A DNA stretch of 64,000 bases from Hyphomonadaceae bacterium. GTDB lineage: Bacteria; Pseudomonadota; Alphaproteobacteria; Caulobacterales; Aquidulcibacteraceae. The stretch is taken from NCBI GenBank assembly GCA_016791385.1, contig JAEUMR010000032.1, forward strand, positions 1,153-65,152, in the 5' to 3' direction. Both the position numbers and the translations under genes were made by a program. This document shows positions 1 to 64,000 of this stretch, piece after piece. The notes under the pieces were generated by a model. The model ran no database searches. It was given only the letters and a program-made list of their open reading frames with translations, and was not told where the DNA came from. Position 1 is the first letter of the stretch, and the number at the start of each line of letters is the position of its first letter.

Positions 1-445
1 GCAGCGCGGCGGCGAAGCCGACACGGCGGCGATAGCCCTTCGACAAGGTGTCGATCGGCCGGTTGATGCTGTCGCCCAGGCGCGCGTCCTGTGCTGCGCG
101 GCGCACGGCGTGGCGGGCCGCCTCGCGTGTCATGCCGCGCGCTTCGCCGATGAAACGCAGGAAATCCCACGGCGTCATCTCGCCATAAAGCGGCGCGCCT
201 TCGGGCAAATAGCCAACCCGCTCCTGGGCGCGCCGGCGCTCTTGCGCGACATCGATATTGAAGATGCGCACTGTGCCATCGTCAGGCTCAAGATAGCCCG
301 CGATCATGCGCATCGTGGTGGTCTTGCCGGCGCCGTTTGGACCGAGGAAGCCGACGATTTCGCCAGCGTCCATCGAGAAGCCTATGCCATCCACCGCGAC
401 GCGGCGGCCAAACGACTTCCGCAGCCCGTCGACCTGCAACAGCAT
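1..445 (-). CDS. ABC transporter ATP-binding protein (GldA/ABC-2 type), runs off window start
   Basis: Manual translation from ATG at 445: MLLQVDGLRKSFG...VGFLGPNGAGKTTTMRMIAG (Walker A)...VGYLPEGAPLYGEMT; absent from ORF track because truncated. Confidence 0.9.
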   Translation of the reverse strand, partial: MLLQVDGLRKSFGRRVAVDGIGFSMDAGEIVGFLGPNGAGKTTTMRMIAGYLEPDDGTVRIFNIDVAQERRRAQERVGYLPEGAPLYGEMTPWDFLRFIGEARGMTREAARHAVRRAAQDARLGDSINRPIDTLSKGYRRRVGFAAAL

Positions 446-625
446 GTAGAATAGGACCTCGAAGAAAAGCGAGCGCCGCTCTTAATTCGCTTTGGACAAA
501 AACACCACCGCTGTTCGCGCAGCGTTGCCCGGCGAATCACGGCTGGTCGGGAAGAGATGAAGATTCGCCCTCAACCGTCCGGCCCGGCTCGCGGACACAT
601 GCGCGCACGTCTGTCGACTGGGCAT

Positions 626-742
626 GAAAAAGCCCGCGAAAATCGCGGGCTGCTGGGAAGCGATGTGGCCGACCGAAGCGCGCACCCGGGGGGCTGGGGG
701 GGCTGATGGATACCGGATACGAGCCTATCTCCGGCCGGCCAC
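626..742 (-). ncRNA. Candidate small RNA: long hairpin with C-rich loop followed by intrinsic terminator
   Basis: Minus strand GTGGCCGGCCGGAG pairs with CTTCGGTCGGCCAC; CGTATCCGG pairs with CCGGGTGCG; loop CAGCCCCCCCAGCCCC; then terminator; no credible ORF. Confidence 0.6.
627..651 (-). terminator. Intrinsic terminator of the candidate sRNA
   Basis: AGCCCGCGA-TTT-TCGCGGGCT followed by T run on minus strand. Confidence 0.75.
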
Positions 743-842
743 GCACATAAAGTCGCGCCGGCTTTGGGCGAGAGCAAGCACAAAATCAGGCTAAAACCCG
801 ACCTCTGCGCATTTGTAATAATGTAGCGAATGCGCTTTTCTG

Positions 843-878
843 TTGTGCACAGGTTCTCCACAGCGGAGTTGTGAAGAA
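843..878. promoter_or_regulatory. Three DnaA-box-like 9-mers
   Basis: TTGTGCACA (843), TTCTCCACA (854), TGTGAAGAA (870; reverse TTCTTCACA), each one mismatch from TTWTNCACA. Confidence 0.4.
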
Positions 879-1189
879 TGACCACGCGAACGGTGTTTTT
901 CGAGCGTCTGGAGCTGGATCGGCTGCTTCGATTCTACGGCCAGATGGTCGCCGCCGGCGAATGGCGCGACTACGCGCTCGATGCACTACCGGACCGCGCA
1001 GTGTTCAGCGTCTACAGGCGCACCAGCGAGGCGCCGCTCTACCAGATCGAAAAGCGGCCGGAGGAAGCGCGGCGCCAGGGCGCCTACAGCGTGCGCGCTG
1101 TCGATGGCCGCATCCTGCGGCGCGGACATGACCTTGCGCGGGTGTTGGCGGTGCTGGAGCCGAAGCGCATGCGGGTCATCGGCGAATAA
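878..1189 (+). CDS. DUF2794 domain protein
   Basis: VFFERLELDRLLRFYGQMVAAGEWRDYALD...YQIEKRP...GRILRRGHDL; usual neighbour of yccA in alphaproteobacteria. Confidence 0.9.
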   Translation: MTTRTVFFERLELDRLLRFYGQMVAAGEWRDYALDALPDRAVFSVYRRTSEAPLYQIEKRPEEARRQGAYSVRAVDGRILRRGHDLARVLAVLEPKRMRVIGE

Positions 1190-1217
1190 AAACGCCCCGG
1201 CCGAGACCGGGGCGTTT
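1188..1217. terminator. Bidirectional intrinsic terminator
   Basis: AAAAACGCCCCGG-CCGAGA-CCGGGGCGTTT between convergent genes. Confidence 0.75.
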
Positions 1218-1242
1218 GCATGTCTTGCGCTAAGGCCGAGTT

Positions 1243-1995
1243 TTAGCGGCGCCCGCCCATGATCCGCAGGATCGACAGGAACAGGTTGATGAAGGTGATG
1301 TAGAGGCCGAGCGCGGCGTAGGTCGTGCCGACTGAGATCGCCCGCTGATCGCCGCCCAGATCATAGTACATGTACTTGATCATTTGCGTCTTGTAGGCGG
1401 TCAGGCCCGAGAAGACCAAAACGCCGATCACCGAGATCGCGAAATCGAGGCCATTGATCGGAGCGCCGGTGAAATAGGCGAAGCCGAGGTTCACTACCGA
1501 GGCGAGGATCATGCCGATCACGCCCATGTAGAGGAACGTGCCCCAACCTGTGAGATCACGCTTGGTGGTGTAGCCCCACAGCGACAGACCGCCGAACGTC
1601 GCGGCCGTGACCAGCAACGCTTTGACGATAGTCATCATGCCCGAAGCGCCAGCCGCGTAGATCGCGACCGTCAGGCCCAAGCTGAGACCCATCGTGGCGA
1701 CGACGCCCCAATAGATGATGTTGGCGGCCGTCGGCGACGGATTGCGCATGAAAAAGTTCGAGATCAGGATCAGCGCCAGCGGCGCGAACAGCACCACGAA
1801 TGCCTGCGGGCCGCCAAAGAAGAGCTGCAGCAGCGCCGGCGTGACCGCGACGCCGTAAGCGATGGCGCCCGACAGCAGCAGGCCCAAGCCCATCTTATTG
1901 TAGACGCCCAGCATGAACGAACGCAGGCCGGCATCGACTGCCATGTCCGCGCGCTCGGCCGGGATCGACCGCGTCTGGAAGTGGTAGTCGCTCAT
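1243..1995 (-). CDS. Bax inhibitor-1/YccA family membrane protein
   Basis: DAGLRSFMLGVYNKM...YTTKRDL...ALGLYITFINLF; strong SD AAGGAGGT before ATG 1995. Confidence 0.93.
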   Translation of the reverse strand: MSDYHFQTRSIPAERADMAVDAGLRSFMLGVYNKMGLGLLLSGAIAYGVAVTPALLQLFFGGPQAFVVLFAPLALILISNFFMRNPSPTAANIIYWGVVATMGLSLGLTVAIYAAGASGMMTIVKALLVTAATFGGLSLWGYTTKRDLTGWGTFLYMGVIGMILASVVNLGFAYFTGAPINGLDFAISVIGVLVFSGLTAYKTQMIKYMYYDLGGDQRAISVGTTYAALGLYITFINLFLSILRIMGGRR

Positions 1996-2241
1996 TCGAT
2001 TTACCTCCTTGCCGCAACGGGGGATCCTGTGCGGCGCTGCTTGTATATGGCCACGCCCAGCGGCGGCAGCAAGAAAAACCGGGCAGCTTCCCGCTGTTGC
2101 GCCCTCCCCCGGCGCGCCCCAAAATGCGGTTGGCGGAAACCGCTCATTACTGTGCCGCGTTAGTAAACGACCGGTCGAAAACTGCATTGGGGCAGGGCCA
2201 CGGTCGAATCGCGCTAGGGAGCGGTCGCGGAGGAAGCCTCG

Positions 2242-4740
2242 GTGGCTGACGAGAACGACCCGAACACCCCTGAGGACGAGCGCCCGCCTGGCGCTCCGTC
2301 TGAACCCGGCGCGGAGCGCGCTGAGGCAGAGGCGGCCGCGCCCGAGAGCCTGACCCAGGAGACGGCTGATAGCTCTGAGCCTCCAGTCGCCGACGGCCCC
2401 GCCTCAGAGCCGCTGGCCGAGCAGCCTGAGACGCTAGAGCCGCTCGCCGCCCGTGACGTTGCTGCGGAGCAGTCCGCCGAGCAGCACGAGGCGCTGGAAC
2501 CCATCGCCGCCCGCGGCGCGGAGCCGGAGCCGCCTGCAGAGCCCGAAGCGCCCGTGTCGCCTGCCGTCTCGCCCGAGCAGCCTGCGGGCGACCTGCCGGC
2601 GAATTATTTCCGCGCCGCCGGCGATCCGGACGAGCCGCCGCCCGAACCGGACAGCTCCCCGCTCGCCGCCCTGCGCACGCGTGCCGAAGCCGCTTGGGCA
2701 GCGGCTCAGCCCAGATTGCGGCAATGGCGCGATACCGCCGCCGCAGCGGGCGAAGAAACGCTTCGCCGGGTCAAGGCCGTCAAGGGACCGCGCACCCTGC
2801 ACGAAGCCGCCGTCTGGAGCGGCTGGGCCGCGGCCGGCGGCGTCGCGCTCATCATCGCGTTCTTCTTCTTCGTCACTTGGGGCATGCCCTCAACTGACGA
2901 TCTGTGGGAAGCGCGGCAGGGCCAGTCGATCACCTTCCTCGACCGCAATGGCCACGTGATCCTGCGCGAAGGCGCGCAGAACGCACCGCCGGTGGATCTG
3001 GCGTCGTTGCCGGCCTACGTGCCGCAAGCCTTCATCGCCATCGAAGACCGCCGTTTCTATCACCATCTCGGCGTCGATTTCGGCGGCATGATGCGCGCGA
3101 GCGCGACCAATCTGCGCGCCGGCCGCGTCGTGCAAGGCGGCTCGACCATCACCCAGCAGCTGGCGAAGAACCTGTTCCTGACCAACGAGCGCTCATGGCG
3201 GCGCAAGGCGCAGGAAATCATGCTCGCCTTCTGGCTCGAGAGCCGCTTCCAGAAAGATGAGATTCTCGCGCTCTATTTGAGCCGTGTGTACTTTGGCGCC
3301 GGCGCTTACGGCATCGAAGCGGCGGCCGAGCGCTATTTCGACCGCCCTGCGCGCGAGCTGACACTGCTGCAATCGGCGATGCTCGCTGGCCTCGTCAAAG
3401 CGCCCTCGCGGCTCAATCCGGCAAGCCAGGACATCGCCGCCGCGCGCGACCGCGCCACCGTCGTGCTCAACGAAATGGTGAACATGGGCTACATCAGCGC
3501 CGCCGAACGCGACGCGGCGTTGCAGGAAGAATTGGTGATCAGCCGGCGCAATCCGGCCGGCGTCCTTTCGTATTATCGCGACTGGATCGATCCGCTGCTG
3601 AGCCAAGTGATCGGCAACCAGCGCGACGACTTCATCGTCGAAACCACCATCGACATCGCCGCGCAGCGCGCCGCGACCGAAGCGGTGCAGACAGTGCTCG
3701 GCGAGCAAGGCGAAGCGCGACGCGTCGGTCAGGGCGCCGCCGTGGTCATGGACGATCAGGGCGGCGTGCGCGCCATGGTGGGCGGGCGCGATTACGAGCA
3801 GAGCCAGTTCAACCGCGTGACCCAGGCGCGGCGGCAACCGGGCTCTTCGTTCAAATACTTCATCTATCTGGCGGCGATGGAGAACGGCCTGACGCCATGG
3901 AGCATCCGCGACGATGCGCCGATCACCATCTCCATCCCCGGCCAGCCGGACTGGACGCCCGGCAATTACACCAACGAATTCCATGGCCCGGTCACGCTGA
4001 CGAGCGCGTTCGCCAACTCGTTCAACATGGTCGCCATTCGCGTCGCCAACGAAGTCGGCGGCGACAAGGTGATCGACGTCGCGCGCAGGCTGGGCATCAC
4101 CACGCCGCTGGCGAACTACCACTCGCTCTCGCTCGGCGCCCAGGAAGTGAACCTGCTCGAAATGGTCGGCGCTTATGGCGCGATGGCGTCCGAAGGCTAT
4201 CGCGTCGAGCCGCACGGCATCGCCCGCATCCGCCGCGCCAACAACAGCGAGACGATGTGGAGCTGGCGGGCCCAGCACCGCGAGCGCGTGATCGAAGAGC
4301 GGCCGATGCGCTACATGAACCTCATGATGGAGCGCGTGGTGCAGGCTGGCACCGGCACGCGCGCGCGCATGAGCAGCTTCCAGATTGGCGGCAAGACCGG
4401 CACCGGCAACGATTACCGCGACGCGTGGTTCATCGGCTTCACCCCCGGCATGGTCGCCGGCGTGTGGGTCGGCAACGACAATTTCACCGAGACCGCGCGC
4501 GTCACCGGCGGCTCCCTGCCCGCCGACATCTGGGCGCGCTTCATGCCGGTGGCGCTACGCAACACGCAATCGCGTCCGCTCGAAATGCCGCGCGAGGAAG
4601 ATTACGACGAGGGCCTGCCCTCGCCTGAAGCGCCGACTATCACGGCAGTCGGCGCGCCGCTTGGCAGTGGCATCGGCGCGCAACCGGCGCCCCCGCCCGA
4701 CAACAAGGATCGTTCGCTCGATTTCGGCCCCGAGGGCTAG
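2242..4740 (+). CDS. Class A penicillin-binding protein with long acidic Pro-rich N-terminal tail
   Basis: Transglycosylase motifs EDRRFY, GGSTITQQ, RKAQE; transpeptidase SSFK, SFN, KTG; one TM segment. Confidence 0.93.
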   Translation: MADENDPNTPEDERPPGAPSEPGAERAEAEAAAPESLTQETADSSEPPVADGPASEPLAEQPETLEPLAARDVAAEQSAEQHEALEPIAARGAEPEPPAEPEAPVSPAVSPEQPAGDLPANYFRAAGDPDEPPPEPDSSPLAALRTRAEAAWAAAQPRLRQWRDTAAAAGEETLRRVKAVKGPRTLHEAAVWSGWAAAGGVALIIAFFFFVTWGMPSTDDLWEARQGQSITFLDRNGHVILREGAQNAPPVDLASLPAYVPQAFIAIEDRRFYHHLGVDFGGMMRASATNLRAGRVVQGGSTITQQLAKNLFLTNERSWRRKAQEIMLAFWLESRFQKDEILALYLSRVYFGAGAYGIEAAAERYFDRPARELTLLQSAMLAGLVKAPSRLNPASQDIAAARDRATVVLNEMVNMGYISAAERDAALQEELVISRRNPAGVLSYYRDWIDPLLSQVIGNQRDDFIVETTIDIAAQRAATEAVQTVLGEQGEARRVGQGAAVVMDDQGGVRAMVGGRDYEQSQFNRVTQARRQPGSSFKYFIYLAAMENGLTPWSIRDDAPITISIPGQPDWTPGNYTNEFHGPVTLTSAFANSFNMVAIRVANEVGGDKVIDVARRLGITTPLANYHSLSLGAQEVNLLEMVGAYGAMASEGYRVEPHGIARIRRANNSETMWSWRAQHRERVIEERPMRYMNLMMERVVQAGTGTRARMSSFQIGGKTGTGNDYRDAWFIGFTPGMVAGVWVGNDNFTETARVTGGSLPADIWARFMPVALRNTQSRPLEMPREEDYDEGLPSPEAPTITAVGAPLGSGIGAQPAPPPDNKDRSLDFGPEG
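2401..2520 (+). repeat. Degenerate 60-bp in-frame tandem duplication in PBP tail
   Basis: AEQPETLEPLAARD / AEQHEALEPIAARG at exact 60-nt period. Confidence 0.7.
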
Positions 4741-4826
4741 CATCAGGCGCCAGTGCGACGGCGCAAGCTGTTGCGCAGATCGGCTCCGGCATGCTTCGTT
4801 GCGCCGACGACTTCAGGAGGCGCGGC

Positions 4827-5387
4827 ATGCAATGGACCAACAACGAGCGCGGCTATGGCTGGCTCTCGATCGCTCTGCATTGGATCGCCGCGGCCATCAT
4901 CATCATGATGCTGCTGACCGGCTTCCGCGCTGAGCAACTTGGCGAAGCCGGCGACCGCGCGGGCCGGGCCGCGGCGATGGGATGGCACATTTCCATCGGC
5001 GGCGCGCTGGCCCTGATCCTGCTGATCCGGGTGATTTCCAGCTATGTGCAAAAGCGGCCGACGCCGATCGAGCAACCGCGTCCGCTGATGCTGCTCGCCG
5101 GCGCAACGCACCATCTGCTGCTGATCGGCATTCTGCTTCAGATCGTGTCGGGTCCGCTCGCAGTTTGGTCAGGCGGGAGAGCGATCAACATTTTCGACCT
5201 CTTCTCGCTGCCGAGCCCGTTTGCCGAGCGCAATGGCGGCGCACATGAGCTGGCCGAAACGCTTCATGCGATCGGACGCTGGATCATCATCATCTTCGGA
5301 TCGTTGCACGTGCTCGCCGTCATCCGGCACGCGTTCGGCAAGACGGGCGTGATGCGCCGGATGCTCGCCCCGCCAGCTTCGAACTAA
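4827..5387 (+). CDS. Cytochrome b561 family protein
   Basis: YGWLSIALHW, WHISIG, H...LHVLAVIRH heme histidines; SD AGGAGG. Confidence 0.88.
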   Translation: MQWTNNERGYGWLSIALHWIAAAIIIMMLLTGFRAEQLGEAGDRAGRAAAMGWHISIGGALALILLIRVISSYVQKRPTPIEQPRPLMLLAGATHHLLLIGILLQIVSGPLAVWSGGRAINIFDLFSLPSPFAERNGGAHELAETLHAIGRWIIIIFGSLHVLAVIRHAFGKTGVMRRMLAPPASN

Positions 5388-6127
5388 CGCACCAACCCAA
5401 CCGCGTGCAGCGCGCTGCCATGTTCGTGCAGCCAAGCGCGCCCGCGCTCGTAGTCCGGCATGCAACGGCGCACATGCGCCCAGAAGCGGCGTGAATGGTT
5501 CATCTCGCGCAAGTGCGAGACTTCGTGCGCAGCCAGATAATCGAGCACGAACGGCGGCGCCAGGATAAGCCGCCACGAGAACGAGAGCATGCCGTCGGCC
5601 GAGCACGATCCCCAGCGCGAGCGCAATTCCTTCACCTGCAAGCGCGCAGGCTTCACCTCAAGCGTCACAGCATGGCGCGCAACCCGGTCGATCAGATCTT
5701 CCCGCGCCTGATCCTTGAGAAAGCGCAGTAGACGCGCCTCAAACAAGGCCACGTCGGGCGCGGGCACGATCAGGCGCTGGCACGGCGCCGCCTCCAGCCG
5801 CGCCGCCGCGCGGCCGTGCTCATACACGAGCTCATGTTCAACGCCGCGCAGCGTGATCCGCGCGCCAGGCGCGAGGCGAACCCCCTGCGGCAAGCGCGAC
5901 AATTCTTGCGCGATCCAACCCGCCCGCTCGGCTGCGAATTGCGCGGCGTGCTTCAAGTAGCGCTTCGAGGGCGCGGTAGCGATGGCTTCGCGGCGCGTGG
6001 GATCAATGCGCACGGAGACGTGGCGCGCGCGTGGATTGACGATCAACTTGACCGGCACGCGCCGGCCGTCGATCGTTTCGATCTCGGTCTGAGTTTCTTC
6101 GACCTTCCGCTGCGAATCGAAGCGCAT
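5384..6127 (-). CDS. M48/YgjP (DUF45) family metallohydrolase
   Basis: RSRWGSCS...LDYLAAHEVSHLREMNHSRRFW; start uncertain. Confidence 0.88.
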   Translation of the reverse strand: MRFDSQRKVEETQTEIETIDGRRVPVKLIVNPRARHVSVRIDPTRREAIATAPSKRYLKHAAQFAAERAGWIAQELSRLPQGVRLAPGARITLRGVEHELVYEHGRAAARLEAAPCQRLIVPAPDVALFEARLLRFLKDQAREDLIDRVARHAVTLEVKPARLQVKELRSRWGSCSADGMLSFSWRLILAPPFVLDYLAAHEVSHLREMNHSRRFWAHVRRCMPDYERGRAWLHEHGSALHAVGLVR

Positions 6128-6207
6128 ACGAAAGAATCTCACGAAGCGGCGTTTCACGCACGCCAAACTCGCGCTCCATGCGCGAGGCGATCTGAGGATA
6201 AAGCGCG

Positions 6208-7500
6208 CTATTCGCCGACAAGCCGGAGATTCGAGCGGCGAATGCCGCGCGCCGCCGGGCTTTGGAACGCGCGCATGAACTCGCGCACCCGCGGATAGAT
6301 TTCGGTCTTGAAGCGGCGCCCGCTGAAGACGCCGTAATGTCCTACGCCGGGCTGGATGTAGTCGCGTTGCATGTGCTCGGGCACGTTCACGCACAATTCG
6401 TGCGCCGCTTGCGTTTGGCCAATGCCGGAGATGTCGTCGTTCTCGCCTTCGACGGTCAGCAACGCGGTCTTGCGGATAGCGCCAGGATCGACGCGGTGGC
6501 CGCGATGATCGAACTGGCCCGCAGGCAGACTATAGCGCTGGAACACCTCGATCAGCGTCTGGATGTAGAACTCTTCAGAGAGATCCATCACCGCAAGATA
6601 CTCGTCGTAGAATTCGCGGTGCTTTTCCGTGGAATCGCCGTCGCCCTTCACCAGGTTCTGGAAGTACGAATAGTGGGCATCGACATGGCGCGAGAGGTTC
6701 ATCCCCATGAAGCTCGCGAGTTGCAGAAAGCCTGGGTACACACGGCGGAATGCGCCGGGGTAAAGCGCCGGCACCGTATGGATCATGTTGTTCTTGAACC
6801 AATCGATGTCGCGCGTTTCTGCAAGCTTGTTCGGCGTCGTCGGCGATTTGCGCGCGTCGATCGGCGAACCCATGATGGTCATCGTCGCCGGCGCACACGG
6901 ATCGTCTTCTTCCGAAAGCAGCGAGACTGCCGCAAGCACAGCCGGCCCCGGCTGGCATACGGCGACGACATGGGTGTCGGGCCCGAGCGAGCGCAACATG
7001 CCCATGACGTGATCGATATAGTCGTTGAGGTCGAAGCGCCCGCCGAGCACCGGCACCATGCGCGCGTCGGACCAATCGGTGATATACACTTCGTGCTCAG
7101 GCAGGAACGCTTCCACCGTGCCGCGCAACAGCGTCGCATAATGGCCCGACATCGGCGCGACGATCAGAACTGTCGGATCGCTGCCCTCGCCGCGCGCCGA
7201 ACGCAACGCATCGGCGTCGCGCTCGAAGTGCGTCAGGCGGCACCACGGCGTCGACCACGCCGTCTTTGGCGTCACCGCAACCTCGACCCCGTTTACGCTC
7301 GTCGTGGGCAGGTTCCAAAGCGGCTTGGCGTACCGGCGTGTCATGCTTTCGAACAGATCGGCAGCGGCGGCGGCCGTGCGCGCGACATCGGTATCGGCCG
7401 CGGGATTGAGCGGAGATCGCAACATCGACGACTGCATCATCGCCGCGATCCGAAGCGGCGCTACAGAGAGGTGACCCAGTTCATAGAGCGAATAGAGCAT
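6208..7500 (-). CDS. phaZ: Intracellular polyhydroxyalkanoate depolymerase
   Basis: VAPMSGHYATLLRGTV, AVCQP, TVEGENDDISGIGQT, GHYGVFSG. Confidence 0.95.
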   Translation of the reverse strand: MLYSLYELGHLSVAPLRIAAMMQSSMLRSPLNPAADTDVARTAAAAADLFESMTRRYAKPLWNLPTTSVNGVEVAVTPKTAWSTPWCRLTHFERDADALRSARGEGSDPTVLIVAPMSGHYATLLRGTVEAFLPEHEVYITDWSDARMVPVLGGRFDLNDYIDHVMGMLRSLGPDTHVVAVCQPGPAVLAAVSLLSEEDDPCAPATMTIMGSPIDARKSPTTPNKLAETRDIDWFKNNMIHTVPALYPGAFRRVYPGFLQLASFMGMNLSRHVDAHYSYFQNLVKGDGDSTEKHREFYDEYLAVMDLSEEFYIQTLIEVFQRYSLPAGQFDHRGHRVDPGAIRKTALLTVEGENDDISGIGQTQAAHELCVNVPEHMQRDYIQPGVGHYGVFSGRRFKTEIYPRVREFMRAFQSPAARGIRRSNLRLVGE

Positions 7501-7512
7501 GCCTAGCTTTCG

Positions 7513-7527
7513 TGCTGCACTGCAGCA
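7513..7527. promoter_or_regulatory. PhaR-type operator upstream of phaZ
   Basis: Perfect palindrome TGCTGCA-C-TGCAGCA containing CTGC-N3-GCAG, 13 bp before the phaZ ATG. Confidence 0.65.
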
Positions 7528-7676
7528 ATCCGCCGAACATAGTGGCGGTTTCCCGTTTCAAACAAGCTAAGACGCCTGCCTGGGGCTCCCTTCCCCCGGG
7601 CACGAGACCCATTTTTTCGGGTTCCCGCCGCAGCCCGTTAACCTCTGTAGCGACGGTTATCCGGACCGCCAAGGCT

Positions 7677-8384
7677 TCAGCTGCGCTCCAAGCCGGCGGC
7701 AATGCAGGCGGCAATGGTCTCCGGCGGGGTGGCAACCATCGGGCTCGTGGGGTTGCTCGGATCGGAGCGGCGCATGGTCGGGACCACCGCACGGGTGCGC
7801 CATTGGCCGTCCATCACGTACAGGAACGAGGAATGGTCGACATTGTAGACGTCAGCCGCAGCACCCGGAATCGGCGCTTTGGCGGCATAGACGCGGAAGG
7901 CACGCTTGGCCGCCTCGATCTGCGCTTCGGACCCGGACAGTCCGACCAAACCGGAGGGATAGCCGTCAGTATGCACGTAAGCAGCCATGACGGCCGGCGT
8001 ATCGCGCGCCGGATCGACCGTGATCAGAACGGGTTGAACATCATACCCGTTCGGCTGCGCCAGCGCTTGCGCCAGCGTGTACATGGTCGTGGGGCACACG
8101 TCCGGGCAGTGCGTGAAGCCAAAATAGACGACCGCCGGCTGGCCGGCGAAATCCGCTTGCGTCACCCGCGCGCCATTGGAGTCGAGGAGATCAATGGGAC
8201 CGCCGATGGCGTCCGTTTGCTCCAGAATGCAGTCACGAAGCGCCGGATCGGTCTGCGCAGTCTGCTCCCCGCCGTTTCGGCTGACGAGAAAAAGCGCGCC
8301 TAATGCAGCCAAAACCGCGGCCGCCACAGCGGGCGCCACGGCTCGGGTGAGGTTACGGCGCGGCGTCTCGACGGGGTCTGCCAT
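7677..8384 (-). CDS. senC: SCO family copper chaperone (SenC/PrrC)
   Basis: YFGFTHCPDVCP, ITVDPARDT, YNVDHSS; divergent from regB. Confidence 0.9.
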   Translation of the reverse strand: MADPVETPRRNLTRAVAPAVAAAVLAALGALFLVSRNGGEQTAQTDPALRDCILEQTDAIGGPIDLLDSNGARVTQADFAGQPAVVYFGFTHCPDVCPTTMYTLAQALAQPNGYDVQPVLITVDPARDTPAVMAAYVHTDGYPSGLVGLSGSEAQIEAAKRAFRVYAAKAPIPGAAADVYNVDHSSFLYVMDGQWRTRAVVPTMRRSDPSNPTSPMVATPPETIAACIAAGLERS

Positions 8385-8546
8385 CACGCGACCTAGCCGC
8401 AACGCCCTGACAAGGATCAAGGCGACGCAGGGGCGCATGCGCGCTTTGACGCAGGCCAAGATTGTGCAACGCAAGATGTGACGATATCGCGAGCGAGCGC
8501 CGCGTAGGCCCTTGAGTTCGGCGCCGCAGCAAGCGCAAGAGGCATC

Positions 8547-9857
8547 ATGTCGTTGCAGTATGAGCGCATTCCCGCCCCGGTGCCGGGCTTTTGGACAGGC
8601 GAAAGTCGCGTTCGCCTTCGCACCCTGATCCTGCTGCGTTGGCTGGCGATTGGAGGCCAAACGGTCGCGGTGCTGTTCGTACGCTACGGGCTCGACGTCG
8701 ATTTTCCGTTGTTATGGGCGCTCAGCGCGATCTGCATCTCGATCGCGCTCAATTTGGCGCTGATGGCGGCGCGGCCTTCGCAGGAACTGGCGCGCGAATG
8801 GGAAGCAGCCGGACAACTTACGTACGACGTGATCCAACTCGCCGTGCTGCTCGCGCTGACGGGCGGCTTGCAGAACCCGTTCGTATTTTTGTTCATCGCG
8901 CCCGTTGCGGTGTCAGCCACGATTCTGCGCCCCGCAGTCACGGCGATGCTGGCGGCGCTCACCTTTGTTTGCGTCGGTGCGCTCTCGGTGTTGCGCTTTC
9001 CGCTGCCTTGGCCTGACGGGGGCAGTTTCGATCTGCCGCCTCTGTACCAAATGGGTATAGCCGCGGCGGTGCTGGTTGGCCTCGGCTTCACGAGCGTCTA
9101 TGCGTGGCGTGTCGCTGCTGAGGAGGAGCGCCTCAACATTGCGCTCGCCGCCGTGCAGGCTGTGCTTGCGCGCGAACAGACACTCTCCGCCCTCGGCGGG
9201 CTCGCCGCTGCGGCCGCGCATGAACTCGGCACGCCGCTCGCCACCATTCACCTCGTCGCCAAGGAAATGTTGCGCGCCTCTCCACCGGACGATCCGCGCG
9301 CGGAAGACCTGCAGCTGCTGGTCACGCAAAGCGAACGCTGCCGCTCGATTCTCGGACAGCTCTCCGCCCGGCGCGAACAAGGCGATGTGATGCTTCAGCG
9401 CGCGCCGATCCGTTCGATGCTGGAAGAGATCGCCAATCCCCACGAAGGGCTCGGACCTGAGATCATCATCACCGCCTCAGGCGATGGACCCTTGGAAGTC
9501 CGGCGTATGCCTGAGATTGTCCATTCGCTGGGCGGCATCGTTGAGAACGCCGTCGGCTTTGCGCAGACAAAGGTGGAGTTCGAGGCCCGCTGGGATCAAA
9601 ATCAGGTCGAGATCAGCGTCCGCGACGATGGACCGGGATTTGCGCCCGCAGTGCTTAACCGATTAGGCGAACCTTACCTCACCGAGCGCGATCGTGAGGG
9701 AATGGCGGGCGGCCTGGGGCTTGGCTTCTTCATCGCCAAGACTCTTCTGGAGCGAACCGGCGCGAAGCTGGAGGTCCGCAACCGGCGGCAGCCTGAGCAA
9801 GGCGCTGTGGTTAAGGCTATTTGGCAGCGAAACGCCATTGAAGCGCCAGCGCTTTGA
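8547..9857 (+). CDS. regB: RegB/ActS/PrrB redox sensor histidine kinase
   Basis: LTGGLQNPF quinone motif, AAAAAHELGTPL H-box, ERCRSIL redox Cys, DDGPGF, GLGLG. Confidence 0.95.
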   Translation: MSLQYERIPAPVPGFWTGESRVRLRTLILLRWLAIGGQTVAVLFVRYGLDVDFPLLWALSAICISIALNLALMAARPSQELAREWEAAGQLTYDVIQLAVLLALTGGLQNPFVFLFIAPVAVSATILRPAVTAMLAALTFVCVGALSVLRFPLPWPDGGSFDLPPLYQMGIAAAVLVGLGFTSVYAWRVAAEEERLNIALAAVQAVLAREQTLSALGGLAAAAAHELGTPLATIHLVAKEMLRASPPDDPRAEDLQLLVTQSERCRSILGQLSARREQGDVMLQRAPIRSMLEEIANPHEGLGPEIIITASGDGPLEVRRMPEIVHSLGGIVENAVGFAQTKVEFEARWDQNQVEISVRDDGPGFAPAVLNRLGEPYLTERDREGMAGGLGLGFFIAKTLLERTGAKLEVRNRRQPEQGAVVKAIWQRNAIEAPAL

Positions 9858-9903
9858 TTCAGTGCAATTCGGACTAAATAGAGATATTAGAGAAGCTGAA
9901 CCG

Positions 9904-10452
9904 ATGAATACTGCAGCAGCGCCGGAAGGCGAGAAATCCCTCCTGATCCTCGATGACGATGCCGCCTTCCGCACGCGCTTGGCGCGCGCGCTGGAAAGCC
10001 GCGGCTTCGAGGTCACCGCCGTCGGCACGGTGGCGGAAGCGTCCGACATCGCGGCGAAAGCGCCGCCGGCTTACGCGGTGCTCGATCTGCGGCTGGAAGA
10101 TGGCTCCGGACTCTCGGTCGTCGAAGCGCTTAAGAAGCACCGTCCCGAGGGCCGCGTGGTGATGCTGACAGGCTATGGCGCGATCGCCACCGCAGTCGCC
10201 GCCGTGAAGGCGGGCGCGCTCGATTATCTCGCCAAGCCGGCCGATCCCGAAGACATCGTGAAAGCCTTGCTGGCGGAGCCGGACGCAACGCCGGAACCGC
10301 CTGAGAACCCGATGTCCGCCGACCGTATCCGCTGGGAGCACATCCAGCGCGTCTACGAACTTTGCGGCCACAATGTCAGCGAAACGGCGCGGCGCCTGAA
10401 CATGCACCGCCGCACGCTGCAACGCATCCTGGCCAAGCGCGCGCCGCGCTAA
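9904..10452 (+). CDS. regA: RegA/ActR/PrrA response regulator
   Basis: PMSADRIRWEHIQRVYELCGHNVSETARRLNMHRRTLQRILAKRAPR. Confidence 0.97.
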   Translation: MNTAAAPEGEKSLLILDDDAAFRTRLARALESRGFEVTAVGTVAEASDIAAKAPPAYAVLDLRLEDGSGLSVVEALKKHRPEGRVVMLTGYGAIATAVAAVKAGALDYLAKPADPEDIVKALLAEPDATPEPPENPMSADRIRWEHIQRVYELCGHNVSETARRLNMHRRTLQRILAKRAPR

Positions 10453-11555
10453 GCAGCTCTGCGCTTAGGCAGCCGTATCCGTTCGAGCGGCGCGAACAGC
10501 AGCCCCAACGCAACCGTGAGCGCGATGGCGGCAAGCCACACAAGGTAGTTGCTTAGGCCAAGCTGGTCGCCCGCTAGCGACATCAGCGAATAGCCCGCGC
10601 CCTGCCAGAGATAGATGGAATAGCCGGCGCTGATGAACGGCTTCAGCAGGGGCGAGCGCGCCATCGCCTCGATCTGCGCGCCGGTGATGAAGCGCACGGC
10701 GATCAAGAACAGCGCCATCCACGCACACGAGAACAGGAAGAACATCGCGTTCGGCGGGAACTTGTTGTGCTGCATGTCGAGCGAGACTTGCCCCGGCAGC
10801 GCCAGCTTGGCGGCGGCCATTCCGGCGAGCGCGAGCACAAGCAGCACCGCATAATCGCCAATGCTCCAGCGCCGCGGCGATGCCGCGAGCATGAAGCCAA
10901 ACACGGCCCAGAATGCATAAAACACGGCGTTCTTGATCAAGCCGTCGACGCCGGGCGCGAAGCTCAGTTGGCCAAGGCCGAGGATCGCGAGCCCGCCCAG
11001 CACCGCCAGCATCCATGGCTTCATGAAGCCCGGCGCGCGCACCGCGATGAACGGCAGAAGCGCGGTGACCAGCAAGAACGGCCCAACAAACCACAGGTGC
11101 CAGCTGAGCATCTTCCAAGTGTGCCCGCCCCCGCCATATTGCAGCGGGTTGATCCAAGCGACGATGCGGGCTGCGATCTCCGCGAGCGTGATGTTTCCAT
11201 CCCAGCGGACAGCCGTCACGATCGCCGCAGCAACCAGCACATAGGCCAGGTACGGCAGATAGATGCGCACGCCCCGGCGCAGCAGGAAGTCGAAATAGGC
11301 GCCGGGCTGCAGTCGCCCCCGCTTGGCCCCTTCGCCGAGAAAATACGCCGCCCCCGTGATCATGAACACGGGCGGCATTTCGAACAGGAACAGCGAGGCA
11401 GGCCCAGTCGGGGCCAGCCGCAGCCAGAAGACGCCGTGCACCGCGACGATGATCCACGCCATCAGCAGGCCGCGCGCAACGTCGAGGCCGACATTGCGCT
11501 GCGGCGTTTGCTGCGCGCTCAGTAGATCAGGTGCTTGGCTCGCTCTTTGATCCAT
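10449..11555 (-). CDS. Acyltransferase family 3 membrane protein
   Basis: RNVGLDVARG..H, MPPVFMITG, RRGVRIYLPY, HLWFV, YSIYLWQ; start uncertain. Confidence 0.8.
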   Translation of the reverse strand: MDQRASQAPDLLSAQQTPQRNVGLDVARGLLMAWIIVAVHGVFWLRLAPTGPASLFLFEMPPVFMITGAAYFLGEGAKRGRLQPGAYFDFLLRRGVRIYLPYLAYVLVAAAIVTAVRWDGNITLAEIAARIVAWINPLQYGGGGHTWKMLSWHLWFVGPFLLVTALLPFIAVRAPGFMKPWMLAVLGGLAILGLGQLSFAPGVDGLIKNAVFYAFWAVFGFMLAASPRRWSIGDYAVLLVLALAGMAAAKLALPGQVSLDMQHNKFPPNAMFFLFSCAWMALFLIAVRFITGAQIEAMARSPLLKPFISAGYSIYLWQGAGYSLMSLAGDQLGLSNYLVWLAAIALTVALGLLFAPLERIRLPKRRAA

Positions 11556-12724
11556 GCCTGCTCGTCCGGAACGGTGATGGCGTCGAGATCGCTCGGCGCT
11601 GCGTTTGCGTCGTCCACCCACTCGCGCAGCAAGGACGAGCCATTGATCACGTCGATCGGCAGCTTGCCGAACGCATACTCGTACGGGAAATCGCGCCACA
11701 AATCGTAGGATGGATAGAGCCGGCGGATTGCCTTGAAGCCAAGCGCTTGTACGCGCCAAGGCATGAAGGCGTTGTGATCGTAATGTGTCGGATCCTCGAC
11801 ATGGATCTGCACGCCGCTGCAGAGCTGCTTCACGTGCTTGTGGAACGTCGGCTCAAACCAGCACTCGCGCAGCACGCAGCCCTTGAGCCAATGCGGCGCC
11901 AGACGGCGCATCTCGGCGATCACCGCGCGCGCGTCAATGTCCGGAGCGCCGAACAATTCGAGCGGGCGCGTCGTGCCGCGCCCTTCGCTCAGCGTCGCGC
12001 CCTCGAGCATCACCGTGCCCGCATAGGCGCGCGCCATCCATAGATTGGGCGCGTTGGGCGAAGGATTGACCCAGGTACGTTCGCCGATCGGCCAGCCATA
12101 GCCCGGCGCATCGTCGGGCCTGTAGCCCTCCATGGCGATCACCCGATACGGCACATCGAGTTTGAAATGCTCGATGAACCAATGCCCGAGTTCGCCGAGC
12201 GTCAGCCCATGGCGCATCGGCATCGGCCCCGCGCCGACGAAGCTTTCCCAACCGGGGCGCAAGGTGAGCCCTTCAACCGGCCGGCCAGCGGGATTGGGCC
12301 GATCCAGCACCCACACTTCCTTGCCGTGCTCCGCCGCCGCTTCGAGCATGTAAAGCAGCGTCGTGATGAAGGTGTAGATGCGGCAGCCCAAGTCCTGCAG
12401 ATCGATCAGTACGACGTCGAACGTCGACATCATCTGCCCGCTCGGACGGCGCACTTCGCCGTAGAGCGAGAACACCGGAATGCCGTGCAGCGGATCGGTG
12501 TAGTCCGCGCTCTCGACCATATTGTCCTGCTTCTCGCCGCGCATGCCGTGCTGCGGACCGAAAGCCGCCGTCACGCGTACGTCGCCGCAAGCCATCAGCG
12601 CATCCAGCGAATGCGTCAGATCGCGCGTGACCGAAGCAGGATGGGCGACCAGCGCCACGCGCTTGCCCGTCAGCGGCGCGCGCAGGCTCGCATCCTCCAA
12701 CAGCCGCTCAATGCCGAATTTCAT
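11519..12724 (-). CDS. Exo-beta-N-acetylmuramidase NamZ (DUF1343) family
   Basis: FGPQHG, SLYG, DLQDLGCRIYTF, LDRPNP, RHGLTLGE, PSPN, SEGRGTTRP. Confidence 0.92.
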   Translation of the reverse strand: MKFGIERLLEDASLRAPLTGKRVALVAHPASVTRDLTHSLDALMACGDVRVTAAFGPQHGMRGEKQDNMVESADYTDPLHGIPVFSLYGEVRRPSGQMMSTFDVVLIDLQDLGCRIYTFITTLLYMLEAAAEHGKEVWVLDRPNPAGRPVEGLTLRPGWESFVGAGPMPMRHGLTLGELGHWFIEHFKLDVPYRVIAMEGYRPDDAPGYGWPIGERTWVNPSPNAPNLWMARAYAGTVMLEGATLSEGRGTTRPLELFGAPDIDARAVIAEMRRLAPHWLKGCVLRECWFEPTFHKHVKQLCSGVQIHVEDPTHYDHNAFMPWRVQALGFKAIRRLYPSYDLWRDFPYEYAFGKLPIDVINGSSLLREWVDDANAAPSDLDAITVPDEQAWIKERAKHLIY

Positions 12725-13233
12725 GCGAGCTCCAACGCAAAACCATCCACGTGGTGGAAGTCCGGATTGCCGGGCGGATGCTTCAGCGCCCAGTACGACT
12801 TCGCCCCGTTCGTTTCTTCAATCACCGCCGTCAGCGCCACGCGCCAACGCCCACTTTCGGCGGGCGGCACAGCGGCTGCGAGTTCATACCAATCCTCGTC
12901 CGCCTCGGTCTCGATCGTGATCGCGCCGATCTGAAGCGCGCGCATGCCAGCGCGGTAACCGTCGAACGCGTACGCCGCCCAGCGGGTCGAAGGGGAAAGA
13001 TTGAACTCGCAATAATCCTCGCCGCCGCCGCGCACGAACGCCTCAAAGCAAGTGTGCTTCCACAACTCGTCCGCGCGCTCCGGATAGGCCGGCGCCGGCA
13101 CGAGCACATCGGCGATCCGCCCGATCGCGCGATAGCGCAAGCGAAGCAGCGGCCCCTCGCGCTCGGCCTCGACAGCGATGGCGGACAGCGCCGCGCAGGG
13201 CGTTTCGGGATGAGGGCAGAGCTGAACCAGCAT
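12721..13233 (-). CDS. DOMON-like domain protein
   Basis: RADELWKHTCFEAF...EFNLSPS...SYWALKHPPGNPDFH. Confidence 0.85.
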   Translation of the reverse strand: MLVQLCPHPETPCAALSAIAVEAEREGPLLRLRYRAIGRIADVLVPAPAYPERADELWKHTCFEAFVRGGGEDYCEFNLSPSTRWAAYAFDGYRAGMRALQIGAITIETEADEDWYELAAAVPPAESGRWRVALTAVIEETNGAKSYWALKHPPGNPDFHHVDGFALELA

Positions 13234-13470
13234 CGGACTCACTTGTGGGGCGGCCCAGCTTAACACTCTGCTGCCGCCGCGAGCGCCCGCTTGACGGGCC
13301 CCCGCCCGCTCCGTAGCAAACCGCCCGATGCCGCACACCGCGCTCCACCGCCAGAGCTATTGCCGCCCGCTCTTCTAGCGGGCCCGCGACAGCACGCCCG
13401 CGTTTCCGCCGGGATGTGCGCTCGACAAAGGCAGCCTCCCGGCCTCAAAAGTCCGCCAGGAGTCCCTCCC

Positions 13471-14727
13471 TTGACCAGCGAAGCCAAAGCCCAATCCGCC
13501 TTCCTCCGCGATGTGATCGCGCGCGGCCAGTTTCACCAATGCACCGATCTCGACGGCCTCGATAAAGCCGCCGTGGCGGGGGTGACCGGCTATATCGGCT
13601 TCGATATGACGGCACCGAGCCTGCATGTCGGCAACCTCACCCAGATCATGTATCTGCGCCGGCTGCAGCAGGCGGGCGGCAAGCCGATCGTGCTGCTCGG
13701 CGGGGGCACCACGCGCGTGGGCGATCCCTCCGGCAAGGAGGAGATGCGCCAGCTGCTCTCCGAGGAGCAGATCGAGAAAAACACCGTCTCGATCCGCGGC
13801 ACGTTCGAGAAGTTCCTGAGCTTCGGCGCGGGCAAGAGCGACGCCATTCTGGTCGACAATTCCGAGTGGCTCCTGAAGCTCAACTATCTCGACTTCCTGC
13901 GTACGGTGGGCCGGCACATGTCGGTCAACCGCATGCTGACGATGGACAGCGTGAAGCTCCGCCTCGAGCGCGAACAGCCGATGAGCTTCATCGAGTTCAA
14001 TTACATGATCCTGCAGGCCTACGATTTCGTGGAACTGCACCGCCGCTATGGCTGCAAGCTGCAGATGGGCGGCTCCGATCAATGGGGCAACATCGTCAAT
14101 GGCGTCGAACTCGGCCGACGCATGGATGGGGTCGAATTGTTCGGCTTGACCCAGCCGCTGATCACCACCGCGAGCGGGGCCAAGATGGGCAAGACGGCGC
14201 AAGGCGCGGTCTGGCTCAACGGCGACATGCTGAGCCCGTTCGAATATTGGCAGTACTGGCGCAACGCCGAAGACGCCGATGTCGGCCGCTTCCTGAAGAT
14301 ATTCACCGATCTGCCGCTCGATGAAATCGCGCGCCTCGAAGCGCTGCGGGGCGCGGAGATCAACGACGCCAAGAAAGTGCTCGCCACGGAAGCAACCGCG
14401 CTGCTGCACGGGCGCGAGGAAGCGCGCAAAGCCGAAGACGCCGCGCGCGCCACCTTCGAGCAAGGCGCACGCAGCGAGAATCTGCCGACCTTCATCATCA
14501 GCCGCGTCGAGTTCGACCAAGGCCTGCGCGTGGCGAACGCACTGGTGCTGGCCAAGCTGGTGCAATCGAATGGCGAAGGGAAGCGCGCCATCGCCGGCAA
14601 ATCCGTGAGCGTCAATGACGCCCCGGTGACGGAGGAGACCGCGGCTTTGAGCGCGGCCGACCTCGTAGACGGGGCGATCAAGCTCTCATTCGGCAAGAAG
14701 AAGCACGCGCTGCTGCGCGTCGAATAG
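13471..14727 (+). CDS. tyrS: Tyrosine--tRNA ligase
   Basis: [28 protein letters not shown]-terminal S4 domain; probable TTG start. Confidence 0.97.
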
Positions 14728-14729
14728 CG

Positions 14730-17700
14730 CTAGCGCCCGGCGGCGTCCTGCTGTGGCGGCTGTTCGCGCTCCTCGCTGCTTTCGTTCGCCGGCGGCGGCG
14801 GATCGATGGGCGCGAGCGCATGCGAGCCTCCGCCATTGTTGTCACGCTGCACCGGTTCGAAGATACGCCGCAGGATGCCGGGCGTCAGCGCCGAAACCGG
14901 ATTGACGCCAACGCGTGGTTGGCCCGCGGGCCCGTTGATCGAGTAGGTCATGCCGAACACGCCCTCGCCGCGGCGCGACACGAGCAGATCGCCGATCAAC
15001 GGCACTTCGCCGAGCAAAGACAGGTTAAGGCCCGGCGACGGCGCGATGACGCCGTCGATATCGAGGTTGTCGCGCTCAAGATTGTAAGCGCCCGCGCCAG
15101 TGAGCCCGAGCGAAGGCCCGGCCATGCGCCCTTCGGTGAAAGTCAGGCGGTCGTTGGCGTAGCTCATTTCCGCGTCGAGCGCGTTGAAGCCGATGCCATC
15201 GCCATTCAGCATCTCGACCAGGCCCGTCAACGAACCGGCCGACGACAGCAGCCGCGCCATTGCCGGCAGGCGTACGACCTGGAAGTTGCGCAGGCGCACA
15301 TTGAACCGCGCGCGGCTGGGCAGTCCCGCCCGCCAATCGCCGTCCGCTGAAGCAGTGCCGCCCACGACATTGTCGGCGCCCGTGATCGCGGCGACGGCGA
15401 AGCCGCCATCGTCCGAGCGCAGCTGCAGCCGGCCTGGCGCGTCCGGCGGATTGATCAGCAGCGAGAACGCGCCGCCAGAAGGCGCCCGGCCCTCCGCCGA
15501 TAAACGCTGGATCGCGCCCCGATCTGTGTGCAGCGTGACCTGCGCGTTGCTGAGCGTTGCGCCGCCGCGCATCTTCAAGCGGTCGACAACGACCGATGCG
15601 CGTAGCGGCGGATCTGCGGCGGTTGGCTGAATCGCCGTGGCGGGGCGGTCATCATGCGACGAGCCCATAAAGGGCGCCGCATCAAACAGAGCCCCACGAA
15701 CATTCACATCGAGGCCGTTATCGGCAGCGCGCGTGGCGGTCAGGCGCGCATCGGAGCGGCCCTCCAGCACCAGACGCGGCAGTTCCACTTCCATGATGCG
15801 CTCGCCGCGGTCGAGGCGCATGCGGCCCTGCGCGTAAATGCCGGCGCCGCGCGCCTCGATGTTGTCGAGCGCCAGGCTTCCGTCACGCTGGCGTTCGACA
15901 TCGAGTTGCAACGACGCTGTCTGGCCTGCGCGCTTATTCCAGAACGCCCACGGATCGGTCACCGCCGCGTGCGTGAGATCGATATCAAGGTGCGCGTTAT
16001 CGACATCAAAACCGCGGCCTTGGCCTGTGATCGTCACGCCCACACGGCCGCGCGCGTAGCGTGCGACGCTGTAGCCGAGGCGCTCCAGATCGTCGGCATC
16101 GAAATCCCCAGATATTTGGTACTCGGACGATGCGCGGCCGGGCCGGCCGATGTGCTCGGTCCAGCGCACTTCGTCGATCGCCGAAGCGCCCGCCCGGATC
16201 GGGCCGCTCACCACAATGGCGTTCTGATCGCCGCGCACCTGCAGCTGCCCCTGGCTCAGCGCAACGCGCCGCGTGCTCATATTGCCGGCAAAATCGCGCA
16301 CCATGCCGTCGATGCTGAAGCGCCAATCCTCAAACGGAACCTCGCCCAGCATCGGCCGCTGCAGGCGCAAGTTCACCGCGCCCCGGCCGGACGCCGTTGC
16401 GATATCGACGGGCAGGCGCTCGTCGAGATTGAGCGGCTCCTGCGCCAGCACCTCGAGGATGTTGCGCGCATTGCCTTCAACGCGTGCGCTGATCGTCGCC
16501 ATCGCGCCTTTGGGCTTGAATTGCGGCAGCTCCACGCGGCCGTTGCTGATGACGAGACCGTTGATGCGCGCGTCCGGGACGGTAATCTCGAAGCTGTTGC
16601 CGCGCAGGATGCCGGCGCCACGCGCGGCGGTTACCGGCGACATCGTCGACAGGAAGCGCATCTCGCCGCCTGTCACGTTGAAGCGCACGTCGACAGCCTC
16701 GTTGCGGAATTGGCCGGCGGCAAAGTCGCTGGGGCGAATGTCGAGGCGCGCGACCGTGTCCGTCACGCGTCCGGCCAGAAGCGTGCGGTCGAGGAATGAG
16801 CGCGCGCCTTCACCAAGCCCCATCGGCCATACCGCTGTGACCGTGCGCGCATCCAACGTGCCATCGATCTGCGCCTGAAGCTCGATGCCGGGGCGCATGC
16901 GCCGCGCGGCGCCGGCGCCAGCCTCGGCCCAATAGAGCCGGCCTGCGCCATGAATGCGGGCATCGCCGGTTTGCGCATCGATGGTGGTGAAGCGCACGCT
17001 CTGTTCACCGGTCGCGATCGCGCCGGCCACACGGACGTTCGAAAACGCAATCGGCGCCGAGAACGTGCCCGGCACGTCGAGCCGCAGCGAAGGCAGGGCG
17101 ATGTCGAATGCGGCCGGCGCGCCGGGCGCGGCGCGCATGATCGCCGAGACATCACGCAGACGCGCCTCGCCGCCGACGCGGGTGCGCCCGCCTGCCAGCG
17201 TAAGCTCATCGATGATGAGTTCGTCGGTATCGATGTCGTAGCGGCCGTGGAAGCGGCCGCCCTCAAGCGTGATCTGGCCATCCGGAAGGTCAGCCGTGCC
17301 GCGCCCAAGCACCGCCTCGCCCTCGAAACGATTGACCCCAGCCTGACGGTCGAGCCCAACCGAAACGGTCATGCTCATGGGCGCATCCAGAGCCCCAAAG
17401 GGCCCGAGCGCGGCCTGCGAGAACAAGGCCCGGGGGCGCACGTCGCGGGCGCCGAACTCGATCACGGCGGATTGGAAGCGGGTGTCGGTGGTGATTCGAA
17501 GGCTGGCCGGCGCAAGCCCCCCGCCCGGCGCCTCAAGACGCGCGTCCCCCACCAAAGCAAGGGCTTGGCCCTGGCGGGCCAGTTCCAGGTTGGCGCCGGA
17601 AGCGCGCCAGCGGCCGCCGCCACGCTCGTCAATGATAGCGAGATCAGCATCGCTAGCCCGGACAGCCCGCAGCGCGCCCCCCGCGCCCACCGGCCGGAAA

Positions 17701-18209
17701 GCGCCCTCAAGGCCGTCGAGGAGCCTGGCCACCCGCTGCTCAAGCGTCTCGTTGGGCGGCGGCGGGGGCAGGATGATATCCGGCGGCGCCCCTTCGGGAC
17801 CGAACGCCACGTGGACCGCGCCGTTGATTTTCTGCGTGAAAGTGATTTCACCGCCGCGGAATTCGGCCCGCTCCAGGCGCACGCGGCCAATCGCCAGCGG
17901 CAGCACGGCGAGTTCGATGCGCGCTTCGTCTGAGCGGGAAAGCACGCCGCCACGGCCGTCCTCGAAGGTGACGCCTACGGCGCGCAACTCAAGCGCCCCG
18001 CGCGAGGCCCAGGCCAATTCGACCCGCTCAATCCCCACCGGCCGGCCCGAGCGCGCCGCGCTCAGTTCGGTCTGCATCTGCTGGCGCAGGAAGCCCAGTT
18101 CGACCGGCCCCTGGCTCAGCCGCCACCACGCGACGCCGACCCCGATCGCGAGCGCCGCGACCAAGCCGAGCAAAATCTCGACGGCAATGAGTGTCGAGCG
18201 GCGTATCAT
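14730..18209 (-). CDS. AsmA-like/YhdP family (DUF3971) envelope protein
   Basis: N-terminal TM then RLSQGPV, long beta-rich body, C-terminal VPLIGDLL...GVFGMTY...VNPVSALTPGILRRIF. Confidence 0.88.
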   Translation of the reverse strand: MIRRSTLIAVEILLGLVAALAIGVGVAWWRLSQGPVELGFLRQQMQTELSAARSGRPVGIERVELAWASRGALELRAVGVTFEDGRGGVLSRSDEARIELAVLPLAIGRVRLERAEFRGGEITFTQKINGAVHVAFGPEGAPPDIILPPPPPNETLEQRVARLLDGLEGAFRPVGAGGALRAVRASDADLAIIDERGGGRWRASGANLELARQGQALALVGDARLEAPGGGLAPASLRITTDTRFQSAVIEFGARDVRPRALFSQAALGPFGALDAPMSMTVSVGLDRQAGVNRFEGEAVLGRGTADLPDGQITLEGGRFHGRYDIDTDELIIDELTLAGGRTRVGGEARLRDVSAIMRAAPGAPAAFDIALPSLRLDVPGTFSAPIAFSNVRVAGAIATGEQSVRFTTIDAQTGDARIHGAGRLYWAEAGAGAARRMRPGIELQAQIDGTLDARTVTAVWPMGLGEGARSFLDRTLLAGRVTDTVARLDIRPSDFAAGQFRNEAVDVRFNVTGGEMRFLSTMSPVTAARGAGILRGNSFEITVPDARINGLVISNGRVELPQFKPKGAMATISARVEGNARNILEVLAQEPLNLDERLPVDIATASGRGAVNLRLQRPMLGEVPFEDWRFSIDGMVRDFAGNMSTRRVALSQGQLQVRGDQNAIVVSGPIRAGASAIDEVRWTEHIGRPGRASSEYQISGDFDADDLERLGYSVARYARGRVGVTITGQGRGFDVDNAHLDIDLTHAAVTDPWAFWNKRAGQTASLQLDVERQRDGSLALDNIEARGAGIYAQGRMRLDRGERIMEVELPRLVLEGRSDARLTATRAADNGLDVNVRGALFDAAPFMGSSHDDRPATAIQPTAADPPLRASVVVDRLKMRGGATLSNAQVTLHTDRGAIQRLSAEGRAPSGGAFSLLINPPDAPGRLQLRSDDGGFAVAAITGADNVVGGTASADGDWRAGLPSRARFNVRLRNFQVVRLPAMARLLSSAGSLTGLVEMLNGDGIGFNALDAEMSYANDRLTFTEGRMAGPSLGLTGAGAYNLERDNLDIDGVIAPSPGLNLSLLGEVPLIGDLLVSRRGEGVFGMTYSINGPAGQPRVGVNPVSALTPGILRRIFEPVQRDNNGGGSHALAPIDPPPPANESSEEREQPPQQDAAGR

Positions 18210-18341
18210 CGCCGGGTCTCCGCCGCCCCTCTCACGCTTTTTCTAGCGGAAAGTCCGGTTTCGAAGCAAAGCATGACGCCAGTATCGCTGCACAGCGGCT
18301 TCGCCGGCGCAGTGCATCGCGCAGCTGCACGGAGCTCCGAA

Positions 18342-18821
18342 ATGCCGAAAGTCCTCAAACCTGGCGACCCCGCACCCCCGTTTGATCTGCCGACGGCCGG
18401 GGGCGGACGCGTCAGCTTGGCCAAGCTCAAAGGCCGCCGGGTCGTGCTCTACTTCTACCCGAAGGACGACACACCCGGTTGTACCCAAGAAGCTCTAAAC
18501 TTCACTGAAAAGGCGAAGGCTTTCGCAGCTGCGGCAACGACCGTTGTCGGCGTTTCGCGCGACAGTCCCGCCAAGCATGACAAGTTCGCCGCCAAGCACG
18601 GCCTCAAAGTGACGCTGGCCTCGGACGAGGATGGCGCTGTCTGTGAGGCCTATGGCGTTTGGGTGGAGAAAACCCTCTACGGCCGCAGCTACATGGGTGT
18701 GGAAAGGGCGACCTTCCTGGTCGATCCAAAGGGAAAGATCGCGCGCGTTTGGCGCAAGGTGAAAGTGCCCGGACATGTGGAAGACGTGCTGCAAGAAGTT
18801 AACGGCTCAAGCACGGCCTAA
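18342..18821 (+). CDS. bcp: Peroxiredoxin Bcp
   Basis: VVLYFYPKDDTPGCTQEA, YMGVERATF. Confidence 0.93.
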   Translation: MPKVLKPGDPAPPFDLPTAGGGRVSLAKLKGRRVVLYFYPKDDTPGCTQEALNFTEKAKAFAAAATTVVGVSRDSPAKHDKFAAKHGLKVTLASDEDGAVCEAYGVWVEKTLYGRSYMGVERATFLVDPKGKIARVWRKVKVPGHVEDVLQEVNGSSTA

Positions 18822-18998
18822 TCGCGGCTTTACTTGGTAAATGCCGACTTTGGCGCGTTTTTCGCAGTTATCTTGTTAAGATACCTGAAATTCTTGTAAA
18901 CGGCGCAGTGCGCCTGTTGCAATTCAGGACCGTTTCAGGTTGGATCACCGACGGCGGGGCTTACGCAATTTTGTTCGGTTAATGGGCGGTGGCGGACC

Positions 18999-20231
18999 AT
19001 GAGCCAATTCGGATCGCGAGCGCGAGCGTTCTTCGATCGCATGTTTCCAGAGCGGCAGATTTACCACCGCAGTGGAGGCACCGTTCGTTATGTTGCGCTC
19101 TCGCCTAGTAAACAGGCGTTGCTGGCGCTTGGCGCGGTAGGTCTTGCCGGCTGGTGCGTCTATGCGACCGCCAACACCCTGCTTGAAGGCCCGCAAGCCA
19201 CTGCCTCGAACGCTGAAGTCGAGCGCGAACGCGCCAAATACGATCGCTGGTTGAACGAGTCGCGCGCCCAAGCCGCCGCCAGCCAAGCCCTCCTGGAAGA
19301 GCGCACCCGCCAATTTGACCGCGCCACCCAGGATTTCGAAACCCGCCACGAAGTGCTGCGCTCGCTGTTGGAATATGCTGGCGGCAATGGCGTCCAGCTC
19401 GCAGCAACTCGCCCGATCGAACGCGATGGCGCCCGCATCATCATGGCCGCTTCGATCGATGAAGCCGAGCCGCGCCAGTCTCGCGCCGTCACCGCTGAGC
19501 CCTACCAGGTCACGACCGTTGGCTTCCGCGCCCGCGCCGAACGCCTTGAGTCCGACCAGGAGCGCACGCTCTCTGAACTCGAAGATCAAGTCGTCGAACG
19601 TGGCGAAACGGTTCGCGGCGTGCTGCGCCTCACCGGCGTCAGCATGGCCTCGCTGACGAGCCCGGACGGCGAAGAAACCGGCGGCCCGCTCGTGCCGCAG
19701 GACTTCGTCACTTATCTGCGCGACAGCGGCCTCAATCCGGCGTTTGCCGAACGCGTCGCCCAAGTCGCCGCGCGCGTGACTGAATCGCGCCGCCTCGGCG
19801 ATGTCGCTAATTCGACGCCGCTGGCCCCGCCGGTCGCGGTCGATTATCGCGAGACCTCCGGCTACGGCCAGCGCATTGATCCGTTCACCGGCCGCGTCGC
19901 CTTCCACTCGGGGCTCGATCTGGCAGCCTTCGAGCGTGCGCCTGTTGTCGCAACCTCACCTGGAACTGTGGTCTACGCTGGCACTCGCTCCGGCTATGGC
20001 AATACAGTTGAGATCGACCACGGCCACGGCTTTAAGACTCGGTACGGACATTTGCGCGATATCCAAGTGCAACGTGGCGAACACGTTGCCATCGGTCAGC
20101 GCATTGGCTCGATGGGGAGCACGGGGCGTAGCACGGCCACTCACCTCCATTACGAGGTGTGGTTCCGTGGTAGGGCGGTAGACCCTATCAACTTCTTGAG
20201 GGCAGGACGGCATGTTCACGAACAAGGGTAG
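18999..20231 (+). CDS. Membrane-anchored M23 peptidase (LmdC/LdpA-like, DUF5930)
   Basis: FPERQIY N-terminus, TM, coiled coil, FHSGLD, YGHL, HLHYEV intact; overlaps bactofilin gene. Confidence 0.9.
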   Translation: MSQFGSRARAFFDRMFPERQIYHRSGGTVRYVALSPSKQALLALGAVGLAGWCVYATANTLLEGPQATASNAEVERERAKYDRWLNESRAQAAASQALLEERTRQFDRATQDFETRHEVLRSLLEYAGGNGVQLAATRPIERDGARIIMAASIDEAEPRQSRAVTAEPYQVTTVGFRARAERLESDQERTLSELEDQVVERGETVRGVLRLTGVSMASLTSPDGEETGGPLVPQDFVTYLRDSGLNPAFAERVAQVAARVTESRRLGDVANSTPLAPPVAVDYRETSGYGQRIDPFTGRVAFHSGLDLAAFERAPVVATSPGTVVYAGTRSGYGNTVEIDHGHGFKTRYGHLRDIQVQRGEHVAIGQRIGSMGSTGRSTATHLHYEVWFRGRAVDPINFLRAGRHVHEQG

Positions 20232-20775
20232 ACCGGAAAACACCAACGTGCCCGCTCTTCCCGATCCCGTGGCTCAACGCAGACAAGCTCCTGGCAGACC
20301 TGGCATCGCCTCCATCATCGCCAATGGCGTGAAAATCACTGGCACGATCGACGCTGAAGGCGCCGAACTTCAAGTGGACGGTGAGATCGAAGGCAATGTC
20401 CGCGGCGGCTCGCTGACGGTTGGCGACACCGGCATGGTCAAGGGCGACGTGATCTCCGAGAGCGTCACTGTGCATGGCCGGGTCGAAGGCTCGGTGCGCG
20501 CGCGCAAGGTTATGCTGGCGCGCAACGCGCACGTGCTCGGCGACATCGTGCACCAATCGCTTTCGGTTGAGATGGGCGCAGTGTTCGAAGGCCAGTGCCG
20601 CTATTTGCAGGACCCGCTCTCGCAGTCGGGCCCGGGCACGCCTGCATCGCCGCAGATTTCTTCATCGCAAGAGCCGCGCAATTCGGCATTCGGCAGCGGC
20701 AGCTCGGTGTTCGGCGAGCCGAGCAGCGACGATCGCCTCGTCTCGGGCGTCATCGTGACGGGCGCCTCGAACTGA
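20212..20775 (+). CDS. bacA: Bactofilin (polymer-forming cytoskeletal protein)
   Basis: MFTNK N-terminus, SIIANGVKITG...LQVDGEIEG...GDIVHQSLSVEMGAVFEG. Confidence 0.92.
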   Translation: MFTNKGRPENTNVPALPDPVAQRRQAPGRPGIASIIANGVKITGTIDAEGAELQVDGEIEGNVRGGSLTVGDTGMVKGDVISESVTVHGRVEGSVRARKVMLARNAHVLGDIVHQSLSVEMGAVFEGQCRYLQDPLSQSGPGTPASPQISSSQEPRNSAFGSGSSVFGEPSSDDRLVSGVIVTGASN

Positions 20776-20805
20776 TTTTGGTACTAGGGTTGGATTAGAA
20801 CTTCG

Positions 20806-20834
20806 AAGGCCCGGCTCACCGCCGGGCCTTTTTT
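20806..20834 (+). terminator. Intrinsic terminator after bactofilin
   Basis: AAGGCCCGG-CTCACCG-CCGGGCCTTTTTT. Confidence 0.85.
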
Positions 20835-20872
20835 CTTGGCGCGCAAGGCGCCCTGCCCCGCCGCTGCTCGAA

Positions 20873-22004
20873 CTAGTCGATGTCCTCCACCACCGTCTCG
20901 CTGGCGCCGCTGACGCGGGCCGCCAAGGACGCGGCCATGAATTGGTCGAGGTCGCCATTGAGCACGCCTTGCGTGTCCGACGTTTCAACACCCGTGCGCA
21001 GGTCTTTGACCATCTGATACGGCTGCAGAACATAGGAGCGGATCTGCCGCCCCCAGCCGATCTCGGTCTTGCTATCGGCGAGCTGCTGGGCCGCCGCCTC
21101 GCGCTTTTGCAGTTCAGCCTCGTAGAGACGCGCGCGCAGCATGTCCCAGGCCGCCGCGCGGTTCTTGTGCTGACTGCGCTCGGCCTGACAGGCGACGACA
21201 ATGCCCGTCGGAATGTGCGTGAGACGAACAGCGGAGTCGGTCTTGTTGACGTGCTGACCACCTGCGCCGGAGGCGCGGTAGGTATCGGTGCGCACATCCT
21301 TGTCGAGGATCTCGATGTCGATCGAGTCGTCGATCTTGGGATAGACCCACACGCTCGAAAACGAAGTGTGCCGGCGGGCATTGGAATCGTACGGGCTGAT
21401 GCGCACCAGGCGGTGCACGCCCGCCTCCGTCTTCAGCCAGCCATACGCATTCTCGCCCTGCACCAAGATCGTCGCGCTCTTGATGCCGGCGGTGTCGCCA
21501 GATTGCTCTTCCAGGAGTTCGACTTTGTAACCGTGCGCCTGCGCCCAGCGCGAGTACATGCGCAGCAGCATCTCGGTCCAATCCTGGCTCTCGGTGCCGC
21601 CCGCGCCAGAATTGAATTCGACATACGCGTCATTGCCGTCCGCTTCGCCGGAGAGCAGCGCTTCGAGTTCCGCTTTCGCCGCGCGGCCCTGCGCCAACTT
21701 CAGCGCCTCATACGCTTCGTTGACGAGGCTCTCATCGCCTTCCGCTTCAGCCATCTCCGCCAGTTCGACGGAATCGTGCAGATCGCGCTCAAGCGAGACG
21801 ATGTTTGTCATCGCCGCTTCGAGCTTGTTGCGCTCACGCATGAGCTTTTGGGCTTTCTCCGGATCGTTCCAGAAGTCCGGGCGCTCCGAAAGCGCAGTCA
21901 GTTCGTCAAATCGGACTTGGGCGCGATCCCAGTCAAAGACGCCTCCGCAACAGACCCACGGCGGATTCGATTTGTTCGGCCAAAGCCGCGATGTCAGCGC
22001 GCAT
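20873..22004 (-). CDS. prfB: Peptide chain release factor 2 with programmed +1 frameshift
   Basis: ATG 22004, 22 codons, then CTT TGA C at 21938-21932 with internal SD GGAGG; downstream frame has SPY and GGQ motifs. Confidence 0.97.
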
Positions 22005-22102
22005 TCTCGGTTCTCGGAATTGGAGATGAAGAGTTGGGGGCCGATGTAAGGGAGGGAGCCCTAAACGCAAGGCCCCCAATCCCTGATCCCAGCCGCCAAT
22101 TC

Positions 22103-24691
22103 CTAGTACAGGCCGCCCAGGTCTTCTTGGCGCTCTTGTTGTTGTTGTTGCTGCTGTTGCGGCTGAGCCCCGCCTTCGCCTGGCGCTACGCCCGTGAACT
22201 GCGACAACAGTCGCGGATCAATCGGATCGGTGCCGCCGAAGATGAAGGGCGAGGTGGCGACATCGCGCGTCGGCTCAGTGCCTGGGCGGAACGCTTCCAG
22301 GATGGTCTGGGTCGTCGTGGGGCTGGGCAACAAGCCCGTCATCGCGTCGATGCGCACCAGCCGCACGCCAGCCGGAATCCGGAACGGCGCTGGCTGGGAG
22401 TCGCGTAAGGCCTCACGCATGAAGTCGCGGAAGATCGGCGCCGCGAGGCGGCCGCCGGTTTCGCCCTCGCCCATCGTACGGGGACGGTCGAAGCCCGCCC
22501 ACACGCCGACCACGAGGTCGGGCGAGAAGCCGATGAACCAGGCGTCCTTGTAGTCGTTGGTCGTGCCGGTCTTGCCGCCGAGCGGAAAGCCGAGCGCTGC
22601 AATGCTGGTGGCGGTGCCGCGCAGCACGACGCCCTCGGCCATCGAGACGATCTGATAAGCGGTGATCGGATCGAGCACTTGGCGGCGGTCGTCAGGCAGT
22701 TGCGGGGCCGCTTGGCGGCGCCAGTCGGCTTGGCAATCCGCGCACGCGCGCTGATCGCGGCGGAACACCGAACGGCCCGTACGATCTTGAATCCGGTCGA
22801 TCATGACCGGCTGGATCCAGCGGCCGCCATTGACGAACATGCCGTACGCAGTGGTCATGCGCAGCAATGTCGTTTCGCCGGCGCCGAGCGCGAGCGCGAA
22901 CACGGGCTGGGTGCGTTCGTCATAGACGCCAAGACGGCGGCCATATTCGAGCACGCGATCCGCGCCCATTTCGTAGGCAACCCGCGCCGTCATGGCGTTG
23001 CGCGACATTTCCAGGCCGCGCCGCAGCGTTGTCGGACCGTAGAATTCACGCGTGTAGTTTTCCGGCGACCAATTGGTGCCATCGCCCGCTTCGATCGAGA
23101 GCGGCGCATCATCCACCAGCGTCGCCGGCGTCAGGCCGTAATCGAGCGCGGCGGCATAGACGATCGGCTTGAACGACGAGCCAGGCTGGCGCATCGCCTG
23201 CGTCGCGCGGTTGAGGCCGCTCGATTCATTGAACGAATAGCCGCCCACCATCGCCAACACGCGGCCGGTGTGCGGGTCCATCGCCACCAGCGAGCCCTGC
23301 AATTCAGGCACTTGCTTCAGGCGATAGGAGCCGTTGGTCTGGCGTTGCGCGTACACGATCGCGCCGCGGCGCAGCGCACGATCGGCGTGACGGCGTGCGC
23401 CTTGCGCGGCCCATTGCGCGTCATCGTTGGAGAGCCGGCCGGTTGCGCCGTTCTCGTCCGTCAGCGTGATGGCGCCGCTGGCGATGCGCGTAACCATCGC
23501 CCGCACCCAGCCCGAAAGCTGCGGCGCGGCAGCCGCCTCACGCAATTGCGCACCCACATCGCCGGCCGCATCGCCCGCGCCGAGTGGACCGCGCCAATCG
23601 TGGCGGCGATCGTAATCCTCAAGCCCTGCACGCAATGCGCGCGCCGCGGCGAGTTGGAGCCGGGTATCGAGGGTGGAGCGGATCGAGAGGCCGCCATCAT
23701 ACAGCGCATGCTCGCCGTACTGATCCTGCACCTGCCGGCGCACTTCTTCGACGAAGTGCGAGGCGGCCACGAAACGGTCACCCGAGAGGCGATCCGTGGT
23801 GGCGAGGTCTGAGGCAGTGGCTTCGCGCGCTTGTGCTTCGGTGATGTAGCCACGCTCGAGCATGCGCGCGATCGCGTAATTGCGGCGCTCGACGGCGCGG
23901 TCATGGTGGCGCGGCAGCTGATAGTTCGCCGGGCCCTTCGGCAGAATGGCGAGATAGGCCGCTTCCGAGACCGTCAATTCGCTGAGCGGCTTGTCGAAAT
24001 AATTGAGTGCAGCCGCAGCGACGCCGTAGGCGCGGTTGCCGAGATAAATCTGGTTCAGATAGAGTTCGAGGATGCGCTCTTTGTCGAGCACGCGCTCGAT
24101 CCGTTGCGCAACAAGGCCCTCGCGCAGCTTGGTCCAGATCGCGCAAATCACGCCTTCGCACGAGGCGGCGCGGCCGGTCAGCATGTTGCCGGCGACTTGC
24201 TGCGTAATGGTGGAGGCGCCCTGGATGCGGCGCCCTTGAATGACGTCGAGCGGAATGCGCAGCACAGCGCGCGCCAAGCCCTGATAATCGAGCCCGGAAT
24301 GCTCGAAGAAGCGCGCGTCCTCAACCGCGACGAACGCATTGCGGACGTGGTCCGGAATCTGCTCGATCGGCACGAACACGCGCTGCTCGCGCGCGAACTC
24401 GGCCACGAGGGCGCCGTCGCCCGCGTGCACGCGGCTGGTGACCGGCGGTTCGTAATCTTGAAGATCGGCAAGGCTCGGCAGGCCCTGCAGGGCTGCGATC
24501 AGGAAGCCGACAACGCCGAGCACCATGACGCCGGCGAAGATGGCGACGCCAACCAATACCTTGCGCCACAGCGGGCCGCCGAATAGGCCCCCGCCGCCGC
24601 CACGCCCGCCGCGTCCGCCACGGCGATCGTAATCGTCGTAGTCGTCATCGTCCCATCGGTCATGGCGGTCGTGAGGATCGTTTCGCAGCAT
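22103..24691 (-). CDS. mrcA: Penicillin-binding protein 1A
   Basis: EDARFF, GASTITQQ, SSFK, SRN, KTGT; amiC-PBP1A-prfB gene order. Confidence 0.93.
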   Translation of the reverse strand: MLRNDPHDRHDRWDDDDYDDYDRRGGRGGRGGGGGLFGGPLWRKVLVGVAIFAGVMVLGVVGFLIAALQGLPSLADLQDYEPPVTSRVHAGDGALVAEFAREQRVFVPIEQIPDHVRNAFVAVEDARFFEHSGLDYQGLARAVLRIPLDVIQGRRIQGASTITQQVAGNMLTGRAASCEGVICAIWTKLREGLVAQRIERVLDKERILELYLNQIYLGNRAYGVAAAALNYFDKPLSELTVSEAAYLAILPKGPANYQLPRHHDRAVERRNYAIARMLERGYITEAQAREATASDLATTDRLSGDRFVAASHFVEEVRRQVQDQYGEHALYDGGLSIRSTLDTRLQLAAARALRAGLEDYDRRHDWRGPLGAGDAAGDVGAQLREAAAAPQLSGWVRAMVTRIASGAITLTDENGATGRLSNDDAQWAAQGARRHADRALRRGAIVYAQRQTNGSYRLKQVPELQGSLVAMDPHTGRVLAMVGGYSFNESSGLNRATQAMRQPGSSFKPIVYAAALDYGLTPATLVDDAPLSIEAGDGTNWSPENYTREFYGPTTLRRGLEMSRNAMTARVAYEMGADRVLEYGRRLGVYDERTQPVFALALGAGETTLLRMTTAYGMFVNGGRWIQPVMIDRIQDRTGRSVFRRDQRACADCQADWRRQAAPQLPDDRRQVLDPITAYQIVSMAEGVVLRGTATSIAALGFPLGGKTGTTNDYKDAWFIGFSPDLVVGVWAGFDRPRTMGEGETGGRLAAPIFRDFMREALRDSQPAPFRIPAGVRLVRIDAMTGLLPSPTTTQTILEAFRPGTEPTRDVATSPFIFGGTDPIDPRLLSQFTGVAPGEGGAQPQQQQQQQQERQEDLGGLY

Positions 24692-24805
24692 TGCGCCCCG
24701 CTTTGCGCGTTTAAAAGCCAATCGGCCTCGCTTCGTAATGAGGCGCGAGTAAGGCCGCAACGGCCCTCGGTGAATAGCGCTGTTAGCTTAAGAATCGCGC
24801 CTATT

Positions 24806-25936
24806 TTAGGCGCTGGCCTGCAATTGCGGCGGCGCGAAATACGCCTCTACCGCCTGCGCCATCGCCTCGGCCATGGCCTGACGCGCCCGGGGGTCGGAGA
24901 GGCGCCGCTCGTCCGTCACATTGCTCAGGAAGCCGGTCTCGATCAGCACGGCGGGAACGTCAGGCGCCAGCAGCACGAAGAAGCCGGCATTGCGGTGCGT
25001 ATTGCGCAAGAGCGGCGAGACTTGGCTGAGACACGGGATCAGAGTTTGGGCGAACTGCGACGAGCGATTGGTGGTCTCGCGCTGGTAGAGGTCGAGCAGG
25101 ATGTCTCGCGTCACGCCCTGGCGCGGTGTGTCGCCAAAATCGATGTTCCAGTTCTGCGCCATGTTCTGAGCGCGGTCCGCCCCGCGCTCGGAGAGCGTGT
25201 AAACCGACGCGCCCTGCGCCTCTGGATTGGCGTGGGAATCGGCGTGGATCGAGATGAAGAGGTCGGCGTTGTGGCTGCGGGCGAAACGCACGCGATCCTC
25301 AAGCGGAACGAAGGTGTCGTCGTTTCGCGTCAACGCCACCCGATAGCCCCGGCTTTCCAGCGCCCGGCGCAACTGCAATGCAGCGTCAAGCACCACATCC
25401 TTTTCGCGCGTACCGGTGGCGCCGATGGCGCCCGGATCGCGGCCGCCGTGCCCGGCGTCGACAACGATCGTGCGTTGCCGGCCGGAGGGACGGAATTCCT
25501 GGCGCACGGGGGCCGCAGCCACCGGCGCGGTTGGCGCGAGGTCAAAACTGAGTTCCGGGGCCCGGCGCCCGCCCAAGTCCTGCCGCACTAGCCGCGCGGG
25601 GACCATGAGATCGAGCACCACCCGCGAAACGCCATCGGCCTGCTGCGCGTAGCGATAGCGCTGCACGAAACCCGCGCCCGGCCCCTCGCTGGCGCCAGGG
25701 GGAAGCGCAAGCCGGCTTTGGGCGATATCGATTACGAAACGATCTGGCGCGCTTAGGAAAAAAGTCCGCGCTTGGGCCTGTTGGCTAAGCGCCAAGGTCA
25801 CGCGCGCGCCGGCGGAAGCGGGACTGACCACGACGCCATGGACAAGCGCGGGCGCATCCGCCCAAGCGGAATTGGCGGCGGCCAAGCCGGCGAAAGCGCC
25901 GGCGCCGAACAGGAGTGAACGTCGGGTCGTCGTCAC
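24806..25936 (-). CDS. amiC: N-acetylmuramoyl-L-alanine amidase
   Basis: Tat-like TRRSLL signal, AMIN-like region, DAGHGG, EK, SIHAD, LIETGF. Confidence 0.93.
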   Translation of the reverse strand: MTTTRRSLLFGAGAFAGLAAANSAWADAPALVHGVVVSPASAGARVTLALSQQAQARTFFLSAPDRFVIDIAQSRLALPPGASEGPGAGFVQRYRYAQQADGVSRVVLDLMVPARLVRQDLGGRRAPELSFDLAPTAPVAAAPVRQEFRPSGRQRTIVVDAGHGGRDPGAIGATGTREKDVVLDAALQLRRALESRGYRVALTRNDDTFVPLEDRVRFARSHNADLFISIHADSHANPEAQGASVYTLSERGADRAQNMAQNWNIDFGDTPRQGVTRDILLDLYQRETTNRSSQFAQTLIPCLSQVSPLLRNTHRNAGFFVLLAPDVPAVLIETGFLSNVTDERRLSDPRARQAMAEAMAQAVEAYFAPPQLQASA

Positions 25937-26072
25937 GATGGCCCGTAAAGTAACCGTTCGGGCTTGCTATGCCGTTGAAAAGCTAGGTGTACGCCGCGCT
26001 AACCAACAGCGCACGCCGCGCGCCTGTCGCTTCCCTCTTGTGGGTTCCGCGCGGTTAGCCTCTCTTAGCGGC

Positions 26073-27026
26073 ATGCGCTGGGCCCTTGCCGTTCTGGCAG
26101 TGCTGCTCGCAGCCGCTCGACCGGCGGCGGCGCAGGATTTCTCGCGCGAAGCCGCGGCCGCCGCCGAACTCCAGCTCATGTGCGCGGCCGACGCCGGGCG
26201 GTTGTGGGGCGAGAGCCTATGCGGGCCTCTGCTGGTGGCCTCGCCGGATACCCGTCAGGCATGGGCGTCACAACAAGACCAAGCGGGGGTGCTGCTGCGC
26301 CAATCTCAGGGCGGATGGGCAGGCGCTTTGCCCGCAGATGTCCCGGTCGCCAATTCCGCCGTCGATTGGGCCGGCCTGCGCTGGATCATGGTGGTGGGAC
26401 CGCTGCCGGAAGAGCCCACGCAGCGCCGCGTGCTGCTCGCCGGCGCCGCGTGGCGGCGGATTGCGGCCGCGATCGGCCTGCCTGCAAGCCGGGCGGACGC
26501 TTCCCACCTGGATACGGAGCGGGGCCGGACCCTGCTCCGCCTCGAAATGCGGGCGCTGGCCACCGCCATGCTGTCGCGCGCCCGAGCCCGCACCGAAGCG
26601 GGGCGCGACGCGCTGGCGTTCCGGATGGCGCGCTGGAACGAATTTCCGGGGGCTGCGGCGGCCGAGGCTTCGCTCGACCGCTATGAAGGATTGGCCGCTT
26701 ATACCGGCGTGCGTCTGGGCCTGCCTGACAATCCCCAGATCTTCGCCGCCCGCACGCTCGATCAATATGACCGCCGCCAAGCCCTGGGCCGGACCTATGC
26801 CGCCGCGACTGGTCCGGCCTATGGCCTGCTGCTGGACGAGATCGCGCCCGGCTGGCGCAGCCAATTAGGCTCGCATGCCCCCGCCGACTTGCTGGTCTCG
26901 CCCCTCCGCGCCGCCCTCCTCAGCGGCCGCGACCTCGATCGCGCCATGGAGCGATATGGGGCCGCCGCCATCGCCGCCGAGGAGCGGGCCCGCGCTTCGG
27001 CCCAGAGCGCCCCAACGAGGCAATAG
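26073..27026 (+). CDS. Exported hypothetical protein, metallopeptidase-like with degenerate HExxH
   Basis: Signal peptide ending AAAQ; LWGESLCGP, ANSAVDW, HLD...GR..LRLE, EGLAAYTG. Confidence 0.7.
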   Translation: MRWALAVLAVLLAAARPAAAQDFSREAAAAAELQLMCAADAGRLWGESLCGPLLVASPDTRQAWASQQDQAGVLLRQSQGGWAGALPADVPVANSAVDWAGLRWIMVVGPLPEEPTQRRVLLAGAAWRRIAAAIGLPASRADASHLDTERGRTLLRLEMRALATAMLSRARARTEAGRDALAFRMARWNEFPGAAAAEASLDRYEGLAAYTGVRLGLPDNPQIFAARTLDQYDRRQALGRTYAAATGPAYGLLLDEIAPGWRSQLGSHAPADLLVSPLRAALLSGRDLDRAMERYGAAAIAAEERARASAQSAPTRQ

Positions 27027-27438
27027 CCCCCGCTGGGCGCTTGCGGCCGATACGAGCGCTTCCTTTCCCCAACCAAATCATGCAATGTCCGCCCATCGCC
27101 GTGTGCGCCGCCTGGGGCCGACCCCATGAGCGCCCGGCGCGCTCCCGCTCAGCGGATGGCGTCTGGCCCGCGGTGCGCTTCTCAGCGCCCGATCCCGGCC
27201 CTAGAGCACGCATCCCCCGGCTGGAGCAGACTAGCGCTGCCCTCGGCGGCGCCCACTCGGAGCCCGCGTATGATCCTCGCAGCGATTGATTTGGAAGCGG
27301 GCCGCGCTAGCGCCGCCGCGCGCCAAATCGCGCGAAAGGGTCATCGCATTCACACGAATTTGCGTCGCCTCGCCGCCCCGCCTGTCCCGTACGGGCGCGC
27401 CGGAGCATGTGCGCGCGACGCGCACGGAGCCCTCATCG

Positions 27439-29706
27439 ATGGCCAAGAAAATGCTGATCGACGCCGCCCACCCGGAAGAGACCCGGGTTGCGGTGCTCGA
27501 CGGAAACCGGGTTGAAGATTTCGACTTCGAGGTAGCCAGCAAAAAGCAACTCAGAGGCAATATCTATCTCGCCAAGGTGACGCGCGTTGAGCCGTCGCTG
27601 CAGGCGGCCTTTGTGGAGTATGGCGGCAACCGCCACGGCTTCCTCGCCTTCCCGGAAATCCATCCCGACTATTACGCGATCCCGAGCGCGGACCAGGAAG
27701 CGATCAAGGCTGAACTGGCTGCAGCCGAGGCTGAGTCCGAAGGCGCGGAAGAAGACGAAGAGGCGCTCGAAGAGCGCCGCCGCCGCATCCTCACGCGCCG
27801 CTACAAGATCCAAGAGGTCATTCGCCGCCGCCAGATCATGCTGGTGCAGGTGGTGAAGGAAGAGCGCGGCAACAAAGGCGCGGCGCTGACCACCTACCTC
27901 TCGCTCGCGGGCCGCTATTGCGTGCTGATGCCGAACACCGGCCGCGGCGGGGGCATCTCGCGCAAGATCACGCAAGCGACCGATCGCAAGCGCCTGAAGA
28001 AAATCGCCTCCGACCTCGAAGTGCCGCAAGGCATGGGGCTGATCATCCGCACCGCCGGGGCCAAGCGCACCAAGACCGAGATCAAGCGCGACTACGAATA
28101 TCTCATGCGCGCCTGGGAAACGATCCGCGACGATACGCTCAAAAGCGTCGCCCCGGCGTTGATCTATGAGGAAAGCTCGCTGGTGAAGCGTGCGATCCGC
28201 GACCTTTACGACAAAGACGTCGACGAAGTGCATGTCGATGGCGAGGGCGCCTACAAGGAAGCCAAAGACTTCGTCCGCATGCTGATGCCGAGCCACGCCA
28301 AGCGCGTTCAGCTCTGGCGCGACCCGACGCCAATCTTCGCTAAGTCGGGCGTCGAAAAGCAGCTCGAGAACATCTACTCGCCGGTCGTTCAGCTGAAGAG
28401 CGGCGGCTATATCGTCATCAACCAGACCGAAGCACTGGTGGCGATCGACGTGAACTCCGGCCGCGCCACGCGCGAGCGGAACATCGAACAGACGGCGCTG
28501 AAGACGAACCTCGAAGCGGCCGACGAAGCAGCGCGCCAGATGCGCCTGCGCGACCTTGCCGGCCTTGTCGTGATCGACTTCATCGACATGGAGGAGCAGA
28601 AGAACGACCGCGCCGTCGAAAAGCGGATGAAGGACAATCTCCGCTTCGATCGCGCTCGCGTTCAGATGGGCAAGATTTCCGGCTTCGGCCTGTTGGAGCT
28701 GTCGCGCCAGCGCCGCCGCACCGGCGTGCTCGAAGGCACCAGCCATATCTGCGAACATTGCCAGGGCACTGGCCGGGTGCGCTCGGTTGAATCGGCGGCG
28801 CTCGCCCTGTTACGCGCCCTCGACGACGCCGCAGCGAAAGAGAAACACCACGAAGTCGCCGCGCGCACTGCAACCGATGTGGCGCTCTATCTGCTGAACG
28901 AAAAACGCGAGACGCTGGCGCAGATCGAAGCCAACCGTCAGGTGCGTGTGCGCATTAGCGCCGCCGGCGAAATGGCAGCGGGCGATTTCGAAATCCAGAT
29001 TGGCGAAGACACGATCGAGGAAGGCGAGGTCGAGGCCGAAGCGGTGGAAGCGCGCCGTACGCGGCGTCCTGAACCGGTTGAAGTCGAAGAAGACGAGGCT
29101 GTCGAGGAAGAGGTCGAAGAGGCCGAAGCCGAGGAAGGCGCCAGCGCCGAAGCTGGTGAAGCCGAACGGCGTGGCCGTCGCCGGCGCGGACGCCGCGGCG
29201 GACGCCGCCGGCGCGAGGGTGAACCGGCTGAAGCGGGCGAAACACGGGAGGAGGCCGAAGCGCCTACACCGCGTGTCGCCGCCGCCAGCGAAGAACGCGG
29301 GCGCTCGAACCGCAGGCGCCGGCGTGGCCGCGGGCGCGGACGGCGCGTCTACGAAGTGGATGGCGGCGAGTGGCTTGATTTTGTCAGCGCCGATCTGAAG
29401 CACCTGACGCCCCGTCCGGAGCGTCCGCCACGCCCGGACCGCGCCGCTGAGGCCGAACAGCGGATCGAGAGTGCAGAAGCGCCGGAGGACGAAAGCGCCG
29501 ACATCGCCGACATCATCGTGCATCCCGCCGTTGTCGAGGCTCCGCCGGAACCGGTGCCGGCGCCTCAACCCGCCGCGGCGGCCGTTGAGGCGGAACCGGA
29601 GGATGCAGCCGAAGAAGCGGCGCCGCTCAGCTACGAACCGGACCAGGAACGGCGCGACCGCTTCTTCTCCCGCCTCTCTTCGCGTTGGTCGAAGAAGGGC
29701 GGCTAG
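27439..29706 (+). CDS. rne: Ribonuclease E
   Basis: MAKKMLIDA, S1 domain, IDVNSG, VIDFIDM, CEHC Zn-link, disordered charge-block C-terminus. Confidence 0.97.
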   Translation: MAKKMLIDAAHPEETRVAVLDGNRVEDFDFEVASKKQLRGNIYLAKVTRVEPSLQAAFVEYGGNRHGFLAFPEIHPDYYAIPSADQEAIKAELAAAEAESEGAEEDEEALEERRRRILTRRYKIQEVIRRRQIMLVQVVKEERGNKGAALTTYLSLAGRYCVLMPNTGRGGGISRKITQATDRKRLKKIASDLEVPQGMGLIIRTAGAKRTKTEIKRDYEYLMRAWETIRDDTLKSVAPALIYEESSLVKRAIRDLYDKDVDEVHVDGEGAYKEAKDFVRMLMPSHAKRVQLWRDPTPIFAKSGVEKQLENIYSPVVQLKSGGYIVINQTEALVAIDVNSGRATRERNIEQTALKTNLEAADEAARQMRLRDLAGLVVIDFIDMEEQKNDRAVEKRMKDNLRFDRARVQMGKISGFGLLELSRQRRRTGVLEGTSHICEHCQGTGRVRSVESAALALLRALDDAAAKEKHHEVAARTATDVALYLLNEKRETLAQIEANRQVRVRISAAGEMAAGDFEIQIGEDTIEEGEVEAEAVEARRTRRPEPVEVEEDEAVEEEVEEAEAEEGASAEAGEAERRGRRRRGRRGGRRRREGEPAEAGETREEAEAPTPRVAAASEERGRSNRRRRRGRGRGRRVYEVDGGEWLDFVSADLKHLTPRPERPPRPDRAAEAEQRIESAEAPEDESADIADIIVHPAVVEAPPEPVPAPQPAAAAVEAEPEDAAEEAAPLSYEPDQERRDRFFSRLSSRWSKKGG

Positions 29707-29793
29707 GGCGGGGAGCGAACGGCCTTGCTGACGCCGCAAACTGGGGCTTCAAAAAGGGCGTTCTGGCGGATGCCGGCTGAAAGAGGAACGCAC

Positions 29794-31191
29794 ATGGCTG
29801 CGTCATTGACCGCTCTTGGACGCCGCTTGGCGGGCGCCGCAGTCGCGGCGCTCGCGCTGGCCGCGCTCAGCGCCAACAACGCCTCCGCACAATCGCTCAT
29901 TCGCGACGCCGAGATCGAGGAGACGCTCCACATCTACACCGACCCGCTGCTGCAAGCGGCTGGTCTCGACCCGAACGATGTCGACATCTATCTGGTCGAC
30001 GACCCCTCGATTAACGCGTTCGTTGCGGGCGGTCAGAACATTTTCGTCCATACCGGGCTGCTGCTGCAGGCGCGCAACCCAAACGAAGTGATCGGCGTGC
30101 TCGCGCACGAGACCGGCCACATCGCCGGCGGCCACGGCGTGCGCCGGCGCGAGGCCATGAACCAAGCGCTAGGGCCAGCGCTGATCTCTATCGGCCTTGG
30201 CGTGCTGGCGATCGCCGCAGGCGCGCCGGATGCGGGCGCGGCGCTGATCTCGGGCTCGCAAGCGTTCGCGATGGCGAACTTCGTTCGTTACACGCAAGTG
30301 CAGGAATCCTCCGCCGACCAGGCGGGCGCTGAGTATCTCGAAGCCACCGGCCAATCCGGCCGCGGCCTGATCAGCTTCTTCAACGACAAGCTGCGTCCGT
30401 ACGAGTTCATGACGCGGCGCGTTCCGCCTTACATGCTGACGCACCCCTATTCGTCTGACCGGGTTGAAGCCCTGCGCCAGCGCGTCGAGGCGGCGTCGCA
30501 TCGTGATGCAGTCGATAGCGAAGACAATTTGCGCCGCTTCCGCTTCATGCAGGCGAAACTGATCGGCTTCATCCAAAGCCAGGGGCAGACGCTGAATCGC
30601 TACCCGCTCAGCGATCACTCGGCCCCCGCCCGCTATGCGCGCGCTGTTGCGTATTATCGCGTGTCCGACCTCACCCGCTCGCGCCAAGAGCTGGAATCGC
30701 TGATCGCCGAGGAGCCTAACAATCCGTACTTCCAGGAATTGATGGGCCAGATCCTGTTCGAGAATGCACGTGCGGAGGAAGCGATCGCTTACCATCGCCG
30801 CGCCGTCGAACTGGCGCCGAACCAGCCACTGCTCGAAATTGCGCTGGCGCGCGATCTCAACGCGGCGCGTCAACGCCGCGGGGCCGACGAGGCCATTCCG
30901 CTGCTGCAGTCAGCCGTGGCGCGTGAGCCGGACAACGCCTTCGCGTGGCGGGAACTGGCGGTGTCGCGCGACTTGCGCGGAGAGGAAGCGTTGGCGGAAC
31001 TGGCTTCCGCCGAGCAGAACTTTGCCATGGGCGATTTCAATGCGGCCATCAGCTTCGCCGAGCGTGCGCGCCGCACCCTGCCCCGCAACACGCCGTCCTA
31101 TCAGCGCGCCTCCGACATTGTGACCTTCGCCGGCAACGAGTTGCGAGACCAGCAACCGCGCAGCCAACAAACAGGCGGGCGGCGCGGCTAA
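29794..31191 (+). CDS. M48 family metalloprotease with TPR repeats (BepA-like)
   Basis: INAFV, LAHETGH, QESSAD, THP; TPR C-terminus. Confidence 0.9.
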   Translation: MAASLTALGRRLAGAAVAALALAALSANNASAQSLIRDAEIEETLHIYTDPLLQAAGLDPNDVDIYLVDDPSINAFVAGGQNIFVHTGLLLQARNPNEVIGVLAHETGHIAGGHGVRRREAMNQALGPALISIGLGVLAIAAGAPDAGAALISGSQAFAMANFVRYTQVQESSADQAGAEYLEATGQSGRGLISFFNDKLRPYEFMTRRVPPYMLTHPYSSDRVEALRQRVEAASHRDAVDSEDNLRRFRFMQAKLIGFIQSQGQTLNRYPLSDHSAPARYARAVAYYRVSDLTRSRQELESLIAEEPNNPYFQELMGQILFENARAEEAIAYHRRAVELAPNQPLLEIALARDLNAARQRRGADEAIPLLQSAVAREPDNAFAWRELAVSRDLRGEEALAELASAEQNFAMGDFNAAISFAERARRTLPRNTPSYQRASDIVTFAGNELRDQQPRSQQTGGRRG

Positions 31192-31250
31192 GCTTGCGGC
31201 GGGCGCTGAAAGCGGCCATGTGCTGACCTCCGCTGACGGAGAGCCGAAAC

Positions 31251-31967
31251 ATGCCGCGCTTGCTGGTCGCCTTCCTGTTCCTGCTGTTCGCCGCGCCCGC
31301 GGCGGCGCAGACCTTTAATGGCCAGGAGCAAGCTGAGATCCGGGCCATCGTGCGCGACTATCTGGTGCGCAATCCGGACGTGCTGCAGGAAGCGCTCGAA
31401 GCGCTGCAGGAGCGCAGCAACGCCGAACGCTGGCAACGGGCAAAGTCCGATCCGCGCGACTTCTCGATCGGTCCCGCCGACGCGCCGGTCACGATCGTCG
31501 AATTCTTCGACTATCGCTGCCCCTATTGCATGGCCTCGCTGGAATGGGTGGTCGACGTTGTGCGCACCCGGCGCGACGTGCGCTTCGTGTTCAAAGAGCT
31601 TCCGCTCGACATCCATGGCGAACCCGCCATCGAAGCCTCGCGCGCCTCGATCGCGGCGATGCCGCAGGGCCGCTATTTCCAGTTTCACCAAGCGCTGCTC
31701 AATTATTCCGGCGACCTGACCTCGGAGCGCATCGATCAACTCGCCCGTCAGTCGGGTATCGACGTCGCCCGCATGCGCCGCGCGATGGCCAGCGAAGCCA
31801 TCACCGACATCCTGCAGGACAATCGCGGCCTCGCCGTCGACCTCGGCGTCAACGGCACCCCGGCCTTCTTCATCAACGGTGAGATGGTCGCCGGCTACAA
31901 TCGCCCGCTGCTCGAAGAGAAACTGCGCGAAGCGACCCGCAACGCCCAGCGTGGCCGCCGCTCCTGA
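31251..31967 (+). CDS. DsbA family protein (Com1/ScsC-like)
   Basis: Signal peptide, EFFDYRCPYC, GVNGTPAF. Confidence 0.92.
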   Translation: MPRLLVAFLFLLFAAPAAAQTFNGQEQAEIRAIVRDYLVRNPDVLQEALEALQERSNAERWQRAKSDPRDFSIGPADAPVTIVEFFDYRCPYCMASLEWVVDVVRTRRDVRFVFKELPLDIHGEPAIEASRASIAAMPQGRYFQFHQALLNYSGDLTSERIDQLARQSGIDVARMRRAMASEAITDILQDNRGLAVDLGVNGTPAFFINGEMVAGYNRPLLEEKLREATRNAQRGRRS

Positions 31968-32708
31968 TCAGAGCCTGCCGGTCGCGGCCGACGCGATCAG
32001 ACGCGCCTGTTTGAAGATAAGCGGCGGCGGCGCGCCGCCGAGCCGGGGCAGATAGTGCCGCGCGAGCGAAACATAACCCAACGCCGGCCACAACGCCTGC
32101 GGCGCGCGCATGTGCGCCAGTTGCGCAAGCGCCTCTTCCGCCATTTCGCGGTATCGCTGCATCGAGCCGCCGCTTGCAGGGACCGCGCTGCGGCCGCGGG
32201 CAGTCCAATACTGCTCCGCCCGCAACAGCCCCGTCGCGCCCCATGCTTGGCCAGCCGCGCGCGCAAGCATTTCAACGCCTAGCGCCATTTCCGCGCTCGC
32301 AGCTTCGATAGCGAGGCGCACGAGGCCACCTGCGGTGGCGTCCAGATAATCCTCAGCCTCACCCCAGTTCGCAAACGGCTGAACATCCAGGTCTCTGCGC
32401 CGCGCTTCGGTCATGTGTTCAAGCACGTCAGAGGAAAGCGGCATGGCCGCATGCGCCTCTGCGTAAGCAAGCAGCACCGGGTGTGATGGAGCGCCAGCGC
32501 CCGAATGAATGCGCGCAAGCGCATCGCGCCACCAGGCGAGGCGAATGTCGCCGGCGGCTGGCTGCGTCACCGTCTCACTCACATGAGCGAGTTCGTAATT
32601 GAGCGCATAAAGCGCGATGAGCCGCTTGCGCACCGGCTCGGGTGCGAAGCGGCTCGCGAGCCAACGGTCTTCGTCGACACGGTGAACGAGAGCATCGAGA
32701 TCGGACAT
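31968..32708 (-). CDS. Squalene/phytoene synthase family protein (NDUFAF6-like)
   Basis: DEDRWLASRFAP...LYALNYEL...IRLAWWRDAL. Confidence 0.85.
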   Translation of the reverse strand: MSDLDALVHRVDEDRWLASRFAPEPVRKRLIALYALNYELAHVSETVTQPAAGDIRLAWWRDALARIHSGAGAPSHPVLLAYAEAHAAMPLSSDVLEHMTEARRRDLDVQPFANWGEAEDYLDATAGGLVRLAIEAASAEMALGVEMLARAAGQAWGATGLLRAEQYWTARGRSAVPASGGSMQRYREMAEEALAQLAHMRAPQALWPALGYVSLARHYLPRLGGAPPPLIFKQARLIASAATGRL

Positions 32709-32752
32709 CGAGGAAGCACGGCCCGCACTCAACGCGCGGGCCGCCCATCACA

Positions 32753-33385
32753 TCAGAACAGCGTGCTTGCGCCCGTCATCGCCACCAGCATCGGCACCGA
32801 CAGGAACGTGTTCGTGCGCGAGAACAGCATCGCTGTCTTCCCGGCCGCCGCCTTTTGCGCCGCATCGAGCGAGGCGTAGCGGTCGCCGATGTTCAGCGCC
32901 TTCTGCTGGTTCGGCCAGATGATGAACCAGACATTGAACCACATGACGATGGCGAGCCACATGCCGACGCCGATGAAGATGTGCTTCGGCACGGCGAAGG
33001 CTGGATCGTCGGCGGCGCCGAGCGTCAGCGCTTGCACGAGGTAGCCTTGGTTGATCGCCAGCAGCAGACCCGTGATCAGCGTCAGCATCGCGCCCCAGCG
33101 GAACCAGTACAGCGCCGCCGGCGCGATCACCTTGCCGATCGCCGGACCGCGATGCTCTTCCGGGATCTTCGGCATGTTGGGGATTTGGGTGAAATTGAAA
33201 TAATAGAGGTGGCCAATCCACATGATGCCGCTGAGCACATGGCCCCAGCGCAACGCGGATTCCCAGAACGCGCTGTCGCCGAAGCTGTAGCCAGCGACGC
33301 CCATAGCGAAATAGATTAGAAACACCACCGCCACCGCCAGCGCCGTCCAGGCGACGTAGCGGATGTTGGTCAGAAACGCGGCCAT
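32753..33385 (-). CDS. PuuD/Urate_ox_N family membrane protein
   Basis: RWGHVLSGIMWIGHLYYFNF, FRWGA, FNVWFIIWPNQ, SRTNT; no cytochrome c domain. Confidence 0.85.
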   Translation of the reverse strand: MAAFLTNIRYVAWTALAVAVVFLIYFAMGVAGYSFGDSAFWESALRWGHVLSGIMWIGHLYYFNFTQIPNMPKIPEEHRGPAIGKVIAPAALYWFRWGAMLTLITGLLLAINQGYLVQALTLGAADDPAFAVPKHIFIGVGMWLAIVMWFNVWFIIWPNQQKALNIGDRYASLDAAQKAAAGKTAMLFSRTNTFLSVPMLVAMTGASTLF

Positions 33386-33452
33386 TAGCGCACTCCCTTC
33401 AGCCTTAATGGCGAAGGTCATAATCGCATTTGCCGCGTACGTCAGCGGTAAC

Positions 33453-34469
33453 TTAGGGCGTCGCCGCGCTTTCCCGCACAGCCACGTTCTCCTCGCGCCG
33501 AGGCGCCCAGAGCAACGTTGCAGGGGCCGCCACATAGATCGACGAATAGGTGCCGATCACGATGCCGAACGTCATGGCGATGGCGAAGCCCTCCAGCGTA
33601 TCGCCGCCGAATACCCACAAGGCAATTGCGGCCAAGATCGCGGTGACGCTGGTCATCATCGTGCGCGACAGCGTTTCGTTGGTGGAGAGGTCGATGACCT
33701 CCGGCCGCGGCATGCGCTTGTACTTGCGATAGTTCTCACGCAACCGGTCGAACACGACGACGGTGTCGTTCATCGAGTAACCGATGATGGTCAGCAACGC
33801 GGCGATGATCGTCAGCGTAAACTCGATGCGGAAGAACGAGAATAACCCCAGCGTCAGAATGGTATCGTGAAAGAGCGCGATCACGGCGCCCAGGCCGAAC
33901 TGCCATTCGAACCGGAACCAGATGTAGACGAGCATCAGCGCAATCGCGAGCCCGAGCGCGATCAGGCCGCCTGCAAACAGCTCTTCGGACACCTTCGGAC
34001 CGACGACCTCCACACGAGAGAAAGTCGCACCGTCGACCAGTTCGCGCAGGCGGTTCTGCACACGCGTCGTGATCTGGTTAGGATCGCCGCCGGACACCTG
34101 ATAGCGCACCATGATGTGGTGCGGATCGTTGAACGATTGCGCCTGCACATCGCCCAGATCGAGCGCCAGCAGACCTTCCCGCACGCGACCGATGTCGATC
34201 GGCTGCGGCGCGGTCAGTTCGAGCACGGCGCCGCCGCGAAAGTCGATGCCGAGTTCGAAGCCGCGGCCGAGGATGGCGCCGAGCCGGTCCAACGGACCAC
34301 CGCTGGCCGCCTGGTACATCGCCACCGGGATTTCGCGGAACCCCGCCGTGAACATCGACACGAACGAGCCGACCGTCAGCAGCACCGAGATGACAGCGGC
34401 GAATGCGGCGAAGCGGACGAACCGGAAGTTCGTCTTCCTCGAAACGAGTTTGATGAGAGGCCAAACCAT
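33453..34469 (-). CDS. secF: Protein translocase subunit SecF
   Basis: GIDFRGG, VGPKVS, GYSMNDTVVVFDRLRE, GTYSS. Confidence 0.97.
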   Translation of the reverse strand: MVWPLIKLVSRKTNFRFVRFAAFAAVISVLLTVGSFVSMFTAGFREIPVAMYQAASGGPLDRLGAILGRGFELGIDFRGGAVLELTAPQPIDIGRVREGLLALDLGDVQAQSFNDPHHIMVRYQVSGGDPNQITTRVQNRLRELVDGATFSRVEVVGPKVSEELFAGGLIALGLAIALMLVYIWFRFEWQFGLGAVIALFHDTILTLGLFSFFRIEFTLTIIAALLTIIGYSMNDTVVVFDRLRENYRKYKRMPRPEVIDLSTNETLSRTMMTSVTAILAAIALWVFGGDTLEGFAIAMTFGIVIGTYSSIYVAAPATLLWAPRREENVAVRESAATP

Positions 34470-34487
34470 GATGCTGTCTTCAACGCC

Positions 34488-36074
34488 TTAAATCGGGAGG
34501 TCTTTTGGCCGCGTGATGCGGAACCAGTACGCAATCAGCGTCTGTGTCACGAACGTCGCGGTGATGACGGAGGTGATGCAACCGATCGACAGCGTCCAGG
34601 CAAAGCCACGCACTGGCCCCGCGCCGAACTGGAACAGGATCAACGCCGCCAGGAATTGCGTCAGGTGCGAGTCGATGATGGTGACCATCGCCCGCGAGAA
34701 ACCCGCATCGATGGCCATCGCCGGACTTCGTCCGTGCGCCTTCTCTTCCCGCATCCGCTCGTAGATCAGCACGTTGGCGTCGACGGCCATGCCGATGGTG
34801 AGAACAAGGCCGGCGATGCCCGGCAGCGTCAGCGTGGCGCCGCCCAGAGTCATTGCGCCGACGATCATGGCCATGTTCACGACCAGCGCCACGCAGGCGA
34901 GGAAGCCGAACAGGCCGTAGAACAGCACCATGAACACCAGCACGGCGATCGAGGCATAGAGCGTCGCGTGACTACCCGCCGTGATCGCGTCCTGGCCGAG
35001 TTCGGCGCCGACCGAGCGCTGCTCGATCACCGTCAGCGGCGCCGGCAGTGCGCCGGCGTTCAGCATCAGCGCCAGTTCGCTCGCGCTCTCGGCGGTGAAA
35101 TTGCCTGAGATCTGCCCGGACCCGCCGCAGATCGGCTCGTTGATTGTCGGCGCCGTCAGCACCTGATTGTCGAGCAGAATAGCGAAGCGGTCGCCGGTGT
35201 GCGTGCGGCTGATGCGGCAGAAGAGGCGCGTGCCCTCGCCGTCGAGTTGGAAGTGCAGCACGAACTGGCCGGTCTGCTGATCCGTCCCTGTGCTCGCGCG
35301 CTGCAAGCGCTCGCCGGTGAATTGCGGACGCCGTTCGACGACTTCCGCGCGGTTACCGACGCCCGGATAGGGCTGCGCGACAATGGTCCCCACCGGCAAA
35401 CTTTGCGCAGTCGGATCGACCTCACGCACCAGGTTGAACGTCATCAGCGCGGTCTGGCCGATGCGCTGGCGCAGCACTTCGGGATCGGACACGCCCGGCG
35501 CCTGCACGACGATGCGGTTGTCGCCCTGGCGCACGATAGTGACTTCGCTGGTGCCGTTGGGGTCGATCCGGCGGCGAATGACCTCCACCGATTGCTGTGC
35601 GGCCTGACGGCTCAGCTCGGCCAGATATTGCGTCGTCATGCGCGCTTCGATCACGCCGTCCGCACCTTCAGTGAAGGTGAGGATTTCCGCACCGCTGGTG
35701 GGCGAGCGGGCGATCGTGCGCAGCGCCGTGCGGGCGCGGGCCATGTCATTGACATCGAGCAGACGCACGCGCGCAGCATCGCCGACGACGCCGCGGCCGG
35801 TGTAACGGATCGCGGGCTCGGCCTGGCGCAACGCATTCGCCATCTGATCGGCGGTGCTGTCGAGCTGCTGACGGCGCAGCGCCGAGCTGTCCACTTCAAG
35901 CAGCAGGTGCGAACCGCCCTGCAGGTCGAGGCCGAGATTGAGCGCCTGGCGCGGCAGGAACGGCGGCAGGTTATTGCGCAGATTCTCCGGCAGGAGGTTC
36001 GGCAGCGTGAAAAGGACGCCGAACAGCGTCGCAAAGATGACGACGATTATTCGCCACCGGGGAAGCTGCAACAT
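34488..36074 (-). CDS. secD: Protein translocase subunit SecD
   Basis: LGLDLQGG, AGALPAPL, GMAVDANVLIYER. Confidence 0.97.
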   Translation of the reverse strand: MLQLPRWRIIVVIFATLFGVLFTLPNLLPENLRNNLPPFLPRQALNLGLDLQGGSHLLLEVDSSALRRQQLDSTADQMANALRQAEPAIRYTGRGVVGDAARVRLLDVNDMARARTALRTIARSPTSGAEILTFTEGADGVIEARMTTQYLAELSRQAAQQSVEVIRRRIDPNGTSEVTIVRQGDNRIVVQAPGVSDPEVLRQRIGQTALMTFNLVREVDPTAQSLPVGTIVAQPYPGVGNRAEVVERRPQFTGERLQRASTGTDQQTGQFVLHFQLDGEGTRLFCRISRTHTGDRFAILLDNQVLTAPTINEPICGGSGQISGNFTAESASELALMLNAGALPAPLTVIEQRSVGAELGQDAITAGSHATLYASIAVLVFMVLFYGLFGFLACVALVVNMAMIVGAMTLGGATLTLPGIAGLVLTIGMAVDANVLIYERMREEKAHGRSPAMAIDAGFSRAMVTIIDSHLTQFLAALILFQFGAGPVRGFAWTLSIGCITSVITATFVTQTLIAYWFRITRPKDLPI

Positions 36075-36079
36075 GTGTG

Positions 36080-36436
36080 TTAGCTCGCACTCGCCTTGGA
36101 ATCATTGGCCGGGGCAGGATCGGTTTTCGACCGCACTTCGGCAATCGTGCCACGCACAACGCGCACGTCCGTGTTCGGCGCGAGTTCTACGCGCACTTCG
36201 TCGTCCGCGACCGACTTCACCTTGCCGATGAGGCCGCCGGAGGTGACCACCACATCGCCCTTCTTCAGGTTGGCGATCATCTCCATGTGGCGCTTGCGCG
36301 CCTGCTGCTGGGGACGGATCAGCAGAAAGTAGAAGACGACGAAAATGAGCAGATAGGGCGCAAGGCCGATAAGCATGGCGCCAGTGTCGCCGCCGGGGGC
36401 GGCGGCCGTCTGCGCATAAGCGTTCGAGATAAACAT
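36080..36436 (-). CDS. yajC: Preprotein translocase subunit YajC
   Basis: FYFLLIRPQQ, GDVVVTSGGLIG. Confidence 0.96.
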   Translation of the reverse strand: MFISNAYAQTAAAPGGDTGAMLIGLAPYLLIFVVFYFLLIRPQQQARKRHMEMIANLKKGDVVVTSGGLIGKVKSVADDEVRVELAPNTDVRVVRGTIAEVRSKTDPAPANDSKASAS

Positions 36437-36585
36437 TGATCCTCGTCACGGCCCGCGCGGTGCGCGGGCTTCATGGCTGAACTGAACGTGCGGGACATGC
36501 CGCCCCGCGAAGGCGCGGACTATATCGTCCGCCCCCGCCTTTTCAATCGGCGCTGACCGCCCTCGCGCGCCGTTTCGCCGCAGGT

Positions 36586-37563
36586 TCAAGGCGATAGCCC
36601 AAGCAGCGGCGCAGGATCGACCGCAGTGCTGCCCTGGCGGACCTGAAACAGCAGCAGCCCGCGCCCATCGGACCGGAGGCCCAATTCGGCGATCCGTTGA
36701 CCGGCCCGCACCCTTTGCCCCTCACGCACGAGCGCGCGGCGATTGTAGCCGTAGGCCGTCACGTAATTGTCGGCGTGACGGATCAGGACGAGCGAGCCGT
36801 AGCCCGGCACATCCTCGCCGGCATAGACCACATCGCCATCGGCGGCGGCCATCACCGGCTCACCCTCACGGCCGGCGATCTCAATGCCGTCGATCCGCCC
36901 GCCACTCTCGCGAGCGCCAAAGCGCGCCGTGATCTCGCCGCGCATCGGCATGGCGAAGCGCGCCGGGCCCGCAGGCGCCAGCGCCTCAGTGCTGGGCGGC
37001 GGCGATGGCGAAGCCTCAACGCCGCCCACGCCAACCGGCAACACGATCCGATCGCCCGGCCGCACCGCGTAAGGGCGCTGCATCCGGTTCAGCAGCGCGA
37101 GCGAGCGGGTATCGACAGCGTAGCGGCGCGCGATGTCCTCGAACGTCTCGTTGCGAACGACCGTGTGAAAGCGCGGTTGCGGCAGACGCAAGTCCTGACC
37201 GCGTGACAACGCGTAAGGCGGCTGCAGCCCGTTCTCCTGAATGAGCGCCAGCACCGGCACTTGGTACATCGTCGCGACGTCCGACAGCGTTTCGTTGGCG
37301 CCGACACGATGCGTGCGCGGCAAATGCGCGAGGTCGTATGGGTGCACGTCCTCGGGACGCAGCGCGTATGTCGAAAGCGGCGTGCCCTCGCCTTCCCATT
37401 GCGCCGCGCTGACCGGGGAATCATCGGAGCGGGCTCGTTGCGGCGCGCGCGTGTCGCGCGGCGGCGCGGCAGGCGCGCTCGCGCTTTGCCCATATTGAAT
37501 GGAGGCAGGCGCCGCAGCAGCGCAGCCCGTCACCATCAACAGCAAGAGCGCCGCCCGCTTCAT
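36586..37563 (-). CDS. LysM/M23 lipoprotein (NlpD/DipM-like), degenerate M23 site
   Basis: Lipobox VTGC, two LysM repeats, M23 fold with IDGIEI/LLFQVR lacking Zn histidines; follows surE-pcm. Confidence 0.88.
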   Translation of the reverse strand: MKRAALLLLMVTGCAAAAPASIQYGQSASAPAAPPRDTRAPQRARSDDSPVSAAQWEGEGTPLSTYALRPEDVHPYDLAHLPRTHRVGANETLSDVATMYQVPVLALIQENGLQPPYALSRGQDLRLPQPRFHTVVRNETFEDIARRYAVDTRSLALLNRMQRPYAVRPGDRIVLPVGVGGVEASPSPPPSTEALAPAGPARFAMPMRGEITARFGARESGGRIDGIEIAGREGEPVMAAADGDVVYAGEDVPGYGSLVLIRHADNYVTAYGYNRRALVREGQRVRAGQRIAELGLRSDGRGLLLFQVRQGSTAVDPAPLLGLSP

Positions 37564-37603
37564 GGCCGTCTTGTCGCTGAGAATCAGCCGCGCCCGCAAA
37601 CCC

Positions 37604-38242
37604 TCATGCTGCAGAGGGCGCCTCGTCCGGCACGCCGCGTTCGAGCGGCTGCAGGCGTATTGGGCCTAGATCCTCGCGCTGGCCGTTACGGAGCCGGACC
37701 AAGCGCTGCGTTTCACCATCGCCCACGGGCGCCAACAGCACGCCGCCCGGCTTCAATTGATCAACCAGCGCCCCCGGAATCTCAGCCACGGCCGCATTGA
37801 CGACAATGCGATCGTAAGGCGCCTCCTCGCTCCAGCCATCGTAGCCGTCCGCGACATGCGCGTAGACTCGCATCAGCCGCGCGCGCCCGAAACGGCCGCG
37901 CGCGTCAGCAGTCAGATCGCGCCATCTCTCCAGCGTCACCACCTTATGCGCAAGTTCGGCGATCACCGCAGTCTGATACCCCGAGCCGGTGCCCACTTCG
38001 AGAATCGCATCGCCCGGCTGCGGCGACAGCGCCGCGATGAAACGGCCGACGATCGAGGGTTTCGTCATCGTCTGCGCGTGCGCCAGCGGCAGGCCGATAT
38101 CGTCGAGCGCCAAGCCATCGAGGTGCGTGGGCGCGTAATGCGTGCGCGGCGTCTTCTCCAGCGCCGACAGCGCGCGTGCGTCGGTTACGCCGGCCTGGCG
38201 CATTTCCAACACGAACCGCATCAAGCGCGCTGGGTCGCTCAT
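37604..38242 (-). CDS. pcm: Protein-L-isoaspartate O-methyltransferase
   Basis: LEVGTGSGYQ, DGYDGW, APYDRI, QLKPGG. Confidence 0.92.
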   Translation of the reverse strand: MSDPARLMRFVLEMRQAGVTDARALSALEKTPRTHYAPTHLDGLALDDIGLPLAHAQTMTKPSIVGRFIAALSPQPGDAILEVGTGSGYQTAVIAELAHKVVTLERWRDLTADARGRFGRARLMRVYAHVADGYDGWSEEAPYDRIVVNAAVAEIPGALVDQLKPGGVLLAPVGDGETQRLVRLRNGQREDLGPIRLQPLERGVPDEAPSAA

Positions 38243-38243
38243 G

Positions 38244-39029
38244 CTACTCCACTTTCGGCGGCGCCCCGCCAAGAACGCCCTTGAGGGCGTGAATCGTCTC
38301 TCTGTGCGTAAGATCGATATGCAAAGGCGTGACCGAAATACGGCCATCGTAGATGGCGCGCAAATCCGTGCCATCGGCCGGATTTGAAAGCTTGCCGCGG
38401 AACCCGAGCCAGAAGTACGCGCCGCCGCGGGGGTCTGTCCGCTTGTCAGCATAGATGATGTGCTGGTCGCGCCGGCCCTGGCTGGTGACGACGACTTCCT
38501 TAACCTCCTCTGGTGGCACGTCAGGGAAATTCACGTTGATCAACACGTCCTTTGGCCAACCGTACTTGAGCAATTGGCCGACAATGCCAGGGCCGTACGT
38601 CTCTGCGGTCTCCCATGGTATTGCCGCCTCTTCGCCGCGGAAACCGCGCGCCTGGCTCAACGCAATTGCGGGAATGCCGAACTGCATGCCCTGCATGGCG
38701 CCGGCGATTGTCCCCGAAAATGTTACGTCCTCAGCGATGTTCTGGCCGCGATTGACGCCGGAAAGCACCAGATCGGGCGCTTGCCCCTCCATCAGGTGCT
38801 CGATACCCAGCAGCACGCAATCGGTCGGCGTGCCAAGCACGGCGAAACGCTTCGGTCCGGCTTGGCGCACCCGGATGGGGGCGGTCAGCGTCAGCGCGCG
38901 CGAAGCGCCCGATTGCTCTTGCTCCGGCGCAATCACCCACACATCATCGCTGAACGTGCGCGCAATCTTCTCCAGCACCGCAAGCCCGGTTGCGTGGATG
39001 CCGTCGTCATTGGTGCAGAGAATGCGCAT
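38244..39029 (-). CDS. surE: 5'/3'-nucleotidase SurE
   Basis: [27 protein letters not shown]. Confidence 0.97.
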
Positions 39030-39072
39030 GCGGCCCGCTTAGCCTGATCGCGCCGCCCTGTCGATGAAGCCG

Positions 39073-39477
39073 CTATTTCCAGACCCCAAGCACGGCCCCG
39101 CCGGCGCCCCAGGCGACCAGGAAATGCGCCAGATCGATCGGCACATACGCTTCCGTGTGGGTTCCGTAGACGTAGCTGTAGAGGCTCACGGCGAACGCAA
39201 ACAACACCGCCATCAGCAGCGCAGTGGTCACCCCGCCCATCAAACCGGGCGCGTTGCGCCATTTGATGACCAGCGACAATCCGATCGCCGCCAGCAACGG
39301 CGGAACGATCCCGTATGGCATGCGCGCCATGCCGCCTTGAGCCTGCTCTGCAGTGATGCCGGTCAGAGCCATGTATTGCTCTTGCGACATCAGCAGCGCA
39401 AAGATCACGAACTCGATCGCGTAGATCGCTATCGCCGCGACAATGATCGCGAGCACGTTGTGGCCCATGAAACGCAT
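39073..39477 (-). CDS. Small 4-TM membrane protein (DUF1761-like)
   Basis: SD GGAGG before ATG 39477; four hydrophobic segments, C-terminal IDLAH. Confidence 0.7.
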   Translation of the reverse strand: MRFMGHNVLAIIVAAIAIYAIEFVIFALLMSQEQYMALTGITAEQAQGGMARMPYGIVPPLLAAIGLSLVIKWRNAPGLMGGVTTALLMAVLFAFAVSLYSYVYGTHTEAYVPIDLAHFLVAWGAGGAVLGVWK

Positions 39478-39575
39478 GCCGATCCTCCCCGAATGCATCC
39501 GCACACGGAGTGGAGCATCAGCGGCGATGCGAGGCAATCAGACTAAGACGGGCCGAAGGCGGAACGAAGCGCGCG

Positions 39576-39944
39576 TTACGCGCGGCAGTCGATGGCCCAG
39601 ATGTCGTAGGTGGGATGATCGACGGCGCTGATGCTCGGGCTCGAGGCGAACAGCCAGCCGTGGAAGATCTCACGGCGCTCCGCTTCTTCTCCTTCACGCG
39701 CCGGCGGATGGTCGAACACTTCCACATAGATGCGCACTTCCGGCGTGTCTTCCGGCGCGCTCTTGGTGCATGCGCGGGCGATCACTTCGAGCGTGCCGAT
39801 GCGCGCGGGCCTACCGATCGTCAGCGCGTAATCGCTGGCGTGACCGGTGATCTTGTCGAGCCCGCGAATAATCGCGCGCTCGGCGAAAGCGGGGCTTGCA
39901 GCGAGTGCGAAGAATGCCAACGCGGCTGCAAAAGTGCGGATCAT
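39576..39944 (-). CDS. DUF2155 domain protein
   Basis: RGLDKITG...IFHGWLFASSP...DHPTYDIWAIDC. Confidence 0.92.
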   Translation of the reverse strand: MIRTFAAALAFFALAASPAFAERAIIRGLDKITGHASDYALTIGRPARIGTLEVIARACTKSAPEDTPEVRIYVEVFDHPPAREGEEAERREIFHGWLFASSPSISAVDHPTYDIWAIDCRA

Positions 39945-40417
39945 TGGGCGCCTGCCTCGTTCTGGGTTTGCGTTTGCCCCTGCCCCTGCGCGAAACTGGC
40001 CAACAGCGTCAGCAGATCGACTGCGCCTTGGGTGTACGGAATCTCGCCGCCCGACGGCAGCGGATCCATCCCCGCCGGCTCGATCGCGACATACGCTCCA
40101 CCCAGCAGCCCGTCGCTGGAAATGCGCGCCGTCGATTCATCGAGAATGTGGACGTTGGGATCGATATCGAAGGTGAGCCGCGCCATGTAGGTTTCCGGAT
40201 CGAGCGAAACGGCGCGCACGACGCCGACCTTCACGCCCGACACACGCACATCGGAGCCGACATTGACGCCATCCACGCGCTGGAAGCGCGCTGACAATTC
40301 ATAGCCGCCACCGGCCGTGCGCTGGCCCGCTTGCGCGGCAGCAAAGGCGAAGAAGCCGACTGCGACCACAGCGACGGCGGCGCCGAGAAGCGTTTCGCCC
40401 CAGCGTTCAAAATTCAT
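39941..40417 (-). CDS. mlaD: MlaD/MCE family lipid asymmetry protein
   Basis: ETLLGA, GVNVGSDVRVSGVKVG, SDGLLGGAY. Confidence 0.9.
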   Translation of the reverse strand: MNFERWGETLLGAAVAVVAVGFFAFAAAQAGQRTAGGGYELSARFQRVDGVNVGSDVRVSGVKVGVVRAVSLDPETYMARLTFDIDPNVHILDESTARISSDGLLGGAYVAIEPAGMDPLPSGGEIPYTQGAVDLLTLLASFAQGQGQTQTQNEAGAQ

Positions 40418-40419
40418 GC

Positions 40420-40824
40420 TCACGACGCCTCCTCTTGCTCCGGCGTCCAAGCTTCGTAATCGGATGTTGAAGCCTGCCTAACGCCGCCGCGCGCGAGCGA
40501 TCCTTTGGGGCGATAGGCGTACTTCGTGCCGGTGAGGTTCGGCACGTAAGCCTGCTCCCACTTCTGCCGCTTCAGCGGCCGCACCGTCGGCGGCTCGTCG
40601 AGCGTGTGGTGCATCCAGCCGTGCCAATCCGGCGGCACTGCAGAAGCTTCGGAAAGACCGCTGTAAATCACATAGCGGCGCTTGCGCCCTTCAAGGCTCG
40701 CGCGCCGCTCTTCGAAATAGCGGTTGCCGAATTCATCCTGGCCCACAAACACCCCGCGGCGGCCGACATCGAACAGAGTTCCGAGCGTGGCTCCGTTCCA
40801 CCACGTGAAAATGCGCTTGAGCAT
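40420..40824 (-). CDS. NADH:ubiquinone oxidoreductase subunit NDUFA12 family
   Basis: FTWWNG, DEFGNRY, VPPDWHGWMH, PNLTGT, YEAWTP. Confidence 0.93.
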   Translation of the reverse strand: MLKRIFTWWNGATLGTLFDVGRRGVFVGQDEFGNRYFEERRASLEGRKRRYVIYSGLSEASAVPPDWHGWMHHTLDEPPTVRPLKRQKWEQAYVPNLTGTKYAYRPKGSLARGGVRQASTSDYEAWTPEQEEAS

Positions 40825-40930
40825 GGGCCGTATTTAGACTCCAGAAGGCCGAAAAAGAGGCTTTTCGCGTCACTTTCCTTCGGCGGCGCGAATATGGCGA
40901 AGCCCCTGCGCCGCGTCCAGTGCGAGGTCG

Positions 40931-40979
40931 AAACAATATCTTGGGATAAGTCGCTGCGGGCACATACTATATATTGATC
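40931..40979. promoter_or_regulatory. Tandem NrdR boxes
   Basis: AAACAATATCTTGGGA (40931) and ATACTATATATTGATC (40964) match acaCwAtATaTwGtgt; 33 bp apart, upstream of an RNR homologue. Confidence 0.8.
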
Positions 40980-41027
40980 CGGCAAACCAGCCACGCGTAT
41001 GCTGCGGGCGCTCTCATGGAGACGCCC

Positions 41028-43838
41028 ATGTCCGGTGATTTGGATCACGACCTCGATGCCGCCCCCGCACCGGCCATTGCCCCTGCGGGCTGGTCCGAGC
41101 TGATGGCGCAAAGCGCCCTCGATGAGGGGGTGTTCGTCGACACCGCCATTGGTCCCGACATCGCCGAGGCGCTCCGGCGCGCCGCCGGCCGGATCGCCGC
41201 CTGGGCCAAAGACGCCGCGCTGGCCGAACCGCTGCTGAACCTGCTGGACAGCGGGCGGGCGGTGCTCGATCCCCCGTTCATGCGCGCGGCGCTCTCGCCC
41301 GGCGCTGAACTCACCCTCTCCGCCGCGCTGCTGCGCTGGCCGGCCGACCCCCGCGAAGAGCTCAAGGCGCTTTCGCGTGCGCAGGCGCTGCTTGCGTCCG
41401 GCGCAAGGCTCGGCATTGCCGGCGCGCCATCCGCCGCAGCGCTCGATGCGCTCGACGCAGCCGCGCGCATGGCCGATCCGAACGGCGGCGAAGGTCCGCT
41501 GGTGCTAGTGCGTCCCGGCGAAGAGAGCGCCGAAGCGTTGCTCGCAGACGCCAGCGCACGCACGCGCGCCGCGACAGCGCTCGCCGCCGGAGCGCGCGCG
41601 CTTGATACAGCGCTCGCTGATCTCGCCATCGAAGCAGTGCGCAGCGGCCTTAATGCCGACCATGGCGGCGTTCGCAGAAAAGCCGCTGCAGCCCGGCTTG
41701 CGGGCGCACCGGACGGCGACATTCTCGCCGCCCTTTCAGGCGCTGTCGCGCGCGGCGCCTACAGCGCCGCCTTGGACGCAGGCGCCGAGCCCGCGCGCCG
41801 GCGCATTCTGATTGCAGCGTCCGAGACCAGCGCCCATCACCTCACCGCCTTTGCCGGCGCGATGATCGATCCGAGCGGGGCCCTGGCCGGCGATGAGGAA
41901 ACCAGCGCGATCGGCGCGAGCCTTGCCCTGTCGCGCTTCCACGATGATGACGGACTCGATGCCGGCGCGCTCGAAGCAGCGGTGCGCGTGCTGGTGCGCG
42001 CCCTCGACGCCGGACACGGCGCGCATGGCGCGGCGGCGCGGCGGCCCGTGCTGCTCCGGCTTGAGGGCCTGAGCGCGCTGCTGCTGCGCGCGGGCCTCGC
42101 CTATGACAGCGACGAAGGGCGCGGCTACGCCGCCGGCATTGCCGCGCTGGTACATGCAGCGGCGATTTCCGAAAGTGCTGCCTTGGCCGAGAAACTTGGG
42201 CCTTATGCCGAGTGGTCGCGGCACCGCCGCACAGAAGAACTGGCGGTCAAAATCGCCCGCGAAGCAGTCCAGGCGCTGAGCGGAGAGGCCGCCTCGCGCG
42301 CTCAAGCAATTTATCGCGACCTGCCCAGCCCAAAGAGCGGCAGCCTGCGCGTCTCGCCGGTGCTTGCCTTCGCCAACGACCGCGCCAGCAGCCGCCGCTT
42401 GGGCCTTTCCGCGTCCGGCCTCGCGCCGCTCAGCAACGCAATCGTCTATGGCGAACGCGCCGATGGCGGCTTCGGGCGCCTGCTGAGCGATGATGCACAC
42501 GCCGCGCTCACGCACCTCGGCTACGGCGAGGAAGAGATTTCCGCGATTGCCGAGCACATTGAGGGGCGCCGCACGCTCGATGGCGCGCCGGGCGTCAATC
42601 TGATCAGCCTCGCCGCCAAAGGCCTCACTGACCCTGCGCTGCGGGCGATCGAGGAAGCCGCCCGCGACGCGCTCAGCCTTCGCGCAGCCGTGCACCCACT
42701 CGTGATCGGCGCTGAGTTCTGCGAGGACGTGCTGAAATTGCCGGCGGACGTCGCCGCCGGCAAACGCGGCGATCTGCTGATGACGCTTGGCTTCAGCGAA
42801 GCAGAGATCAATGCAGCCGAAGCCTATTGCATGGGCGCCAGCGACGTCTCGGCGGCGCCAACACTGCTGCAAGAGCATGCGGCCGTGTTCGCATCCGCCG
42901 CTGCGATCGCGCCAGAAGCGCGCATCGCCATGGCCGCACAACTTGCCCCGTTCGCGCGCAGCGCCGTCGAGCTCGCGCTGACGCTTGAAAACGCGAACCG
43001 CCGTACGGCGCTGCTCGATGCGGCGCGCGCGGCCAACGTTGCGCTGATCGACATCCGCGCCGAAGCGCCGCCGATCACGTTGACGCTGGCGCCGCTCGAC
43101 GAAGAGATCGAGGAGCCGCGCCCCACACCGAAGCCAGCGCAGATCGCGGCGGAAACGCCCGCACACGTGGAGCGCCGGCGCCTGCCGGAACGGCGCAAGG
43201 GCTACATCCAGAAGGCCACGGTGGGCGGCCACAAAGTCTATTTGCACACCGGCGAATATGACGACGGCGAACTCGGCGAGATTTTCATCGATCTGCACAA
43301 GGAAGGCGCCGCCTTCCGCTCACTGATGAACAATTTCGCCATCTCGATTTCGATCGGCCTGCAATATGGCGTACCGCTCGAAGAATACGTGGACGCCTTC
43401 CTGTTCACGCGCTTCGAACCAGCAGGCGAAGTGCGCGGCAACGACACCATCCGTCACGCCACCTCCATCCTCGACTACATCTTCCGCGAATTGGCGGTGT
43501 CCTATCTGGGCCGCACCGACCTGGCGCAGGTCGATCCCTTCGACGTGCGCGGCGACGGGCTGTCGAAGCGGGCGCAGGACGCTGAAAGCGCCGCGCGGCT
43601 GCTGATTTCACGCGGCTTCGCCCGCGGCGCAGCGCCCGACAATCTGGTCATGCTGCGTCCGCGCGCCGTGGTCGAAAACAGCCGCGACCGGCGCGACGCA
43701 AAAACAGCCCCGCCGCCGCGGCCCGCGGCGAGCAGCGGCTATCGCAGCGAACCGTGCGCCGCCTGCGGCCACTTCACGGTGGAGCAAGACGGCAAGTGCG
43801 CAGCTTGCGGCGCAACCGGCGAAGCCAGCGGCAGTTAA
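41028..43838 (+). CDS. nrdJ: Class II (B12) ribonucleotide reductase homologue, catalytically degenerate, with intact TSCPD domain and Zn ribbon
   Basis: C-terminus [23 protein letters not shown]...[15 protein letters not shown]...[15 protein letters not shown], CxxC..CxxC; core collinear with NrdJ but NPCxE and TIAPTGT absent. Confidence 0.82.
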
Positions 43839-43898
43839 CGCGTTAAGCATGGCGCGGTTCGTGCGACGCCAGCGGCAATTCGCTGGAGTTGCGCCGAT

Positions 43899-44423
43899 AT
43901 GAAACGCGCTGCGCTGTTCGCTTGCCTGATTGCCCTCGCCACGCCTGCGTTCGCACAGGCGCCGTCAGCCACGGGCGGGCCGATGCTATCGCAGGCAGAA
44001 CGCGATGCGATCGCGGCGCGAGTGCGCGGCGGCGCCAGCTGCGCCCGTTGCGACCTGTTTCAGATCGATCTTTCCTATCAAGCGCTGGCGAACCGCACCT
44101 TCTCCGGCTCGCGCATCCGGCAAGCCGATTTCTCGCTCGCCACCGCCGACGGCGCCAACTTCAACGGCGCCAATCTGTCGCTGACCAATTTCTTCGGCGC
44201 ACGCCTCAGCCACGCCGATCTGCGCGACAGTAATCTTGAGGGCGCGACGCTTGTCGGCGCCTATCTGGGCGGGGCGCGCATGCAGGGCGCGGTGCTGACC
44301 GGCGCCAATCTCTCCGGGGCCGAACTGGCGGACACTGTGGGTCTCAGCCAAGCGCAGCTCAACAGCGCCTGCGGTGACGCCACCACGACGCTGCCGCCCG
44401 GCCTTACGCTGCCGCGCTGCTAA
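43899..44423 (+). CDS. Exported pentapeptide repeat protein
   Basis: Signal peptide, CARC, A(D/N)(L/F)xx repeats, ACGD..TLP. Confidence 0.92.
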   Translation: MKRAALFACLIALATPAFAQAPSATGGPMLSQAERDAIAARVRGGASCARCDLFQIDLSYQALANRTFSGSRIRQADFSLATADGANFNGANLSLTNFFGARLSHADLRDSNLEGATLVGAYLGGARMQGAVLTGANLSGAELADTVGLSQAQLNSACGDATTTLPPGLTLPRC

Positions 44424-44496
44424 TCCGGGTCCCAAACTGAACGCTGTGTGAGGCGCGTGCGAGGCTGCTGACAGCCGGCGCTCTGACGCTGCGGCG

Positions 44497-45294
44497 ATGC
44501 GATCCGCCCTCAGCAAAGTCCCGGCCGTCACCCTGACATTCTGGGTAATCAAGATTCTCGCCACCACACTGGGCGAAACAGCCGGCGACACCGTCACCAT
44601 GACGTGGAACATGGGCTATCTCGCCGGCACGGCGATCTTCGTTGGCGCGCTCGCAGCGCTAGTGCTGCTGCAGATCAGAGCCGACAAGTTCCATCCCGCG
44701 CTGTACTGGGCGACAATCATCGCCTCCACCACCGCCGGCACCACTCTGGCCGACTACGCCACACGTTCGCTCGGCATCGGCTATGTCGGCGGCTCGACCT
44801 TGCTCTTGCTGCTGGTGCTGGCCTCGCTCGGCGTCTGGCACGCCTCGGAGCGGAGCATCAATGTCGACACCGTCAGCACGCCAAAGGTCGAAATCTATTA
44901 TTGGACCACTATCACCTTCTCTCAGACCCTCGGCACGGCGCTGGGAGATTGGATGGCCGCGAGCGCGGACGATCCCGCGGCCACGACGGGCTCGCTCGGC
45001 TTAGGTTACGCAGGCGGCGCACTCGTCTTCGGCGCGGCGCTCGCGGTGATTGCGGCGCTCTATTTTTGGACCAAAGCTTCGCGCGTTCTGTTGTTCTGGG
45101 CCGCCTTCATCCTCACGCGGCCACTGGGCGCCACCGTCGGCGACTTCCTCGACAAGCCGCTCGATCACGGCGGCCTCAATCTGAGCCGGCCGATTGCCTC
45201 GGCCGTGCTGATCATGCTGATCGTCGGGGCCATAATGTTCTTCCCGCAACGCGCAGGCGAACACCGTCCCTCGGCCCCAGCAGCGGCCAGCTGA
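44497..45294 (+). CDS. COG4705/DUF347 repeat membrane protein
   Basis: SKVPAVT..FW..KILATTLGET.GD; TRPLGATVGD. Confidence 0.9.
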   Translation: MRSALSKVPAVTLTFWVIKILATTLGETAGDTVTMTWNMGYLAGTAIFVGALAALVLLQIRADKFHPALYWATIIASTTAGTTLADYATRSLGIGYVGGSTLLLLLVLASLGVWHASERSINVDTVSTPKVEIYYWTTITFSQTLGTALGDWMAASADDPAATTGSLGLGYAGGALVFGAALAVIAALYFWTKASRVLLFWAAFILTRPLGATVGDFLDKPLDHGGLNLSRPIASAVLIMLIVGAIMFFPQRAGEHRPSAPAAAS

Positions 45295-47094
45295 TCAGCT
45301 CTTCGTCTCGACCACGCGGATGTGCAGCTCTTTAAGCTGCTTGGGCGTCACTTCGCCTGGCGCGTTCATCATCAGGTCCTGCGCCTGCTGATTGAACGGG
45401 AAAACGATCACCTCGCGGATGTTCTCCACGCCCGCCAGCAGCATGACGATGCGGTCAACGCCCGGGGCTGAGCCCCCGTGGGGAGGCGCGCCATAGCGGA
45501 ACGCGTTCAGCATGCCGCCGAACTTCTCTTCCACCACCTCGCGGCCGTAACCGGCGATCTCGAACGCCTTGATCATGATCTCCGGCTTGTGGTTCCGGAT
45601 CGCGCCGGAGCTGAGCTCAACGCCGTTGCAGACAATGTCGTACTGGAACGCGGTGATGCCGAGGATCGTGTCCTTGTCGTTCGGATCGAGACCCAGAAAC
45701 GCCGCGTGATCGTAGTTCGGCATCGAGAACGGGTTGTGCGAGAAGTCGATCTTCTTCTCGTCCTCGCTCCACTCGTACATCGGGAAGTCGACGATCCAGC
45801 AGAATTTGAACTGCTCCTTGTCGGAGAGGTTCAGTTCGTCGGCGACCTTGTTCCGTGCTTGCCCGGCGAACTTGTAAAAGACGCTCGGATCGCCGGCGAC
45901 GAAGAACGCCGCATCGCCCACCTCCAACCCCAGCTGTTCGCGGATGGCGTTCGCCTTTTCCGCGCCAATGTTCTTGGCGATCGGGCCAGCGCCGCCTTCT
46001 TCGCCCTCGCGCCAGAAGATGTAGCCAAGTCCCGGCTGGCCTTCACCCTGCGCCCACGAATTCATGCGGTCCGCGAACGCACGCGAGCCGCCGCCGGGCG
46101 CGGGAATCGCCCACACCGCCGTCTTCGGCTTTTCCAGGATGCGTGCGAACACGCCAAAGCCGCCGCCGCGGAAATGCTCGCTGACATCTTGCAGGATCAG
46201 CGGATTGCGCAGGTCCGGCTTGTCTGAGCCATATTTCGCAATCGCTTCAGCATAGGGGATGCGCGGGAACGTGCCCGCTTTGGTGACAGGCTTGCCGTCG
46301 CCGAATTCCTCGAACACGCCGGCCAGCACCGGCTCGATCGCGTTGAACACGTCCTCTTGCGTGACGAAGCTCATCTCGAAATCGAGCTGGTAGAACTCGC
46401 CCGGCGAGCGGTCGGCGCGCGCGTCTTCGTCGCGGAAGCAGGGCGCGATCTGGAAGTAGCGGTCAAAGCCCGCCACCATCAGCAGCTGCTTGAATTGCTG
46501 CGGCGCCTGCGGCAGCGCGTAGAACTTGCCGGGATGGATGCGCGAGGGAACCAGGAAGTCGCGCGCGCCTTCCGGCGATGACGCCGTCAGGATCGGCGTC
46601 TGAAACTCGACGAAGCCCTGATCGATCATGCGCCGGCGCAGCGACGCGATCACCTGCGAACGCAGCAGGATCGAGCGATGCAGCTTCTCGCGGCGCAGGT
46701 CGAGGAAGCGAAACTTGAGGCGGATGTCTTCCGGATAGTCGGGCTCTCCGAACACCGGCAGCGGCAATTCCTCCGCCGCGCCCAGCACTTCGAGCGCGCT
46801 CGCCTGCACCTCGATGCCGCCAGTCGGCAGGTTGGCGTTCACTGTCTCGGCGGTGCGCTCCACCACCTTGCCGTCGATGCGGATGACGCTCTCGGCGCGC
46901 ACCTTTTCCGCGGCGGCAAAGGCCGGCGAGGACGGGGCGATGACGATCTGGGTCAGCCCGTAATTGTCCCTGAGATCAATGAAGAGCAGGCCGCCATGGT
47001 CGCGCTTTCTGTGCACCCAGCCGGACAGGCGCACCTCCTTGCCGGCGTCGGCTGGACGCAGGGCGCCGCAGGTCTGGGAACGGTACGCGTGCAT
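45295..47094 (-). CDS. aspS: Aspartate--tRNA(Asp/Asn) ligase
   Basis: RDHGG, PEGARDF, FRDED, GAPPHGG; His in RDHGG suggests non-discriminating type. Confidence 0.97.
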
Positions 47095-47236
47095 CGAAAT
47101 GCTCCGGGGTCTCGGATTCGGGGAAATTCGGCGCGGACAGGCGCATGCGGGGCCCCATTTTGTCAAGCAAGGCCTCCGCTATCCGATGAGACCGCCCCTT
47201 GACCCATCGGGCGGCGCGTCCCAACCACAGGGCCAA

Positions 47237-48385
47237 ATGCGCCTGATTACGAAAACCGATGAGCTGGCGGGGTTCTGCGCGGAATTGTCCGCGCAGGCCT
47301 TCGTCGCGGTCGACACTGAATTCATGCGCGAAACGACCTATTGGCCGAAGCTGTGCCTGATCCAGGCGGCGGGGACGGAGGGCGAGGCGGCGATCGACCC
47401 CCTCGCCGATGACCTGGACCTGTCGCCGTTCCTGGACCTGATGGCGAACGCCTCGGTGCTGAAGGTCTTCCACGCCGCGCGCCAGGACCTGGAAATCTTC
47501 TTCAAGCTGGGCGGGGCCCTGCCCACGCCGGTGTTCGACACCCAGATCGCCGCCATGGCCTGCGGCTATGGCGACAGCGTCGCCTATGACGCTTTGGTGC
47601 AGCAGGTGCTGAAGCGCCGGCTCGACAAGTCTTCCCGTTTTACCGACTGGAGCCGGCGGCCGCTGTCGGAAAACCAGCTCGCCTACGCGCTCGCGGACGT
47701 CACCCACCTGCGCGATCTCTATCCGCGCATGCATGCCAGTCTCGACCGGCAGAACCGGCTGAGCTGGCTCGACGAAGAGCACGGCAACCTCGTCGATCCG
47801 GACATCTACGACACCACGCCTGAAAACGCCTGGCAGCGGCTGAAGCTGCGCAAGACCACGGCCGATTATGTGCTTGGTCTGCAAGTGGCGGCGGCGTGGC
47901 GGGAACGCCAAGCGCAGCTGCGCGACGTGCCGCGAGGCCGCGTGGTCAAAGACGAGGCGCTCTATGAGATTGCGGAGATCCGCCCGAAGAGCCCTGCCGA
48001 TTTCGAGCGCATGCGCGCGGTGCCGCGCGGCTTCGGCAATTCGCGCGCGGCGCAAGAGCTGATCCACGCGCTCGACCGCGCCTTCAGCGACCCCAACCGC
48101 AGCGCCTACAAACACCAGCGCCCGCCGCCGACGCCTTCGGGGCTGGGGCCAACGGTTGAACTCTTGAAAGTGCTGCTCCGCTACGAGGCGGAAGCACATG
48201 GCGTGGCCCCGCGCCTGATCGCCTCGGCCGCTGATGTCGAAGCGATCGCGGCCAGCGATGACGCCGATGTCCCCGCGCTGCGCGGCTGGCGGCGCGAAGT
48301 GTTCGGAGAGCGCGCGCTCGCGCTGAAGCACGGCAAGCTTGCGCTGAAGCTGAAAGACGGCCGCGTCGTCGTTGAAGCGCCCTAA
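47237..48385 (+). CDS. rnd: Ribonuclease D
   Basis: DTEFMRETTY, FHAARQD, DTQ, DWSRRPL, YALADV; HRDC domains. Confidence 0.96.
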   Translation: MRLITKTDELAGFCAELSAQAFVAVDTEFMRETTYWPKLCLIQAAGTEGEAAIDPLADDLDLSPFLDLMANASVLKVFHAARQDLEIFFKLGGALPTPVFDTQIAAMACGYGDSVAYDALVQQVLKRRLDKSSRFTDWSRRPLSENQLAYALADVTHLRDLYPRMHASLDRQNRLSWLDEEHGNLVDPDIYDTTPENAWQRLKLRKTTADYVLGLQVAAAWRERQAQLRDVPRGRVVKDEALYEIAEIRPKSPADFERMRAVPRGFGNSRAAQELIHALDRAFSDPNRSAYKHQRPPPTPSGLGPTVELLKVLLRYEAEAHGVAPRLIASAADVEAIAASDDADVPALRGWRREVFGERALALKHGKLALKLKDGRVVVEAP

Positions 48386-50415
48386 TCGGCCTTGAGCGCC
48401 GCCGCGCACGCAGCCTTGAAATCGTAGGCGACGAGCGTCGCGCAATCGGGCCAGTTGCGGGTTTCAAGCCAATATTGCGCGAGCCCTAGCCGTGCTGCGA
48501 GCGCAGGAAAACGCGGATGACGCCAGATTGGCTCGCCACCGTTGGAAACGAACAATTGCAGCGGCGACTGCGCCCGCGCCATGCCGAACGCCTCGTGATT
48601 GTCGGGCGTAAGCCCGCGCCCGGAATCGAGCGCTGCATTGATCACGTCGAACGCGCGTTCCGCGCAGCCGCGGCCCGCAGCCGCCAGTACGCTTGAGAGG
48701 GGGAGAGGCCCGTCCAGCGCGGCAAAGTGCGTGAGCATCCGCTCGCAGGCCTCTTTGCGCTGCGCCTCATCGAGCCGCAGCACGGCGATGTAGTTGCGCA
48801 GCACGCCAACGTCGCGTTCACTCACGCCGCGCTTGGGCGGCACGCCGGGCCGCGACAGCGCTTCAGCTTCGTCAAGCCGCCCCGCCGCACACAGCGAACT
48901 CCACATCACGTACCAGATGAACGCAGAATCCGGCCAACGCGCCCACGCAGCGCTGATAATTTCCAGCGCCGGCTCGATCTCGCCGCGCGCTGTCATCAGG
49001 CTGGCGCGCAATCCTTCCACGGCCGGCCCGAGCGGATCGAGACGGCTGGCGATTTCCAGCGCCGCCGCCGCATCGCGCAAACGCCCGACGCTGTAGAGCC
49101 AGGCCGAGCGGGCGACATGCAGTGACGCATCGTTCGGCGTGCGCTTCAGCGCCTCGTTGACGAGGCGAAGCTTCTCGGCGTGCTCGCCAAACGCCGGCTT
49201 GAGCAGCGACAACGCAGCGAACGCCTGCGCGCAGTCGGGATCGAGGTCGAGCGCGCGATTGGCGGCGGCGAGCGCCGCCTCGTGCTCGGGCGAACCGATC
49301 ATGTCGCGGTCGCGCGGCAGCAGGAACGCGCGCACGCTGGCAAGCGCGGCCCAACCCTGTGCGAAATCCGGCGCCAGGCCGACGCAGCGTTCAAGCAGGA
49401 TCGCGGCTTGGTCCTCCTCGGTGTCGTTGAGCATGAGCCATATCTGCCGCGCGCGCAGGTACAGCTCATAGGCAGCCGGGTCGATCGGCATCGCCGCGCG
49501 CTCGGACTGCACCAGCGACCGCCGCAGCGAAGCGGCCACCTTCGCCGCAATCTCGTCTTCCAGCGCGAACACGTTGCTGCGCTCGCCCTCGAACCGCTCG
49601 CTCCAAAGCGCCACGCCGGTGCGCGCGTCGATCAACTGGGCGCTGACACGCATGCGATCGCCGGCGCAGCGCACCGCGCCGTCGAGAATGTGCGTGGCGC
49701 CGAGCACGCCAGCCGCCTCCGCCTTGCGGTCGCCGCGAAATTGAAAAGCCGATATCCGCCCAATCACTTTGATCGAGCTCTGCCGCAACAGCGTCATGAT
49801 GATTTCGTCAGCGACGCCTTCGGAGAAATAGTCCATCTCCGCAAGGTCGCTTTCATTGTCGAACGGCAGCACCGCCAGCACCGGTTCGACCCGCTTGGCG
49901 CGCGGCTTGGCGGCGGCGACAGCTTCCAGCGTAAAGATGTCGATCGGCTCGCTCATCTTATCGAGATGGACAGCGCCCGCAGGATGCAGCCGCTGCGCCA
50001 GCTTGCCGCGTACCGCACGGCGCACATCCATCGACACCATCACCCCGCCCGGCGGCGCGAGTTGCTGCAAACGCGCCGCGACATTGACGCTGTGGCCGAG
50101 CAGATCGCCGGTGCCGGTGATCATCACGTCGCCGACATGCACCCCGACGCGCACATGCTTGCGCTCGACATTGCTCCACAAGCCCTCAGCAGCCGAAAGC
50201 GCGCCGGCCGCGGAGGCGAATTCGAGCATGAAGCCGTCGCCGGCGGTATTGAAGATGCGCCCGCCATGCGCCTGCACGACGACGTTGAGCAGATCGCGCA
50301 GACGCGTCACCAGCGCCAGCGCCTGCGCCTCGTCGGTTTCGGTCAGCGCCGAATAGCCGGCGACGTCGATCGACATGATCGCCGCGAGCTTCTTCGGGCC
50401 GAGTTCTTCCGTCAC
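48382..50415 (-). CDS. Class III nucleotide cyclase with TolB-like and TPR domains
   Basis: SIDVAGYS, TAGDG, GHSVNVAARLQ; LAVLPF..YFSEG..DEII; TPRs; GTG start inferred. Confidence 0.88.
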   Translation of the reverse strand: MTEELGPKKLAAIMSIDVAGYSALTETDEAQALALVTRLRDLLNVVVQAHGGRIFNTAGDGFMLEFASAAGALSAAEGLWSNVERKHVRVGVHVGDVMITGTGDLLGHSVNVAARLQQLAPPGGVMVSMDVRRAVRGKLAQRLHPAGAVHLDKMSEPIDIFTLEAVAAAKPRAKRVEPVLAVLPFDNESDLAEMDYFSEGVADEIIMTLLRQSSIKVIGRISAFQFRGDRKAEAAGVLGATHILDGAVRCAGDRMRVSAQLIDARTGVALWSERFEGERSNVFALEDEIAAKVAASLRRSLVQSERAAMPIDPAAYELYLRARQIWLMLNDTEEDQAAILLERCVGLAPDFAQGWAALASVRAFLLPRDRDMIGSPEHEAALAAANRALDLDPDCAQAFAALSLLKPAFGEHAEKLRLVNEALKRTPNDASLHVARSAWLYSVGRLRDAAAALEIASRLDPLGPAVEGLRASLMTARGEIEPALEIISAAWARWPDSAFIWYVMWSSLCAAGRLDEAEALSRPGVPPKRGVSERDVGVLRNYIAVLRLDEAQRKEACERMLTHFAALDGPLPLSSVLAAAGRGCAERAFDVINAALDSGRGLTPDNHEAFGMARAQSPLQLFVSNGGEPIWRHPRFPALAARLGLAQYWLETRNWPDCATLVAYDFKAACAAALKAD

Positions 50416-50465
50416 GCGAACCCCCGGGTGCGAGGGAGCGGCTCTAGCACATTCCTGAGCCGGGT

Positions 50466-50720
50466 TTAGCCCTGATCGCTCGGGGTGTCCTGGAAATAGG
50501 GCTCGACCTTGCCGTTGTACTTGATCGTCAGCTGCTTGCCGCGCCGGTCGAGCGTCTTGCCCACGGCAAGGCGGACCCAGCCTTCGCTGACGCAATATTC
50601 CTCAACGTTGGTCTTTTCGTTGCCGTTGAAGCGGATGCCGACGCCGCGCGCGAGCACGGCTTCGTTGTAGTGCGGGCTGTCAGGATCGACCGCGAGCCGG
50701 TCAGGCGGGGTGTCACTCAT
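50466..50720 (-). CDS. DUF3297 family protein
   Basis: PPDRL..P.SPHY...GIRFNG.EKTNVEEYCVSEGWVR. Confidence 0.9.
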   Translation of the reverse strand: MSDTPPDRLAVDPDSPHYNEAVLARGVGIRFNGNEKTNVEEYCVSEGWVRLAVGKTLDRRGKQLTIKYNGKVEPYFQDTPSDQG

Positions 50721-52219
50721 AGGATCTTCGTCTCCGCGGTCAGACCGAGCGTGCCCGCGGCAAAGTCGAGCCGGCGCTGTACTGTCTCGGTCAACAGATG
50801 GGCCAGGCCCTTCTTCACCCGAAGCAACAGCACTCCGTCAACTACGCTCAGCTGGAAAGAGGAGAGAAGCGCCTCGTTACGGCCCGACAAATCCGCGCCC
50901 AGGCGGAGCGCCGCCCCCACCGCGAGCGCCGCCGCCTGCTGATCCTCATCGAGCAGGCGGACATAGCCCGCCGGCGCATGGCGCGGCGGCGACTTGGTGT
51001 AGCGATGATGGATGGCTGCGGCCAGGAAGGCGCGTTCCTCGTGGCTGATCGCCGCGAGCGGGGCGCGCAGCACCATATCGAAGATGATCTCGACGCGCTG
51101 ATCGGGATGGAGCGGGCCGCCGATGTCGGCCAGACGCGCCGCGGCCCCGCGCAGCACCGCATCCCGCTTGGCGCTGAACACGGGCTTTGAGCGATCGAAC
51201 ATCGGCGCGATCCAGCTCTCCAGCAGCTTGCCAAATCCGCGGCCACGGGCAGTGCGGCCGGCGATCGCTTCCGCCGCCGCGATCAGCGGATGCTCCGCCA
51301 GCGTCTCTGGACTCATGCGCTCGATCAGCACGCCTTCGCGCAAACCGAAGGCGGACAGCACGACGCGATCGAATTGCCCTGCCTGCATCACGCGCTCGAG
51401 CACAGTGGCGGCGTAGGGCAAGGTCTCCGCCCGCTTCGCCGCCGCCTCTTCCAGGCGCTCCAGCGAGCGTTTGCTTTGCTTGCGCACGACATCGGCGACC
51501 TTGAGCACTTCGGCGCGGCTCATTTCGTGATGATGCAGCACGCCGAGCGGGTGATTGCGCAGCGCGATGTCGATGCGCCCAATGGCGCGCCAGGCGCCGC
51601 CGACCGCGTAGAAATCGCCGCCGCGCTTGCCCAGCACCGACGATTTCGCCAGCGCCTTCGTCACCTGCTCGCTCACGCGCGCATAGTCGAACTCGCCATC
51701 GGCGCGCGCCAGCGCCAGCGGACCGAGCGGAAATGTTTCGCCCTCGCCCGCGCCATCCGGGCTGATCTGAATGAGCTCCAAGCTGGCGCCGCCAAGATCG
51801 CCGACGACCCCCTTCGCATCCGGCGCCCCGCCGCTGACGCCCAGCGCGGACAAACGCGCTTCATCGCCGCCGCTGAGCACGCGCAGATCAAAACCGATCT
51901 CGCCCTTGATCCGCTCGACAAAGGCCGCGCCGTCCTTCGCCTCGCGCACCGCCGCTGTGGCGACGGGAAACACGCTCTTTACGCCCTGCGCGTCCAGCAG
52001 CGTTGCATAGCGCCGCAGCGCCCGCAGCGCCGCTTCGGCGCCGTCCTTTGAGAGCGTGCCGTTGCGCTGCAAATCGCGGCCGAGCCCAGCCATGACCTTT
52101 TCGTTCAACGTCGGCGTCATCGCGCGGCCATCGATGCGATAGACGACGAGACGCACGGAGTTAGAGCCGACGTCGATGACGGCGGCGTCCTCGCCGTCGC
52201 GAAGGAAACCGCCGTTCAC
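50717..52219 (-). CDS. ppx: Exopolyphosphatase Ppx/GppA
   Basis: IDVGSNSVRL, ATAAVREA, DLGGASLE, GLREG. Confidence 0.94.
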   Translation of the reverse strand: MNGGFLRDGEDAAVIDVGSNSVRLVVYRIDGRAMTPTLNEKVMAGLGRDLQRNGTLSKDGAEAALRALRRYATLLDAQGVKSVFPVATAAVREAKDGAAFVERIKGEIGFDLRVLSGGDEARLSALGVSGGAPDAKGVVGDLGGASLELIQISPDGAGEGETFPLGPLALARADGEFDYARVSEQVTKALAKSSVLGKRGGDFYAVGGAWRAIGRIDIALRNHPLGVLHHHEMSRAEVLKVADVVRKQSKRSLERLEEAAAKRAETLPYAATVLERVMQAGQFDRVVLSAFGLREGVLIERMSPETLAEHPLIAAAEAIAGRTARGRGFGKLLESWIAPMFDRSKPVFSAKRDAVLRGAAARLADIGGPLHPDQRVEIIFDMVLRAPLAAISHEERAFLAAAIHHRYTKSPPRHAPAGYVRLLDEDQQAAALAVGAALRLGADLSGRNEALLSSFQLSVVDGVLLLRVKKGLAHLLTETVQRRLDFAAGTLGLTAETKIL

Positions 52220-52234
52220 AGGCGCGAACCAGAA

Positions 52235-54433
52235 TTACGAACGGCGCGCGCCGATGTGATCGAACGCGGCAGGCGCGTTGCCTTTGCCCGAACGCCCGCG
52301 GCCCGAAAGGCTCGGGTTGCGCATGAAGTAATTATGCGCCGAGAACGGTTCGTCAGGCAGCTTGGAGACATCGACCCGCTTAAACACCCCATCCTGGTCC
52401 ATGTACCAGGATTGCGCCTCGTCATTGAGGTTCGCGACCATGATTTGGTCGAGAACTTGCTGGTGCACGGTCGGATTTTCAACCGGACACAAGACCTCAA
52501 CCCGCCGCTCCAGGTTTCGGGGCATCCAATCCGCCGACGAGATGAAGACCTTGGCCTTCGGGTTCGGCAGTTTCGCCCCGGCGCCGAAACAAACTATCCG
52601 GGCGTGTTCCAAGAAGCGGCCGACGATCGATTTGACGCGGATGTTCTCGCTCATGCCCGGGACGCCCGGCCGCAGGCAGCAGATGCCGCGCACGACGAGG
52701 TCGATCTGCACGCCCTCGTTCGAGGCACGGTAGAGCGCATCGATGATCTCGGGATGCACCAGGGCGTTGAGCTTGGCCCAGATGTAGCCGCCGCGGCCAG
52801 CTCGGGCGTGGCCGATCTCGTCCTCGATCAGCTGCAGCAGCGTCGCCTTCAGATTCACCGGCGACATCGCGATCTTCTCAAGCTCGTGCGGACGGGCGTA
52901 ACCGGTCACGAAATTGAACAGCTTGCCTGCATCGCGGCCGAGCGCGGGATCGCAGGTAAACAGCGATAGATCGGTGTAAACGCGCGCCGTGATCGGGTGA
53001 TAATTGCCCGTCCCGAAGTGCGTGTAGGTGCGCAGGCCATCCACTTCGCGCCGCACCACGAGGCTCACCTTTGAGTGGGTCTTGAAATCGATGAAGCCAT
53101 AGACGACCGAAGCGCCGGCGCGCTCCAGCATCTGCGCCAGTTTCAGGTTCGCTTCTTCGTCGAAGCGCGCCTTGATCTCGATCAGCGCAGTTACGTTCTT
53201 GCCCGCCTCCGCCGCCGCAACCAGCGCAGCGACAATCGGCGAATCCTTTGACGTGCGATAGAGCGTTTGCTTGATCGCGACCACTGCGGGATCAGCCGCC
53301 GCTTGGCGCACGAACTGCACCACCGAGTCGAACGACTCGAACGGATGGTGCACCAACATGTCCTTGGCGCGGATCGCGGCGAAAGAATCGCCGCCGAAAT
53401 CCTTGATGCGCTCGGGAAAGCGCGGCTCGTGGCGCGGGAATTTGAGATCGGGGCGGTCTTCCTGCACCAGCACCGAGAGCGCCGACAGGCCAAGCATGCC
53501 ATCGATAACGATGACGTCGCGCGGATCGGCTTCGAGTTCGTGAATGATGAAGGCGCGCAAATCCTCGGGCATGAGCGCTTCGATCTTCAAACGCACGATG
53601 TCGCCGAGGCGGCGTTCCTTCAGCCGCGCTTCGAACTCACGCACCAGATCTTCGGCTTCTTCCTGAATTTCGATGTCGCTGTCGCGCACGACGCGGAACG
53701 CGCCCTGCGATTCCACGACGTAGCCGGGGAACAGCTCGTCGATGAACATCATGATGGTGTTTTCGAGCGTCAGGAAGCGCCGCGGCGCGCGCTCGCCGGG
53801 CGTCTTCGCCTCGACCTGCGGTGTCACGTCGATGAACCGCGTCACCTGGCTGGGCACCGGGATCAGCGCGTTGAGGGCGCGTCCATCGCTCTTGCGCTTA
53901 AGCTTCAGCGCGATGGCGAAGCCGAGATTGGGAATGAACGGGAACGGGTGCGCCGGATCGACCGCGAGCGGCGTCAGCAGCGGGAACACCTGCGCCATGA
54001 AATATTGCGCCAGACGCTGGCGCTCGGCGTTGCTCAGTTCTTCCGGGTCGAGCACGAAAATGCCGGCCCCGCGCAGTTCAGCGCGCAGCGCCCGCCAGCG
54101 ATCCTGCTGACGCGCCATCAGCTGCGAGGCGGCTGCGTGCACCTGCACCAGCTGTTCGGTCGGGGTCAGCCCGTCGAGGCTGAGCACGGTGGCGCCCGCC
54201 TTCACCTGCTCATGCAGGCCGGCGACGCGCACCATGTAGAATTCGTCGAGGTTCGACGCCGAGATCGACAGAAACCGCAGCTGCTCCAGCAGCGGATGGT
54301 TCGGGTTCTCGGCCTCTTCCAGCACGCGCGTATTGAACGCGAGCCACGAGAGCTCGCGATTGAGGAAGCGCTTGGGGCTTTCCATCAGCGGCATGTTCTC
54401 TGCCGCAGCGCGCTTCTTGCGCGGCTTCGCCAT
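52235..54433 (-). CDS. ppk1: Polyphosphate kinase 1
   Basis: NRELSWL, HHPFESF, KARFDE, KTHSK, SSADWM. Confidence 0.97.
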
Positions 54434-54436
54434 CTG

Positions 54437-55126
54437 TTAACCGTCTCCCGTACCAGCCCACCCGGCCTCTGCTTTCAGCAGGGCTCGTTTTGCGCCCGCC
54501 AGCGAGACGGGACGCGCCCCCCGGACCAGGTCTGCGTCGAGCGCGGCGGCCCAGGCGCGGGCCGCGGCAAAGGTTCTCGGCAGCCTCTTCACGAGGTAGC
54601 GGACGGCATCATCGCTCAATTGAATGAATTGTTCGCGACAAATGCGGCGTAAAATCACCTCCATCAGCGCTTCGTCGGGCTCTCCCAGCCGCGCCACCGG
54701 CAAGGCGGCCAGCCGCGAGCGCAAGTCGGGGATCGCCACAGTCCATGCCGAGGGCGACGTGGCGCTCACCAGCAGCACCGCCCCGCCATCGCTCCGGGCC
54801 AGGTCCAGGACCCGCCAGAGCATGGCCTCGTCCCGCTCGCCGTCGGCGTCGTCGATGACCAGGCGCCCGCCCGAGGCGCGGTAGATTTCCACAGCGTCGT
54901 CGGGGGCCGCGAGGGGAGAGGCCTGCCGCGCCCCGGCCTCCAGGGCCCAGGCCAAGGCGATATGAGTCTTGCCCGAGCCCTTCGGCCCCGTCAGCGCCAG
55001 CGCCCCGCCGGGCCAGGCGCGCCAACCCGTCAGCAGCTTGGCGGCGTCACGGTTGGCCCCGGCGACGACCAGCGTCTCGGGCGACCGCTCGCCCATGCGG
55101 AACTCGAACAGCCGCGGCTGATGCAT
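54437..55126 (-). CDS. hdaA: DnaA regulatory inactivator HdaA
   Basis: QPRLF clamp-binding motif, GPKGSGKTH, PDLRSRL; position near purM. Confidence 0.88.
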   Translation of the reverse strand: MHQPRLFEFRMGERSPETLVVAGANRDAAKLLTGWRAWPGGALALTGPKGSGKTHIALAWALEAGARQASPLAAPDDAVEIYRASGGRLVIDDADGERDEAMLWRVLDLARSDGGAVLLVSATSPSAWTVAIPDLRSRLAALPVARLGEPDEALMEVILRRICREQFIQLSDDAVRYLVKRLPRTFAAARAWAAALDADLVRGARPVSLAGAKRALLKAEAGWAGTGDG

Positions 55127-55137
55127 CTCGGCGATGC

Positions 55138-56226
55138 TTATCTCCCTGCGGGCGCGACGCGCAGCGTCGGTCCCATCGGGCCGTTCTCGAGCCGGACGCC
55201 GCGGCGGTTAAGTTCCGCCGAAAGCTGGTTCTGGTCGCCGACGAATGAGAACGACACCAGCGCGCCTTCACGGCCGACCGCCTCGATGCGGATTTCCGAG
55301 ATCAGCGTCTGCGCCGCGCCTTCGAGCGCTTCCTTGATGTGCTCCCATTGCGCCTGGTCGCTGTAGAGCGCGGAGGCGGCGATGCGGCCGCCTTGGGCGG
55401 CGACTGTTGTCGAGCCGCCGCTGCGCGAGGCCTTGTATTCGTTCTGCAGCTGTTGGCTGGCTTGATCGGCGAGCGAGGCGAGCGCGGCGCGCAGCGAAGC
55501 CGCGTCCGTTCCCGCCAGCCGCGCGCTGACCTGGCCGCGATCGCGTTGAGCCGCCGCGCTCACTTCCACCAGCGACGCCGTCGCCGTCGAGCCCTGCAGC
55601 CGCAGCGTGGCGTAGATCGCCGAAGCCGCCGCCGCCGTGCGCGCGAAGGGCGCGGCGGTTTGCCAAGCCGGCGCACCCTGCAATTCAGCCGGCGCGACAG
55701 CGAGCGGCACCAGTTCGCCGCCAAAGCCGCCGCCTTCCCAGACGGTGCGCCACAAAGCGGCGGCATCGTCGGCAGTCCCGTCCGCAGCTAACGGCGCCAC
55801 AAGCACCGGCGCCGTGCGCGCATCGATTACTGTGAGGCCGCGCTGGCTCAGCACCGCGCGCACAGCCGCTGGATCGAAGCGCACGCTGAGGCGGCCGATA
55901 TAGCGGGTGGCTGAGCGGCGCTCTTCCTCGACGTCGACGCTCAGCACCAGCCGATCGAGCGCTGCGCCATCCAGCGTCGGCGCCCCGCCGCGCGCGGTGA
56001 GTTCGTCGGCGCGGGTGATGCGGCGCGCCAGCCGCTCGAAACCAGCCCGCTGGGCGGCGGCAAAGCCGGCCTGCTGGGCGGCGGCGGCGTTGGCGGCGGT
56101 TTCGTCCACATAGACGCCTGACACGGCGTAAACGTCGCGCGATTGAGCGCTTGCGAGGCCGGGCGCAAGCGAGCACAAGGCCGCCAGAAACAGCGCTGTG
56201 ATGGCGGCCAAGGGCGTGGCTTTCAT
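55138..56226 (-). CDS. Exported protein, DUF2066-like
   Basis: Signal peptide, [15 protein letters not shown]...YIGRLSVRF; divergent from purM. Confidence 0.75.
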
Positions 56227-56307
56227 TACGGTACCTCTTTACGCGCGGCGGGTGAGCCTACCCGGCGCGGAATCGCCTATCAATGTGGCGGCTTCTGGAC
56301 TCGACGC

Positions 56308-57339
56308 GTGAGCAAATCCACTGCACCCAACGGACTGACCTATCGCGACGCTGGCGTCGATATCGACGAAGGCGAGCGTCTTGTCGACCTGATCAAACCG
56401 GCGGCGAAATCCACAGCCCGCCCTGGCGCCGAGGCGGCGCTGGGCGGCTTCGCGGCGGTGTTCGACCCCAAGGCGGCCGGTTTCAAGGACCCGATCTTCC
56501 TGGCCACCACCGATGGCGTCGGCACCAAGCTCAAGATCGCCATCGAGAGCGGCCGGCACGAAACGGTCGGCATCGACCTTGTCGCCATGTGCGTGAACGA
56601 TTTGTCCGCCCAGGGCGCCGAGCCGCTGATGTTCCTCGACTATTACGCCACCGGCAAACTCAATGCCGATGAGGCGGCCAAGGTCGTGGGCGGCATCGCC
56701 GAAGGCTGCCGCCAGGCGGGCGCGGCGCTCGCCGGCGGCGAGACCGCGGAAATGCCCGGCATGTACGGCAAGGGCGATTACGACCTCGCCGGCTTCGCCA
56801 TTGGCGCAGCCGAACGCGGCACGCTGCTGCCGCGGGTCGACGAGATGAAGCCGGGCGATGCAATCATCGGCATCGCCTCCAGCGGCCCGCACTCGAACGG
56901 CTATTCGCTGGTGCGCAAAGTGGTTGAGCGCGCCGGCCTTGGCTGGGATGCGCCCGCACCGTTCGCGGAGGGCAAGAGCCTCGCCGAAGCGCTGCTGACG
57001 CCGACGCGCATCTACGCCAAGGCGCTGAAGCCCGTGTTCGACGCCAAGTTCGCCAAGGGCGCCGCGCACATCACCGGCGGCGGACTGGTTGAAAACACGC
57101 CGCGCGCATTGCCCGACCACCTCGCCGCCGAGTTCAACTGGAACGCCTGGCAGCGCCCTGCCGTGTTCGCGTGGCTGCAAACGGCGGGCGGCGTGCCTGA
57201 AGAGGACATGCGCCGCACCTTCAATCTCGGCGTCGGCATGATCCTGATCGCCGATCCGGCCCGCGCCGGGGACGTGATCACCATGCTCACCGCCGGCGGC
57301 GAGAGCGCCTTCCAGATCGGCGTCCTGAAAGCGGCATGA
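56308..57339 (+). CDS. purM: Phosphoribosylformylglycinamidine cyclo-ligase
   Basis: [38 protein letters not shown]. Confidence 0.97.
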
Positions 57340-57346
57340 AACACGA

Positions 57347-57448
57347 CCGTCATCCCGGACGCGCGGAGCGCGATCCGGGACCCAGGGGCAAACGCGGCGG
57401 CCATGGCCTCTGGGTCCCGGCTCTCCCTTCGGTCGGCCGGGATGACAG
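57347..57448 (+). repeat. CGTC-type palindromic (cruciform, MITE/REPIN-like) repeat, copy 1
   Basis: GTCATCCCGG...CCGGGATGAC termini with three internal hairpins, between purM and purN. Confidence 0.85.
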
Positions 57449-57468
57449 TGTGATGTGTTTGGTGGCGC

Positions 57469-58044
57469 ATGACTAAAAAACGCGTCGCCGTTCTCATTTC
57501 CGGCCGCGGCTCGAACCTGCAAGCGCTGATGGACGCGCAGCAGGACGTTTACGAGATCGTGCTGGTGGTTTCGAACGTGCCTGGCGTTGCGGGGCTTGAA
57601 CGCGCGCGCGCGGCGGGCATCGAAGCGATCGCGCTCGATCACAAGCCGTACGGCAAGAACCGCGAAGCGTTCGAGCGCGATCTCGATGCGCTGCTGATCG
57701 AGCGCAGAATCGAACTCGTCGCCCTCGCCGGATTCATGCGCGTGTTAACGCCCTATTTCGTGCGCGCCTGGGCCGGACGCCTGATCAACATCCATCCCTC
57801 GCTGCTGCCGAAGCACCCGGGCGTAAACACGCATGCGCGCGCACTGGAAGCGGGCGATGCCGAACACGGCTGCACGGTTCACTTGGTGGTCGAGGAAGTC
57901 GACGCCGGCGAGATCATCGGCCAGGCGCAGACGCCAATCCTGCCCGGCGATACGCCGGAGACGCTGGCAAACCGCGTGCTGGAACTGGAACACGCCCTCT
58001 ATCCGCGCTGCCTCGCGAACTTCGCGCGCACGCTGGCTGCGTGA
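57469..58044 (+). CDS. purN: Phosphoribosylglycinamide formyltransferase
   Basis: ISGRGSNL, LAGFMR, NIHPSLLP, GCTVH. Confidence 0.97.
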   Translation: MTKKRVAVLISGRGSNLQALMDAQQDVYEIVLVVSNVPGVAGLERARAAGIEAIALDHKPYGKNREAFERDLDALLIERRIELVALAGFMRVLTPYFVRAWAGRLINIHPSLLPKHPGVNTHARALEAGDAEHGCTVHLVVEEVDAGEIIGQAQTPILPGDTPETLANRVLELEHALYPRCLANFARTLAA

Positions 58045-58099
58045 TGGCGGATGGTCTGCTTTTCACCGGGAGCGGACATAGATCATCGTCGTGGACCGC

Positions 58100-59362
58100 T
58101 CAGCTGGGTGCCACTCTGTGTGGCTGCGAGGCGGCGGCCGGCATCAACGGATCGTTTGGCACAGTCGGCTGAATTGAAGAGGCGTTCGCCGTCAACTCAG
58201 ACACCCGTACCCCAAACGTCAGTTCACCCCGGTCGTACACCTCCAGAGTGTCTTGATTGTCCCACAGCTCGTTTGCAGGTAGCACGCCCCTTCGAAGGTT
58301 TCGGCTGACAACCTGAGCGAACCGCACTCCATCCGCCGAGATGTCAGAGCCGCCAGTGCGACCGCCTCCATCAGGCAGACTTGGGGCCACAAATCGCTCA
58401 CCAGCTCCTTGCGCGTCGTATGCAATGTAGCCGTGAAGAAGTTCACGCGTCGGTCGCTGGGGCATGCCCCTCTCGTCATACCAATCGCTGGCATTCGCGT
58501 TGTTCAGCGACACAAATGCGATGACGCGTCCGTCGTTCGTGGGGCGCATGCCCCGTGCGCCCTGGTGCGCACCACTTGCGGGAAACGGTGTGGGCCAGGC
58601 AGGCAACGTCTCGCCGGGCGCGACTCTAAACGAAGCGACCCCACGAATCTCGCGAGCCCACTGCCAGGACCACCGATTTTTCTCGTCGCCGTCGCCCCAA
58701 TAGTGCGATGTACGTCCATCGGGCCGCGTTAGCGCCCGGATAAACACGGGTTCGAACGTGCCTCCGAGAAAGAGTGCACCAGTTCGGTCATAGAAGAGAC
58801 TGGGTGGGAAACTCACCTGTCCCTCCGATCGTCTCGTTGCTCGTCCGTCAGAGACCGAACGTTCAAAGAGCGCGTAAGCCATTCGAGTAGATGTACTGTA
58901 TGGCGGATCACCGAGCAGCACGCCTTCAAATGCCGCGAGCATGTTTCCATCAGCAGATAGGACCGGGTGACGGACATGCGGTATGCTCGCCAGCAATACT
59001 AACGGTGATGGATCGCGTGGCCGCAAACGCCAAACGCTTGATCCCTCACCGCCGAATACGCCGCCCGCACCTGTTACGAAGGTGAGTTCGTCGCCATCAG
59101 GCGACCACGCCAGGTCTCGGATATCCGTATGTCCCGACGGCGCTCGAACAATGTAGGCACGCCTGGTCTCGGCATCGAAGAGCACGAACTGCGTTGCGGG
59201 CGAGCCCAGGAGCGTGAAAGCTACGAATGCGCCGTCAGGGGACATCGCCATGTCGCCTACGCCATGGCAAGAATCGACACGGGGACATGGATATGCTTGC
59301 GCCAGCACCGGGTTCGGACAAGCCAATAGCCATAAGGTGAAGGCGAAGATCAGTCGCAGCAT
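58100..59362 (-). CDS. Exported hypothetical protein with TolB/PD40-like beta-propeller repeats
   Basis: Signal peptide, MSPDG/WSPDG/LSADG/ISADG repeats; atypical codon usage. Confidence 0.65.
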   Translation of the reverse strand: MLRLIFAFTLWLLACPNPVLAQAYPCPRVDSCHGVGDMAMSPDGAFVAFTLLGSPATQFVLFDAETRRAYIVRAPSGHTDIRDLAWSPDGDELTFVTGAGGVFGGEGSSVWRLRPRDPSPLVLLASIPHVRHPVLSADGNMLAAFEGVLLGDPPYSTSTRMAYALFERSVSDGRATRRSEGQVSFPPSLFYDRTGALFLGGTFEPVFIRALTRPDGRTSHYWGDGDEKNRWSWQWAREIRGVASFRVAPGETLPAWPTPFPASGAHQGARGMRPTNDGRVIAFVSLNNANASDWYDERGMPQRPTRELLHGYIAYDAQGAGERFVAPSLPDGGGRTGGSDISADGVRFAQVVSRNLRRGVLPANELWDNQDTLEVYDRGELTFGVRVSELTANASSIQPTVPNDPLMPAAASQPHRVAPS

Positions 59363-59418
59363 GCCGCGTAGCCTAACCGCTTTTCGCGGTGTTCGCATTG
59401 GGCCAAGAACCGAAATCT

Positions 59419-59524
59419 CCGTCATTCCGGGGCTCGCGGAGCGAGAGCCCGGAACCCAGGGGCAACCCGCATGTCGTTTGCCCCTGGATTCCGGGCCGCG
59501 CCTCCGGCGCGTCCGGAATGACGG
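59419..59524 (-). repeat. CGTC-type palindromic repeat, copy 2 (inverted relative to copy 1)
   Basis: CCGTCATTCCGG...CCGGAATGACGG; reverse complement aligns with 57347-57448 (GGACGCGC, CCAGGGGCAAACG). Confidence 0.85.
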
Positions 59525-59643
59525 TCTGCTCTTCGCGGCGCTCTCAACGGGTCGACGCAACACACATTGGACCCAGCGCGAAAACACCACGCCGCCTTGC
59601 GAAAATCTATCCTACACCCGCGAACCTGCGCGATACTGCGCTC

Positions 59644-59855
59644 ATCCCGCACAAGAGAGGTTCATGTGCTAGCCGAACAGCTTGAACGTGCGGGACGTGA
59701 TTGAGCGTGAGGTTGCTCGAACGAGAACCAGAGCCGGCGCGGAAGACCCCTGAAAACGCCGGGGACCAGGAGCTGGCCGCTCCATGCGCGCCGCCGGGGA
59801 TCCGCATCTAAGCGGTGAAACACCCGCCGTGAGGACCCGATGGAAAACAATCACG
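59644..59855 (+). ncRNA. Candidate multi-stem structured RNA, family not recognised
   Basis: Nested stems incl. TCCCGCAC/GTGCGGGA, CGTGATTG/CAATCACG, CCGGCG/CGCCGG; purine-rich linkers; no credible ORF. Confidence 0.5.
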
Positions 59856-59984
59856 ACGGGGCGCGTGCGCTGCGCACGGCGCTGCCGCAAGCAGCGTCGC
59901 TTTGAACTACCCCCGGCGCAGCCCACGCGCCCCGCCTCTCACTTGCAGCGTCCGCTTCCGGCGAGACGGCGCGTCCGCGCGCGC

Positions 59985-60257
59985 CTAGGTCTCAGTCCAC
60001 GTTTTGTAGTCACGCACGGCGTTGATCGTCGCCGCCGCCCAGGCGCTTCCTTTAAGCCGCGCCTGATGCGCCTCGAACGCAGCGCGGTCATCGAATGACT
60101 CGGAAACCTCGAACACGCCGCCATCTTGCTCCGTTACAACAAAGGCGCGGCAGCCAGGCTCAGCACGCGTCAGCCGCACATGCTCTTGCAACGCAGCCCG
60201 TGCGCGCGCGAGGTCTTCGGCCGGGATGGTGATCTTTCCGCTCAGATGAAACGTCAT
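59985..60257 (-). CDS. Antibiotic biosynthesis monooxygenase (ABM) family protein
   Basis: HVRLTRAEPGC..F...VSESF.D..AFEAHQ. Confidence 0.88.
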   Translation of the reverse strand: MTFHLSGKITIPAEDLARARAALQEHVRLTRAEPGCRAFVVTEQDGGVFEVSESFDDRAAFEAHQARLKGSAWAAATINAVRDYKTWTET

Positions 60258-60341
60258 GGCGGAAGCCTAAACGCAACGTCCGCTTCTGACGAGACGCGGC
60301 GTGCCCGCGCGCCTATATCTCGGACCAACGGAGAGCTTTCC

Positions 60342-61154
60342 ATGGCTGAACGCGACTACGTGCTCGGCACGCACGACGATGAAATCTACCGCCTCGGATT
60401 CCAGCATCGCGTCTGGCGCCCGCGCGCGCTCGACGCCTGGGCCCGTGCGCGCATCGGCGATGGCTGCAAAGTGATCGATTTCGGCGCCGGCCCCGGCTTC
60501 GCGACGATGGACCTCGCCGAAATGGTCGGCCCGCAAGGCGCGGTCTATGCGCTCGAACGCTCGCGCCGGTTCCTCGATACGCTGGAAGCGCAGGCCAAGG
60601 CGCGCGGCTTCACGCAAGTGAAGCCGTTTGAGGTCGATGTCGTCGCCGATCCGCTGCCGGTCTCCGGCGCCGATGCGGCCTGGGGCCGCTGGATCTTCGC
60701 CTTCCTGCCCAAGCCGAAGGAGGCGCTGAAAAAGCTGGTCGGTGCGGTCCGCCCGGGCGGGGCGCTCGTGCTGCACGAATACATCGATTACCAGACCTGG
60801 AAGCTGGCGCCCGCGGCGCCGAATTTCGAACGCTTCGTGCAGGAAGTGTCCGACAATTGGCGCGCCTCAGGCGGCGAACCGGACATCGCCCGCGACCTGC
60901 CGGCCTGGCTGACGGAAATGGGCGTCAAGATCGAAAGCCTGCGCCCGTATGTCGATGTCGTCTCCAAGGACGACAATGTCTGGCGCTGGCCGATCGGCTT
61001 TTTCGACATCCACATCGACCGCCTGCTCGAACTCAACCGCATCACGCCGCAACTGGCCAAGGACATGCGCGACGAGTTCGCGCGCGTGTCGGCTCAACCC
61101 GGCACGCTGATGGTGACGCCGCTGGTGCTCGAGATCATTGCGAGGAAGCCGTGA
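60342..61154 (+). CDS. Class I SAM-dependent methyltransferase
   Basis: YVLG...E..RL..Q, IDFGAGPG, VRPGG. Confidence 0.9.
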   Translation: MAERDYVLGTHDDEIYRLGFQHRVWRPRALDAWARARIGDGCKVIDFGAGPGFATMDLAEMVGPQGAVYALERSRRFLDTLEAQAKARGFTQVKPFEVDVVADPLPVSGADAAWGRWIFAFLPKPKEALKKLVGAVRPGGALVLHEYIDYQTWKLAPAAPNFERFVQEVSDNWRASGGEPDIARDLPAWLTEMGVKIESLRPYVDVVSKDDNVWRWPIGFFDIHIDRLLELNRITPQLAKDMRDEFARVSAQPGTLMVTPLVLEIIARKP

Positions 61155-61585
61155 GTTCCGCCCCTGAAATCCGTCCGGACCCGAAGCACGACATCGACTT
61201 CTACAAAATGACGGTGGAGGACATCGCGCGCACGAAAAACCGCCAGTATCAGATCACCTATTACTCGGCTTTGGTGACCGGCGCACTGATCGTCGCCAGC
61301 AAGATCATCTCTGAAATGCCAGAGAAATCGCTGCTGATGCTTGGACTGATCGTTGCGGGCATCACCACCAACGCAATAGCGACGACAATCTTCCAATTTC
61401 AGCTCGACGGAGCGTTGCACAAGTTTCGCACCCGGCTGCATTCAATCGGCGCAATGCTAGGGAGAGCCAACGAAGCGCCTACCCTGAAACGTTCGCGCGA
61501 CTTGCCGCTAACCTTGTATCTGGTGGCTTTTCCCTGGGCCGTCGCGCTGTTCGCCGCCTGGTATGCGGTTGAAATTCTTACCTGA
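61151..61585 (+). CDS. Hypothetical 3-TM membrane protein
   Basis: GTGA overlap with upstream stop; three hydrophobic segments; lower GC. Confidence 0.65.
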   Translation: MSSAPEIRPDPKHDIDFYKMTVEDIARTKNRQYQITYYSALVTGALIVASKIISEMPEKSLLMLGLIVAGITTNAIATTIFQFQLDGALHKFRTRLHSIGAMLGRANEAPTLKRSRDLPLTLYLVAFPWAVALFAAWYAVEILT

Positions 61586-61672
61586 CCGGCTCGCGCTTTG
61601 CGGCCGCGCAAGGCTCTACTCAGCGGCGCGGCTTAGGCGTAGGCTTGTTTTGCTTCAGCAAGGAGCATCGTC

Positions 61673-61789
61673 ATGGATGACAAGAAGCAAGCAGGCCAAC
61701 CCGGCAAAGGCATGGGTGGCGATAAAAAGCCCAGCGATCCGGGCAAGGGCAATCCGACGCCCGTGAAGCAAGGCGACAAGAAGAAGTAA
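61673..61789 (+). CDS. 38-aa hydrophilic small protein
   Basis: SD AAGGAG 7 nt before ATG; MDDKKQAGQPGKGMGGDKKPSDPGKGNPTPVKQGDKKK; hairpin downstream. Confidence 0.6.
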   Translation: MDDKKQAGQPGKGMGGDKKPSDPGKGNPTPVKQGDKKK

Positions 61790-61802
61790 TCCCGAAAACA
61801 CT

Positions 61803-61833
61803 GCGGGAGCGGCCGCCTTCGCAACCGCTCCCG
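61803..61833. terminator. Hairpin between convergent small ORF and ndk
   Basis: GCGGGAGCGG...CCGCTCCCGC stem; weak T tail. Confidence 0.5.
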
Positions 61834-61858
61834 CTCGCGTTTCGAAATTGGCGGCGTG

Positions 61859-62281
61859 TTAGCCGACGATCTCTTGGTCGCCGAAGAAGAACGCGATCTC
61901 GCGCTCGGCGTTCTCAAGACTGTCCGAGCCGTGCACCGAATTGGCTTCGATCGATTCGGCAAAGCGCTTGCGGATGGTGCCCTCGGCCGCGTTGGCCGGA
62001 TTGGTCGCGCCCATCACGTCGCGATACTTCGCCACCGCGTTCTCGCCTTCGAGCGCCTGCACCACCACCGGGCCGGAGATCATGAAGTTGACGAGGTCGC
62101 GGAAGAACGGACGCTCTTTGTGCACCGCGTAGAAGCCTTCGGCCTGGCCCTCGGACAGCCAGATGCGCTTCTGCGCAATGATGCGCAGACCCGCTTCCTC
62201 GATCACGGCGTTGATCGCGCCGGTGATGTTACGCTTGGTCGCGTCCGGCTTGATGATGGAAAGCGTGCGCTCGACGGCCAT
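61859..62281 (-). CDS. ndk: Nucleoside diphosphate kinase
   Basis: [23 protein letters not shown]. Confidence 0.98.
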
Positions 62282-62349
62282 GGGATTTCTGGGCTCCGGG
62301 TGAATTGGAGCCGGGTCTATAACCGGGGCCCTTCACGCCGCCAAGTGCG

Positions 62350-62634
62350 TCAGAAACAGCGCAGCGATCCGACTTTGCCGTCCACGCCAACGAAGATGTT
62401 TAGCCGCTGGGGCGAAAAATCCTGCGTCACCATCATCCCTGGGGTGATGATCCGCGTGCGCGGCGGCAGAGCGGCCCGGTCAATCTGGTCAGCTGGCGCG
62501 CCCATCAGATGACGGAACCGTGCCGCTCCGCAGCTATCCTGCGCGGTCGCTTCGTCAGGCGTTTGCGGCGCGGCTGCAGGCGGGGACGTCGTGCAGCCGC
62601 CGAGCAGCGCCAGCACGAGGATGGCCGCGCTCAT
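62350..62634 (-). CDS. I78 family peptidase inhibitor lipoprotein
   Basis: Lipobox LGGC, DSCGA, RIITPGMMVTQDFSPQRLNI, RCF. Confidence 0.9.
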   Translation of the reverse strand: MSAAILVLALLGGCTTSPPAAAPQTPDEATAQDSCGAARFRHLMGAPADQIDRAALPPRTRIITPGMMVTQDFSPQRLNIFVGVDGKVGSLRCF

Positions 62635-62948
62635 CCGCATCGCATGCTCTCCACCTTGCCGTCTGCGCCCAGCTGGATGTTGAGCCGCTCAGCGCTGTAA
62701 TCGAGCGTGACCGCGCATTGATGGCAAATGACACGGGCGCCCGCAGGCAGCGCAGAGCGATCGATCGCGGCGCCGTCTTGGCCAATCAGGGACTGGTGTG
62801 CGGCCATCTGGCAGGTGTCGGGCGCGGGCCGGCCGATCGCTTCACGCTGCTGTTGGGTCGCCAGGCGATCCAGGTCGCGATACGTCATCGGCTCGTCATT
62901 GCTGCAGGCGCCGAGCGCCAATAGAGCCCCAAGCAACAGACGCTTCAT
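62631..62948 (-). CDS. I78 family peptidase inhibitor lipoprotein
   Basis: Lipobox LGAC, DTC, VTLDYSAERLNI, RCG. Confidence 0.88.
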   Translation of the reverse strand: MKRLLLGALLALGACSNDEPMTYRDLDRLATQQQREAIGRPAPDTCQMAAHQSLIGQDGAAIDRSALPAGARVICHQCAVTLDYSAERLNIQLGADGKVESMRCG

Positions 62949-63388
62949 CCCTGTTTCTCCCAACGCCCGGAGGCGCTCTCGCGCCAATATGACGCCGCAA
63001 CGCCAGCTTCGCGCGCCTGCTTCCAGCGCGATCGCGCCAATTCCAAGGCGCGCTCGTCGCGCCCGTCGAACATGAGGCACGCCCGCTCGAACGTCGAGAT
63101 GTCGCCCGGCTCGGCGCTGTCGACCAGAAACAGCGCCTGGGCGTTGTTCGGATTTCCCGCGTCCAGCGTCAGCCACACCGGCTGGCGCGCCGGATCGCCC
63201 TCGCGCCCGTGCGGCACGAAACTGTCGTCGCGAAACGTCCAGATCGCCTCGTCGAGCTGCTCAAGCCGCTCCGGCGTGCTTGCGCGCACCAGCGCGCGCC
63301 AGCCGCGTTGCAGGCACTTCTCCAGCAACGGCGGCAGCGCGCGCTCAAGCTCGCTGCGTTCAAGATGGTAGAACCACAGTTCCGCCAT
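62945..63388 (-). CDS. holC: DNA polymerase III subunit chi
   Basis: WFYHL, LLEK, LDEAIWTF.DDSFVPHG, ARSRWK. Confidence 0.94.
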   Translation of the reverse strand: MAELWFYHLERSELERALPPLLEKCLQRGWRALVRASTPERLEQLDEAIWTFRDDSFVPHGREGDPARQPVWLTLDAGNPNNAQALFLVDSAEPGDISTFERACLMFDGRDERALELARSRWKQAREAGVAASYWRESASGRWEKQG

Positions 63389-64000
63389 CACTCCTCGAAG
63401 CGGCTGGCGATCACGCGGTTCAGCAAGCGAACGCCATAACCTGTCGCCCATGCCGGCGAGATCGGATCTTCGTAGGGCCCCGGTTTCCAAGCCGTGCCGG
63501 CAATGTCGAGGTGCGCCCACGGCGTGCCGTCTTTGATGAAACGCTTGACGAATTGCGCACCGACGATCGAGCCCGCCACCGGCTTGCCGGCGATGTTCTT
63601 CATGTCCGCGTTCGGGCTGTCGATCAGCTTGTCGTAGGCGGCGCTCAAGGGCAGGCGCCACACCGGCTCGCCCTCGGTTTGGCCCGCAGCGATAAGCGCA
63701 TTGGCGAGATCTTCGTCATTGGCGAAGAGGCCGGCGTTCTCGTGCCCGAGCGCAACGATCACGGCGCCGGTCAGCGTCGCCAGATCGATGATCGCGCTCG
63801 GCTCGTACTTGTCCTGAACGTACCAGACCGCATCAGCCAGGATCAGGCGGCCTTCAGCGTCGGTGTTCAGCACCTCGATGGTCTGGCCCGACATGGTGTG
63901 CACGATGTCGCCCGGGCGCTGCGCTTTGGCGCCGGGCATGTTCTCCACCAGCGCGACGATGCCGACGACGTTGGCCTTGGCCTTGCGCAGCGCAACCGCT
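63388..64000 (-). CDS. pepA: Leucyl aminopeptidase (3' part; 5' end beyond window)
   Basis: [24 protein letters not shown]. Confidence 0.96.

Follow-up and report, generated by a model that had tools for sequence, protein, structure and literature searches.

Gene and locus

The window, a 64,000-nucleotide stretch of DNA from a Hyphomonadaceae bacterium, carries a catalytically dead orthologue of NrdJd, the long dimeric class II ribonucleotide reductase (RNR) of alphaproteobacteria, divergent from an NDUFA12-family gene (Table 1). The frame is open from 40974 to 43838 on the + strand and its start is placed at the ATG at 41028, which has GGAGA 6 bases upstream and a methionine conserved at 90% or more. 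Residues are counted here from the ATG at 41016 (940 aa), which adds 4 to the numbering of the 936-aa protein. An uninterrupted 936-aa frame collinear with NrdJ and divergent from NDUFA12 was part of the original prediction, and both the frame and the synteny hold. NDUFA12 flanks 62 of the 64 dead and 10 of the 16 intact Caulobacterales loci read. The protein scores 397 bits against the NCBIfam equivalog cut-off of 1737; the gene is single copy, syntenic and nested among intact NrdJd, and is an in-place, vertically inherited NrdJd orthologue.

Table 1. Positions of the features in the window (residues numbered from the ATG at 41016)
Feature	Position	Strand	Basis or remark
NDUFA12-family gene, divergent	40420..40824	-	synteny marker; functional link not implied
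NrdR-like box 1, AAACAATATCTTGGGA	40931..40946	.	position about -97, same in relatives
NrdR-like box 2, ATACTATATATTGATC	40964..40979	.	33 bp from box 1
Catalytically dead NrdJd orthologue, 936 aa, whole ORF including stop	41028..43838	+	PRK07562, 397 bits (cut-off 1737)
Degenerate RNR α/β barrel with helical insertions, aa 20-686	41073..43073	+	predicted folded; relaxed purifying selection
Finger loop DPSGA replacing NPCSE; radical Cys and Glu gone	41868..41882	+	profile-profile alignment
AIGASLAL replacing CNLASLNL; active-site resolving Cys gone	41907..41930	+	alignment
ANDRA replacing APTGT; substrate phosphate loop gone	42372..42386	+	profile-profile alignment
Best-kept barrel part, helical insertion ~aa 490-625, with C569 and C605	42483..42890	+	sequence conservation
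Predicted disordered Pro/Glu linker, aa 691-718	43086..43169	+	pLDDT <50
IscU-like TSCPD core of C-terminal domain, aa 719-836; strongly selected unit	43170..43523	+	Pfam PF12637
Long helix at predicted two-fold dimer interface, aa 765-786	43308..43373	+	homodimer model
Zinc ribbon, C914, C917, C928, C931; both redox Cys absent	43755..43808	+	Cys roles from PMC5704485

Public contigs, which may themselves derive from the source sample, match 41027–43208 with 0 differences, and none of the 120 homologues listed contains NPCxE, CNL.S, APTGT or PNSP; an assembly error is therefore ruled out. An overlapping antisense gene was rejected as the source of the conservation of the C-terminal domain (the tail). 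The place and size of the 520-aa antisense ORF (41736–43298) vary among 15 other loci, stop codons interrupt the codon-antisense frame within the tail core at 9 of 16 loci, and synonymous sites of the tail are free. RNA runs match small shares of the gene only and have no bearing on expression.

The two NrdR boxes that had been predicted upstream are present. Together with an nrdR gene in the same genome, these tandem 16-bp palindromes appear to form an NrdR-regulon layout. Scored with the NrdR core pattern and a matrix derived from 30 sites of intact genes that do not belong to Caulobacterales, the best box reaches at least 10 at 13 of the 19 loci of the source family, against 1.6% of shuffles. 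The boxes are conserved in Caulobacteraceae as well (17/20). They occur at 1 of 14 and 0 of 10 loci in two other dead families and are also missing in an intact family (f6), so wiring to dNTP status, which the original prediction had proposed, stands for two families and is not general.

Lost residues and retained domains

When 60 intact NrdJd were used for profile-profile alignment, DPSGA fell on NPCSE, A298 on the cysteine of ACNL and ANDRA on APTGT; the global HH alignment is unreliable before aa 260. The by-eye placement of DPSGA and AIGASLAL, the missing radical cysteine of the finger loop and the absence of IAPTGT were thus all borne out. PNSP, a phosphate loop of class II RNRs according to the accessible text of PMC8365446, is lost together with APTGT. 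The whole 940-aa reading contains six cysteines, C569, C605, C914, C917, C928 and C931. As had been noted, the first 700 residues are rich in alanine (25%) and hold two of them, C569 and C605, which align to the helical insertion, and the active-site resolving pair is absent. The C-terminal ribbon had been called near-canonical, which it is not: intact enzymes have six cysteines there and the dead protein has four putative zinc ligands, without those of G-T-C and of the terminal G-C-S. None of the 64 dead copies retains this redox pair; it is kept at all 16 intact loci of the order and at 68 of 68 further intact loci. All ribonucleotide-reducing and electron-shuttling cysteines are lost from the 936-aa protein.

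The tail core is modelled with pLDDT of ~95, and 61 of its 119 positions are conserved at 98% or more among 132 sequences. Its dN/dS is 0.04–0.07 for the 936-aa gene, with a median of 0.033 over 23 pairs (dS 0.25–1.4) and 0.011–0.088 in intact enzymes; selection on the tail is no weaker than in enzymes that are still active. A tail homodimer was predicted with a score of 0.42, a measure of model confidence exactly at the pass mark; among 30 solved pairs 20 attain this mark, and among 23 single chains 1 does. The best of 3 controls scored 0.00. The runs share at least 90% of contacts, with pLDDT of at least 76, and the tail is thus predicted to dimerise through helix 765–786. This interface takes up just 12 of the 61 near-invariant residues; of those beyond it, 29 are polar.

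Likeness to IscU/SufE has been proposed for class II RNR tails, with dimerisation as a hypothesis that the homodimer model supports; according to that 2022 analysis, the domain had until then been given no reported role (PMC9669993). The tail might have a cryptic activity of its own, handling metal, sulfur or flavin on the IscU/SufE-like fold and the zinc ribbon. Consistent with such an activity, the invariant H739, H761, E763 and D820 could serve as ligands, some class II tails retain IscU-like cysteines (PMC9669993, in part), and the fold resembles IscU 1q48 (Z 5.1, rmsd 7.8, 108 aligned), lipoate-ligase C-domains (Z 5.0, rmsd 3.9–4.1) and flavinylated domains (Z 4.7, rmsd 3.0, 76 aligned). 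However, the best matches in a wide search reach Z 5–5.7, where values below 8 may reflect merely a common arrangement, and the core lacks cysteine (none in aa 606–913), so there is no cluster- or sulfur-accepting residue. Pfam and Atlas return TSCPD clusters only and no enzyme family, Foldseek against the PDB gives nothing at E≤0.001, and a profile search found no solved structure of the tail. A cryptic activity is thus unlikely, though it survives better than the alternatives below.

The barrel could instead be the functional part, for example as a silent regulator binding NrdA, dNTPs or B12, with the tail serving to oligomerise it. Structure modelling, which the original prediction had proposed, gave pLDDT mostly above 90 and matches to T. 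maritima NrdJ 1xjn (Z 30.6, rmsd 3.6, 470 aligned) and R. sphaeroides 7b9q (Z 30.1, rmsd 5.6, 621 aligned); the ten-stranded RNR α/β barrel is predicted still to fold completely. Domain-wise dN/dS, likewise proposed, stays under 1 for every one of the 23 pairs, with a barrel median of 0.26 (0.26–0.32 for the 936-aa gene), as pairwise counts that underestimate dS at high GC and come from non-independent pairs. In some pairs the barrel value is as low as 0.06–0.16, which overlaps intact enzymes (0.04–0.29) and leaves room for a barrel function in most lineages, where it is kept at 500–750 aa. Against a functional barrel stand the loss of both phosphate loops, the divergence of the sequences of different families, which are hard to align, and a stepwise shrinkage within one genus to 841, 769 and ~700 aa and then to none. 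Gap counts from hmmalign, which discards the N-terminal half of dead copies, are no proof of absence. The scaffold role once suggested for the protein is weakened for the barrel, because two genomes have deleted it outright, and a functional barrel is improbable.

Spread and origins of the dead gene

Dead NrdJd of the same type occupies 64 of the 80 Caulobacterales loci read, with the frame kept across four families; the other 16 are intact. No copy of the gene was recovered from 12 of 201 Caulobacterales genomes or from 16 of 81 Paracoccus genomes. A direct check of C. crescentus CCNA_01966 revealed the same state, SNPCSE reading SPTDAE. This protein is translated at ~1,000 molecules per cell and its gene is non-essential (238 insertions), while nrdA and nrdB are essential. 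Its CB15 record is already titled 'ribonucleotide reductase-related protein'; the literature within reach, RNRdb and RNR-transfer papers included, subscription journals and bioRxiv supplements excepted, contained no description of the Caulobacter protein as inactive.

Dead copies also occur at 3 of 17 Paracoccus loci read (tail dN/dS 0.009 vs barrel 0.29) and at 3 of 3 loci of another alphaproteobacterial family, f149 (0.018–0.058 vs 0.23–0.30). Supported branches set both lineages apart from Caulobacterales, which gives at least three independent origins of this decay. A FastTree phylogeny of barrel-insertion and tail columns places the Caulobacterales dead copies in one clade (support 1.0). 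In the tail-only tree an intact copy of family f5 falls within an open fork, so the Caulobacterales dead copies may have one origin or more, and the Paracoccus copies, which group in the full-length tree, do not group there. In two genomes (G035 and G690) the barrel is deleted and a stand-alone 270-aa tail gene (dN/dS 0.032) lies beside NDUFA12 at the ancestral locus.

The proposal that the protein is a redox partner of another RNR would have the tail giving electrons in trans, as NrdJb does. Electron transfer in trans from an active-site-dead subunit has been shown for NrdJd (PMC5704485), a separate disulfide-exchange subunit, NrdJb, is described for P. aeruginosa in the accessible text of PMC4520616, and the listing of other RNRs in the source genome, which had been proposed as a check, found further ones with intact motifs, including a second class II RNR. 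However, all six tail cysteines were needed in the NrdJd study, and the redox pair proposed there (PMC5704485) is the one lost from every dead copy. The second class II RNR has its own six-cysteine tail and was found in just 37 of 201 genomes. Most Caulobacterales have class Ia only, NrdB occurring in 200 of 201 genomes of the order, and in two Paracoccus genomes with dead copies (G598 and G628) a class II enzyme is present and class I alpha was not found. The idea fails, since both redox cysteines are gone and the lineages keeping a dead copy do not all share any one other RNR type, and it is given very little credence.

Least credible of all is that the gene is slowly decaying as a pseudogene, or encodes an atypical RNR whose radical cysteine has moved and which is still active: a frame break (G169), a remnant (G120) and the invariance of C569 in 120 of 120 close homologues listed speak for it, but the tail dN/dS at the dS covered, the frame kept in four families and the abundance in C. 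crescentus speak for the maintained pseudoenzyme originally predicted, and C569 aligns to a helical-insertion cysteine of intact enzymes and is Leu in C. crescentus, where C605 is missing too. As a relocated radical cysteine, neither C569 nor a cysteine two residues before the ACNL site (56 of 120 relatives) is kept order-wide, and both were rejected.

The role of the tail and known systems

The repeated independent decay and the tail-only genes at the ancestral locus identify the tail as the selected unit, and its near-invariance under selection makes a second, non-enzymatic job likely. What preserves the dead RNR is thus probably a binding role of the tail that involves no catalysis. Class Ia NrdAB would have made the B12 chemistry redundant, and the barrel would now be mostly a passenger, with weak selection acting to keep it folded. 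The ligand or partner of the tail dimer would be a conserved one, bound through a putative working surface of invariant basic and aromatic positions outside the dimer interface (R726, R727, K728, Y730, Q732, K733, H739, K740, Y742, E755, D759, H761, K762, E763, R768 and N772).

What the tail binds can be suggested only tentatively. The best single candidate ligand is a purine dNTP, at a third, oligomer-forming dATP/dGTP site, which would make the protein a dNTP-responsive adaptor. S. nassauensis NrdJd forms tail-dependent oligomers with dATP or dGTP and has a suspected third nucleotide site, although direct nucleotide-binding assays were inconclusive (PMC5704485). The dNTP idea comes from this one distant actinobacterial enzyme. 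About equally likely is a partner protein that is conserved and has no connection with dNTPs. Stated in full, and just as tentatively, the IscU-like tail might be an autonomous dimeric purine-dNTP sensor or adaptor, at least three lineages having dropped the enzyme and kept the tail, one of them as a 270-aa gene. If so, the C. crescentus 'NrdJ' would be a regulator that responds to dNTPs under NrdR control, and all active NrdJd would moonlight.

With the catalytic residues gone, C. crescentus and most of its order lose a textbook-annotated B12-dependent RNR; a figure legend in PMC6538847 still draws CCNA_01966 as NrdJ in nucleotide reduction. The electron donor and the third nucleotide site of tail-bearing NrdJd were not found in PMC5704485. 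Nature has in effect run the deletion experiments in the dead copies and the stand-alone tails, where the IscU-like domain matters without catalysis. As the gene is non-essential and expressed in the tractable and harmless C. crescentus, the role of the tail is directly testable there.

Among known systems, NrdJd itself (NF005736/PRK07562; 7b9p/7b9q of R. sphaeroides; S. nassauensis, PMC5704485) is the closest: the dead gene shares its place beside NDUFA12, the predicted barrel fold, the helical insertion, the four zinc cysteines, the NrdR boxes and a tail core ~80–85% identical, but it is ~290 aa shorter and has no NPCxE, resolving cysteines, PNSP, APTGT or redox pair. In P. aeruginosa the class II RNR is split, and its separate tail subunit NrdJb has the same pair of IscU-like domain and zinc ribbon as the stand-alone tails; according to the available part of PMC4520616 it serves in thiol-disulfide exchange for its cognate NrdJa, whereas the dead copies have no redox cysteines and no catalytic half at the locus. 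IscU and SufE may share a three-stranded sheet and helices with the tail, which lacks the cluster-binding cysteines and matches at Z ~5 only. Cytomegalovirus UL45, which is homologous to the RNR large subunit but inactive, is likewise a dead RNR fold with a non-catalytic role; as far as the accessible text of PMC5469499 goes, UL45 is viral, class I-derived and acts on host signalling, whereas the dead NrdJd is a chromosomal bacterial class II protein in which the tail, not the barrel, is selected.

The NrdJ-derived protein of the window

The original prediction was that the 936-aa frame derives from NrdJ and lacks the catalytic cysteines of ribonucleotide reductase (RNR), and this is borne out by motif alignment, the cysteine census and the homologues. 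In a profile-profile alignment of 120 family members with 60 intact NrdJd (long class II RNR), the position of NPCSE is occupied by DPSGA, that of APTGT by ANDRA, and the ACNL cysteine is replaced by A298 (residues are counted from the ATG at 41016, the 936-aa numbering plus four). The protein has six cysteines, four in the C-terminal ribbon and two, C569 and C605, that match cysteines of a helical insertion in intact enzymes. NPCxE, CNL.S, APTGT, PNSP and the terminal GCS occur in 0/120 of the homologues listed from 198 matches (58-100% identical; where named, Vitreimonas, Terricaulis and Viadribacter). Positions 41027-43208 recur with 0 differences in public contigs, possibly from the source sample. 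Pfam gives a weak RNR barrel (301-512) and a TSCPD domain (732-827), and NCBIfam PRK07562 scores 397 bits, below its cut-off of 1737. Structure modelling with AlphaFold predicts a folded RNR-like barrel (aa 20-686, pLDDT mostly >90), a disordered linker and then the tail; the model superposes on T. maritima NrdJ over 470 residues (Z 30.6, rmsd 3.6) and on R. sphaeroides NrdJd over 621 (Z 30.1, rmsd 5.6). The protein is a pseudoenzyme descended from active NrdJd, not a member of it.

The source genome, G000, also encodes nrdR, two class Ia alpha chains with NLCSE, one beta chain and a second class II RNR with intact motifs, near whose start no strict NrdR core was found. The two nrdA copies, 88.6% identical in DNA and both close to contig ends, reflect either a duplication or a binning mix. 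Across Caulobacterales, NrdB occurs in 200/201 genomes and nrdR in 201/201, and the second class II RNR is patchy (37/201; 10/12 in the genus of G000).

Features of the nrdJ locus and related genes
Feature	Coordinates	Strand	Description
Dead nrdJ	window 41028-43838	+	936 aa
Pentapeptide-repeat gene	window 43899-44423
DUF347 membrane protein	window 44497-45294
TPR-cyclase gene	window 48382-50595		TPR repeats fused to adenylate/guanylate cyclase-like domain
Second class II RNR	G000 C33:4803-7046 (L001)		748 aa; NPCGE; PAGR triphosphate-type loop; six-Cys tail
Class Ia nrdA copies	G000 C45:17-1918; C57:336-2219
Stand-alone tail gene	L258:1196-2005 (G035)		about 270 aa; short Lys-rich leader, tail core, ribbon

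Distribution and repeated decay

The tail (TSCPD core and ribbon) is present in 189/201 genomes of the order, almost always in single copy. Among 80 loci picked across families out of 150 matches listed, the gene is dead in 20/20 of the window's family (f1), 14/14 of f2 (groups with records titled Hyphomonadaceae), 20/20 of f3 (Caulobacter, Brevundimonas, Phenylobacterium) and 10/11 of f5 (the Maricaulis, Marinicauda and Glycocaulis side; the other copy is intact), while f6, probably Parvularculaceae, has intact genes in 15/15. Thirteen further regions add 7 f5 copies that are intact, 5 copies lacking the motifs (including one truncated at a contig edge, another interrupted by an N gap and a stand-alone tail) and 1 remnant without the tail motif. 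Since a divergent NDUFA12 adjoins 62/64 dead and 10/16 intact loci, the dead nrdJ is the ancestral gene still in place. At most loci of the order the pentapeptide-repeat gene lies downstream of dead and intact nrdJ alike; in the window the DUF347 gene separates it from aspS, a position like that of the listed essential hypothetical gene CCNA_01968 of C. crescentus (positional likeness only).

In the class as a whole the tail is found in 259/401 genomes (a tally that includes the unpublished genome G240, which contributes to no other result), and 20 loci inspected comprise 16 full-length intact genes, 2 short frames with NPCSE, 1 frameshifted and 1 dead copy. Several single loci deserve mention. 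The NrdJd frames of L198 (G443) and L199 (G404) start mid-barrel with NPCSE retained and are split genes or frameshifts; L195 is an intact NrdJd in a record titled Methylocapsa plasmid; and a frame break in a dead-copy barrel (L057, G169), a tail frameshift in an otherwise intact copy (L252, G155) and a small remnant (L255, G120) represent decay or assembly error.

Paracoccus carries the gene in 65/81 genomes and has dead copies at 3/17 loci inspected; another alphaproteobacterial family, f149, has them at 3/3. Their finger loops read SADGA, SAAGE and DASGA, the terminal cysteine is missing in 6/6, and two Paracoccus copies retain a cysteine one residue off the first redox position. In a tail-only IQ-TREE phylogeny (50 rows), supported branches part both groups from Caulobacterales and the Paracoccus dead copies nest among intact relatives, which together indicate at least three origins of decay. 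Another RNR alpha chain gives a strong match in 5/6 of these genomes and is seen only as a fragment in G599 (440 contigs, 90% complete). As a class II enzyme is the sole other RNR found in G598 and G628, no single RNR type is common to all dead copies.

The gene at the nrdJ locus of G035, a 100% complete genome, lies within a 333-kb contig; it begins 151 bp from NDUFA12 and encodes little more than the tail. G690 (L271) shares this layout, with 82% identity and a tail dN/dS of 0.032; elsewhere in the genus the protein measures 700-840 aa. Among database proteins, P0353, from a contig of 515 kb, and P0367, which is almost identical to that of G690, share the G035 leader, and P0365 has a different one. 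At least one lineage can thus do without the barrel.

Selection and NrdR boxes

The gene is maintained rather than decaying, as had been proposed. Pairwise Nei-Gojobori dN/dS, which is rough because dS is lowered at high GC and the pairs are not historically independent, is 0.06-0.69 (median 0.26) for the barrel and 0-0.081 (median 0.033; dS 0.25-1.4) for the tail core in 23 dead pairs, and 0.04-0.29 and 0.011-0.088 (one saturated) in seven intact pairs. The barrel of dead copies is relaxed yet not neutral, and the tail shows no relaxation at all; its mean column conservation is 0.88 in 74 dead versus 0.87 in 54 intact sequences. The same division is seen in Paracoccus (tail 0.009 versus barrel 0.29) and f149 (0.018-0.058 versus 0.23-0.30).

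Control by NrdR was upheld in part. The matrix was trained on 30 sites of intact genes outside the order, with a core pattern typical of NrdR boxes. Strict cores occur at 14 places (15 matches) in G000, two at the dead nrdJ, one before nrdB and one before one of the nrdA copies. Upstream sites scoring at least 10 are predicted at 13/19 f1 and 17/20 f3 loci (shuffles 1-2%), in tandem at 30-34 bp in 13 and 12 loci, respectively, but are mostly absent in f2 (1/14) and dead f5 (0/10). Intact f6 genes (L098-L112) also mostly lack detectable boxes (1/15), and the dead f1 and f3 genes retain them. The boxes, of the kind described in PMC4409342, stand at a constant distance from the dead nrdJ start; alternatively, they may control the divergent gene.

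Possible role of the tail

The C. crescentus NA1000 counterpart (CCNA_01966, 907 codons; ACL95431.1, 907 aa) reads SPTDAE for SNPCSE, lacks both redox cysteines and is flanked by a divergent 'NADH dehydrogenase' gene and convergent aspS, as in the window. It is listed as non-essential (238 insertions), with nrdA and nrdB essential (PMC3202797), is drawn as NrdJ and is given at about 1,020 (M2G) and 1,210 (PYE) molecules per cell (PMC6538847), and an internal antisense segment is tabulated with an 11.3-fold enrichment in association with GsrN, a small RNA (PMC5869019). Dispensability in the laboratory and the 12/201 genomes of the order in which the tail was not found count against its importance.

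The predicted tail fold, a three-stranded sheet with helices, weakly resembles IscU, SufE and lipoate ligase (Z about 5); an IscU-like likeness of class II tails, with hypothesised dimerisation, is noted in PMC9669993. Two tail copies give a predicted-dimer score of 0.42 (best of 3 controls, 0.00), a mark attained by 20/30 solved pairs and 1/23 single chains, with at least 90% of contacts agreeing between runs and pLDDT of at least 76, which supports a dimer at the level of the model. The predicted interface, helix 765-786 and neighbours, contains 12/61 near-invariant residues, and 29 invariant polar or charged residues outside it may, if exposed, make up another conserved face to which a ligand or partner would bind.

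The other RNRs would have made the chemistry of the dead nrdJ redundant, and what probably retains the gene is a binding function of its tail that involves no catalysis. Tentatively, the foremost candidate for that role is a response to purine dNTPs: in S. nassauensis NrdJd, dATP and dGTP induce tetramers and hexamers driven by the tail, and a third nucleotide site is suspected (PMC5704485). Binding of a conserved protein partner is a nearly equal candidate. The proposal that the protein is a redox partner of another RNR fails: an NrdJd subunit with a dead active site can give electrons in trans, but transfer needs all six tail cysteines, four proposed zinc ligands and a proposed redox pair (PMC5704485, where the native donor is reported as not found), and the ribbon, thought near-canonical, retains two CxxC and has lost both redox motifs in 64/64 dead copies, with the second class II RNR as scarce as it is in the order. 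All six cysteines are kept in 16/16 intact loci of the order and 68/68 further intact loci (a set with a few duplicates and one Hellea).

No report of a bacterial dead NrdJ was found in the accessible literature (outside subscription papers and bioRxiv supplements), and term searches of the available text of PMC2795772, PMC3019208 and bioRxiv 2022.04.23.489257 returned no mention of one. A dead RNR fold is known from cytomegalovirus (PMC5469499); the two cases share an inactive RNR fold, whereas that of the window is bacterial.
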